This document shows, piece after piece, positions 1-64,000 of a stretch of DNA of 64,000 nucleotides. Below the pieces are notes generated by a model, which saw only the letters and a program-made list of their open reading frames with translations, did no database searches and was not told the DNA's origin. The first letter of the stretch is position 1, and every line of letters starts with the position of its first letter. The stretch comes from Octopus vulgaris (lineage: Eukaryota): NCBI GenBank assembly GCA_951406725.2, contig OX597836.1, positions 37,572,001 through 37,636,000 of the forward strand. Reading direction: 5' to 3'. Made by a program: the position numbers and the translations under genes.

Positions 1-196
1 TAGAGAGAAGAGGGAAAGACTGTGTCAAATAATTTGATTCAATATATTTAGGTTATCAATTTTAAAAGTACTCCAAATGCAAAAAATAGCATTAAGCTTC
101 CAGATCGAGAGAAATCCTACACCACGAAATACTGACGTTTAAAAGTACAGAATCACCAAAAATTATTCATTCTTCCATAAGAGAAAAACCAGCACA

Positions 197-483
197 CAGT
201 TTTAGAAGTCTATCAAATTATACACTACATTCCACGGGGTGTAGTTTCATACCCACTTATACATACATACATACATACATACATACATACATACATACAT
301 ACACGCTTTCATGCACATATACATGCATATGTGCATGCAGCCATATGCAGTTTTCTAAGTCTATCAAATTATACACTACATTCCACGGGGTGTAGTTTCA
401 TACCCACTTATACATACATACATACATACATACATACACGCACTTTTGCACATATACATTCATATGTGCATGCAGCCATATGC
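197..483. repeat. Local tandem duplication, ~150-bp unit x2, with (TACA)n
   Basis: AAGTCTATCAAATTATACACTACATTCCACGGGGTGTAGTTTCATACCCACTTATACATAC occurs at ~206 and ~357. Confidence 0.85.
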
Positions 484-573
484 GCGCGCGTGTGTGTGCG
501 TGTATGAGTGTTTGCCTGTATATGTGTGTGTGTATCTATATATACATATAAGAGAACAAAGTGTACGTACGCC

Positions 574-616
<43 letters not shown>

Positions 617-618
<2 letters not shown>

Positions 619-1020
619 TCTTTTACTCTTTTACTTGTTTCAGTCATTTGACTGCGGCCATGCTGGAGCACCGCCTTTAATCGAGCAACTCGACCCCGGG
701 ACTTATTCTTTTGTAAGCCCAGTACTTATTCTATCGGTCTCTTTTTTGCCGAACCGCTAAGTTACGGGGATATAAACACACCAGCATCAGTTGTCAAGCA
801 ATGCTTGGGGGACAAACACAGACACACACACACATACATATATATATACATATATACGACGGGCTTCTTTCAGTTGCCGTCTAACAAATCCACTCACAAG
901 GCTTTGGTCGGCCCGAGGCTATAATAGAAGACACTTGCCCAAGGTGCCAGGCAGTGGGACTGAACCCGGAACCATATGGTTGGTAAGCAAGCTACTTACC
1001 ACACAGCCACTCCCACGCCT
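617..1020 (-). mobile_element. tRNA-derived SINE family A, full length
   Basis: Minus strand reads GGCGTGGGAGTGGCTGTGTGGTAAG (A box), GGTTCAGTCCC (B box), CORE-like CACCTTGGGCAAGTG and a (AAAAGAGT)n tail; many copies in the window. Confidence 0.9.
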
Positions 1021-1235
1021 ATATATTTATATATATATATAAATACAAAATGGGACAAGAACGCAAAACATCCAGATAGACGATACAAAAAACACCAAGT
1101 TTTGATAGGTGTGTTCCATTCCTTGCCTTGATGTTATGCATGTATTCAATGCCAGCGTGATTCTCTATATTTATTCTAGAATATATTTTTTCGGACAGAT
1201 CTGTATATTTTTTTAACGACAACGTCAAGTTGAAT

Positions 1236-1320
1236 TGGGATTTAATCGACTTAATCCGTGTGTCTGTCCTTGTTTGTCCCCTCTGTGTTTAGCCCCTTGT
1301 GGGTAGTAAAGAAATAGGTA
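1236..1320 (+). mobile_element. SINE family B, 3' fragment
   Basis: AATCGACTTAATCC...TTTAGCCCCTTGTGGGTAGTAAAGAAATAGGTA matches the tail of the family B copies. Confidence 0.8.
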
Positions 1321-1666
1321 TCATTGTGCAGCGAACTCCTCATTGAAATGAGGCCCCAATTGTTAGAACAACCCGTTATCAGTTTTTGCTCAATATTCTT
1401 CTAGCCATTGCTCATCGTCTCCTGTTAACCAAATCCAGTGGCTTGTCTTTTCCACTGTTGTCTGGATATCACTCATGGTAGCATTTGCTTTACGATGAGT
1501 TGGGCCTAACTCATCAGAGAAAAGATGGAAAATCCGAGATGGAAAATCCGATGGAAAATCCGAGCAAAGGAATCTGGGCTTTGGTGAGAGTTGAATGTTG
1601 GAATTTCCACCATGAAGCTGACCCCGAATGAGAACTTTCGCTACCACTCGTAGAGGATTAGCAAGG

Positions 1667-2368
1667 GACAAATTCTGAGAGACAAGGCCAAGCAGAACCG
1701 CTTGACGAAATCAAAGAAGCTATTGAACAAATTGAGATATCCTGTTGAGCTGGGGATCATCTGGGTTTACTCAGATGAAAAGAACTTGTGCCAGGACCAG
1801 TTGCACAATTTCCAGAACAACAGGTAGCTTGCCTACCGACCTTATTGCCTATGTATCATGGAAACTAAGTTCCCCCAAACTGTGATGGTCTTTGGGTGTT
1901 TCCAGTGAGGGTGGTGTCAAGCCACACTACATCTTTGTACAGGGCCTTAGGCTCAATCCAGACGGCTATGTGAAGCTGCTGAAGACTGTGCCCAAATCCT
2001 GGCTGGAGACGGTTACTGCTGAAAGACCACATATGTAAGAGCAGGATTCAGTTCCTTGCCATACGCCCAGAAAGAGTCAGAAGTTGTCAGAGGCGCAGTT
2101 GAGAAAAGCTCCAACCTTTGTGCCTGCAACGCAAAGACCATGCTGGCAGCCATGATCAAGGAAATATGCAAAGATCTTCCCAGTGACACAGGGAGGAACG
2201 CATGTGCCGGGTTCCATAGCCGCAATGGAAGCTGGAAGTGGATACTTTCAGTAAATTGTGGTCACCAAACCATGAAAATTAAGCTGATACTTTTGATTTT
2301 AAAATACTTTCATTTTGGGTGGGATATTGTATTTTTTCCCCTTTCAAATTTAACCCGAACACCCTGTA
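1667..2368 (+). pseudogene. Decayed Tc1/mariner-superfamily (maT/DD37D-like) transposase with right TIR
   Basis: Translates with stops/frameshifts to IWVYSDEKNLCQDQLHNFQNNR, KFPQTVMVFG and QDSVPCHT; ends TTTAACCCGAACACCCTG+TA at 2366-2368. Confidence 0.8.
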
Positions 2369-2589
2369 TGCAAAAATCGAAGGCTGTGACTGGCGTTGTA
2401 GGACTGGGTATCCATTGATTATGCGAGATAGCATGGATGACAGCTGAGTAAGAGAACCTTGTGGAGCATCTTATGGAAATAGCGTATATTCACAGCCAAT
2501 CGCTTGCTTTGAACGAAATTTATCGCATGTGAGACATGACGATGGCAGTGTTCGCTGTTTCCCGTAGAAACGGGGTGTAGTGGCTTAAC

Positions 2590-2733
2590 GGGAAGGTTTA
2601 CGAAAATAAACAAAAGACGAAGGCAGGTGGAGTACAAACAAGCAATTGTATTAGTATGGCGCTCAGGAATAAAAATAAAACACGTCTTTTACGTTTCGAG
2701 CCTACGCTCTTCGACAGAAAGATACACAGAAAA
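2590..2733 (-). mobile_element. PLE-type short repeat carrying a variant hammerhead
   Basis: Reverse complement closely matches 58413-58551. Confidence 0.8.
2684..2723 (-). ncRNA. Minimal type I hammerhead-like motif, A6U core variant
   Basis: Minus: UCUUU-CUGUCGA-A-GAGC(GUAG)GCUC-GAAAC-GUA^AAAGA; stem I UCUUU/AAAGA, palindromic ACGU stem III. Confidence 0.65.
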
Positions 2734-2844
2734 GAGTGGCTTACTTCTTCGATCCAAAGTTATCTAGCTGTAATGAGCTTAAGGACAGCAGAACAGTGGC
2801 TCACATGAGCAGAGGGGAGTAAATAATGTTTTATCAAACATATA

Positions 2845-3220
2845 GGCGCAGGAGTGGCTGTGGGGTAAGTATCTTGCTAACCAACCACATGGTTCCGGGT
2901 TCAGTCCGACTGCGTGGCATCTTGGGCAAGTGTCTTCTGCTATAGCCCCGGGCCGACCAATGCTTTGTGAGTGGATTTAGTAGACGGAAACTGAAAGAAG
3001 CCGGTCGTATATATGTGTGTATGTGTGTGTGTGCCTAGCATTGCTTGACAACCGATGCTGGTGTGTTTACGTCCCCGTCACTTAGCGGTTCGACAAAAGA
3101 GACCGATAGAATAAGTACTGGGCTTACAAAGAATAAGTCCCGGGATCGATTTGCTCGACTAAAGGCGGTGCTCCAGCAGGCCGCAGTCAAATGACTGAAA
3201 CAAGTAAAAGAGTAAAGAGT
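2845..3220 (+). mobile_element. SINE family A
   Basis: GGCGCAGGAGTGGCTGTGGGGTAAG...GACTGAAACAAGTAAAAGAGTAAAGAGT. Confidence 0.9.
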
Positions 3221-3739
3221 AATATGACAAATACCAAAGACCACAGCTGAGAGCAAAGAACCACTGGAGTTGTTCGCAGTTTGTAACAGTGACTGTATTG
3301 ACAGCAAGAGGAGATTAATTTTATAGACTGCGTGCAAAAGAAAGAAACAAAAGCAAATTAAGATAAACGGACATTCCCATGTAGCGTTCTAGGCACCGTT
3401 GGAGTAAGCAATACAGTTGGAAAGTGTTGAAATGGTAATGATCTCCAGGCGACAGCTGATGAGCCTTTATGTAAACTATAAATACATACATCGACAACAC
3501 ATACATATACACACACACACACACACATACATATACGGGTATACTATTACAAATATCTATATCAACAATATACAGATATATTGTTATAAACACATACATC
3601 AACACTCTCTTCTCTACATCTAACTCTCAACGCTTTTTTCTTCGCCACAGTCGTTCGGTGTAGATTGTTATTGTTCTCTACGTGTCTTCTTCCATCTCTA
3701 ACAATTAAGCGACATCTCTTTACCCTTGCACACGCACGG

Positions 3740-3784
<45 letters not shown>

Positions 3785-4119
3785 CTATCTCCCTCACACA
3801 CACACAATCCCTCTCTTTCATTTTCCCTCTCTAATCACTACTTCTATTTTATACCAACCACTTCATTCTCTCTTCATGACAGACAGAATGGTAGTCAATT
3901 GTTGTTCTTCATAACACCCCTGTATCCCTACTCTCCCTCCCCCATTTTTTCTCTCCTCCACCTTCGCCCTCATCTGTTCTCTTTTCACATCTCTTAACCC
4001 TCTCTTTCCTTCTTTCATTATTCCCACACACCTCTCTTACAGTTTTTCTTTACTACACACCTCTTTCCTTTTCATTTCCCACCTCTCTCTCCCAACTTCT
4101 CCCCACTCTCTCTCTCTTT

Positions 4120-4680
<561 letters not shown>

Positions 4681-4987
4681 TCCTCCGTGACAAATGCCTG
4701 AGTTTGCATAACTTTTAAGACAGAACGCCATCTTTCAATTCATTCTTTTACGAAATTCTATTTTTTTTCTCTTCATTTTTAAGAAGACAATCGTCATTTC
4801 ATTTTTTTCGTATGTTCTTGTGTGTATATGAGTAAATATCACTATGTGTGTGTGCACGCGCGTGTGTGTCTGCGCATGTGTGCATATGTGTACATATGAT
4901 TATATATGCAACTGTGTCAGTGTGTGGGTGTATGACTGTGTGAGTGTGTGCGTGTATATGCCTAAGCATGTGCGCAAGCGTCAGCGC

Positions 4988-7160
<2,173 letters not shown>

Positions 7161-7650
7161 GAACATGAAAACAAAACATGTATATACAAGTACAAACATA
7201 CATACATTCATACATACATACTTACATGTCGAAGTACATCGCCGCTTAAAACGGGGCTGCACTTAGAACAAGCTGAAAGATGTGCTGATTCAGCAGAAAC
7301 CACGTGGCAAGTGTGCTGGAGAGCGCGGGAAGGCTATCACACATGCGGTGACAAAATATAACAATTTCGCTCTATATTTACTTCTCTCTCTCTCTCCCCC
7401 TCCCCCTCTCTTCCTCTCCCTTCCCTCTCCTCTCTCTACTCTCGCTATCTCTAGCTCTTTAGATCAGTCTCCCTCTTTCTCTCCCTCTGTCTTTCTTTCT
7501 CTCTCTCTCTATCTCTCTCTTTATCTTTCTGTGTATAATTACATGAAGTTCGAGATAGCGTCACATAGGTGGCGAACACCCTAACGTTGACTACTGAGAA
7601 CTGCGGCGAGGAAGAAAACTTGTTCTTATAAACAAACACACACATACACA

Positions 7651-7700
<50 letters not shown>

Positions 7701-7762
7701 TGACACGTCCATATATCTATATACGGGTAAAAGAGTAAAAGCATATATATATGTATGTATAT

Positions 7763-7972
7763 ACTCTTTTACTATTTTACTTGTTTCAGTCATTTGACTG
7801 TGGCCATGCTGGAGCACTGCCTTTTGTCGAACTAATCGACCGTAGGACTTATTCTCTGTAAGTCTGGTACTTATTCTATCGGTCTGTTTTGCCCAACCGC
7901 TAAGTTACGAGAATGGAAGCACACCAACATTGGTTGTCAAGTGATGGTGGGAGGACAAACATAGACACACAA

Positions 7973-7975
<3 letters not shown>
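7763..7975 (-). mobile_element. SINE family A, 3' half
   Basis: TTTTACTTGTTTCAGTCATTTGACTGTGGCCATGCTGGAGCAC... Confidence 0.85.
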
Positions 7976-8008
<33 letters not shown>

Positions 8009-8285
8009 ACAAAGGGTAAAATTAATTAATTAAGAAGTAATCAGTAATTTCACCAAGTAGAATTCGGCATGAAAATGACCATTTCATGGTAAGCTTAAGT
8101 AATACTCTATAATTAGGGTTCAGCAAAGATTTGCTTCACCACATACTGAAGTTTAGAAATAGCAGTCAAAAAACCTTAGCTATTTCTTCTACTTTAAAAA
8201 GGGACTCCCAGAAAAACCAAAGTACTTGAAAACAATCTACGCAGGCAGAGAGGAAAAATAACGAAAATCAATCCATATCTGGTTA

Positions 8286-8371
8286 CCCATGTACGCGCGT
8301 TTCTGAATTAGATCGGTATAAAGAATATAGAATTATACTTTACCCAACCATTTTCGACTCATCAGCATGGG
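8286..8371 (-). ncRNA. Type I hammerhead ribozyme with long stem II
   Basis: Minus: CCCAUG-CUGAUGA-[~55-nt hairpin]-GAAA-CGCGCG-UA^CAUGGG; 6-bp stem I, palindromic ACGCGCGU stem III; 10.1/11.1 position is G/A rather than G-C. Confidence 0.75.
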
Positions 8372-8699
8372 ATTCCAACAATATTAAATATTAAATATTA
8401 AATTCGAAGGCACTGGAAGAATTGAATATATCTCTCCACCTAACGGTATCGGTCAGATCATATTCAGTGCTGGTGCCACCAAATTCAAAATACGAATGAG
8501 AGTTCATCACCTTCCTCTGTCCATTAGCGCGTGTCGCCAAGTAAGATGCCACAGAAAGAAACCTGACACAAGTATCAAAACACTTCCATTTAGTAATAAC
8601 ACAATTTCTCGGCGGATATATGAAATAGCCACCGACGTTAAGCATCAATTCATCCACAATGACTGGAGTCCTTGATTTTCCAGACAAGTTTGTGAAATG

Positions 8700-10145
8700 T
8701 TGTAGGAAGTCAATGCTTGGCGATGGTGTTTGTTTTCTTTCTTCTTTCGTTTCTTCTTTTTATTGAAAATGCTCAACCTTGTCCGGAGATGCTGTTCATT
8801 GACCAATTGTTGCTTTACACTAAAGCTACGTCACTTTTAGATTCCTTGAAGCTATTTTTCGTTGTGCATAACACCGGATTGACTAATACGCTTGCCTGTG
8901 CATCTGATGGAATGCCTGCTATGGTAGTTACATACAGAGGTTTCTCATCTCTCTTAAAACTTGGTCTCTTAAAACTTGGTCTCAAGCATTTGTCTTATGA
9001 AGAAAGGCTGAAGACGCTCGACCTATATTCTCTAGAAAAACGATGACGCCGTGGTGATCTCATTCTCGCTCACAACATCATAAGCGGAAAGTGTAACCTC
9101 TCGAAAGAGCTGTTCTTCACTCCTGCTCCAGAGCGTCGGCTGCGGGGTCACTCCGAAAAGCTCTATCTGCGACGATTTCATCTCAATCGAAGGAGAGGGG
9201 CTTTCTCCGTCCGGGTTGCGGATCCGTGGAATAAGCTGCCGGACGAGATAGTGAAGATGCCGACGACCGCTCGGTTCAAAGTCTCTCTTGACCAGAAATG
9301 GCCTGAACTCTTTGCATGAACACCCTCCCTGTACATAACTCCATGTCTCCCTACATGGCCTTGGTTTTTGCTTTTTGAGCCAAAAAATTAACTTAACTTA
9401 AACTTTCGTATCCTGATTTAACAGTTCACCATTTGGTCACCGATAGCATTTTAGAGTCTAAAAATATCAATGGTTGTTAATAAAACCGTACACAAACTAA
9501 AATCGAATTCTTTGTCTGAACAAATTTGCAGTCTGCTCTGCCTTGGTTATGATGATGACTTTGTGGGGCTTTTGTACAATACTGAAGTGCGATGGTTGCC
9601 AAAATGCAACTCTATTGTTTGTTTTGATACAATACAAACTGTTAGATAAAAATAAAAACTATTTTTAAAAACTCTCCACTAACCACTTCCCTGATAACTT
9701 CGAAATATGATACTTTTCCCTTACTGACATATTCGCCCAAATTAAATGCTCTCAAGTGTTTTAGCAAGGAAAGCAAAAAAAAAAAAAAAACACTTGTCGA
9801 CTGTACATTGTTCATCACTGCTTTCATTTCTAAATTAGCGATATATATGATGAATATTTCAAGATGTCAACTCCCCTAATTTCAACGATTGAATAGCTTG
9901 GAAGATGAATTGGTTAATTAGGTTGTAATTACATATCCCGAGTATTTGCAGTTGCAGCAGGAATATTTAATAAACGAACCCGGATCGCCTATATCCGATG
10001 TCCCAAAATCAACTCAAGAATAAGATCGTGATTCCCTAAAACATGACTAACATCATGAAAAATTCTGACCATTCAAGACTTCGTGTAGAACCGGATCTAA
10101 CGACAACTTCATCGTTTGCGGAATTTTTCTGAGCAATACTACCAC
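8700..10145 (+). pseudogene. Decayed hAT (Charlie/Buster, ZBED5-like) transposase, interrupted by a CR1 fragment
   Basis: EMLFIDQL...LACASDGMPAMVVTYRGF (cf. TDGAPAMxG) before the LINE and LLYNTEVRWLPKCNS (cf. HTEVRWLSKG) after it. Confidence 0.7.
8976..9403 (+). mobile_element. CR1-clade LINE, 3' fragment (ORF2 C-terminus, 3' UTR, (TTAAC)n tail)
   Basis: GLKHLSYEERLKTLDLYSLEKR*RRGDLI...RGHSEKL...FSVRVADPWNKLPDEIV; one premature stop at 9044-9046, true stop at 9317-9319. Confidence 0.9.
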
Positions 10146-10147
10146 TA

Positions 10148-11364
10148 TACTGAGTGGGCTGAATAGTTTATAGGCTGACTACGAAGGAGTGATGCTCTAA
10201 GGCTGTGAAACCTTACATGTATTTATTTCAACACTTCTTATAAATATATGTTTTGTTTCTTTTCAGGTAAACTGATATTTGGCTGTTCAAAGAAGACTTC
10301 AAAAGCAACAAGTTGCGACTTCTCTTGAAAATGGGCAAAATTTGACATCGTATTATTCTCAAGTATTTGCAGAAAAAGGATTTAATTATGTGATGGCACT
10401 TTAGCCTTTATCAACTGTGCAAAAGTGGGCAGCTAAATTTAAGAGGGAGAGGAAGAATCTTGAACATGACCCAAGGTCTGGACGCACTAAAACTGCTACC
10501 ACCAAGGAAAACATGGTAATGGATGAAAGCCGATTAACTATAAATCAAATAGCCAATGCTATTAGTATATCCCGTTGGAGAATAGAGAATATTTTGCGCA
10601 ATGTACTTGGCTTGACGAAGGTTCGTACTCAGTGGATGCCAAGTCTTCTGATATCTGATCAAAACTGCAGCAAGCTGATCATATCACAGGATAATCTGAC
10701 ATTATTTGAGGCAGGTCCAACTGGTTTTCTTGAATGTTTCCTAAGCCAGGATGAATGTTGGGTGCATCACTTTCACCCAGAAACAGTTAGACAATCCATG
10801 TAGTGGAAACAGTTCTCTTAATAAGCTCCAAAGAAGGTCAAGGTTGTTTTCGCTGCAGGCACAATGAAGGCCTTAGGTTCCGGGGGTTGAAGAGGCAACA
10901 TGTTTATTTAACTACATTCAAAAAGGCCACATCATCAACGAAGTAAACTATGCCAAAGACTATCAAGACCAAACGAATAAGAAAACTGACGAAAGGTTTC
11001 ATCAGGACAATGCTTCAGCACACAACTCCTTGGTTTCAATGGCTGCTATGCGTGACTGTGGCCTTGAACTGGTTGATCAGCCTCCCTATTCTGATTTGGA
11101 TCCATCTATCTAACATCTGTTCCCTAAAATGAAAATCGCTTGACTGGAACAAGTATCGCAGTGATGATGACGCCATATCTGCTGTTGATGACCTTTTTGA
11201 CCAACAAGATGCAAGTCTCTTCACCGATTGGATCCAAGCATTGCAACAATAATGGAAGAAGTGTGTGGAGTGCAAGGAAGACTATGTTGAAAAATAAACC
11301 TTATTTAGTCGCATTCCATGTGAATATCTTAGTCAGCCTATGAACATTTCATCCGACACTCGTA
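10148..11364 (+). mobile_element. Near full-length mariner (DD34D) element, transposase pseudogenised
   Basis: Degenerate TIRs (TGGGCTGAATAGTTTATAGGCTGACTA / TAGTCAGCCTATGAACATTTCATCCGA); motifs DPRSGR, WMPSLL, QDECWVHHFHPE, QDNA, PYS-DL, DYVEK*. Confidence 0.9.
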
Positions 11365-12249
11365 TATTCAGCGCATTTTAGCAACTACATACAGATGGAG
11401 GACACAAATGCTTGTAGGCATTTGTAATATGACAGAAAATCAAGTGAACGAATAAAAGATCCATCGCTGGCCACCTCCAGGTAATTGTTGACTACAGGGC
11501 TGATAAATAACGCAACTTCCTTCTTGTTCACTAATCATCCTTGGTTGAGCAGACTTATGGCCAAAAGCCTGTCTTCTGAATGCCAAGAAAAAACAGAGGG
11601 GCTAATGATTACGCTAATATACATTGGTTTTCTTATTGACTATTTACTGATTACTTTATTAAATATTAAATGTGGTAATAACTTTCCATTAATTGATAAC
11701 GTGACAAAAATAAAGAAATGTTATTAATGCATCGAAATTATTTCTGTGTTGAAATATGATTTTAAATATATTTTATTTTGCATTGTAAATTAGTTATTAA
11801 ATATGACATCCAGCATTGTTGTTAAATGGCTCTCGGGCATTGCGAAAATAATATCAGTTTTATTAAAATTAATCAATCAAAAAAATATTATTTTGTTCTG
11901 AAGAATTTGGAAATTTCAAAATTTTTTTTTTTTATATCACATTATTGTCTTGGTTCGTGTCATCATTTATAATTATGATCGGTATTCTACAGCTTTAATA
12001 TCAGTCATGGGAGATTAGATGATGAGTAATCTCTGAAGATCATGTATCATTATAGACGGGGTTAATGGGAAAACAAAGACGGACAAAATGTTTGCGTTGT
12101 ATGACTACGTCCTTTTACGCTTCAAGTTCGACTCATGCATAGGTCGAACTTTTACCGTTCGTCGTCATTTTTATAGATTAGTCAATGGAGGAAGACCAGT
12201 ACCCACTAACATTTTCTTGGGCCTCCAAATCTAATGAAAAGAAGAGAGG

Positions 12250-13062
12250 AAGTGATCTTCGCGCAGAGACATAGCTCGAATGATAACAACAAAGTGAACT
12301 ACGGTGAGTGCGTGTTACTTGATCGCCAAGAACTAAATGCTACTTTTCAGCTCGACCGTTCAAGGTGAGTGGCGGGCCGGACCACAGGATGGGCTTCAAC
12401 ACTTACTTCGACAGCCTGCTGCGACTCTCCGCAACGGTGGTGTAGTGTTGTGGAAAGCCGATAGTCGCCGCTGAAATACGATAAACGATGGCTAACTGTA
12501 CAGGTGAAAATTTACCAGGTTTGGATAGTCTGCGCTAGAAACTTATTTTCATTTGCCAGAGTTATTTGGCGATTGCTTAGCATATATCTACTGCAGCTAG
12601 TAGCAGACGAAAGAATTCCCAGTCCTGTGAATCAAAATATGATACGAGGAACCTGGTGTGTTGTCAAGAATTCACAGCCTGTAACCATTTGGGAAATGCG
12701 GTAAGTAGAAGTTACTTGTTGGATCAGTGACATGCAAAAACGCTGACGCTCTCGAAAAAACTGTGAGCATCGACGAAAGTGAACTGGTTGTTCTGTGCTA
12801 GAATCTTACGGATTGGGCCCATCGTTAGTTTCTAGAAAGCTCTGTCTCGCAGTACTACAGGGAGTGGAGAGAATTGCTGGTTTGAGATAAACACTACAGA
12901 CACAAGAGTTCATTCAGCCGGGCCTGTCCGAGAAATGTGCAGTGCGACAAAACCGTTTTGCATGCGATCATCCATTGCCCTAACATTGCTGACTTAAGGA
13001 AGGAATTAGGTTGAACACTTGCTTTGATTTTTGTAGGATTTCTACGAATAACTCTCGGAATT
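12250..13062 (+). pseudogene. Internally deleted Tx1/L1-clade ORF2 relic
   Basis: NLPGLDSL...LPELFGDCLAYIY (cf. KSPGLDGL), joined to a C-terminal zinc-knuckle region (RACP...KTVLHAIIHCP). Confidence 0.65.
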
Positions 13063-13640
13063 CTCCCCCATTATTTCAGAAATTTTCTTTCTTAAAAATT
13101 TATTGCAACCATCTTTGTATTTCTTTATATTTTGTCTCTATGAGACAGATCATTAAAAAAATTCATTTCTGCACGCTTCTCTTTGAATGTCATCACCCCT
13201 TGTGTGAACCCTGCTGGCTCATAAAGAAATATTTCTTATTTATGTTTTTGTTGGTGTCGTTGTCGTTATTGTTGAGAGCATTGTATGTGCAAAATACTTT
13301 GAGCGTCGTTGAAAATAAGTTTACAGTACTTATTCTGCTTACTTGCGTTCTGTGTTCAAATCCCATCAAATCATCTTTACTCTAGGTAATGTCCTACATA
13401 CCAGGGTAGGTTAAGAAGGTTGGTTTGCTTGTTTTACACCGTAAAATCCTTACCAATAATATCTTCCCATTATACAGGAAACGTCCCCAGAAGAAATTTC
13501 CCGGAAAAGCACATACCAACACCTAATGAGTAAAATTATCAGTTTAAAACAAATGTTAATGAAAACACAAATTGTAGGAAATGAAAAAAATGTCATTTCA
13601 CAGGTCATTTGTCAACAACAACAGCAGCACACATATTAAA

Positions 13641-13959
13641 GACTCCGCCGGTTACGACGACGAGGGTCCCAGCTGATACGATCAACGGAACAGCCTGCTC
13701 GTGAAATTAACGTGCAAATGGCTGAGCATTCCACAGACACGTGTACCCTTAACGTAGTTCTCGGGTAAATCAGCGTGACACAGAGAGTGACAAGGCTGAC
13801 CCTTTGAAATACAAGTACAACTCATTTTTGCCAGCTGAGTGGACTGGAGCAACGTGAAATAAAGTGTCTTGCTCAAGGACACAACGCGTCGCCGGGAATC
13901 GAACTCACAACCTTACGATCATGAGCCGAATGCCCTAACCACTAAGCCACGCGCCCTCA
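13641..13959 (-). mobile_element. tRNA-derived CORE-like SINE family C with 11-bp TSD
   Basis: Minus: GGCGCGTGGCTTAGTGGTTAG...GAGTTCGATTCCC...TGTGTCCTTGAGCAAGACACTTT; AGCACACATAT flanks both ends. Confidence 0.9.
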
Positions 13960-14428
13960 AGCACACATATACGTACATCATCAAACAAAAGTATGGCAAA
14001 TACTAAGCACATCTCATCATTCGTAAGTGTACTTTCAAACAAGAAAATCCTTGATATGAAACATTTTACAAAAAGGACTAAAGCACGGCAGCATTTTATA
14101 GACAAGACGGGCTCCAGCCGCTCAGAATCATTCACATCGGCACGCGTGAGTAGACGATTAATATGCTTGCACCATAGGAATGCTACCGGAAATTTCCTTG
14201 TCCTATCCGAGGAAGAATTAAAAATAGCTTTCGTGCATATGTCGAGGGAAAACTCCTTATGTGTTTCGAAATGGCTGTCGTGGGTCTCCTGTGGGGCGGT
14301 GATTTCATTATCAGCAGGCAATTCCAGATCAAATCTACAGCTCCAGGCCATTTCGTAGTTTTATTGATAGTATTTTCATTCGTAGTCTTTAAGAATTTTA
14401 ATACATGTCTTCGGGTAAACTCCCTCTC

Positions 14429-14531
<103 letters not shown>

Positions 14532-14547
14532 ATATCTATATATCCAG

Positions 14548-14606
<59 letters not shown>

Positions 14607-14739
14607 TAAATTCCAGGGTAGCAAAAAAACTTTAGAAAATTTCTTTGCCACCGGTGGTCTAGCGAGAAGAAATCACTAATCAATAGATAGATATATATTA
14701 TTCATATAAAAATACAGTGTACATTTAAACACATAAAAG

Positions 14740-14923
14740 GACATCTGACCCGCTAGAAGGCGTAGTTAAGCTCCAAACCCCTATTAGGGGTAATTTCGAA
14801 AGGAAATGAAGAATAAAAATATTTACCCTCTATTTCATGTATCATGGTTCAGGAAACAGAGGGTAAATATTACCCCTAATAGTGGTTTGGAGTTCAACTA
14901 CTCCTTCTAGCGGGTCAGATGTC
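14740..14923. repeat. Nested fold-back hairpin (~55-bp outer arms plus ~22-bp inner arms)
   Basis: GACATCTGACCCGCTAGAAGG... / ...CCTTCTAGCGGGTCAGATGTC; inner AATATTTACCCTCT / AGAGGGTAAATATT. Confidence 0.9.
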
Positions 14924-14944
14924 GTGTTATGGCCATCTCTTATA

Positions 14945-15916
14945 TATATAAAAAATTAGAAGAAAAAAACCCACTTTTAATCAATTCAAAATGAACATTT
15001 AAATTACACCATCTAGAAAATTACATATAAGAGAAATATTAAAACTAAAATAACAATAAAAAACAGAAATGGCTTAGAAAGCCGAAAACAGAAATTTACA
15101 AAATCGGGAAACACGCCACACAGCCCAGGTTTCCCGTGCATTCGTTTGTGCAGGTTCTTTGCACGGGAAACCTGTCCTGTGTGGCGTGTTTCTCGATTTT
15201 GTAAATTTGTTTTCGGCTTTCTAAGTCATTTCTGTTTTGAGCATGGCGACTTCAAGCCATGAAGTCGTCGGTCGAAAAGTACGCTGGTCTCCTTGACAAC
15301 GCTTACGACGTTAATTTCCCCACACTGCCTCCACCACAGCTTCATGAAGGAGGGAGGAAGGGGAGAAGCAACACATATGCAGGTGTGAGCATTGAACGCC
15401 AACTCCGCCACCGACACACGAAAAAATTGGAAGAACCCAGACGACAGCTTGACAGTCAACTACGAGCTGGCATATATAGGCCAGTTCGTGGCCAGGCTGC
15501 AATTCAGAGGCATGAGAGAAAAGTTTCTCACTTATTTATCTCGAGTTCCTTCTCATTCATATTTGTATATATATAATAATTATTATTTGAGGGAATAAAA
15601 TTCAAAACTTACAAGGAAAAAAATTCAATTTAGAAATACTAAATCAAATTCCACACAATATAATATATATATAAAAAATTAGAAAAAAAAAACACGTTTA
15701 ATCAATTCAAAATGAATAATTAAATTACACCATCTAGAAAATTACATATAAGAGAAATATTAAAATTAGAATAACAATAAAATATCAATGATTAAGTAAA
15801 TTGCAAAAAATAATAAAAACGTATATAATTTGTAATTTGTAGATGTAATTTATATGTAATTTTCTAGATGGTGTAATTTAATTGTTCATTATGATCTGAT
15901 TAAAGGTGGGGTTTTT

Positions 15917-15920
<4 letters not shown>
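14945..15920. mobile_element. (TA)n-embedded element with direct and inverted AT-rich repeats (PLE pLTR-like)
   Basis: AATCAATTCAAAATGAA...AAATTACACCATCTAGAAAATTACATAT at ~14979 and ~15700, inverted at 15838-15920; another inverted copy at 55682-55890. Confidence 0.65.
15060..15238. repeat. Fold-back hairpin, ~80-bp arms, ~19-nt loop
   Basis: AAAACAGAAATGGCTTAGAAAGCCGAAAAC...TTTCCCGTGCA / TGCACGGGAAA...GTTTTCGGCTTTCTAAGTCATTTCTGTTTT. Confidence 0.9.
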
Positions 15921-15957
<37 letters not shown>

Positions 15958-15958
<1 letters not shown>

Positions 15959-16185
15959 CTCTTACTCTTTACTCTTTTACTTGTTTCAGTCAATTTGACT
16001 GCGGCCATGCTGGAGCACCGCCTTTAGTCGAGCAGGTCGACCCCGGGACTTATTCTTTGTAAGCCCAGTACTTATTCTATCTGTCCCTTTTGCCGCACCG
16101 CTAAGTGACGGGGACGTAAACACACCAGCATCGGTTGTCAAGCAATGCTGGGGGGACAAACACAGACACACAAACACACACATAC

Positions 16186-16216
<31 letters not shown>

Positions 16217-16369
16217 CGACAGGCTTCTTTCAGTTTCTGTCTACCAAATCCACTCAGAAGGCATTGGTCGGGCCGGGGCTATAGCATAAGACACTTGCCC
16301 AAGATGCCACGTAGTTGGACTGAACCCAGAACCATGTGGCTGGTTACTTAGCTACTTACCACACAGCCA
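15958..16369 (-). mobile_element. SINE family A
   Basis: Co-linear with 617-1020. Confidence 0.9.
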
Positions 16370-16469
16370 ACAACACAACTTACTTAGAAATGGATGCGTG
16401 CGTTCCGTCATATAATAACAAATTAATAAATAAAACTTATGCATATATACATACATATACGTACGTACC

Positions 16470-16564
<95 letters not shown>

Positions 16565-16583
16565 GTATATGTATATATATATA

Positions 16584-16795
16584 AGGCGAGCTGGCAGACA
16601 CGTTAGCGCGTCGGACGAAATGCTTTAGCGGTATTTTGTCCGCCGTTACGTTCTGAGTTCAAATTCCGCCGAGGTCGACTTTGCCTTTCATTCTTTCGGG
16701 GTCGATAAATTAAGTACCAGTTACGCCTGGGGTCAATATAATCGACTTCAACCATTTGTCTGTCCTTGTTTGTCCCCTCTATATTTAGGTAATAA
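16584..16795 (+). mobile_element. tRNA-derived SINE family B
   Basis: GGCGAGCTGGCAGACACGTTAGC...GAGTTCAAATTCC...GTCGACTTTGCCTTTCAT...GATAAATTAAGTACCAG. Confidence 0.9.
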
Positions 16796-16810
16796 ATAAA
16801 TATATATATA

Positions 16811-16928
16811 CGGGGTGAATCAAAAGTCACCATACATAGGGAAATATCTTTAAATTAGAAACAGTTAAAAAAAACTGTTTCTTAAAAAAAAATGTTTTCT
16901 TATGTATGCCGACTTTTGAATCACCCTG
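16811..16928. mobile_element. Tc1/mariner-type MITE (~118 bp, ~30-bp TIRs, TA TSD)
   Basis: TA-CGGGGTGAATCAAAAGTCACCATACATA ... TATGTATGCCGACTTTTGAATCACCCTG-TA. Confidence 0.85.
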
Positions 16929-16937
16929 TATATGTGT

Positions 16938-17023
<86 letters not shown>

Positions 17024-17379
17024 ATATATATATATATATATATTCCGTCATCACAGGAAATGATTAAAAAACTGAATTTACAACCATTGCTTAAATAAAG
17101 TTTTATTCTATTTTCTTGGCTGAATATTTCCGGTTCATTTCAATTCAGAATAATTTGTTTCAGTGGTAAATGATTTATGAAATGTAATCAGCATTTTCAA
17201 AAGTAATTTCATTCTTGATGTTACTTCGCAAAATTCATTAATCTTTGGAAGAGGCGTCGATGACAGTGGATCTGCAAATCAGGAAATCGACTGACGAAAT
17301 GAACTTGTATTTGGTTGCATTTAATTACGTTCTGTGTTCAAACACCGCCGTCATTACCTTTGCTTTTCATGATATTGAT

Positions 17380-17698
17380 TTTAAATGTTGGCACAAGGCC
17401 AGAAATTTCGAGGAAGGAGATAAGTCGGTTATATTGACTACAGTGTTCCACTGGTACTTATTTTATTGAATCCCGAAAGGATAAAAGGCAAAGTTCACCT
17501 TGGCGGAATTTGAACTCCGAACATAAAGATGGACGAAACGGCGCTAAACATTTTACCTGGCGTGCTAACGCTTCAGTCAGCTCACCGCCTTATCTGCTTT
17601 TCATAATATTTATTTCCAATTTTGGCACAGAGCCAGCAAGTTCGGGGAAGGGGTAAGTCGTTTACATCGAGCCCAGTGCTTAGCTGGTATTCATTTTA
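17380..17698 (-). mobile_element. Older SINE family B copies with the alternative tail
   Basis: TTGGCACAAGGCCAGAAATTTCG...AAAGGCAAAGTTCACCTTGGCGGAATTTGAACTC...CTCACCGCC, plus a second tail fragment at 17615-17698. Confidence 0.75.
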
Positions 17699-17978
17699 AC
17701 TGGTTGGTCTGTTCTAGAATCTTACGTCTCGGGCCCATCGTTAGTTTCTAGAAAGCTCTGTCTCGCAGTACTACAGGGGGTGGAGAGAATTGCTGGTTTG
17801 AGATAAACTCTACAGACACAAGAGTTCATTCAGCCGAGCCTGTCCGAGTATTGTGCAGAGCGACAAAACCGTTTTGCATGCGATCACCCATTTCCCGATT
17901 ATTGCTGATTTAAGGAAGGAATTAGGTCGAACACTTGCTTTGATTTTTGTAGGAATTCTACGAATAATACTCGGAATT
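17699..17978 (+). pseudogene. Tx1/L1 ORF2 zinc-knuckle segment, close copy of 12782-13062
   Basis: AACTGGTTG...GGGCCCATCGTTAGTTTCTAGAAAGCTCTG...CTCGGAATT is shared. Confidence 0.8.
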
Positions 17979-18182
17979 AGCGTCGACGTAATCAAGCATT
18001 ATGCCCTTCACCACCAAAATATTTGTGATATTGTACCTATATTGATTTCAAATTTTAGCACAAGGCCAATAACTTCCAGAGTGGGTACTTTTCTGGTACT
18101 TATTTTATCGGCCCTGGAAGGAGGAAAAGGCAAACTCGACCTCGGCGGAATTTGAACTCAGTATGTAAAGACAGCCGAAATG

Positions 18183-18258
<76 letters not shown>

Positions 18259-18564
18259 CATATATATATACATATACATGTATATATATATATATACATA
18301 GATATACATATATATATATATATACATACATATATATATGTGTGTGTGTGTGTGCGTGTGTCATGAACTCTCCTGTCGATAGACATTGTATGTGGGTTCG
18401 GCAATTTTTGCCGAACAACCACACAGATGATTTGTCTATAGTGATCAAATGTTTGTGTACATGTACATAAAATATGATGATCGAAAGAAATTATTCTGGT
18501 TACTCTTGTTCTTGTCGTTGATCCAATATCATCCTTGATGCAGCAGACGTGATTATCCTCTGCA

Positions 18565-19165
18565 CAATAGGCACAAAGCCTGAAATTTTAACGGAGTGGA
18601 ATTGGTTGATTACATAGAATATAGTATTCGGCTGGTACTTATTTTATCGACCCCAACGGATGAAAGGCAAAGTCATCCTTAGCAGAATTTGAATTCAAAA
18701 CTGGAAGAAATGCCGCTAAGTATTTAGCCTGGCCTACTGGTGTTTCTTATTTCGTTATTGCTCACATGGGGCTAAACATAGAGACGACAAACAAGGACAG
18801 ACAAAGGGATTAAGTCGATTACATCGACCTCAGTACGTAACTGGTACTTAATTTATTGACCCCGAAAGGATGAAAGGCAAAGTCACCCCCGGCGGAATTT
18901 GAACTCAGAACGTAACGGCAGACGAAATACCTATTTCTTTATTACCCACAAGGGGCTAAACACAGAGAGGACAAACAAGGACAGACATAGGTATTAAGTC
19001 GATTACATCAACCCCAGTGCGTAACTGGTACTTAATTTATCGACCCCGAAAGGATGAGAGGCAAAGTCAACTTTGGCGGAATTTGAACTCAGAACGTAAC
19101 GGCAGACGAAATACCGCTAGGTATTTCGTCCGGCGTGCTAACGTTTCTGCCAGCTCGTCGCCTTA
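18565..19165 (-). mobile_element. Cluster of SINE family B copies, including a head-to-tail dimer (18745-19163)
   Basis: Repeated CGACCCCGAAAGGATGAAAGGCAAAGTC; junction GACGAAATACCTATTTCTTT at ~18921-18940. Confidence 0.85.
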
Positions 19166-19222
19166 GTAGACGTAATAATCAAGTTATCGCAGTAACAATT
19201 ACGTCTTTCGTGAATCTCAAGC

Positions 19223-19827
19223 CAGGACCGGTTTTAAATCAATTAGAGAGACTCGTTCAAATTGGGTCCCGCGTCAAGAGAGGGCCCAACGCACACGCTC
19301 GAGCGGAGGGTGCCTTGGTGAATTAAACATTTCCTAATATCTTTATTGCTTTGGTGATTTACTCAACAAAGCCGGTAACAGTCGCATCGGGTGTAAGAAT
19401 TTTTATTTTAACCATAACTGATTGAAACACGCCTACATACCTAAGGTCATACAGTTTCACAAGAGAGACTAAATAATTTGGCGATACTATCAATAGAAAG
19501 TAACATTACAAAAACCATTGACTGTGAAATGATTTTGAAAGACTTCACCGATAAAAGAAGCCAGAAAAATCTGTTTTATAAGGCCTATTCACAAAAAAGT
19601 TCGACATTAATTATCTTGACTCGTAATGAAACATTAAAACTTTCATATGAGCTTTCAATTTTTAGTATATCATTGTAGCTAATGGTGGAGCCTGAAGACC
19701 TCAAAACTTTTTGGCTGGGATTGGCGTACTACATGAAGCATAAAACACTAATCTTCAACTTTTGTTAAGTACAGGGCCCTACTGACAATTCTCTAACTGG
19801 GTCCTACACTTCTTAGCGCTGACCCTG
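19223..19827 (+). mobile_element. Non-autonomous hAT (Tip100/ZMYM1-like) element retaining the dimerisation-domain coding relic
   Basis: Ends CAGGACCG.../...GCTGACCCTG; 8-bp TSD TCTCAAGC/TCTCCAGC; encodes PVTVASG...TYLRS...QERLNNLAILSIE. Confidence 0.8.
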
Positions 19828-19857
19828 TCTCCAGCCATTATATTTTTCAGGCAGAAT

Positions 19858-20076
19858 GGCGGCGATCTGGCAGACACGTTAGCGCGCCGGGCGAAATGCT
19901 TAGCGGCATTTCGTCTGTCGTTACGTTCTGAGTTCAAATTCCGCCGAGGTCGACTTTGCCTTTCATCCTTTCGTGGTCGATAAATAAAGTACCAGTTTCG
20001 CACTGAGGTCTTAATCCCATTGTCTATCCTTGTTTGTCCCCTCTATGTTTAGCTCCTTGTGCGCAATAAAGAAATA
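19858..20076 (+). mobile_element. SINE family B
   Basis: GGCGGCGATCTGGCAGACACGTTAGC...AATAAAGAAATA. Confidence 0.9.
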
Positions 20077-20730
20077 TATATTTTTCAGGCAGTGAGGTAT
20101 GACTTATACGAGACTTGGCTATTGTTTCTAGCAGGTTGACGGACCACATTAATAGCTCTTATCATTGGTTTTTTTTATTGTAGCAGTATAATTTAGGGGG
20201 GAAACTCCTACTGACCTGACTTCATTTCGTCAATGTGGTTGCCATATCCGGTAGTATCCTTTTTTTAAGAGAAAAAATAAAAATCATTTACATTGCAGAG
20301 CAGGCGTTTCAACATCTCAGCTTTCCAATTAACTTATTTCTAATAAAGATATGACGAATTACACTAAAAAACAACAACAAAACACACTACTACTACTACT
20401 TCTTGAAATACTACTACGTCATAATAAAAGACAGATTCCGCTAATCCACCAGCTCCATCTGAAGAAATCTCATCGTGTAGAATAATAATGTAATAATGTA
20501 GGGAAAATAAAAGTAAACACGTTTATAATTTGTGGAGCAGTTTATGTCAAAATACTATGAGATTCCCATCAGGTATTCAAGATTTTTTGCCTTTAGGAAG
20601 TCCCACAACATTTTGAATTATACTCGTGGGAAGATTTCAATTAAAAAACACACTGCAATTTGTTGGAACATCCGCTATATCTAGTTCCCTTTAGATTACA
20701 TAATGTTAAGTCGCTATAGATCTACAGTTA

Positions 20731-21040
20731 TGAAGGCGCGTGGCTTGGTGGTTAGGGGTATTCGGTTCGCGATCGTAAGGACGTGAGTTCGATTCCCGGC
20801 GGCATGATCTGTCCTTGAGCAAAAACATTTTATTTCACGATACTCCAGTCCGCTCAGCTGGTAAAAAATTAGCAGAGCCTGTAATTGTCACATCATGTGT
20901 CACGCCGAATCTCCCTGAGAACTACGTTAAGAGTGCACATATCTGTGGAGTGCTCAACTATTTGCACGTTAATTTCACGAGCTGGTTGTTCCGTGGATCG
21001 GATCAACTGGAACACTCCCGTTGTAACCGACCGAGTTCCA
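20731..21040 (+). mobile_element. SINE family C
   Basis: TGAAGGCGCGTGGCTTGGTGGTTAG...GAGTTCGATTCCCGG...GTAACCGACCGAGT. Confidence 0.85.
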
Positions 21041-21789
21041 GTTTAATTTTTTATGGGTTTACATTCATGTGGCCAGCGATATATCACAGTACTTGTACTT
21101 GTGGCTACATTCACCCTGGGCGGGTTGAGTCGGCTTCTTCTATTGCATTCGCCATTGAGAATTCATGGAAGAAGTTTCGTGGGAATATGTGGATTTCACA
21201 AGCGGTCCCCAACAATCCCGCATGTAGAGACATCCTGTTTGCCGCAGATTGTCCGCAGACGCAGGAACAGAACGACCGAGGAGCCGCCGGTTGCCGAAAC
21301 AGACTCTCCGAGGATTTTCACCAGAGTCTGCTGGGTTGTGGCCGTAAAACCACTCGGTGTCAGACCAATCCGCCTTGGGTGGCCCTACCAGGAACCCAAG
21401 TTCCCGTCGGCATAGCTCTGGCACTACCCGTTGACAGCGTCCCCACCACGGTGAGGAGGGGATGGTTAATATACTAGTGAAAACTTAAGCATTCTATTCA
21501 ACACCGTGGATTATTGATAGTAAATATTTAGTCGAGACAGCAAGGGAGGGTACGGGCTGTTATATGATCGTTGTACTTCCTAGAAGTAGCAGTCGTATAA
21601 CAACTTACTGTCCCCAAAGTGCAAGGACACATTACATAATGAGGAAATATTTAGCCGTATTTAGCAAGCGAGTATGATCTGGCAGTTTTTGCTTGTATTT
21701 TAGGAGTTTATATGACAGTGGGTTGATAGAGACAGTTTCAGTTAATCCCGCCTCTGTTTGACCAAGTGGAACATTAAAAACTTGACAGC

Positions 21790-21962
21790 GAGAGAGAGAA
21801 AGAGAGAAAGAGATGAAGTAGAGGGAGGGAGGTGGAGAGATAAGCAGAGAGAGAGAGAGGGAGATGAGGTAGAGAGAGGGAGGTGGAGAGATAAGCAGAG
21901 AGAGAGAGAGATGAGGTAGAGAAAGGGAGGTGGAGAGATAAGCAGAGAGAGAGAGAGAGAGA
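21790..21962. repeat. GA-rich minisatellite (~45-50-bp unit, GGAGGTGGAGAGATAAGCAGAGAG, x3)
   Basis: Direct inspection. Confidence 0.85.
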
Positions 21963-22326
21963 TAGCTGCACCAGCAGTTGGTTGGTGGCTCACTTTTTGA
22001 TGATTAGACTGGGGCAAGGTGAAACGAAGTTCCTTACCCAAGGACTAGGCTACGCGGCTTATGAAATCATATATAACCGTAAAAATGATGAGATGTTATA
22101 CATTCGAACGCCATTCAATCATGGGTCTGATCTATCTGAACTGACCCGGACTAAACAATAACATTTCTTTGTAATAAATCTTTAAAACAATACTTCATCT
22201 TTGTATCGTATCAATGTTGTTACAATATAAACGCAAGTATTATACGATAATCTTAGAAAGTTGATTTTAAATCCTCTAACAAAAGCCCGTTTATACAGAA
22301 AACATATTGATATACATGTAAAGTGA

Positions 22327-22512
22327 AGGCTGCGAACTGGCAGAATCGTTACCACGCTGAGGCAGAATGCTTAGCGGCGTTTTGTCCATCTTTACGTCCT
22401 GAATTCAAATTCCGACGGGGTTGACTTTGCCTTACATCATTTCGGCTTCGATAAAATACGTACCAGTTGTGTACTGGAGTCGATGTAATTGACTTAACTC
22501 CTCCCCGAGAAA
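22327..22512 (+). mobile_element. Diverged SINE family B
   Basis: GGCTGCGAACTGGCAGAATCGTT...GTTGACTTTGCCTTACATC. Confidence 0.75.
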
Positions 22513-22535
22513 TATTCTTAATATTTTGTCAGTTA

Positions 22536-22613
<78 letters not shown>

Positions 22614-22790
22614 TGTGTGTGTGTGTACGTTAATTTGTTTATATTTCTATATTTAAGTCCAAAATTACACAGGATTACATTAATGGCATACACACAGAGA
22701 CTTATTTTTTTCTTCAGTAACATCTACATGTTCACTATCTCTGTCTGTATGTCTCTCTGTCTGTCTCTCTCTCTCTCTCTCACTCTCTCT

Positions 22791-23645
22791 CTCTTTCACA
22801 CTCTTTACCGCCTGAAATGCAAACAGATCTCGAAGACAAACTTCACCGCCTTGGCAAAATTCTTCATTCATAAATATTTACAAACATCACCGTATCGGCA
22901 AGTATTTTTAAATATTTATAATTACCTTCTTTTTATATTTAGCTTTCTTTAAATAGACAATATTATCAAGCCTTCTTTCAATGGACACTATTTTAATTTT
23001 ATGATTAAAAAATGACTTATTTACTTATCTCATGTTCTATTCACTTTGCAACTTTTTAAGCAGAGACTTATGTTTTCTTCAGCAATGTCTACACGTTCTC
23101 TCTCCTTCTCTATCTCTTTCTCTTTCACACTCTTTCCCGCCTGAAATGCAAACAGATCTCGAAGACAAACTTCACCGCCTTGCCAAAATTCTTCATTCAT
23201 AAATATTTACAAACATCACAGTATCGGCAAGTATTTTTAAATATTTATAATTACCTTCTTTTTATATTTAGCTTTCTTTAAATAGACAATATTTGTTTCT
23301 TTATTACCCACAAGGGGCTAAACATAGAGGGGACAAACAAGGACAGACAAACGGATTAAGTCGATTATATCGACCCCAGTGCGTAACTGGTACTTAATTT
23401 ATCGACCCCGTAAGGATGAAAGGCAAAGTCGACCTCGGCGGAATTTGAACTCAGAACGTAACGGCAGACGAAATACGGCTACGCATTTCGCCCGGCGTGC
23501 TAACGTTTCTGCCAGCTCGCTGCCTTTAAATAGACAATATTATCAAGCTTTCTTTCAATAGACACTATTTTAATTGTATGATTTACAAATTACAACTCAT
23601 TTACTAATCTCATGTTCTATTCACTTTTGAACTTTTTAAGCAGAA
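22791..23645. repeat. 329-bp tandem duplication; second unit carries a SINE B insertion
   Basis: CTCTTTCACACTCTTT(A/C)CCGCCTGAAATGCAAACAGATCTCG at 22791 and 23120. Confidence 0.9.
23294..23524 (-). mobile_element. Young SINE family B with 17-bp TSD
   Basis: TTTAAATAGACAATATT at 23277-23293 and 23525-23541. Confidence 0.95.
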
Positions 23646-23800
23646 AAATCTTTCAGAACAGTCAAACATCCATAAAAGATACAGAAAAAATAATTTTGAA
23701 GTGCAAAAATCTTATTTACTTTCTTATATATTGTTATTCCTGTTTACCAGAAAAAAATCAGCGTCCATCGAATAAAAATGAAAATGTTGTTATTGAGAGA

Positions 23801-23840
<40 letters not shown>

Positions 23841-24485
23841 ATTTCTTTATTCACCATAAAGTTGAGAAAAAGAGGGGACAAAACAAACGTTGGGGTCAGG
23901 GTATCGAATGAGACGAAACATATGAATAAACAAACAATTAAAATATATACAATTAAATGAGAATGAGTGAATAACAAAAAATGAAGCGGAGGACGCGGTT
24001 GACCCCACAAACCACATACACTGAAGACTTTGCTTTCTCCTTTTTCACATTCTTGATTAAACAGGTTCTTTCACTCTCAACATACTTGCTATAGACTTCC
24101 ATCTTTTACGAAACACACTTTGCGACAGGCATTTCTTCTCTAGCTTTATTTTCCGTTTCATGTGGAAAAAGAGAGAGAGAGAGGGGGGGAGGGAGAAATA
24201 GAGACAGTGAGTGAAAAAGAGAGAGAGTGTGTGTGTGCGTCTGTAGATAGAGAGAGAGTGAGAGGAAGAGAGAGAGGCAGCATTCATCAATAAAGTGAAA
24301 AGGATTTTGCTGAGAGGAGAGAGAGAGGGGGGCGAGAGGCGTTGTTTGATACCACTCCCTCTCTCATTGTTATTACCATTTTGTCTCTTCCCTTTTTTTT
24401 ACTCTTACTTACACTGACTGCTACTCCCTTATTACGTCATTTTGGACAAACTTACAAACAAGCTCATTATTATAATAGATTTTAT

Positions 24486-24896
24486 GGATCTTTTCGGTTT
24501 GAACGGCAGTTTTTAACATAATTTCTAGGTAACTAAAGAATTTTAAACTTCGTATACTGGTAGAATGTGTTTATAAAAGATCTTTTTCTCTTGGCTTTAT
24601 TGAGAAAATTCTATAGTTTGTAAGATATTTGTTGCTTTTTTTTCTTCAATTTCTGCAATTTCAATCAATCAGTGACGTCTATTGAGGTATGAATATGTCT
24701 CTTGTTTGAGAAACGGATTGCGTTTATTTACATTTGTGAAGAAAAAAAATATATACCCTTCCCCCACCCCTAACCCTAAGCAACCCTAACCCTAAAACAG
24801 ATTGAAATGCAATAGATCGATTCTAGGGTCATAATTATGTGTGACAATTTCATATGACACCGCTTGAAAAAACTGCCGTTCAAACCGAAAAGATCC
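24486..24896. mobile_element. MITE with perfect 29-bp TIRs and 8-bp TSD (Merlin- or hAT-like), internal (CCCTAA)n
   Basis: GGATCTTTTCGGTTTGAACGGCAGTTTTT / AAAAACTGCCGTTCAAACCGAAAAGATCC; TSD GATTTTAT; second copy at 52356-52800. Confidence 0.9.
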
Positions 24897-26700
24897 GATT
24901 TTATGTCTTTCCGATTTAGGCTTTAGTTATGAAGTGTCTGCATCACCAGTATAAACTTACTAGGAATTTCTAGATCTAAAATCTTCAGAAGTTTTCATTG
25001 ACATGTTAAATGCTCTGAGACATGAATTTTGTTCCGGAAGTACATTTTTATTTTTTAAGGAAATTCAGAGTTTGATGACTCAATAAGAGGAAGTGAAAGA
25101 AGATCTTTGGAGCATGAAAAGTAAATATAAAAAAAGTAAAACGTGATCTAAATAAAAAGAAGAGTTACTGGTATGTAGTGCATTTCGCTCCTTCACCTTA
25201 TTAGCAGACGACATATTTCTGAAAGCTATTAAAGGTCTTTGGCAGTTGAATGACCCAAAGGAGTGGAGAAGCTAGTGGGAAGATAAACATGACAAACCTA
25301 TGGGATGGTGTAAGCTTACCAACGCTACTTGGTATTGCCATTTTATAGAAAATCTTGGAGAACATTGAGTTTGAAGGTGAAAGAAAAAACATAGTGTGTA
25401 AATATTTGTAAGTACTATAAGGAGAGAAAGATGACAAAGATATTAGCAGCAATTTTCTATATACATTTGAGCAACTAAAACAAACAGTATTTGTAGAAAA
25501 GCTTACATTATTTTGTTTATAATGAAATAAGGAAAAAAAAAACCCACCAAAAACACTTTTTTCTTTGCTTCTATTCAATATAAAAATCAACTTCCTCAAA
25601 GATTTCCCACATGATAACTATATTTTACGGTCTTATCTTTAAATGTACACCGCCTAATAGCAAGAGCAGAGTTTTGAATATTGTGCAACAACGGATAGAT
25701 TTCAGCTGTACAGAATCCGAGAATCAGTTCCGAATCCATTTGATTTGAATTTATTTTACTAATACCAGTAATTCTCCTAACATATCCACGACCCGAAGTT
25801 TCGTTTCATTATTCTAGTTTTAAGAAAAATACGGTCTTAGCTGAAGTTAGAGTTAGTGTCAGATGAAAAGATTCAACTTAATGATCCTATTAAAGAATAC
25901 CGGTATTGAATGCTTCTGCAAGGTCTATAGCTCATTGTTACCATATTTTAGTTTGCCCACGATAAGGGCTTTCTTAAAAGGTTTTTCAATTATCAAAAAT
26001 TGTAAAAGGATGAACAAAATAGTCAACGTAACACAATGAAGTCAGTAGATGTAGTTATCAATATCGTAATATTAGAATTTTATATTAAGTTTTGCTGAAT
26101 CGTTATAATGTCGGAGTTGAGGTATTTAAGCACGGCTGTCTACGTTCTAAATTAAAATCCCATAGAGGTCTAATGTGCCTTCCGTTCTTCTGTAAATCTA
26201 TAAAATAAGCACCGGTTGAATCTAATGAGCTTTATCCAAATTTCATTTCCTTTTACCTGTGTCAGTAATCCATATCTGAATAAAGATGTGAAAGAACAAA
26301 ATCATTCATTTCAGGCGAAAGAAAATAACACAAAAAAATGTATAATCTTTTACACTATACTACAGTAGGTTAGTTAATGCAATGTATGTCAGTGTGTCAG
26401 TCTGTGTATATGCATGTGTGTATGTTTTTAATACTGAGTAGGAGAAAAAGTAACGTCGAATCATTTTATCTGTCCAAGTGAGAGAGATGAAAAACCAAGC
26501 AGTAATTAATAGAATGGCCATATTTGAACCCGCAAACTAAAATGACGATACTTATTATAACGTATTTTGCTTGGTGCTCCGAAAGAACTTTGCTTATATC
26601 CCTTGCGAAATAATTATATATATTACTGTTGTTGATGCTGTTGTTACGCAAACCTAAGTCTATTCTATTCCAGGCTGTTGGCTGAAGAACAAAATGTAAA

Positions 26701-26970
26701 CCACATCTGACTATCATCTGTTCCCTAACATAGAAAAAAAAACACTCGCCTGGGAATCAGTATCGCAGTGATGATGACCTAATATCAGCTGTGGATAACT
26801 TTTTTAACCAAGAGGATGAAAGCTTCTTCGACAAAGAGATCCAAGCAATGCAGCACCGATGGGAGAAGTATATGGACCGCAAATAAACCCCATTTGGTCA
26901 CAAATCCCACTTGGTCACAAACCCCATTTGGTCACATTCAATGAGATTATCTTTTCAACCGATCCTCGTA
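26701..26970 (+). mobile_element. 3' fragment of the mariner family seen at 10148-11364
   Basis: CATCTGTTCCCTAA...CAGTATCGCAGTGATGATGAC...GATCCAAGCA, degenerate TIR end CCTCGTA. Confidence 0.8.
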
Positions 26971-28231
26971 GGAATCATCGTTATCACTTCACTCCATAAA
27001 AGAATACCTAACTTTTGCAGCTCCTATGACATTCATTTTGACCTCAGAGATTAATATAGTGGTTAAACAGATATCTGTTCTGAAAGGAAAAAAGGAAACA
27101 ACTCTGTCTGCAAAATGCATCCATAGCTAAGGCGGCATTAACCCAGCCAACGGTTTAGGTCTCCCACTTAAAATACAACTCGGTATTACATGAAACTTGT
27201 AAAGAGTGAGAAGACCTAATTCCTTTTGACAATTCTGTCGAGTTGACAAAGCTGTCGACTTTAACCATCGACTACCAGCACAGAACTTTTAAGAACAAAT
27301 ACGTTAGCAAAATATTACCTTCATTACAATATTTTATTTCATTAATAAAATTCTACCAGTTTAGTGTTTCTAATGAAATATGACATCTTACTTAACCAGG
27401 TGACCTGGTTTCCTAAACGAATTAATATTGGTAAACTATATTCCGTGGGCGAATAACTATTTAAGTTTAGTTCTCAAGATATTCTGGTTATGAATTCTTT
27501 GGTCGTCAATCTCGTTCAAAGACTTCACTAGTTTTCTTCTGGAAAGGTTAGTAACATTCCTGCATATTGCTGGAATCCTCCATTCTTTATGTGTTTTACG
27601 TTCTCAGAAATACCATACACAGCGGTTATGATCCAAAACGAAATGTCAGCTAAAAATTGTACTAAAAGAATGTAAGAACTGCCGTTGGGCATTTATTTGA
27701 GTTCCAACCACCAACACAACTGCTATTCACAATAAAAAGAGCAGGAAATAAAATAAAATAGGACTGAAACAAAAAAAAAACACAGCACAGCTTTGTTGCT
27801 GTTTAGCTATTCCGAAAAGCCCATCTTATACTTATGAATATACAAAACTACATGTTTTTTAAAAATACCTGATATAATTCCTACTTCTTGCTGGATGAGG
27901 GCCCACTAGATTTTCTTTCGATGGAATGTACAACATGAAGTTACTCTTGTTGCTACTTAGCAGCTGACCAACGTGAATCGAGTAAACCTATGATCAAAGG
28001 TATCCTAACCGTAGCCACAATATGTGCGTGTAAAGCTACCTTATCCCATCTATCCTTTTCCTATCGATATTGGCTGGTCATTGAGTTTTAGTGATGATGC
28101 ATATGACAAAACGCATAAAAAATATTTAATTATAGTCTAAACGTCTCAAGGTAGCCCAGCTGATCATTTGTTCATGTTTTAATGTTTCTCTCAACATCTC
28201 AATGTGTTCCATTCTAATAAAGTCTTATTTT

Positions 28232-28340
<109 letters not shown>

Positions 28341-28344
28341 TGAA

Positions 28345-28682
28345 TAGACGACTGTTGTTATGTCCTGTTATTGTTATTATTGTTGTTTTTTGTATTTATA
28401 TTCGTATTATTTTTTTTTTGTTTTTTGTATTCGTGTAACATCGTCCGTTTTTCTGTCCTTGTTTCGTATACATTCGATCCTTTTTCCAAGAAATCTAATG
28501 CTCGTAGCTTAGTTTTTTCCTTGGGGCTGGCCAGATCGGAACAATCTCAAGATTAATCAGCCGAAATTGCAAGGATGATCCGGTTCTTGACTGAAGATTA
28601 GAAGCTTCGAATTACCCATCCGTATTTTTTGTATCGTCTATCTGAATGTTTTGCGTTCTTGTCCCATTTTGTATTTATATAT
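28345..28682. mobile_element. (TA)n-flanked interspersed repeat; its end matches 1035-1095 in reverse
   Basis: TTTTTGTATCGTCTATCTGAATGTTTTGCGTTCTTGTCCCATTTTGTATTTATA versus the reverse complement at ~1035-1092. Confidence 0.7.
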
Positions 28683-28859
28683 ATATACATATATATACAC
28701 ACATACATATATGCATATGGTGGGAGTTGCAAGGTACATCCGTGAAGATGTCACACCATTAACCTCGATATCTTGCTATTATAATGAAGAGTTCAGAAAT
28801 ATGGATTCAACGATAAGATTAGAAACAAAAAAGCGCTGGGAGCACATAACGTAAAACCA

Positions 28860-29200
28860 AGAATAAAACGTAATAATTTATAGTAATACTCAGTATTTAA
28901 TCTAGGTGTGAAAAGTAATATGACTGAAAAGAATACGGTTGGTATATCAAAGGTTAGAATGATACAAGGCTGAATGAAACAGACGTGCGAACAGATGACC
29001 TAATCAGCATAATTCGAGAAAATTGCCCATTGGACAATAACTGCTTGAGAAAGTCGATGGTATATAGCACTAAACAAACAACAGAGAAAGCATTTATTAG
29101 AACCACTGAACTAACATTCAATAAACGATTTTGTTGGTGCAAACATTCATTTATATGTCAACCTCGATTAAAATGTACCACAGCTTTTTATTTTTAATTT
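28860..29200 (+). pseudogene. Penelope-like GIY-YIG endonuclease relic
   Basis: NCPLDNNCLRKSMVY...AFIRTTELTFNKRF..KHSF (cf. CPLxGxCL..VVY..YIG.TE..FK.R...H..SF). Confidence 0.7.
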
Positions 29201-29496
29201 ATACACAAGCAATAGGGAAAAGATTGGGTTTTATATTCTGAACAATAATTATTTAGGTCTAAACAAACACGGGTACACGGCGCACAATAACACCAGTATA
29301 GGAGGCATACAACGTAAATATATCTATGCAATGTCACTACGTTGTCTCTCGGCCTTTGTCTTTCATCTTTCTTGGGTCAGTGTAAATTAACTACCAATCT
29401 AATACGACTGGATACAGTGACATCGACTAACACAAGACCCTCAAAACTGATACCCTTTTGCCGAAATTAGAATGAAATATTTTGCCTATTCATACA

Positions 29497-29574
<78 letters not shown>

Positions 29575-29720
29575 GAGAGAGAGAGGTTATATTTATGCAA
29601 AATGATCAACTTATACAAATATCAATTGGTGAAATAAAATATATTCATTTTATAACTCTTGTCTTTATATTATATTATATACATACATGCATACATACAT
29701 ACATACACACATACATACGT

Positions 29721-29769
<49 letters not shown>

Positions 29770-30131
29770 ACATTATAATGGTTATTGACAATTTTGTCTT
29801 TTTTTCGGCATATTAGGCATTAGAATTTTTCTACTGCCCTTATTTTGTAAATTATTTATAAATTTAACCTTTAAAAGTATTTTTTGATATGCTGGCCATT
29901 GATAAAAAATTTTTCTCGAAAGAAATTTTATCCTACATTAGTCATAAATTAAATAGTGTTCACTTCCGGATTCTCTCACTCTGTGGAAGTTTCTAGTTCG
30001 AATCACACGTGTCTCGAGAGGTGCCAAAGATTTTCTATTTTGGATATATTTGGGGTACTTAGGTCTGCTCAGGACTTAGTGCTTGCTTTTTCCATGGGTA
30101 TGAGTAAGTATTTCACTTATATCCCACGTAT

Positions 30132-30192
30132 TTATCGCTGAAGAGGGGAAAATTCTTATGAATTAACCCCGAAATTGGGACCAATACGGTAA
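30132..30192 (+). ncRNA. Type I hammerhead ribozyme (copy 1)
   Basis: UUAUCG-CUGAAGA-GGGG(AAAAUUCUUAUGAAUUAA)CCCC-GAAA-UUGG(GA)CCAA-UA^CGGUAA; all core residues canonical, G10.1-C11.1 present, cleavage predicted after 30186. Confidence 0.85.
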
Positions 30193-30410
30193 TAACGGAT
30201 TTTTTAGAAATTTCTATCGGTTTGTTTCGAGACGCATAAATTATAATGGTTATTGACAATTTTGTCTTTTTTTTCGGCATATTAGGCATTAGAATTTTTC
30301 TACTGCTCTTATTTTGTAAATTATTTATAAATTTAAACTTTAAAGGTATTTTTTGATATGCTGGCCATTGATAAAAAATTTTTCTCGAAAAAAATTTTAT
30401 CCTACATTAG

Positions 30411-30510
<100 letters not shown>

Positions 30511-30560
30511 AACTACTTGGTGAAATTTATTAATTATATAATATATTTTTTGCCCTATAT

Positions 30561-30608
<48 letters not shown>

Positions 30609-30917
30609 TTTCTATTGCCCTTATTTATAATATATATTATATAAATTTGACCTTTAAAGGTATGTTTTGATATTGCTGGCCATTGATAAAATGTTTTTCT
30701 CGAAAAAAATTTTATCGTACATTAGTCATAAATTAAATAGTGTTCACTTCCGGATTCTCTCACTCTGTGAAAAAGTTTCTAGTTCGAATCACACGTGTCT
30801 CGAGATGTGCCGAAGATTTTCTATTTTGGATATATTTGGGGTACTTAGGTCTGCTCAGGACTTAGTGCTTGCTTTTTCCATGGGTATGAGTAAGTATTTC
30901 ATTTATATCTTACGTAT

Positions 30918-30978
30918 TTATCGCTGAAGAGGGGAAAATTCTTATGAATTAACCCCGAAATTGGGACCAATACGGTAA
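30918..30978 (+). ncRNA. Type I hammerhead ribozyme (copy 2)
   Basis: Identical to 30132-30192; cleavage predicted after 30972. Confidence 0.85.
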
Positions 30979-31106
30979 TAACGGATTTCTTAGAAATTTC
31001 TATCGGTTTGTTTCGAGACGCATAAATTATAATGGTTATTGACAATTCTATCTTTTTTTTCGGCATATTTGGCATTAGAATTTTTCTACTGCTCTTATTT
31101 TGTAAA

Positions 31107-31150
<44 letters not shown>

Positions 31151-31540
31151 CTTCTGCGTAAGTTAAGAGATGATGACGAGTAAAAATATTTTGTAGATAT
31201 AATTTATAAGTTTTCCTGTATATATTGAATATAGAAAATAGTTTGATATTGGGGCATATAAAGCCACGATGGAAAGCAAATGGATGTCAGTACACTTGGG
31301 AATTGAACGGAATACGTGAATATGCCAGTGAAAACTTACATGTGAATACAGAAGTGAAAACTTACTTTCACTCTTCACCGTTTCTTAAATTACACAGAAT
31401 ACGCTCATGTTTACACACTTACTGCTATGAAATCATAGTTCCTAAATTAAACGGTATAAAACCGTTGAGTGTTGCTCTAACCAGTAGTAAATTTATTGCA
31501 AAAATAAAAGGTGTAGGTTCGATGCTCATGCGTACCAATA

Positions 31541-31629
<89 letters not shown>

Positions 31630-31639
31630 TATATATACA

Positions 31640-31681
<42 letters not shown>

Positions 31682-31704
31682 GTGTGTGTGTGTGTTTGCT
31701 TGTT

Positions 31705-31856
31705 GGCGCAGGAGTGGCTGTGTGGTAAGAACCATATAGTTCCGGGTTCAGTCCCACTGCGTGGCACCTTGGGCAGATGTCTTCTACTATAGCCTCGGGC
31801 CGACCAAAAGCCTTGTGAGTGGATTTGTTAGACGGACACTGGAAGAAGCCTGTGGT

Positions 31857-31860
<4 letters not shown>
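31705..31860 (+). mobile_element. SINE family A, 5' half
   Basis: GGCGCAGGAGTGGCTGTGTGGTAAG...GGGTTCAGTCCCACTGCGTGGCACCTTGGGCA. Confidence 0.85.
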
Positions 31861-31891
<31 letters not shown>

Positions 31892-32059
31892 ATCCAAGGA
31901 AAACACACACACACACACACATATATATATATTCAATCCAAAGAAAAAACGATTTCTTTCAAAGGGATGGAAAGCATTCAATATTCACTGGTTATTCAGT
32001 TAAATACCATTATATAGTAAAGAATAAAATCAGAACATAAAATGGTATGATTTCAATAT

Positions 32060-32556
32060 ATAAATATTAAAGGAAATAGAGAATACAATTGACATATAAA
32101 TTTATTACCATTATATTATAATTTAATTATACTGTAAAGAGATAAAGTATAATATGACTAGCTGAGGTACTCGGTAATACCCGGGAACGGGGATATTCCC
32201 AGTACACTTTACAATGCCTAATTTCTCTCAGAAGAAAAATGAAATCAATGAGTTGGATAGTTTCGGAGGAGTTAAACTAAAAAAATTCACAAACACACAC
32301 AGCCACAAGCAGACAGAAATTGCCATTTGTGTATATAAATATAACAAATAAATAAAACATATATACATCCTACAATTTGTTTCGATTCATATCCACTAGG
32401 GAATTTCTGAAAGATTCACTAGTGGATATGAATTGAAATAAATTGTAGGATATATATTTGTTTTATTTATTGGTTATATTATATCATTATGTTATATCTC
32501 TTTATAGTAAAATTATATTATTTTAAATGTATAATATGTCAATTGTATTTGTTTCC

Positions 32557-32565
<9 letters not shown>
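32060..32565. repeat. Long AT-rich fold-back centred at ~32400-32418; left arm interrupted by a Helitron-like insertion
   Basis: ATCCTACAATTTGTTTCGATTCATATCCACTAG / CTAGTGGATATGAATTGAAATAAATTGTAGGAT; outer ATTAAAGGAAA..AATACAATTGACATAT / ATATGTCAATTGTATTTGTTTCCTTTAAT. Confidence 0.85.
32158..32339 (-). mobile_element. Non-autonomous Helitron-like (Lep1-type) element
   Basis: Inserted between A and T; minus-strand 3' end CTAG with a subterminal GC hairpin; CAGA/CACA tract and TATATA near the 5' end. Confidence 0.65.
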
Positions 32566-32595
<30 letters not shown>

Positions 32596-32774
32596 TAGGT
32601 TTAAAAAATATGTATACGTACTTTAAGTATTAGAAGAAATGAGGTACTCAGAAATTCAGATGGTTTTATATTTTTATTTATTTTGTATTTCATTAAATGT
32701 TTTTATACATTCTGCATTTTTATCAATTATTCCTTGCTTATCATTTCTCCACGTGCGGTCAACACAAGACCATT

Positions 32775-32830
<56 letters not shown>

Positions 32831-34926
32831 GAAGAAAAAAGCAACAACGCGAGAACGTGGTACACGCAAAGTATTAAAAGTCGCTCATGGATGGAAAGAA
32901 TGTGTCTATGTATGTTTGCATGAATGCCTGCACGCATGCAACATGCCTGCATGTAAGTATCTATGTATCTGCGTATGCATGCATGTGTATCGTCGAAGAG
33001 CCAGGAGCTGTAATTTTCGTTCGAGGAACAAAAAAAACTGCATAGACATATTGTGTTATTAAAATATACTTTGCTGAATGCGAAAGCGACAGATGCTCAT
33101 TTAGCCATTTTTGCTTTAAAGTACATTGTGTTTTTAAACAAGTTACGTCAATAAAGGGATTTTTTTTCCCGGACGAATATTGTAGTTTCTAACCTTTGAA
33201 CGATATACATGCATTAAGTATGTCATATAGATAAATATTTCAATCTAGAGCTGCTTCTATTACATAGTTCGAATTTTATACAAACATACATACATACATG
33301 CTTACATAGATATGTACATAGATATATATATATATATAATACATGTGCGAGTTAAAATGCAAACACATACCCGTATATATATATATATACCAATTTCCAT
33401 AATACACATATACATATATTTATATCTATGTTTGTTTACATATACATATATATATATATTTATATCTATGTTTGTATATATATATAAATATATATATATA
33501 TGTATGTATGAATGTATGTCTCCTTTTCTACGTATAGCCCCCTATCTCTTGTTTCTCTTTCACACAATTGGAGAAAGTATCGGTTTATAAATACAGAACA
33601 ACAATTATGTATGCCTCTATATACTCACACTAACGCACACACATACTTTTCATGCACACATAAACCTGCGTACACACATACCTACACGCACATACATATG
33701 CCTGTATGTGTGTGTGTATGTATATCTATATATATACATATGTGTGTGTAGCTATCTATATAGATATGTATATAGATATAGATATACATAGATACACACA
33801 CACACACATATATATATATATGCACACTCACATGTATATCTATATACGTATATATGTATCTCTCTATATGAAACTATAGAACATATTTATCTTTCTCTCG
33901 AGTGATTTATTTTCCCATGTGAAGAAAATAGCTCAAAAAGAAGTGAATTTACTATCTTTTTACACGGGCATCAATCAAGGCACTCTCTATTTTCATTCAC
34001 TGCAGATGGCGTGTGAATCAGAACATAGGAATAATAACAACACTAACAAAAACAAAAGTAACAACAAGCATAAACGGAAAACAACAACAACAAAAACAAC
34101 AACCAAAACGACGACAACCTCAACAACAGCAGTTTTAGAGTTTTGACCCTGCCGACTTCATATTTTCCAAGAAATTATACTTCCATCGCAAATGCAATTA
34201 AATTTCTAACAAGAAACGTTTTAAGTTCCACGATAAAACAACACTGTCGCTTTTAATTGGATCGGATAAAAGAGAGTCAGCTCGAAACTTATGTCACATG
34301 AAAATAAAGAAATATCTCATTCATTTCCCACTGCATTTTATTTTTAATTAATTGATAAAATTATCGGCATCCTATGTCAGACCAAAAAGCAGTTAAGAGT
34401 CGCCCGAAGTCAAAGAAAAGTTTCCTTCAATACGACACTTCCCTCGAAGTTGGCATCACAAACAAGTGACATAAGAATAACTTTGTGGGAGGAGGGAGAA
34501 ATAACAACATGCCAAATGTTGAGGACAATGGAATAACTGGTGACTAAAGAACAACTCGGGTCTTGTGTTGCTGCAAGATAGGAAAACTGAATATGAATTG
34601 AATCGGCTGAGAGTTAGAGAAGGGGACTCTCAATGCAGATGAGAATGCTGCTCGTCCAACGTTACCGTGGTACACAACAAACTATAAAACATTTGATGAG
34701 ATTTACTCGAATACAAGATCCAAGCTCATCTGGTAGCGTTGAAAGAAAAAAAATATAACTGAATATGAAGTAAACTTGATATTAATGAGAACATTTAGAA
34801 TATTGTTGTTGTATTTAGGAATGGTCATTTTGCCAGTTTAGCCAATGAAAAAACACACGCACTATATATTTGGTGTTACTTTGCTTCAGCGTTATTTATT
34901 TTTTACCTTACTCTTAATATTATTTC

Positions 34927-34971
34927 GGCCAGAGTTCTTTCGTCACACTTCTGTGACTTCATCAGTGGTCC
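34927..34971 (-). ncRNA. Minimal type I hammerhead ribozyme
   Basis: Minus: GGACCA-CUGAUGA-A-GUCACA(GAAG)UGUGAC-GAAA-G(AA)C-UC^UGGCC. Confidence 0.7.
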
Positions 34972-35184
34972 TTTGCTTTCTTCTTTCTTATTTGTGTGTC
35001 TCTCCTTACTAACGGTCAGCCATTTTGTATTATCTTTGAAACATTAAGAAAGCTTCAGATTGTTTACTATCATATAACTATACAAAAAATTTACAATTAT
35101 TATTGCTGTTGTTTTTTCATCTACAGATGATCCCTAGTCAAGAAAATCCATGGTTAAACGTATCTCTCTGGCTTTGGAAATACC

Positions 35185-35406
35185 TTTTACCTTGTACTTG
35201 TTTCAGTCAATAGACTGCGGCCATGCTGGAGCATCACCTTGAAGAATTTTTAGTCGAAAGATTCGACCCCAGTACTTGATTTTAGCCTGGTAGTTATACG
35301 GTCGTTCTATTTTGCCAAACCGCTATGTCATGAAGTTACGGGGACGTAAGAAAACAACACCGATTGTCAAGCGATGATGAGAAATAAACAAAGACCCCCC
35401 CCCCGC

Positions 35407-35495
<89 letters not shown>

Positions 35496-35636
35496 TGTGT
35501 GTGTGTGTGTATATATAAATAGATGAGTGTATTTTTACCTTGTTAACAATTAACAAGGAAAAATAAATAAATAGTTACCAGGGCAGCACAACATAAAAAA
35601 TATTTGATTACACCTGCGTTAACTCCATTTTTTTTA

Positions 35637-35675
<39 letters not shown>

Positions 35676-35835
35676 GACTACCTTTTTCAGTTTCAGTCTA
35701 CCGAATCCACTCACAAGGGCTTTGGTTTGCTTGAGGCTATATAGTAGAAAACACTTGACCACAGTGCCACGCAGTGGGAAAGAACCCAGTATCGTAGTTT
35801 AAGAAGCACGCTTCTTACCGCACAGCCAAACCTGT
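35185..35835 (-). mobile_element. Diverged SINE family A with internal microsatellite expansion/insertion
   Basis: TACTTGTTTCAGTCAATAGACTGCGGCCATGCTGGAGCA ... TCCACTCACAAGG...CACGCAGTGGGA. Confidence 0.75.
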
Positions 35836-36333
35836 ACATTTTCCATTTTGTTACCGACTCATTCTGTTTATACTTCGACGACAATATAGTGTAATTGGAA
35901 AAGGATTTGGTTAATATTTCTAGCTAGTCGATGAACCACAAAGAAGCAGTTTCATTGCCTAGTAACTTATCTCTGAGTGGTTACTGCAAGTGATTAATAT
36001 CTCCTATTTCCAACGTGTTGGTCTCATTGTTTATTTTAATAACTTCATTTCAAAAATTTTTAATATTTGTATTTTCATTTTATCTTCTGTATTGGTTTTA
36101 CTCAACAAGATGGCATGCATTGCCCCGTGGTTCGGGAGTTTTCTTCGAAGCACGAAGTCGCGATCTCGGTATCACTGCGTACAAATCTCTGGTGTTAATC
36201 GATAACTTGTTACTGGAGTTTGTAAAACTAAAACATCCCAGAATCCCATCGTGAATATGTGTGCTCATACATATATATACATGCACATTTATATGTATGT
36301 ATATATATACATATGTATGTATATATATATATG

Positions 36334-36404
<71 letters not shown>

Positions 36405-37050
36405 AAAAAAACGGGTACATCCTTTTCAATTCCACATTTCTGCTAAAACGGACAGGTTAGTAACAACCTCACCACTACATTAATGTAAATCTTTTTGAAC
36501 TCATAATATTCTGTACTGAACTTTTTTTAATAATTCCTCCTGGAAATTACCCTGAGATGTATAATATATTTGTTTTAATCTTTTCTGCCCATTTTTTCAA
36601 TGAGCTTGTTAAACTTTTTTATATTCTCAACATACTGTTGTCACCAAAGACTGTATATTTATATGGATTATAGTACTCTGTGTCAACCAATATTCTGTGC
36701 ATGTTTGAATATACAGATACAGTACCAATATCAATTCCTTCTGGAAACTATCTTAAGTATGTCCTTGAGAACGATTATTTATGTAATCTTTTTTACCCAA
36801 TATTTTAAGGAACTTGTTGAACTTTTTTATGTCCTTAACATGTCCCTGTTACCAAAGACTGTATATAAATATGTAATGTAGCAATTTGCAACAACCAATA
36901 ATTAACGCAACCAAACTTCCACATGTTACTTTTGACAATCTTTTTCCAAAGAGTGAAACCGGTAAAGTAAATAAACATCTTTTAAATCGCATTTTCAAGC
37001 CTTCTTTCGTACATAATTCCACTCGTGCGGTACCCCACAGCTCAACTTTG

Positions 37051-37162
<112 letters not shown>

Positions 37163-37421
37163 CAACAAGATATTATTTTTCTCACGTTAAATGGAAACAA
37201 ATGTGTTTAAAAGATTGCAAAAAGGAAGTGCTCAAATGAAACTGAGACAGAGATTAAAAAAAAGAAAAAGAAAAACATTGATTAGAGAACAAAGATCAAA
37301 TTCGAGGCAACGACTTTATATAACACCATGCATTTGATCATATATAAATATTTTCAGGAGCGGTTGACTCCAACCTACCTTGGTTGAACTTTTTTGACAT
37401 AGAATCGGGTTTTGAAAGAAT

Positions 37422-37763
37422 ACAGGGGCTTCTGAAAATTCTTTCAAAACCCGATTCTCTTCGCATAAAAATTCCTTTAAATACCCCGAAAATAGGACGA
37501 AGACCAGCCTGGCGAAATATATCAGGGAATTAAAAGAAAAAGAAGCCCGACCTTTCAACGTGACATGGAGTATTTTGGATAGAGCTGCACCATACAGGCA
37601 AGGTAAACATAAAAGCCCCCTCAAGTGCGATTTATGCCTGCTGGAGAAATATTTCATTTTATTCCAGGACAATAATTCTTTAAATCAAAGAAGCGAACTC
37701 TTGAATTCTTGCAGACACGCAGCTAAATTTAAAATGTCGGCTAGCAATATACCATATGGATAG
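37422..37763 (+). pseudogene. 5'-truncated Penelope-like GIY-YIG endonuclease C-terminal ORF (open frame)
   Basis: TGASENSFKTRFSSHKNSF...TSLAKYIRELK...WSILDRA...CDLCLLEK...LNQRSELLNSCRH; 21-bp inverted repeat at the 5' junction. Confidence 0.85.
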
Positions 37764-38476
37764 CGTTTATTTTTGCTTCTTGGACTAGTTTTTAATCACA
37801 CTGTTGGATTTGTTCCTTATTACGCATGATTTATTCCGCATCGCAAAATTATTATATATATTTCGGCATATTTCTCAAGGAAAACCTTCGACTGTTATAT
37901 ACAAATAATATTTTCTTGTTTAGGATTCTGCTTTTATTTCATTTTATTGTATTTTATAAAACCATTTTAATTGATCAATTTATAGACAATTCGATATAGG
38001 ATTTTGCATGTGTTTTATCCGAATTTTATTATTATACACTCAGCAATTTTTAAATAATGTTGTTTGTATAAGCGTCAGGACCTAGACATGTTTTTATGTG
38101 GATATTTGTATTGTTGGCATGCATGTATATTGGTATGTATGCGCCTATGTATATGTGTAAGTAAGCATGTATGTTTATATTGATGGATATGTATGCATGT
38201 ATTCACTTGAATTTGTGTGGATGTGTATTTACGTACTTATCTCTATATATTTATATATGTGTTCTTATATATGTATTTACTGCTAATATACACTTTTATA
38301 TACACATGTATACGTAATTTTATTTTGTGTACGTTCGTTACGCATATTCAGACTTCTTTCTTCCTTTCTTTTGTTGCGGAAAAATATTTTCTTGTGACAT
38401 AGCACTACATACACACACACACACATGCACGCACACACTACACACACACACATATATATGTATATGCATAAGTATG

Positions 38477-38513
<37 letters not shown>

Positions 38514-38637
38514 TTATTTATATATATATATATATGTATGTCACTCTATATATATATATGTATATATGTATGTATTGTATATATATATATATATATACAA
38601 TACAAACATATATACATATATATATATATATATAGAC

Positions 38638-38727
<90 letters not shown>

Positions 38728-39239
38728 TGCAAGATATTTTCGTATTTGCGATGCCCGCAGAGTTGCTTCTGAAAAATTTTGAACAGAGTTCAAAATTTTA
38801 TCAAACGTCTTCCAAGGGTTGATGCAATAGCTGTTATCCAATCAACACACCCACTGAAGCTTGAAAGTTAAAATAGTGCAAGTAAGAAGCCATTATTATT
38901 TTAAGGCTGTTTCTAGTTGTTAAATAAAGTAATCTGATATGATCTTTACCAAAGGTTTCGTGGGAAGGAACGATATAAAAGTAAAAATAAAAACGATAAA
39001 AACCAAATGCAACATGAAAATAAAATCATATCACACTGTATTCTATTCTTAATGAAATTTTTATCAATTCAAATCCAAGGGTTGTCTCCCCTTCCTTTCT
39101 AAACCGGAATTAGTCCTTATGATAATCCATTATTTCTCATCAAAACGGATTCAATTTTCTTTGATTAAAATCTCTTGGCTCACTATTGCTTAGTTTGTTA
39201 GTACCATTGTGTTACTTTTTTTTTAGCGCAGAGGGCGTG

Positions 39240-39456
39240 ACGGTTGTGGTGGTGGTAGTAGTAGTATTAGTGGTGGTGAGGGTGGTGGTGGTGGTGGATT
39301 TGGTGGTGGTGGTGGTGGTGGTGGTGGTGGTGGTGGAGGTGGATTTGGTAGAAGTGGAGGTGGTGGTGGTGGTGGTGGTGGTGGTGGTGGTGGTATGAAT
39401 TTGGTGGTGGTGGTATGGATTTGGTGGTGGTGGTGGTGGTGGTGGTAGTAGTAGTG

Positions 39457-39495
<39 letters not shown>
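39240..39495. repeat. (GGT)n/(AGT)n trinucleotide repeat
   Basis: Direct inspection. Confidence 0.95.
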
Positions 39496-39496
<1 letters not shown>

Positions 39497-39990
39497 ATTA
39501 AATCTCTCCATTATTTTTTTTCCAAATCGCCAAAGCAAAGCAAGGCTGTTTTAGATCTGAGATTGTAATGGGTGGGAACTAGTGTAAAAATAAACATTGG
39601 AAAAGACTCAAAACTGTGTTAGCAGATTTTGCAGAAAATATCCGAAAGGAGCGACGACGTCAAAAATGTTTGTGTTGTGATATTCTTTCCTTTTAATTAG
39701 TAATGATCAATAAGTTAAGCATATGTTTTTACAGGCCAGCATTCAAACTGCTCATTACTGCGGAAAGAGCCTACGGTCAACATTACTTTGTATAATAGAG
39801 CCACGAGATGTTTTCTTACAAATAATCTGCGCTTACGAATTGTGTTTGGCAAAATCTGTTTTCATTTTCTTTATCCGCTGGCCTGAAATGATACGTTCAC
39901 ACGAAAAAAACAGAAAGACACACAAATATACATATATACATACATACGTACATACACATACACATATATATGTATGTATATATATATATG

Positions 39991-40022
<32 letters not shown>

Positions 40023-40039
40023 TGTATGTATGTATGTAT

Positions 40040-40077
<38 letters not shown>

Positions 40078-40124
40078 ATATGTATATATATATATGTGTG
40101 AGTGTGTGTGTGTGTACATCTGTC

Positions 40125-40164
<40 letters not shown>

Positions 40165-40173
40165 CAGATGTAT

Positions 40174-40206
<33 letters not shown>

Positions 40207-40252
40207 GACATACATAGACATACACACATACGTATAAATATTTACATACATA

Positions 40253-40299
<47 letters not shown>

Positions 40300-40555
40300 A
40301 CATATCTGAAAAACTATAAGTGATGTATTTATAATAAGGTAGAAACGCTAAATTGGATTATGTTAATGAGCCGGAGGAGAAGAAATTATCTCTGTTTCAG
40401 TGATTTTACTATTTGGTTTCTCACGGTAGTTCTAACTAAAACGCCTCAATGTTTGGAATTTGGTATTCTACCGGAGTGGCAGTTTCCTTTAACTCAAATG
40501 AATCCTCCAATATTTGTCGAATCATAACTATCTGGTAACATAAAGTTGTTGTTGG

Positions 40556-40640
40556 TCTTCTTCTTCTTCTTCTTCTTCTTCTTCTTCTTCTTCTTCTTCT
40601 TCTTCTTCTTCTTCTTCTTCTTCCTTTTCTTCTTCTTCTT

Positions 40641-40692
<52 letters not shown>

Positions 40693-40850
40693 TCCTCCTT
40701 TGTCTTCTTCTTCGTCTTGTTTCTTCTCCTTTTTCTCCTCCTCCTTATTCTTTGGTTCTTCATCTCCTCCTGCTACTTCTCTTCCTTCTTTTTTCTTCCT
40801 CCTCCTCATCCTTCTTCTCCTCCCCCTCTTCTCCTTCTTCTTCTTCTTGT
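40556..40850. repeat. (TTC)n/(ATT)n/(CCT)n trinucleotide block
   Basis: Direct inspection. Confidence 0.95.
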
Positions 40851-41199
40851 TTAGCCCCAGAACTTGCAGCCTTCCAGTCGTCACTATACTGTCGTTCAAT
40901 CACTGGCTATGGAAGAGTAAGTGCCGTCTGGAGCAGCCCTTAAACTTACCGCCCTCAATACCCCGAACTTTGAAACCTTATATAGCAAACTCAGAAGTGC
41001 TGCCCTCACAAAAGCATCGGTCCCTGCGGTTTTTCTTACTTCGCGCATTTGTATGATGTGAAACATATCTGACTCAGTGTAAAATGGCGGCTTACTGAAT
41101 GTAATATTTCCAGAAAGTCAACCATTTATTCTTCAGATCTGCATTTTCATCTGGGAGCTGATGCTGTCTAAATATGTCTCGGAAGTTGCAGAACACAGA

Positions 41200-41390
41200 A
41201 TGCATAAATGGGAGATAATAGGCGGAAACACCATTAAATATGAGTGGTTTTATAGAAGTTATCATGTACATCATAGAAAAATACGACATAATCGCAGAAA
41301 CGCATACTCCACTAAATAAAAGAAATGAGATTATATCATATTGTAAATAGATACCAAAATAAATTTATCATCAAAAAATGCGATCTGAAC
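41200..41390 (+). pseudogene. Possible Penelope GIY-YIG C-terminal relic
   Basis: PLNKRNEIISYC..NKF resembles LNxRxE...CRH.NKF; heavily decayed. Confidence 0.4.
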
Positions 41391-42019
41391 TGTAAACGGT
41401 GTAAAATAGCCTCTAATACTTTAACAGCTTCAATGCCACATAAAAAAATAAACATAGACACTTGTAAGAATCGAACCACAAAAAAAAAACGCCCCAAAAT
41501 AAATATACAATGCACAACTCACTAACAATCTTTCCTTAAAACGCACACAAAGACACACAATTACGCACTATAACAGAAAATCATTTAGCCATATATAATT
41601 TATATACCAGATTCCCCGATATACGGTATCTGATGTATAAAATCCTTTAATCTTAACCAAACACGCAAGCATATACACGTACACAAGCATACATACAACA
41701 CACACACATGCACGTACATACACGCAAATAGAAACTTATTATCAAAGCCAACCGCAAAATATTATCGGCCCTGGATCGTTACGCAGCACCCTTGAAGTAC
41801 AATAGAAATCTCCTCTCCCCTCCAAATAATTTTTTTCCATAAACAAATAAATATCCTCTAATGAGCAAAACAGATTTGATCAAAACATATACTTACACAA
41901 ACACACACACATCTTTCAGCAACAAATAACCTTAATGAGATAAACACAAATTTATCAAATAAACATTATAAGACAACTTTTCCCATAAACTTAGTATGAA
42001 TAATCATTTCAAATTACTT

Positions 42020-42218
42020 TGGTACAAAGCTAGAAATGTTTAGGGGCAAGTGGGTAGTCGACTTTGGTACTTGATTGATACTTAATTGTTTCGACGCCCG
42101 AAAAGATGAAAGGCAAAGTTGATCTGAGTAGAATTTGAACCGAGAACATAAAGAGCAGGAAAAATGCTGCACAGCATTTTGTCCGATATTCTAACGTTAC
42201 CAACGGCTCGCTGCCTTA
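42020..42218 (-). mobile_element. Diverged SINE family B
   Basis: GAAAAGATGAAAGGCAAAGTTGATC...GGCTCGCTGCC. Confidence 0.75.
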
Positions 42219-42504
42219 AACTTAGTAAAAATTATTTGTTTTATTTTAAAGACGTAAACACGTTAAAGTACGTCAAATACGATGAACATAAATTCAAAAA
42301 AACAGTCGATCAAGAGTTTAAAATGTAACATCCAATCAATCGACTTACCAATCACTATAGACAAAACGAGAGAAAAACTACAATTAGTCTAGAACCATCC
42401 CGATGGTCTTGGCATTTCTTCGATATTCAATGAAAATGTGTCGAATAACGGAACTTTTAATAAGGAACACAAAACAAAACCATTGTGCCAAGCTAATAAC
42501 GAAC

Positions 42505-42535
<31 letters not shown>

Positions 42536-43759
42536 TTAGTATGGCTTCCACACAGATTCTGTCTACTAAATTCATTCACAAGGCTCTGGTTAGTCCGGAG
42601 TTATTATAGTAAAACGCTTAGACGTGCGCTGCGCAATTAACTCGAAACTGAATGGTCGCAAATCTGATTCTTAACCACGCAGCCATGCTTGTTGTATTAA
42701 TACTCGTATCAATTTATAGCAACTAGATTAGGTGCTAAATGAGGTTAGGTCCATTGGTGTTAAAGCCTGTTGTTAATTATCATCAAGCATTTTAATGTCA
42801 ATGGTGCTACAACCGTCCCAATTTGCAATATAACATTTTAAAGAAATGTACATTTGAGAATGCAATCCTTGATACGCCTGAAAAAAGCTTTCGTCGTAGA
42901 TCTGATGGACTATAGCTGACTTGAGTGTAAACAAAAACCATAATATCATCCTTCAAAGGTAAGTCATTCGTCAGAAATCATATGCTAACAGAATTACCAA
43001 ATACTCCCCTTTATATTGTTAGTGAAAGCCATCGCAGATGTTGCCTCTGTTTTTTATCTATAAAACCCATACCAGTTAAATACTGGGGTGGGAGCAATTT
43101 TGTCGCCTACACTCTTCTCATGAAAATGTGTTAACTATTTATAGTCAGACTTTCAAAACTGCTCCCTGCTTTAAAGTAAACTAAATCTATTTAAAGCTGA
43201 AAGTTGTTTACATATTGTTGCTTTAAATCTCCATGGCTACCTCTATATAAATGGACACCATTTAAAGACCATGAGCTGTGTATTTTCCTGTTGCATAACA
43301 ATATGTGCTACTTTCACCGTCCCCGTTTTGAAAGTTATTGAGGAACACTATCAAGTTACAGAATGTGATGTCAGTTGAAATGTTTGTTTATTGAGTTCAT
43401 TCTGTCTCTTTAAAAAGCTATTCTTGCAGAATGTCAAGATAAGACCAACCCATAAATATAAATATAACAGTAAAGATTAACAGGACAACATTACTTTGTT
43501 GTCAAAAGTGTTTAACACGAAATATGACGTATTCCATTGACAAGATCAACCTTGTCAAGATGGGTTTTTTTTATTCGTTAGAGAGGGCAGGTCAGTGGCC
43601 ATAACACTTTACGTGTTGAGTACCTCTAAGAATAGGGAGAGGATGGGTGGAAAACCTCATCTAAATTATTGCAACAGAGTGAACTCTGCATAAAAGGTGT
43701 TCGGTTTTAAACCGGGCGATGGATTAAGTCTAAATTCATGATTCAAAGAGACGTTCTGG

Positions 43760-44700
43760 TCATTCTGCAATCTTAGGATGTCAGCAGGATCCTTGATCGC
43801 CTGCGATACTTCTTTTATATCATCGGCGTAGCCGGTGTGTGTGGTTGACTTTATGGCTGAGGGCATGTCCGAGAGAGCAACAACAAACAGTAGTGGACCC
43901 AGCACTGTTCCCTAGGGGGTTGGTGTCACTTCAGAGAGAGCACCATTTGCTGTGACAGTCTGACTTCTGCTCCTCAAGAAATCACGCATCCACTTTCTCA
44001 GTCTACCAGCGATATCGAGAAAACGCAATTTGTGACATATCATCCCATGATGGACTTTTGTCAAACGCCTTGGCAATGTCGGGATAATTCACATCCATAT
44101 TTGAATGGTTGAGCTATTCTTTTAGTACCCAATTTGAATGGTTGAGCTGATGTTTTAGTGCTGTAGTAGCTGTTTTAGGCAGCTCTTTCCAGGAATTAAA
44201 CCATGTTGTGTGTCTGTAAGCAAGTCATTTTCCACTAGGAACGTGGTCAGTTTTTTCTGACAATGCATTCCATGATCTTGCTGAAATGTGAGGTCAGAGA
44301 GAAAGGCCGGTAGCTTTTAGCATTTGTTCTGCCTCCTCCTTTGTGGACAAGGCAGATTATTCCTTCTTTCAACGTTTGAGAAAATGTACTGCATTCAAGG
44401 GAATTCTGGAAAAGCATTTGCAGTGGTTTTGCAGGTGGTTTTCGCAGTGGTTTCTTGCATGTTTTTAAAAAAATTGGCGGGTGTTCATCTGGACCTGTTG
44501 CATTGTTTGGATTACCTCGTCAATGGCCGACAATTCATCCTCCTCTGTAATGTCAATGTAATTGATGGTCGCCTTTCCTCTTGTAGGTTAGATGCGTTGA
44601 AGAACTCATCAGATTTGCTTATTTTCATGTTTTCTATGGAAATATTTTTTTAAAACATTTCATTTCATTTTTCCACAATTTAATTGGTTTTCGTGCTTTA
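43760..44700 (-). pseudogene. CR1-clade LINE reverse transcriptase relic
   Basis: Minus: DIAKAFDK...WMRDFL.SRSQTV...GTVLGPLLFVVALSDM...GYADDIK. Confidence 0.85.
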
Positions 44701-44796
44701 GTATAAGCTGAAAAAGTTGCAAAGACTTGAAACCAGTACTAAAATGCTCTTCATGATGAAATTATTTTAGCATTTTTTTCCTTGTCTTATTTTTAC

Positions 44797-44860
<64 letters not shown>

Positions 44861-44867
44861 ATGTAGT

Positions 44868-45172
44868 AGGCGCGTAGGTTAGTGGTTCGGGTATTCAGCT
44901 AAGAGTTCAATTCCCGGCCTCGCATTGTGTCTTAGAGCAAGACGCTTTATTTCACGTTGTTCCAGCCCACTCAGTGGGAAAATATGTGTAGTACTCTGTT
45001 TCAAAGGGGGCCAGCTTTGTCGCATTCTGTGTCACACTGAATCTCCCTGAGGACTATGCTGAGGGTACACAAGTCTGTGGAATGCTCAGCCACTTGCACG
45101 CTTAATTTCACGAGCAGGCTGTTCCGTTGATCCGATCAACTGGAACACCCGTCGTCGTAAGGGGCGGAGTAC
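44868..45172 (+). mobile_element. SINE family C
   Basis: GGCGCGTAGGTTAGTGGTT...TGTGTCTTAGAGCAAGACGCTTTATTTCACG...CGTCGTCGTAA. Confidence 0.85.
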
Positions 45173-45174
45173 CA

Positions 45175-45254
<80 letters not shown>

Positions 45255-45293
45255 TTTTTTGTGCATCTTGATGCTGACATAAGTTCCTTGCTT

Positions 45294-45376
45294 TTTTCCT
45301 GATGAGAAGGCGGCATAATACACCCCTTATTCCTTCGAAATTAGGAATATGCAGCCTTCGAAACATATGTCGAAAA
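45294..45376 (+). ncRNA. Fully canonical type I hammerhead ribozyme
   Basis: UUUUC-CUGAUGA-GAAGGC[..GCAUA...UAUGC..]GCCUUC-GAAA-CAUAUG-UC^GAAAA; GUC triplet, palindromic ACAUAUGU stem III, cleavage predicted after 45371. Confidence 0.85.
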
Positions 45377-45423
45377 TAAAATGAAGGAATTTTGTTAATT
45401 CGTCGTTCAACTCCATTCTTTCA

Positions 45424-45477
<54 letters not shown>

Positions 45478-45478
<1 letters not shown>

Positions 45479-45690
45479 TAATCCAAACATGTAAACACAA
45501 AGAGTAAACACAACAACGCGAGGACGTGGAACAAGTATAGTGTTATTGGACGCTCAGGAAAGGAAAGAAAGAAGGAGGATTTTAACGTTTTGAGCAGAGC
45601 TCTTCGCCAGAAACATAGGACAGGGAAAGATCCAAGGAAGGGAAGACGGAGGAAAAAAATTGCCAACGATACACACACGGTCACATATTG
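45478..45690 (-). mobile_element. (TA)n-flanked PLE-type short repeat with a decayed hammerhead (45581-45614)
   Basis: Minus: UUU-CUGGCGA-A-GAGC(UCU)GCUC-AAAAC-GUU-AAA; shares TCCTGAGCG with the 2590/58413 family; partial relative at 32825-32900. Confidence 0.65.
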
Positions 45691-45720
45691 AATATATGAA
45701 TATATGTATATGTATGTATG

Positions 45721-45801
<81 letters not shown>

Positions 45802-45803
45802 GC

Positions 45804-45972
45804 ACACGGTGGTGCTGACAGGTTCCTGGCTGGAGGCACTATTTTCCGAGTTCTTTTGAAGGGCTTAGATTCAGTTCGTGAATCTGAAAGGGGAGTACAT
45901 TGAATAAAATTATAAGTAACAGATCATCTTGTATTTTCTTTTACTTAAAGCAAAGAAAATTTCAGCCCCACA
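45804..45972 (+). mobile_element. Short internally deleted mariner relic
   Basis: CACGGTGGTGCTGACAGGTTCCTGGCT / AAAGCAAAGAAAATTTCAGCCCCAC; GEYIE* transposase end. Confidence 0.55.
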
Positions 45973-46249
45973 AAATATTATCAGCATCCATAGGAAAGAA
46001 CTGAAATATAACGTCTCTGTATCTCCCATACTTAGCATTCCTTATTTATTAATAAGCGTTTGAGATTACCAACAGCTATTATAGGGTTTTAATTGCTTTT
46101 AATATCCGTTAAGTTATATGTTTACCGATTCCTTCTTAGCACGTTTATGTGTATGAGTGTATATATATAGATATATATATTTATATTTATATATATATAT
46201 ATATAAATGTGTGTGCACGTATATGTATATATATATGTATGCATTTATC

Positions 46250-46495
46250 TCTCTCTATCCGCTCAGTCGAAGTCGACTCTCGGTTACACGTTGGATCAGT
46301 GTCCTCCAATCAGTTCTATCCTGGGCCGCTTCTTTCAGACAGGCTATGTCCATTCTGGTATCACTCTTGATGGTGTCAAGCCAACGGGTTCTTGGTCGGC
46401 CTCTTACTCTCTTGCCACTGAACATTCCGAGCATGATGTCCTTCTCCAGGGATTTTCTCCGCATAATATGACCGAAATATGCCAATATGACCGAA
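46250..46495 (-). mobile_element. RTE-clade (BovB-like) LINE 3' end
   Basis: LAYFGHIMRRKSLEKDIMLG...RGRPRTRWLDTIK...AQDRTDWR. Confidence 0.9.
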
Positions 46496-46508
46496 AATGC
46501 ATTTATAT

Positions 46509-46578
<70 letters not shown>

Positions 46579-47017
46579 AATAGTGTTTAGTTACTCCTGC
46601 ACCATATTTTCGGGCTAGCTTCCAGATATCTGAGAATGGACACCTTCAGTAGACTTTCGTGGTAGTTGTCAAAGTTAATTATTAGATTTCCAAGATAGCT
46701 CATTCTTTCTGTTCATTAATGTTACGGGGGATTCTTAATATGATAATTATTATTTAAGCCAAACACATTTTGAACAATTACTGCATGTATTTGTTTGTAT
46801 GCAAGATTCAAGATTCTATTGAAAATACAATAGGCTCATATTTAAGTCATTTTGCTTGTTGATTTTTGTGTCGTTGTTTGAACTACCTAATATGTTCATA
46901 ATATTGCTACCATATTTTACGTGAGCTTTCTGCAAAGTCCATATAAAATATGGTACTGCCAACTCGTTGCAATGTGGTAGCCTGATCTAAGATGCAGTTA
47001 TTCATACATTCGATAAA

Positions 47018-47433
47018 GGCGACGAGCTGGCTGAACCGTTAGCACGCCAGGCGGAATGCGTAGCCGTATTTCGTCTGCCGTTACGTTCTGAGTTCAAATT
47101 CCGCCGAGGTCGACTTTTCCTTTCATCCTTTCGGGCTCGATAAATTAAGTACCAGTTACGCACTGGGGTCGATATAATCGACTTAATCCAAATGTCTGTC
47201 CTTGTTTGTTCCCTCTGTGTTTAGCCCCTAGTGGGTAGTAAAGAAATAGGTATTTCGTCTGTCGCTACGTTCTGAGTTCAAATTCCGCCGAGGTCGACTT
47301 TGCCTTTCATCCTTTCGGGGTCGATAAAATAAGTACCAGTTACGCAGTGGGGTCGATGTAATCGACTTAATCCCTTTGTCTGTCCTTGTTTGTCCTCTCT
47401 GTGTTTAGCTCCTTGTGGGGTAGTAAAGAAATA
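47018..47433 (+). mobile_element. SINE family B head-to-tail dimer
   Basis: Full monomer plus a 5'-truncated monomer joined at AAAGAAATA|GGTATTTCGTC; ATTCATACATTCGAT flanks both sides. Confidence 0.9.
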
Positions 47434-47792
47434 TATTCATACATTCGATTTTGAATGGACATGGTTTCTCCTTGGTTTATTCTGGTTGTTCTGTATTGAA
47501 GGATTCTGTGCGTTTATAACGAGATAATTTTTTTTTTTTTTTTGAGATGAATACGAATACAGAATAACCGAATTTAGTATACGTCCTGACAAATAATTTA
47601 TGATAGCTCGTTGTTATGGCGGAAATGATTGTTGATTTAGGATCGGGAATTGTTTTGCCGCGCAGAGTAATAAAGTACTTGCTGAACGGTGGATTGAAGT
47701 AGATCGCAGCTCTTCTCCTAATGCAGCTGTTTTATTGTTTGTAATTGATAAGTCATATACTGTTATGATTTTATTATCAATAGTTATAGCAG

Positions 47793-48379
47793 GTGAAGGC
47801 GCATGGCTCAGTGGTTAGAGTGTCGAGCTTACGATAGTGAGGTTGTGAGCTTAGGCGGTGAGCTGGCAGAAACGTTAGCACGCCGGGCGAAATGCGTAGC
47901 CGTATTTCGTCAGCCGTTACGTTCTGAGTTCAAATTCCGCCAAGGTCCACTTTGCCTTTCATCCTTTCGGGATCGATAAATTAAGTACCAGCTACGCACT
48001 GGGGTCGATGTAATCGACTTAATCCGTTTGTCTGTCCTTGTTTGTCCCTTCTATGTTTAGCCCCTTGTGGGTAGTAAAGAAACGGATAGTGAGGTTGTGA
48101 GTTCGATTCCCAGACTGGGCTGCGTGTTGTGTTCTTGAGCAAGACACTTTATTTCACGTTCCTCCAGTTCACTCAGCTGTAGAAATGAGTTGCGATGTCA
48201 CTGGTGCCAAGCTGTATCGGCCTTTGCCTTTGATAACATCAGTGCTGTGGAGAGGGTAGGCTGGTATGCATGGACGACTGCTGGCCTTCCATAAACAAAC
48301 TTGCCCGGACTTGTGCCTGGGAGAGTAACCTTCTAGGTGCAATCCCATGGTCATTCATGACCAAACAGGGTCTCATATT
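47793..48379 (+). mobile_element. CORE-like SINE family D (12-bp TSD TAGTTATAGCAG) hosting a nested SINE B
   Basis: GAAGGCGCATGGCTCAGTGGTTAGAG ... GTTCGATTCCC...TTCTTGAGCAAGACACTTTATTTCACG; tail differs from family C. Confidence 0.85.
47854..48083 (+). mobile_element. Nested SINE family B with 17-bp TSD
   Basis: GATAGTGAGGTTGTGAG at 47833-47849 and 48085-48101. Confidence 0.95.
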
Positions 48380-49025
48380 TAGTTATAGCAGATTGTCTTG
48401 ATAAGCTTGACCTCGGTTTCTGAAAAAATTGCTTCATCAGAACAAAGGCTGTTTAGATTTTCTCGTGCGATAAAATACGAACAGTGTTATTGATTAATCT
48501 ATCAATATGAATATTTGCCGAAAGAAGCAGGAGAAATATATGTGCCTATTCTTTAAACAAAATCGGCCGTAATTTAAGAATAAGCATACAAGACACAAAC
48601 ATAATTTGTAAAATATAACTTAAGGGGTGTTGTGTAGTTGAAATTATTTCAACGGTTCATGGGAAACGCACTGTACTTTACAGATTTAGCAAAAATTAGC
48701 CGTGTAGATCGTTGCGAGATCCTGCCTTGATATAACGAGTATATAATTAGAATTTAATATTAGAGGTTGTGTGTATATATGTACATACACTCACATTCGA
48801 ACATACACACATACACATATACATTTATATATACATTCACAGTTACGCATACATGCGTGTGTATATATATTTATATGAACGTACACTCATACATCTATAC
48901 ATTGTTGCATGCATATATATATATATATATATATGTATACATACGTGTTTATATTTCTACACATGTGTATGTGCAATTAATCACTGTCCTACTGCCTTCA
49001 CATGCATGTGTGTGCACGTGTGCGC

Positions 49026-49064
<39 letters not shown>

Positions 49065-49099
49065 TATAAATCCCTTTCCCCTTATAATTGTTGGCCTTG

Positions 49100-50180
49100 A
49101 GCCAAACTTTGAAAGAATTAAGTCGCTGGTGTATATTAAAGAGATATTGATAGAGACAAATTGGGACTGGGAGCTGGGTAGCAAACTAGAAGAGGTAACT
49201 GCAAATGGTGTCGCAACCAACGTGCTAGCCGTAAGAATGGCCCTCGATTATTTCTTCAATGCGAAACACACGAAGGTTGCATTGTTCTTTTTTTGTCTTA
49301 GCTCGTGCACTAAAACAAGAAGGAACGGAAGCCTTTCAATGGACTCGGGTGGTGAAGAGGTAACCTGGCAGCAAAGGCGTAATTCAGTCTTTGACAGGTC
49401 AGGATGTGTGCGTATTATGTGGCTCCATGCAAGTACGTCTGGCATTTCCTGTAGCACTTTGCTCAACTGCTCCGAGTAGGCAATAGTTCACAGAGAATTA
49501 TGGGTTGTAGTGGTTACCTCAACGCCCTGCTGCAACTAATCGACAAAGGAGACACGGCACTGCGAAAGGTCAATGGCAAGAGCTGACATACGAGAAGTAT
49601 TAAGTGTTTACGCAGGGGACAAATCGCCCGGTTTGTATGGTCTGTTCTATAAGTTTCCTATGTCACATACGTTTTGAAAGCTCGTAGAAAATGTCTATCA
49701 TAACTGGCAGCAAAATTGAAGAATTTCCATTGCTGTGAGGTATGTTAACGGTGCTGAAAATGGCCACTAACAAAGGAAATATTATAGATAATTTCCGACC
49801 CATAAATGCAAGGTTTAAAATTTGGGGCAAGGCGTAAGTAAAGATATTGGCGCTTGTCGTAGGTGGTCTTATCAGAGAAGCTCAAATGTGTGTGATACCC
49901 AATAGATCCATATATTGCACCTCATGCAATATATCAGTGATAGGATCGACCATGGCTATCTGACAGCTGTCCTAAAAGCAGCCGGGTTCGGATCCGCTTT
50001 CAGTGGCTAAATTGCAGCATTGCACAGAGGCGCTTCTTCGGTGGTCTAAGTAAACAGCCACCACTCGGAACCGTCTTATATCATGTGTTCGATCCGTTAG
50101 GGGGTTTTCTCTTTCTGTAAGTACTGGTGCTCGAGCCTTTGCTGCTGCTAAGAAGCTTGAGGACATCCGTTTCGAACTAG
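49100..50180 (+). pseudogene. Tx1/L1-clade ORF2 relic (linker plus RT N-terminal half)
   Basis: DKSPGLYGLFYKF, DNFRPI, DRIDHGYLTAVLKAAGFG, SIR*GFSLS (cf. SVRQGCPLS). Confidence 0.8.
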
Positions 50181-50303
50181 AATGCGAGGTCGATGAAATA
50201 AACACCAACTAATCATTGGGGGTCTACATAACCAAAAAGCACCATCTCCCAAAATTTCAAGCCTTGTGCGAATGGTAGAAAGTATTATCATTTTAATTAT
50301 TTA

Positions 50304-51190
50304 AGGCAATGAGCTGGCAGAATCGTTAGCACGCCGGATGGAATACTTGGCAGCATTTACGTTCTGAGTTCAAATTCTCCTGAGGTTGACTTTGCCTTTC
50401 ATCCTTTCAGGGTTGGTAAAATATGTACTAGTTAAACACTGGGGTTCGATGTAATCGACTCGTCCCCGCCAAAAATTAAAAATTGCTGCTCTTGTGGCAA
50501 AATTTGAAACAATTATTATTTTAATTATTAAATCGGTGAACTGGCAGTTTTGTTAGAGCATCGGAAAAAAAAAGGCTGAGCAGCATTTCGTCTGTCTTTA
50601 CGTTCTGAGTTCAAATTCCGTCGGCGTCGACTTTACCTTTCATCCTTTTGGGGGCGATAAAATGAGTACAGGTCGATGAAAACAACTAGCCACCATCAAC
50701 AAAATTTCAGACTTTCGGCTTATAGTATAAAGAATTATATCAAAATTATTAATAATATATATTTCTTTACTGCCAACAAGGGGCTAAACAAGAACAAAGG
50801 GATTAAGTCGATTACATCGATCCCAGTGCGAAACTGGTACTTTATTTATCGACCCCGAAAGGATGAAAGGCAAAGTCGACCTCGGCGGAATTTGAACTCA
50901 GAACGTAACGGCAGACGAAATACGGCTACGCATTTCGCCTGGCGTGCTAACGTTTCTTATTTCTTTACTGCCCGCAAGGGGCTAAACACAGAGGAGACAA
51001 ACAAGGACAGTCAAACAGATTAAGTCGATTATATCAACCCCAGTGCGTAACTGGTACTTATTTAATCGACCCCGAAAAGATGAAAGGCAAAGTCGATCGC
51101 GGCGGAATTTGAATTCAGAACGTAAAGACAGACGAAATACAGCTACGCATTTCGCCCGGCGAGCTAATGTTTCTGCCAGCTCGCCGCCTT
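50304..51190. mobile_element. Cluster of SINE family B copies (two diverged +, then a young - tandem at 50760-51190)
   Basis: Repeated TTCTGAGTTCAAATT / GAATTTGAACTCAGAACG motifs. Confidence 0.85.
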
Positions 51191-51688
51191 TTAACTCTTT
51201 TAAAAATTATTAATAATATAATCGCCCGTCGTATGTAGTCAGAGTTTCATTAACATCCGGTTGTTGCATCTTGCAATACTTAATTTCATGCTCGATTTAT
51301 CGCTGTTCTATCTATGAATGCAACTTCCGCTTTATTCTGTTCAATGACAAATACACTTAAGAGACGATTAAAAAAGACTCTTATAGCTATGCCAACGGCA
51401 TTTTCATCTTTGCGGTCAGCTTTCCAAAAGGCATACCCTTCACTTGATACTGGGTGTATGCATTTGTACATCCTGCTATAGAGGACACAAGTTGTGCGTT
51501 TATTTCAAGGAAAGTAGAAATATTCATAATTACTTAGTCATTTTATATTAATTTCAAATACCGTCCATTAGAAAATATTTTGTCTGTAGAAGAAATAAAG
51601 AAAGAGTTACGCTGACATAGAGGATAAAAACTCACACGCGTGTTCCTTCAGAATAAACATCCTGAATATAAAGCTATATAATCAATGT

Positions 51689-51981
51689 TGTTTGTTCCTT
51701 CTCAAGCCATTCCTGACTCATAGGGCCGGTTTCCCGGTTTCCTTGGCGTATAGGTTCCTCACCTGGACGGGAGGCCGGTCCGTCGCAGGTGAGCTGCAAG
51801 AGGAAAGAGTGAAAATTGTGGCGAAAGAGTCAGCAGAAATTCGCCATTACCTTCTGCCAGAGCCGCGTGGAGATTAGGTCTTTCGCTCGTAAACACACAC
51901 GTCGCCCAGTCTGAGATTCGAACCCGCGTTCCCTCGACTGCGAGTCCGCTGCTCTAACCACTAGGCCATGTGCCGCCACCC
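51689..51981 (-). mobile_element. tRNA(Arg)-like SINE family E with 11-bp TSD
   Basis: Minus: GGCGGCACATGGCCTAGTGGTTAGAGCAGCGGACTCGCA...GGGTTCGAATC; TSD ATAATCAATGT; (AAC)n-like tail. Confidence 0.9.
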
Positions 51982-52355
51982 ATAATCAATGTAAAAGGCC
52001 GGTAATAACGATGTGGGGTAAGCTATTTATGATTATTCCAAATTAGAGACACATGGCATCTTATATTAAAGAATTGGTGATTCGAACCCCCGGCCAGGCC
52101 TGGACCAGTAGATTCATGATCAAAGAAATTTTAACAAAAAAATATCGTCGTTTTAATGAGTCACAATATATCTAGGAGTCATTATCGTAAGTGGACTTTA
52201 CTTTTGTTTTCTTTTTTCTGGAGTCTGTAGGGTGTGGTTTGGTAGATATGTAGTGTTGCTTCTAGCAGTGTGAGAGACTGCGTAGAGGCTTCCACGTTTG
52301 CCTTGTGAGGAAGATAAGGTGTAATCTCTGTAGACAGCATTAGGGAAATTTTTTC

Positions 52356-52800
52356 GGATCTTTTCGGTTTGAACGGCAGTTTTTTCTCGCGGTGTCATAT
52401 GAAATTGTCACCCATAATTATGACCCTAGTATCGATCTATTGCATTTCAATCTGTTTTCGGTTAGTTAGGGTTAGGGTTAGTTAGAGTTAGTTAGGGTTA
52501 GGGGTGGGGGAAAGGTATCTTTTTTTCTTCACAAATGTAAATAAACCCAACCTGTTTCTTAAACGAGGGACATATTCATACGGCACACAATGTTTTCACC
52601 TCAATAGACGTCATTGTTTGGTTGAAATTGCAGAAATTGAAGAAAAAAACAACAAATATCTTACAAACTATAGAATTTTCTCAATAAAGCCAAGAGGAAA
52701 AGATGTTTTATAAACACATTCTACCAGTATACGAAGTTTAAAATGTTTTGTTAGGTGGAAATTATTTTTAAAAAAACTGCCGTTCAAACCGAAAAGATCC
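52356..52800. mobile_element. Second copy (inverted) of the GGATC-TIR MITE with (TTAGGG)n
   Basis: Same TIRs as 24486-24896; TSD ATTTTTTC with T-slippage. Confidence 0.9.
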
Positions 52801-52915
52801 ATTTTTTTTCTACCTGTAATTGGAATTGGAAACGGGCTCGCGGAATTACCTGACAATGGATGAGAAGACACTTCTGTTTGGAACTCAGCACCTCAGAAAG
52901 CAAAGATTGAGTGTA

Positions 52916-52955
<40 letters not shown>

Positions 52956-53189
52956 TGAGAAAACAAGAGACGTAGGTACTTAGTGCTCATTGTAAGAAGG
53001 CAAAGGGTACCAAGTACACTTATTACGTTTCTAACTTTCGGTTCGGTTCTCTCTTACCGTAAATTAATACTATTACCAGCCAAATATCTATTACATACGA
53101 CCTCTTCTATGTTGACCTCGCTTGTCTGTAACAACAAAAGCACTGCGCAGAAGCAATACCTCATCATATCGACAACAATATCAAGATAT

Positions 53190-53307
53190 TCGTGTGTGTA
53201 TGTCTCTGTTTGTGTGTGTGTGTAAGTATGTGTGTGTATTGTGTGAGTGCGTATGTGTGTGTATTGTGTGAGTACGTATGTATGTGTATGTATGTGTATG
53301 TGTGTGT

Positions 53308-53363
<56 letters not shown>

Positions 53364-53730
53364 ACGTGTGTGTGTGAGTGTGTGTGTGTGTGTGAGTGCG
53401 TATGTGTGTGTATGTATGTGTATGTGTGTGTATGTATGTGTATGTGTATGTGTGTGTACGTGTGTGTGTGTGTGTGTGTGTGTGTGAGTGCGTATGTGTG
53501 TGTATGTGTATGTGTGTACGTGTGTGTGTGTGTGAGAGAGAGAGCGTATGTGTGTGTATGTATGTGAATGTGTGTGTGTATGTATGTGTATGTGTGTGTA
53601 CTGTGTGTGTGTGAGTGTGTGTGAGTGCGTATGTGTGTGTGTGTGTGTGTGTACGTGTGTGTGTGTGAGTGGTGTGTGTGTGAGTGCGTATGTGTGTGTA
53701 TGTATGTGTATGTGTGTGTGTGTATGTGTA

Positions 53731-53763
<33 letters not shown>

Positions 53764-53795
53764 GTGTGTGTGTGTGAGTGCGTATATGTGTGTAT

Positions 53796-53832
<37 letters not shown>

Positions 53833-53881
53833 TGAGTGCGTATGTGTGTGTATGTATGTGTATGTGTGTGTGTGTGTGTGT

Positions 53882-53921
<40 letters not shown>

Positions 53922-54220
53922 ATGTGTGTGTATGTGTGTGTACGTGTGTGTGAGTGTATGTGTGTGTGTGTGAGTGCGTATGTGCGTGTATGTATGTATA
54001 TGTGTGTGTGTATGTATGTGTGTGTGTACTGTTTGTGTGTATGTGTGAGTGTGTGTGTGTGTGCGTATGTGTGTGTATGTATGTGTATGTGTGTACGTGT
54101 GTGTGTGTATGTGTGTGTACTGTATGTGTGTATGTATGTATGTGTGTGTGTGTGTGTGTGTATGTGTGTGTGTGTGTGTGTGTACGTGTATGTATGTGTG
54201 TGTGTATGTATGTGTATGTA

Positions 54221-54258
<38 letters not shown>

Positions 54259-54275
54259 TGTACGTGTGTATGTAT
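53190..54275. repeat. Complex (TG)n-derived satellite with recurrent GTAC/GAGTGCGTAT interruptions
   Basis: Direct inspection; source of the 394-aa HTHT ORF. Confidence 0.95.
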
Positions 54276-54555
54276 ACTGCGGATCTCTGCGTTCTGATGA
54301 TAACAATTGTATAACGATACTGGCAACAAGGTGAATGGACTTATTCATAAGTTTTCTTTAGAGAAATTTCAAGAGGGTCTCATTATTTCCTTTCAATTTT
54401 GCAACAAAACTTTAAAAAGAAGTGTAATTTAATGATTTTAAAGATTTACTGTTAATAAATACATATGCTTGTATGTCTGTGCTCACACACATACTCTCAC
54501 ACACACATACACACAAACACACACACACACACGCACACACACGCATACACAAGCA

Positions 54556-54670
<115 letters not shown>

Positions 54671-54739
54671 GGTATAAGAGATAGCGAGGGAGAAGGTGTT
54701 GCAAATTATGTTTGTATATGCATATATGTTTAAGAAAGA

Positions 54740-55020
<281 letters not shown>

Positions 55021-55616
55021 CATACCGATGTGTGTAGTACGCTGATACTCGACGACAAACACCCCACACAGCATTCAAATATTCAAGACGCAAAGAAAAA
55101 TACTCTTTACATTCCTACTACTTTACATTACTACGAGCTAGAAACACACATACATACTTAACTTTTATACATATGCACTCATAGACACACACATACACTC
55201 CTGAACAAACACCCATACACGCACACTTATACACACATTCACGTACACATACACTCATACATTCTCATAGACCTCCTTATGTACATTTACACACGAAGCC
55301 AATCTTTTTCGTCCTTTCAACTTCCGGGTTATTTCAAAATAGCACTGAATGTTTCAGCGCATATTTTAATTTTTTTGTTTCATCTTTCAATCCCTTTTTT
55401 TTTCCTTTCATTTGAATCCCATTCTTTCTCTTTAATGAACGACCTCAGTGTCCGAAACGTTAGACATTTACACACGCCACACGCGCACGCGCTTGTGCGT
55501 GTATCTTTGCCCATTATCAACTCATAACTGCTTTAATTTTACCTTGCATGTTGCTATTTTGATTTCATTATAAGTGTTTGCGTATGTGCATGTGTATGCG
55601 TACGAATGTAGATATT

Positions 55617-55681
<65 letters not shown>

Positions 55682-55996
55682 TGCAATTCACTTAATCATC
55701 GGTATATTATTGTTATTTTAATTTTAATATTTCTATTATATGTAATTTTCTAGATGTTGTAATATAATTGTTCATTTTGAATTGATAAAAGGTGTTTTTT
55801 TCTAATTTATATATATACAGTATATATATAATATTTTGTGAAATTTGCTTTAGTATTTCTAAATAGAATTTAGAATAATATTCCCTCAAATAATAATAAT
55901 AATAATAATAATAATAATTATTATTATTATTATTATTATTAATATTATTATTATTATTATTATTATCATATATAGATATACATATATATATATATA

Positions 55997-56888
55997 TAGT
56001 GTGGATGGTAAGTAACTAGGCATTAGAAATTGCTTATAGAATTTTTAGTATCACTGAAGTCATGATGAAAACATTTTTTAAACAGACATTACTAATATGG
56101 ATTCCATATTGTCTTACTTCTTATTTCTTATTTTCTAGATCGCCGGTCGCTTGACTGTTCAGGAACAAGCTAAGATAGCAGCATGCTATGAAGTGTGGAA
56201 TTCCATTGTTTTGGTTCAGAGATGGTGACATGCATGGACATGTAAGCATGCAACACCACGCCCGGAGACAGTAGAAATTTGTCATGCAAAGCTAATAACC
56301 ACGGGCTCTGTGAACGGCGTAAGAAGAAGTGGCCGTCCAACCACATCTCGAACAGCGGAGAACGTGGCAACAGTACAGGAAATGTTTAATCGCTGCCCGC
56401 AAAAAAAACAACACGTCAAACAGCTCATGAAAGTGGACTAACGAGACATACAATACGTACTGTGTTGCAGAAAGAACTGAAATTTCGTCCGCGGAAACCC
56501 GATTACGTGCAGGAGCTAACACCTGCAGACTGTGATCACAAAAGTCCAGAAGTTCTGAACACTCACTCCATGTGATTTTTACCTGTGGGGTTACACAAAA
56601 TCGGAGGTGTACAAGACAAAACCTCGCATACTGGAGGGCTTCAAGACACGGATTCGGGCTGTTCTCAATGATATCCCAGACGACGTCATTCAGAAGGTTG
56701 TTCATTCCATCCCCGGCTGTTTGAGGAAACTGGTTGACGCTGCCGGTGTTTACTTTGAAATGTGAAGATTTACTTTCATTTTCCCATTTAATAAAGAACA
56801 TGTGTCACGTGTTTCAATTAATTTGTAATAGGAATATGGATTTTATTACCAATTTTTAACGCCTTCTTATTTTTCGCCCACCGTGTAT
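55997..56888 (+). mobile_element. Internally deleted Tc1/mariner-superfamily element
   Basis: Degenerate TIRs (GTGGATGGTAAGTAACTAGGCATTAGAAATTG / CAATTTTTAACGCCTTCTTATTTTTCGCCCAC); RSGRPTTSRT, VQELTPAD, and a decayed SPDL..CDFYLWG. Confidence 0.75.
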
Positions 56889-57056
56889 ATATATACACGA
56901 TTATATATATGTGTGTGTGTGTAGGCATGTATATTTATTTTGCATATATTGTGTATTTATTGTGCCCCACAAAAGTCTTATATGGACCCTCAGGTGTCAT
57001 ATGGATCCCGGTTCAGAACCACTGCTAATGACGATAAACTTTCGCTAGTTCGCTCC

Positions 57057-57130
<74 letters not shown>

Positions 57131-57432
57131 GAGAGAGAGAGACAGAGAGAGACAGAGAGAGAGACAGACAGACAAACAGACAGAGATTGATAGACGTGTG
57201 TACATGAGTGTATAGATGCATATTTCTGTGTCCATGTCTTAGCTGGTTATTTTTATTGCGAAGTACAATAATGTGTATTAACTTAGTGGCTCGCGAAGAC
57301 TGTGTTCGATGAAATATGTACCAAACTTAAAAGTGTGTTGGGTTGATATCATCGATATAGACACATCGAAGAACGAAACCATAAATGAATACTCACATGC
57401 ATACACACACATACGCATATATATATACATAC

Positions 57433-57483
<51 letters not shown>

Positions 57484-57499
57484 TGTATAAATGTTCTTT

Positions 57500-57709
57500 T
57501 CTTTTTCTTTTACTTATTTCAGACATTCGACTGCGGCCATGCTGGAGCACCGCCTTTAGTCGAACAAATCAACCCCAGGATTTATTCTTTCTAAGCCTAG
57601 TACTTATTCTATAGCTCTCTTTAGCCGAACCAGTAAGTTATGGGGACGTAAACTCACCAACATCGGTAGGGGGACAAACACAGACACACAAGCACACACA
57701 AACACACAA

Positions 57710-57740
<31 letters not shown>

Positions 57741-57903
57741 CGACAGGCTTCTTTCAGGTTCCGTCTACCAAATCCACTTACTAAGCTTTAGTCGGCCCGA
57801 GAATATAGTTGAAGACATTTGACCAAGGCGCCACGCAGTGGAATTGAACTCGGAACCATGTGGTTGGTAAGCAAGCTACTTACCACACTACCAATCCTGC
57901 GAC
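57500..57903 (-). mobile_element. SINE family A
   Basis: Co-linear with 617-1020. Confidence 0.9.
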
Positions 57904-58051
57904 TATGTTTATATATACTGTATATATTATAGGTAAACGGGATCAAAAATATCCAGGTAGAGATCAACATAGGCACTCGGTGTTAAACGAATTTGGTTTT
58001 GTACTGTAGAATCACAAATTAAAGTTGTGCTTTTCTTTATTCGTATTTTGT

Positions 58052-58329
<278 letters not shown>

Positions 58330-58422
58330 TATATATAAATAATCCTCTATTTCTCTAATATATATATATATATATGTATACATTTATATATATATTTTTT
58401 CTCTCCTTGTTATTTTCTGTGT

Positions 58423-58462
58423 ATCTTTCTGTCGAAGAGCGTAGGCTCGAAACGTAAAAGAC
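58423..58462 (+). ncRNA. Minimal type I hammerhead-like motif, A6U variant, in a (TA)n-flanked repeat (58395-58551)
   Basis: UCUUU-CUGUCGA-A-GAGC(GUAG)GCUC-GAAAC-GUA^AAAGA; identical to 2684-2723. Confidence 0.65.
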
Positions 58463-58547
58463 TTTTTCTATTCCTGAGCGCTATACTGATACATGTGTTT
58501 GTTTGTACTCCACCTGCCTTCGTTTTTTGTTTATTTTCGTAAACTTT

Positions 58548-58586
<39 letters not shown>

Positions 58587-58791
58587 TGTAAATGTATGTG
58601 TGTCCGTCTGTCTGTATGTATGTATGCATATATACATATTTATATATAATTATATGTTGTGTGTATATTTGTATAGTGTGTAAATATATTCATAGTTGCA
58701 ACTTTCATTAAATATACGCGTACATCTAACATGTATGGTTGTATGTATATCTGTCATGTATGTATATATTCATGTATACATGTATGTGTGT

Positions 58792-58857
<66 letters not shown>

Positions 58858-59138
58858 TGTGTGTTATCGCATGTACGGATGCGGATCAGTCCATATCTTG
58901 CAGACTTAATTACAATTTCTGCTTGCCAAGCAGCTCTCGTAATCTCTGTAAATGTCTTGTGTATTATTAAGACTTTGATTCGTATTAAATTTCTTCCACG
59001 AGCATTCTACTTCATACCACTTGAATCATATGTCCAATGTACTTATATATATTTGACATAAATATTTATAAAATGTTTCTTTTCAGAGCAAGACACATTT
59101 ATTTTGCACATTTAACTTCACGTTTGCAATATGGCGGA

Positions 59139-59531
59139 GATGAAGAAGCAAGCACCCTTTAGTAACATTGCTTTAATCCAAGTAACAATTTTATCTATTT
59201 TGTTTATTAATACTCCAATTGTCATATCAGTGTCTTCCACTGAAATTCTCGTAGACTGCTTTTATCAAAGATGAAGAAGCAAGCACCCTTTAGTAACGTT
59301 GCTTTAATCCAAGTAACAATTTTATCTATTTTGTTTATTAATACTCCAATTGTCATATCAGTGTCTACCACTGAAATTCTCGTAGACTGCTTTTATCAAA
59401 GAAGAAGAAGCAAGCACCCTTTAGTAACGTTGCTTTAATCCAAGTAACAATTTTATCTATTTTGTTTATTAATACTCCAATTGTCATATCAGTGTCTACC
59501 ACTGAAATTCTCGTAGACTGCTTTTATCAAA
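59139..59531. repeat. Tandem repeat, 3 x 131 bp, near-identical units
   Basis: GA(T/A)GAAGAAGCAAGCACCCTTTAGTAAC starts at 59139, 59270 and 59401. Confidence 0.95.
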
Positions 59532-59539
59532 GTCATAAC

Positions 59540-59884
59540 CGGCGTTTCTCAACCATTTCTTTTTTAACTATGGACCCCTTTGACTCCTTTTTTTATTCTG
59601 GTGGATTTCCCCCCACACCCATCTGATTTATAAAATGTAGTTTTATAGATACTTCTTTCAAAATTCCTATTCTGCTTTTCTCACATTAACTTGTTTAGGC
59701 TGACCTATAAAGGGTAGAGGAAGAAACCTAGTTGTTTCTTGCAGTAAATACATCAAAATAAGATTTTTCATGGACCCTTAGAACACTACTGCGGATCCCC
59801 AATTAACTATTTTGCTACCGTGGGCCCCACAAAAGTCTTATATGGGTCTTCAGGAGTCGTATGGATCCCGGTTCAGAACCACTG
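59540..59884. mobile_element. hAT/Charlie-type MITE
   Basis: CGGCGTTTCTCAACC / GGTTCAGAACCACTG termini; partial 3' copy at ~56960-57024; TSD not convincing. Confidence 0.65.
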
Positions 59885-59889
59885 CTCAA

Positions 59890-60149
59890 AAAGAAGAAAT
59901 AAAGATAGACTTTATTTCTATTCCAAAGAAAACTATTTTATTGCGCGTACTAACGCACGTTCCCACGGCTTTATCGATCGCATTCTAACCTGGAATAGAT
60001 TTTTGTAATTTTTTCAAGACTTATACACGCCCTGATACCGTCGGTATCTACATATCAAATTTGAGCGCAATCGGATGGAGGATGCCCGAGATCCTAGAAG
60101 ACACACACACAGACAGACAGACAGACAGAACGGATTTTATATAATAGAT
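59890..60149 (-). mobile_element. Helitron-like element, 5' part
   Basis: Minus begins TCTATTATATAAAATCCGTTCTGTCTGTCTG; AAATTTG...AATCGG motif as in Lep1-type Helitrons. Confidence 0.55.
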
Positions 60150-60699
60150 TTTCAAAGAATGTAGGGGTGGAGGTCACGTCCTTCTTTAATCCAAGAAAAG
60201 TTAAAAGAAAAGCAGAAAATCGTGGAAAATTGTTCAGCTTACTGAGACATTAGACATTATCTAAGACTCAATGGTAATCTTAATTCTGGGACGATAGTGG
60301 GAGATTTAGGACTATGTATTTTAGTAGTGTTTACAGAATAAGTAAAATTTCAAATGTCAACCACAATAAGAAATAACAGTTAGTGCTATTGTAACCTTCA
60401 AGTTGACTAAGCTTTCTAGTATCGTTCCACACTTTTTTCAACCATTTGTGCGTAAATCATTTATAATATTAGTGTTAACATTTTCAATCCAGATAGCATT
60501 TAAAAAGCTAACAATTCTTCTATGGGGTGGAGCCAATTTTTTCACTGACTAACATTGTTCAAATGATTTCGGCTTATATAGGAGACAACTACGAGCAGGT
60601 TCCAGTCTTAGGACCTTATCAATGAAGCAGTGTATTTGGCAACATTATTAAAATAACGTTTCTTTTTCCTGTTACAATTATTTCTAGTTAGCTTCTTTT

Positions 60700-60744
60700 T
60701 ATTTATTTATCATCATCATCATTATTATTATTATTATTATTTTC

Positions 60745-60804
<60 letters not shown>

Positions 60805-60919
60805 GTCGTTGTTGTTGTTGTTATTATTATTATTGTTGTTGTTATTCTTCTTCTTATTATTATTACTATTATTATTATTATTATTATTGTTATTATTATT
60901 ATTGTTAGTATTATTATTA

Positions 60920-60968
<49 letters not shown>

Positions 60969-61072
60969 CATTATTGTTATTATTATTATTGTTGTTATTA
61001 TTATTATTATTGTTATTGTTATTATAACTATTATTATTATTATTATTATAACTATTATTATTATCATTATTA

Positions 61073-61106
<34 letters not shown>

Positions 61107-61135
61107 CATTATTATTATTATTATTGTTATTATTG
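60700..61135. repeat. (ATT)n trinucleotide block
   Basis: Direct inspection. Confidence 0.95.
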
Positions 61136-61494
61136 CTTTTTAACTAATAATTTGTTCACTGGCTTACCGCATAATTAACTTTTTAATATTCCTTGCATTA
61201 AATATGATAACACAAATTTATCCAACATCCTATCTGCCTTTCCATCTGTGTACTTCACCGCATAACTATTTCTAGTTAACTGTTTAAGACATTTAATGCT
61301 CCCTGCATTATATATGTTTACATTAACTTAACTAACAATTTATATAACTCACTACGCACTTGTCACGTGCTTTTAATGCTCCTTGCATTAACTATACACA
61401 ATATGTAATTCTGATGTTGTGGACCGATATCAACACAGCCTCGACAGTTCACGTCCTGTAAGAGACCGAACTGTTTCATATTCATTTCAGCTAA

Positions 61495-62030
61495 AAGCAC
61501 AAGGTCTAAAATTCTGGGGAAGGAGCTAGTCGATTACATCGAACCCAGTACTCAAATGGCACTAATTTTATCGACCCTGAAAGGTTGAAAGGTAATGTCA
61601 TCCTCGGCCGATTTTAATATCAGAACGTAAAGACGGACAGAATGTTTAGCGGCTCTTCGTCCGGCGTGCTAACAATTCTGATTGCTGCATTAGAACTGTT
61701 TAATATTGGTTTCAACTTTGGGGGCACAAGGCCAGCAATTTCAAGGGAGCGGGGTGAGTCGATTACATCGACCCCAGTGTTCAACTGGTATTTAATTTAT
61801 TGATCCCAAAAGGATGAAAGGCAAAATCGACCTCGGCAGATTTTGATCTCAGAACACAAAGACGAATGAAATGGCGCTAAGCATTTCATCCGGCGTGCTA
61901 ATAATTCTACCTTATTCTTCAAGTCTGGTACTTATTCTATCGGGTCATTTTGCCGAATCACTAAGTTGGTGTGTTACAGGGACGCAAATACACGAACATC
62001 GGTTGTCAAGTGACAAACATAGACACACAC
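61495..62030 (-). mobile_element. Two older SINE B copies plus a SINE A fragment
   Basis: GCACAAGG...GTCGATTACATCGA...GAAAGG motifs twice; CTGGTACTTATTCTATCGG... Confidence 0.75.
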
Positions 62031-62100
62031 ATATATGTATATATACGTATATACGTATATATATATATATATGCACACACACATATATGTATATATATAC

Positions 62101-62166
<66 letters not shown>

Positions 62167-62168
<2 letters not shown>

Positions 62169-62783
62169 CAATAATAATTCTCTAAACGAGATATAGACAG
62201 TAACTGCTCCATAACATAAGGGACGTTAGCCATCTGAATGTGGCTAGGGACAGGGCAGGGCGGTGGGGTGTTATGATATTTAGCCCCAGGCGATCATCAA
62301 CGTCACCAGGAGGGCTGACGCCATCACGGCGTCCTCTAGCCTGCAAAGGAGATCATTCCCCGAAGAAGCGGATGCCACATACGGACCTAGGTTTCAAGGT
62401 GTTTGCCTATTATCAACGTATGGCAGGCACCGCCCCTCGACGAACGACTCTCTGTGCAGGCTATATATAAAGATTTTCACAGTAAATACATTTACTGATG
62501 TAGAAAATCCGTTCGACAGCAATAATAATTCTCTAAACGAGATATAGACAGTAACTGCTCCATAACATAAGGGACGTTAGCCATCTGAATGTGGCTAGGG
62601 ACAGGGCAGGGCGGTGGGGGTGTTACTGATGCATTTAGCCCCAGGCGATCATCAACGTCACCAGGAGGGCATCCGCTTCTTCGGGGAATGATCTCCCTTT
62701 AGGCTAGAGGACGCCGTATGGCGTCAGCCCTCCTGGTGACGTTGATGATCGCCTGGGGCTAAATGCATCACACCCCAGTAACA
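62167..62783. mobile_element. (TA)n-flanked GC-rich element: 351-bp unit, partial tandem copy and inverted copy
   Basis: AGCAATAATAATTCTCTAAACGAG at 62167 and 62518; 62668-62770 is the reverse complement of ~62275-62378. Confidence 0.85.
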
Positions 62784-62889
62784 TTAGTATATGTTATATA
62801 TATATATATAATATATATATATATATATACACAAGTATAGTATATGGGATGGAAAAGTTCAAATCAGCCAAACTACAATGAACACATAT

Positions 62890-63420
62890 GTAAACGGATT
62901 TAATTAAGATAAAAATAAGGATGGCGCTCTCTTGGCAGTAAATGTCTTATCTAAGCCGGAGGTCGAACGTACGTAGGAGTCGTTAAGGAAATTTCTTTTG
63001 AATGTTTTTAATCTTAGTATTGCATTTGATACTAACACAACGATTGTGAATTTTTCAGGCGTCACACATAATTCTAAACACCAAATTATATTACCCTTAC
63101 CGGAACCCAAATCAAACATTATAATATATAAACGTTTCTTCTTATCATCCTAGATTGACCCTCAATAGTATCATTATGGTTATCTCTATTAGAATATCCA
63201 ACCTATCAGCAAACATAGAGATTTTTAATGTACATGCCCTATTTTATAATCAAGCCCTAAGATTAAACAGCTTTCATGATTATATTTTCTACATCCCTGA
63301 CACCAAACTCAAATCCAAATTTGCAAATCTCCCATATGACAATCTTGAAATTGCTAAAACGATTTCTTCCTTAAATTATAAAAGTATAAGAAAATCTTTC
63401 GTTAACCATGCTAAACTTCA
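62890..63420 (+). pseudogene. Penelope-like reverse transcriptase C-terminal relic
   Basis: FNLSIAFDTNTTIVNF, YYPYRNPN, YINVSSYHP, ISIRISNLSANIEIFN..ALFYNQAL (cf. VNFLDV..YRKP..S.HP..RIS.LS). Confidence 0.75.
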
Positions 63421-63449
63421 TAACCTTCATTCTAGTAACTGCATTGGAT

Positions 63450-63855
63450 CAGCTGATCCGTCGTTCGCTCAAAACCAATGACATCACAAACAAATTCTTT
63501 TCGACCCTTTAGGATTGGAATTTTTGAAAAGTAAAAATTTTGCATAATAATAATAACAATAATAACAATAATAATAATAATAACATTTTTCTGGTTGAAA
63601 TACACCGATAAATAGCGACACTACAGTAATAAATAGTAAAAAATAGGGATTTTCATAGAAAAAAACCACCTTTTTGATGTAAATAATTTATGGTCCGATT
63701 TGAATTTTTTTCTCCTACGGAATAAAGAGCAAGCTTTCTTCTATCATACTCTCAATTTTGGTCAACTTGCGCCGCAGGGTCTCGGAGGAGATAGTGTTAG
63801 TTGAAGGCTACCAAATCTGCCATACACTGACAACTTCAGCTTTATATATAATGAT
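63450..63855 (-). mobile_element. Possible Helitron-like non-autonomous element
   Basis: AATTTTGGTCAACTTGCG...CTCGGAGGAGATAG...TTCAGCTTTATATATA end resembles Lep1-type termini. Confidence 0.45.
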
Positions 63856-64000
63856 AGTTACTTGGATCCACTATAGGATAACAACACCTCCGTTTTCAGG
63901 GGAGAATTTTACATTTGCTGTGTTGATAGGATGGAGTTTAAAGATGGAATGATTTTGTAGAGATCTAAGTGTGTTAGGAAGGGTAGTGAGGGAGTTTTCG

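Follow-up and report, generated by a model that had tools for sequence, protein, structure and literature searches.

A hammerhead-bearing island in a TA repeat of Octopus vulgaris as the probable truncated end of a variant Hydra-clade Penelope-like element

The window analysed here, a 64,000-nucleotide stretch of Octopus vulgaris DNA, contains a 176 bp island embedded in TA repeats (45252..45427, plus strand) that carries the elements of a hammerhead ribozyme. The question raised by this locus is whether such an island is a small mobile unit in its own right or a piece of a larger element. An earlier note, made from the sequence alone, had read it as a PLE-type hammerhead inserted in a TA microsatellite and, further, as a single monomer of a minimal retrozyme; the former part of this reading stood and the latter did not. 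The explanation that we favour, at a probability of roughly 85%, is that the island is the 5'-truncated end of a Penelope-like retrotransposon (PLE), made by the copying of uncut RNA at a cut TA repeat from an end site termed T1.

The presence of a GUC type I hammerhead between TA arrays was confirmed, each of its elements being found where the earlier note had placed it. All lie on the plus strand. Stem I is formed by 45294..45298 (5' strand) and 45372..45376 (3' strand), both seen in the fold and in subfamily pairing, and a distal part of the same stem pairs 45284..45289 with 45384-45389 (85% paired, no two-sided change). The catalytic core CUGAUGA, C3-A9, occupies 45299..45305, with N7 and position 6 variable between subfamilies. 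Stem II (45306..45359) comprises 6 bp (45306-45311/45354-45359) and, beyond a G.A mismatch, a 5 bp extension (45313-45317/45348-45352) closed by a 30-nt loop, within which a consensus fold places an inner hairpin (45330-45334/45343-45347). The remaining elements lie at 45360..45371 and consist of the core GAAA (45360-45363), the palindromic helix III (45363-45370) and C17 (45371). The conserved core CUGANGA / GAAA / UH around three helices is present, and from its sequence the hammerhead is assigned to type I with a predicted cut after 45371. The description of the island as almost entirely hammerhead was too generous, as the hammerhead proper (45284-45389) makes up ~60% of it. The closing ~45 nt fold into a hairpin of their own at the 3' end of the element (45380..45425), which has a bulged inner helix, lies directly 5' of T1 and is in competition with distal stem I.

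A degenerate descriptor built from both halves of the core gave 5,760 matches in the 2.8-Gb genome against none with a reversed control, which together with covariation argues that the hammerhead is not a chance arrangement. Stem covariation among homologous copies had been proposed as a check in the earlier note and was found. When 10 sequences representing several subfamilies were compared, 91% of the 257 cells were paired, against 34-51% in slid controls, and 6 of the 26 hammerhead pairs were changed on both sides, four of these in stem II (4/11 pairs there). This number was equalled in 3 of 500 shuffles, a count that serves as a guide only and not as a probability, the 10 rows being related. 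A search of Rfam with the island gave no match at the gathering score, the fold of the whole island is unremarkable (z = -1.7), and the active monomer fold lies 2.7-3 kcal/mol above the MFE. The hammerhead is, as had been claimed, unrelated to the others in the window, since the family model matches strongly only the island and not those at 30138 and 30924. The latter are two identical type I hammerheads (30131-30193 and 30917-30979) that stand 786 bp apart in a partial tandem broken by TA arrays, with a CUGAAGA core and a 5-bp helix III with a 2-nt loop, and they are probably PLE ends of another family.

Of 145 distinct copies, 123 have a perfectly palindromic helix III. The two main forms of this helix differ by a two-sided central change, with a G-U form bridging them, and this change between subfamilies can pair in a dimer only. 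The calculated energies are +2.4 kcal/mol for the hairpin versus -7.0 kcal/mol for the self-duplex. The prediction of a PLE-type hammerhead that probably needs a dimer agrees with these values and with the conservation of the palindrome. The modelled ribozyme is predicted to cut solely when dimerised or assisted by protein, and in the family it probably cuts rarely. Competition between the hammerhead and the T1 hairpin is predicted to reduce the active fraction by a factor of 1 to 50, according to the subfamily; the T1 hairpin is 88% paired with one-sided changes only and has no covariation support, and a conformational switch between the two structures is a weak idea.

A search of the octopus genome with the island gave 46 matches of 95-100% identity, from 40 scored of 2,491 candidates. 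Most of these homologs extend upstream and many reach ~150 nt further downstream. Upstream lies a ~530-nt 3' UTR, preceded by an ORF of ~895 aa with reverse transcriptase (RT) and GIY-YIG motifs, the latter including YIG-R-E-N. These alignments identify the island not as a free mini-element but as a pLTR arm of a Hydra-clade PLE of subfamily A, truncated at the 5' end and spanning -119 to +56 from the predicted cut. On its own it is an ordinary fossil fragment, one of thousands, and is likely to be inert.

The proposal that the island is a single minimal-retrozyme monomer was rejected, as its homologs run upstream for kilobases into the RT and GIY-YIG ORF. In the parts of the literature drawn on, retrozymes are non-coding tandem units of 150-450 bp (PMC7229834) that descend from PLE pLTRs (bioRxiv 10.64898/2026.07.22.740005), and the island resembles the animal non-LTR retrozymes described in both sources in its type I hammerhead, its PLE ancestry and its small size, which sits at the lower edge of the monomer range. 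The island family differs from them in being neither tandem nor non-autonomous and in having no unit boundaries. No same-strand neighbour at 150-450 bp was found in the 100 and 96 copies sampled from two subfamilies, the nearest being at 1.7 kb, and short tandems occurred in 0/196; the sole tandems found have a period of 3,624 bp with the whole ORF inside. Homologs lead into a PLE ORF, so the family is not non-autonomous. Both edges of the island vary between copies, the 3' edge being a PLE end site and the 5' edge (-119) reading in the alignment as a truncation point and no unit boundary, and release of a circle would be impossible with one hammerhead. A monomer of a non-autonomous tandem-repeat retrozyme, spread through small circular RNAs, is therefore very improbable.

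The parent element is abundant. Exact matches numbered 755 for a 25-nt core probe and 2,149 for a 3' probe, with none for the controls, and a protein search of the genome gave 10,076 candidates, with an 899-aa open frame in 20 of the 150 listed. These frames belong to a young sister subfamily (B) in which 3,624-bp tandems are 99.9% identical and the hammerhead stands 268 nt ahead of the start codon. Among the subfamily A ORFs opened, frames are of 741-833 aa and none is fully intact. Pfam gave no match to two pieces of the ORF and a word-indexed protein search with the endonuclease region gave none at E <= 0.001, while a full HMMER search gave 8,461 matches; motifs and homologs assign the endonuclease as a C-terminal GIY-YIG. 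The predicted protein structure has a mean pLDDT of 80 with two disordered spacers, and the top match in a fold search was telomerase RT (E 6e-9). The ORF is under purifying selection, endonuclease included (RT dN/dS 0.04; endonuclease dN 0.24, with synonymous sites saturated). Partial tandems (pLTR), an inverted 5'-truncated copy, a one-sided tail and a hammerhead in the pLTR are PLE traits seen in the family.

Several further features of the family were noted. The two spacers (residues 490-557 and 634-750 of protein P0001) evolve fast, are Asn-rich in subfamily A and resemble the N-rich inserts of rotifer Penelope ORFs. An 11-nt sequence ahead of the hairpin at a second end site, T2, is complementary to one immediately preceding the start codon in subfamilies A, B and D (L054, oriented 4420-4520; L048 and L057 alike), and the helix that this complementarity predicts would enclose T2 and may gate translation. 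A possible intron across T2 has a donor-like site at ~+165 and an acceptor-like site before the start codon in A and D, not in B; no splice joint, start or end was found in contigs covering the pLTR (from four runs guessed to be RNA). At L054:7189-9591 (oriented 410-2812) a 1-kb inverted repeat and RT-like coding sequence of an unrelated PLE abut a subfamily B tandem, an example of the nested PLE insertions that accumulate in TA arrays.

The ends of the element were numbered from the predicted hammerhead cut and were sampled with exact probes at the first places on contig C1, with flanks of 0.5-1.5 kb: 100 places for the probe of subfamily A, and 96 for that of subfamily B after four of its 100 had been dropped as one tandem array. 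In subfamily A 68 ends were at T1 (about +52..+70) and 32 at T2 (about +205); in subfamily B there were 51 at T1 and 41 at T2 (about +222), the other four being one odd end and 3 arms internal to tandems. The island itself belongs to the T1 arms. A hairpin precedes each end site, that at T2 showing two-sided changes in 3 of 8 pairs (5/500 shuffles). TA-type repeat follows the 3' end in 92/100 (A) and 92/96 (B) against a window background of 6-12%, and precedes the 5' end in 14/100 (A) and at most 8/96 (B). Copies are thus not always (TA)n-flanked, a point that the earlier note had proposed to check, and the island, with TA at both sides, is a minority case.

The two end sites are paired in a strict manner. 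Inverted events joined T1 to T2 in 80 of 83 cases overall (41 of 43 events in A and 39 of 40 distinct events in B), three rows having been dropped as internal arms of tandems already counted. The exceptions were two T1/T1 events in A and the odd end in B, with T2/T2 never seen, and the excess of T1/T2 is far beyond an even split (80/82 classed events vs 50%, P 7e-22). Paired arms share a source, an arm's own partner being its best match in 8/10 (A) and 20/22 (B) cases. Arms without a visible partner inside the fetched 0.5-1.5 kb numbered 42/100 and 24/96, respectively. Overlap between the arms is absent from 20 of the 80 mixed pairs, whose T2 arm stops downstream of +60, and in these neither arm can have been copied from its partner by fold-back. 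Later deletion of the palindrome centre could also have removed overlap. The idea that the T2 arm collides with the T1 site on the same RNA molecule was unconvincing, with ~5 of 22 short T2 arms stopping at +55..+70. A miniature inverted insertion of subfamily F lies in the window itself at ~35513-35640, with an inverted T2 arm joined to a non-overlapping T1 arm, no hammerhead, and TA flanking both sides. A tail at one end only is known qualitatively from PLEs, in the sections of two papers drawn on (PMC3846280; PMC8557442). A literature search, with subscription papers and bioRxiv supplements outside its scope, found no count of such strict end pairing and no tail this long.

The 5' ends bear on the nature of the RNA template. 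The cut site is spanned by 86/100 arms in A and 90/96 in B, and a pile-up of 5' ends at the cut, the fossil trace of cleavage, was not found in these samples, with 1 end in A and 3 in B falling within 3 nt (P 0.16 for B). In subfamily A 30 of 100 arms end at -141..-160 (P 2e-14), with one in the next 20 nt upstream, and subfamily B shows less pronounced clustering at the corresponding position near -167 (8 of 55 in-range ends, P 0.04). This upstream pile-up could be a microhomology hot spot. A further 8 ends in B lie at -9..-16, at the base of stem II (P 2e-4, uncorrected for multiple windows), and may reflect pausing of the RT at a folded stem. Upstream of the 5'-end edge, subfamilies A, C, D and F carry what we take to be CRE-like and TATA-like words, absent in B, and a putative transcription start is placed ~153 nt upstream of the cut. 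The template is likely to be a linear, uncut transcript starting near this edge, since most arms span the cut and 5' ends pile up ~150 nt upstream of it. Judged by the fossil ends, most of the RNA that is copied carries the hammerhead uncut, and unprocessed RNA was likewise the main substrate for Poseidon_Ac in vitro (PMC11167929). The only candidates for a cleaved template are L208 and the inverted pair L132/L133 (G000:C1:32832659-32832762), joined at the helix III palindrome, in which one arm starts at the predicted cut. The island stops 34 nt short of the 5'-end edge and so has no promoter of its own; lacking also a second ribozyme, its hammerhead copy is likely to be inert.

For this family the identity of the parent, the T1 and T2 ends, their inverted pairing, the TA preference and the loss of linker cysteines described below are established, and the following course of insertion is proposed. 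Transcription would begin in the pLTR, ~153 nt before the predicted cleavage position of the hammerhead. Both strands would be cut within (TA)n by the RT-endonuclease, one cut end then priming at T2 and the opposite one at T1, and the two cDNAs would be joined head to head through microhomology. Failure of one arm would leave a lone arm between two TA tracts, of which the island may be an example. T1 would be the point at which reverse transcription first started, copying a short stretch of uncut element RNA, with the right-hand array (45427..45475) as the putative primer side of target-primed reverse transcription. The left-hand array (45178..45252), at a place where homologous copies carry element sequence, is likely to be pre-existing target that was joined to the truncated 5' end via TA microhomology. 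Dual internal initiation on an uncut template matches the in vitro results for Poseidon_Ac in the portion of that study drawn on (PMC11167929). That each insertion of the family is made by one asymmetric complex, priming at T2 and T1 150 nt apart on uncut leader RNA and without the linker zinc finger, is put forward only tentatively, at a little under even odds.

The same parent element might instead be inserted by a single priming event at T2 and subsequent fold-back or self-priming, the T1 end then arising by endonuclease resolution, or be copied from RNA that was cleaved and religated into a circle. In the excerpts consulted, self-priming (PMC3846280), endonuclease resolution of the tail (PMC8557442) and circles (PMC4209133) have each been proposed for PLEs. 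Many pairs share a nearly identical 5' end position, the 99.9% identical 3,624-bp tandems are compatible with rolling-circle copying, and a religated circle would likewise span the cut site. Fold-back sits poorly with the 20 of 80 pairs in which the arms do not overlap, and in a circle no boundary would be expected at -153, yet 30 of 100 A arms stop there. We consider these routes rather unlikely, and dual priming on a linear transcript remains the preferred reading.

The ORF carries the Hydra motifs RIRWL (RW) and SDKTR (DKT), and its endonuclease lacks CCHH and has CxxC and CxH flanking the conserved E and N. According to the sections of Craig et al. drawn on (PMC8557442), RW/DKT, CxxC with CxH and the absence of CCHH define the Hydra clade. 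The CxCX5C linker is largely gone, with one of its four cysteines kept in subfamily B and none in A and D. It is carried by 31 of 34 homologs with a placeable endonuclease, 15 of 50 rows having been dropped where the endonuclease start was not placed by pattern. In an RT tree that contained no other PLE clade and no named Hydra reference, and from which 12 of 44 rows had been removed because they lacked RT anchors, the family lies on a long branch nested beside a linker-bearing protein (support 96/82); "no linker" labels in this tree were unused, several deriving from truncated or extended proteins. This position next to a linker-bearing protein indicates that the loss is derived, and on these sequence grounds we file the family as a derived Hydra-clade variant rather than a typical member. 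The cysteine-less segment is constrained (dN 0.19), as is the endonuclease core (0.24, synonymous sites saturated), in comparison with the Asn/Ser spacer (0.69). A literature search for linker-less Hydra elements found no report, subscription papers and bioRxiv supplements being outside it.

It has been proposed, in the part of the Craig et al. paper drawn on, that the linker drives microsatellite targeting of PLEs (PMC8557442). The linker-less family has kept its TA preference (92/100 in A, 92/96 in B), which disfavours this idea unless the family moved in trans. Were it mobilised by another Hydra protein encoded in this genome, one with the linker, the TA preference would be uninformative on the linker, and a suitable source does exist: loci L277-L288 belong to a second, young Hydra family with an intact CxCX5C linker and many 727-aa frames, which has a minimal hammerhead of its own ~1 kb past the stop. 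Trans mobilisation is nonetheless improbable, as the family's own ORF is under purifying selection, endonuclease included, an 899-aa frame stays open in 20 of the 150 listed copies, and the ends of the two families are unrelated. The second family also constitutes a natural control for the linker question.

Set beside known systems, as far as the text drawn on from each source describes them, the family shares with the Hydra clade, including Hydra-1_Obim (PMC8557442), the RW and DKT motifs, a C-terminal GIY-YIG without CCHH, CxxC and CxH around E and N, a canonical hammerhead, (TA)n insertion and an inverted 5'-truncated copy. Hydra-1_Obim, itself from a cephalopod, differs from it in protein and hammerhead sequence when the two are compared by eye. 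The family also departs from that clade in its 3.6 kb unit and ~895 aa ORF (<3 kb in the clade), its tail of 150-165 nt (30-40 in the clade), the lost CxCX5C linker, two low-complexity spacers and a long branched stem II. Poseidon_Ac of the green anole (Frangieh et al., 2024, PMC11167929) likewise has two internal RT starts that define a tail, an AT-rich target, a hammerhead upstream of the starts and an unprocessed RNA template. Its start sites are adjacent, lie inside the ORF and show no strand difference in vitro, whereas those of the octopus family lie in the 5' UTR with ~150 nt between them and are used almost strictly one per side. The minimal hammerheads of PLEs (Cervera and de la Pena, 2014, PMC4209133) are similarly type I, with a long helix II, a short helix I and a palindromic helix III, and occur mostly as single motifs from truncated PLEs, with opposite-strand pairs 100-700 bp apart. 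From these the family is distinguished by the lack of an extra base between A9 and G10.1, an 8-nt palindrome and a 30-nt structured loop II.

Elsewhere in the window, tblastn and translation revealed fragments of other Hydra-type families, an endonuclease piece at 37416-37751 and an RT piece at 63053-63382. Tandem repeats lie at 18748-19115 and 47066-47433 (184 bp each) and at 59138-59532 (131 bp), the 184-bp units presumably being a common SINE-type repeat.

PLEs are the closest relatives of telomerase, and the origin of their inverted ends and one-sided tail is debated, with self-priming, endonuclease resolution, circles and internal initiation all having been proposed. In this family T1 and T2 are spaced widely enough for the ends to be told apart in thousands of copies across the genome, and the near-strict rule of one site per side, together with the non-overlapping arms, discriminates between these models. 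With the linker gone, the family is in effect a natural knockout for the motif that has been put forward as directing PLEs to microsatellites. If the scheme is true, the young subfamily B with its intact ORFs would suit the testing of both asymmetric priming and linker-free targeting. The family is a new variant in the Hydra clade, and its ends make the question of PLE insertion a testable one.
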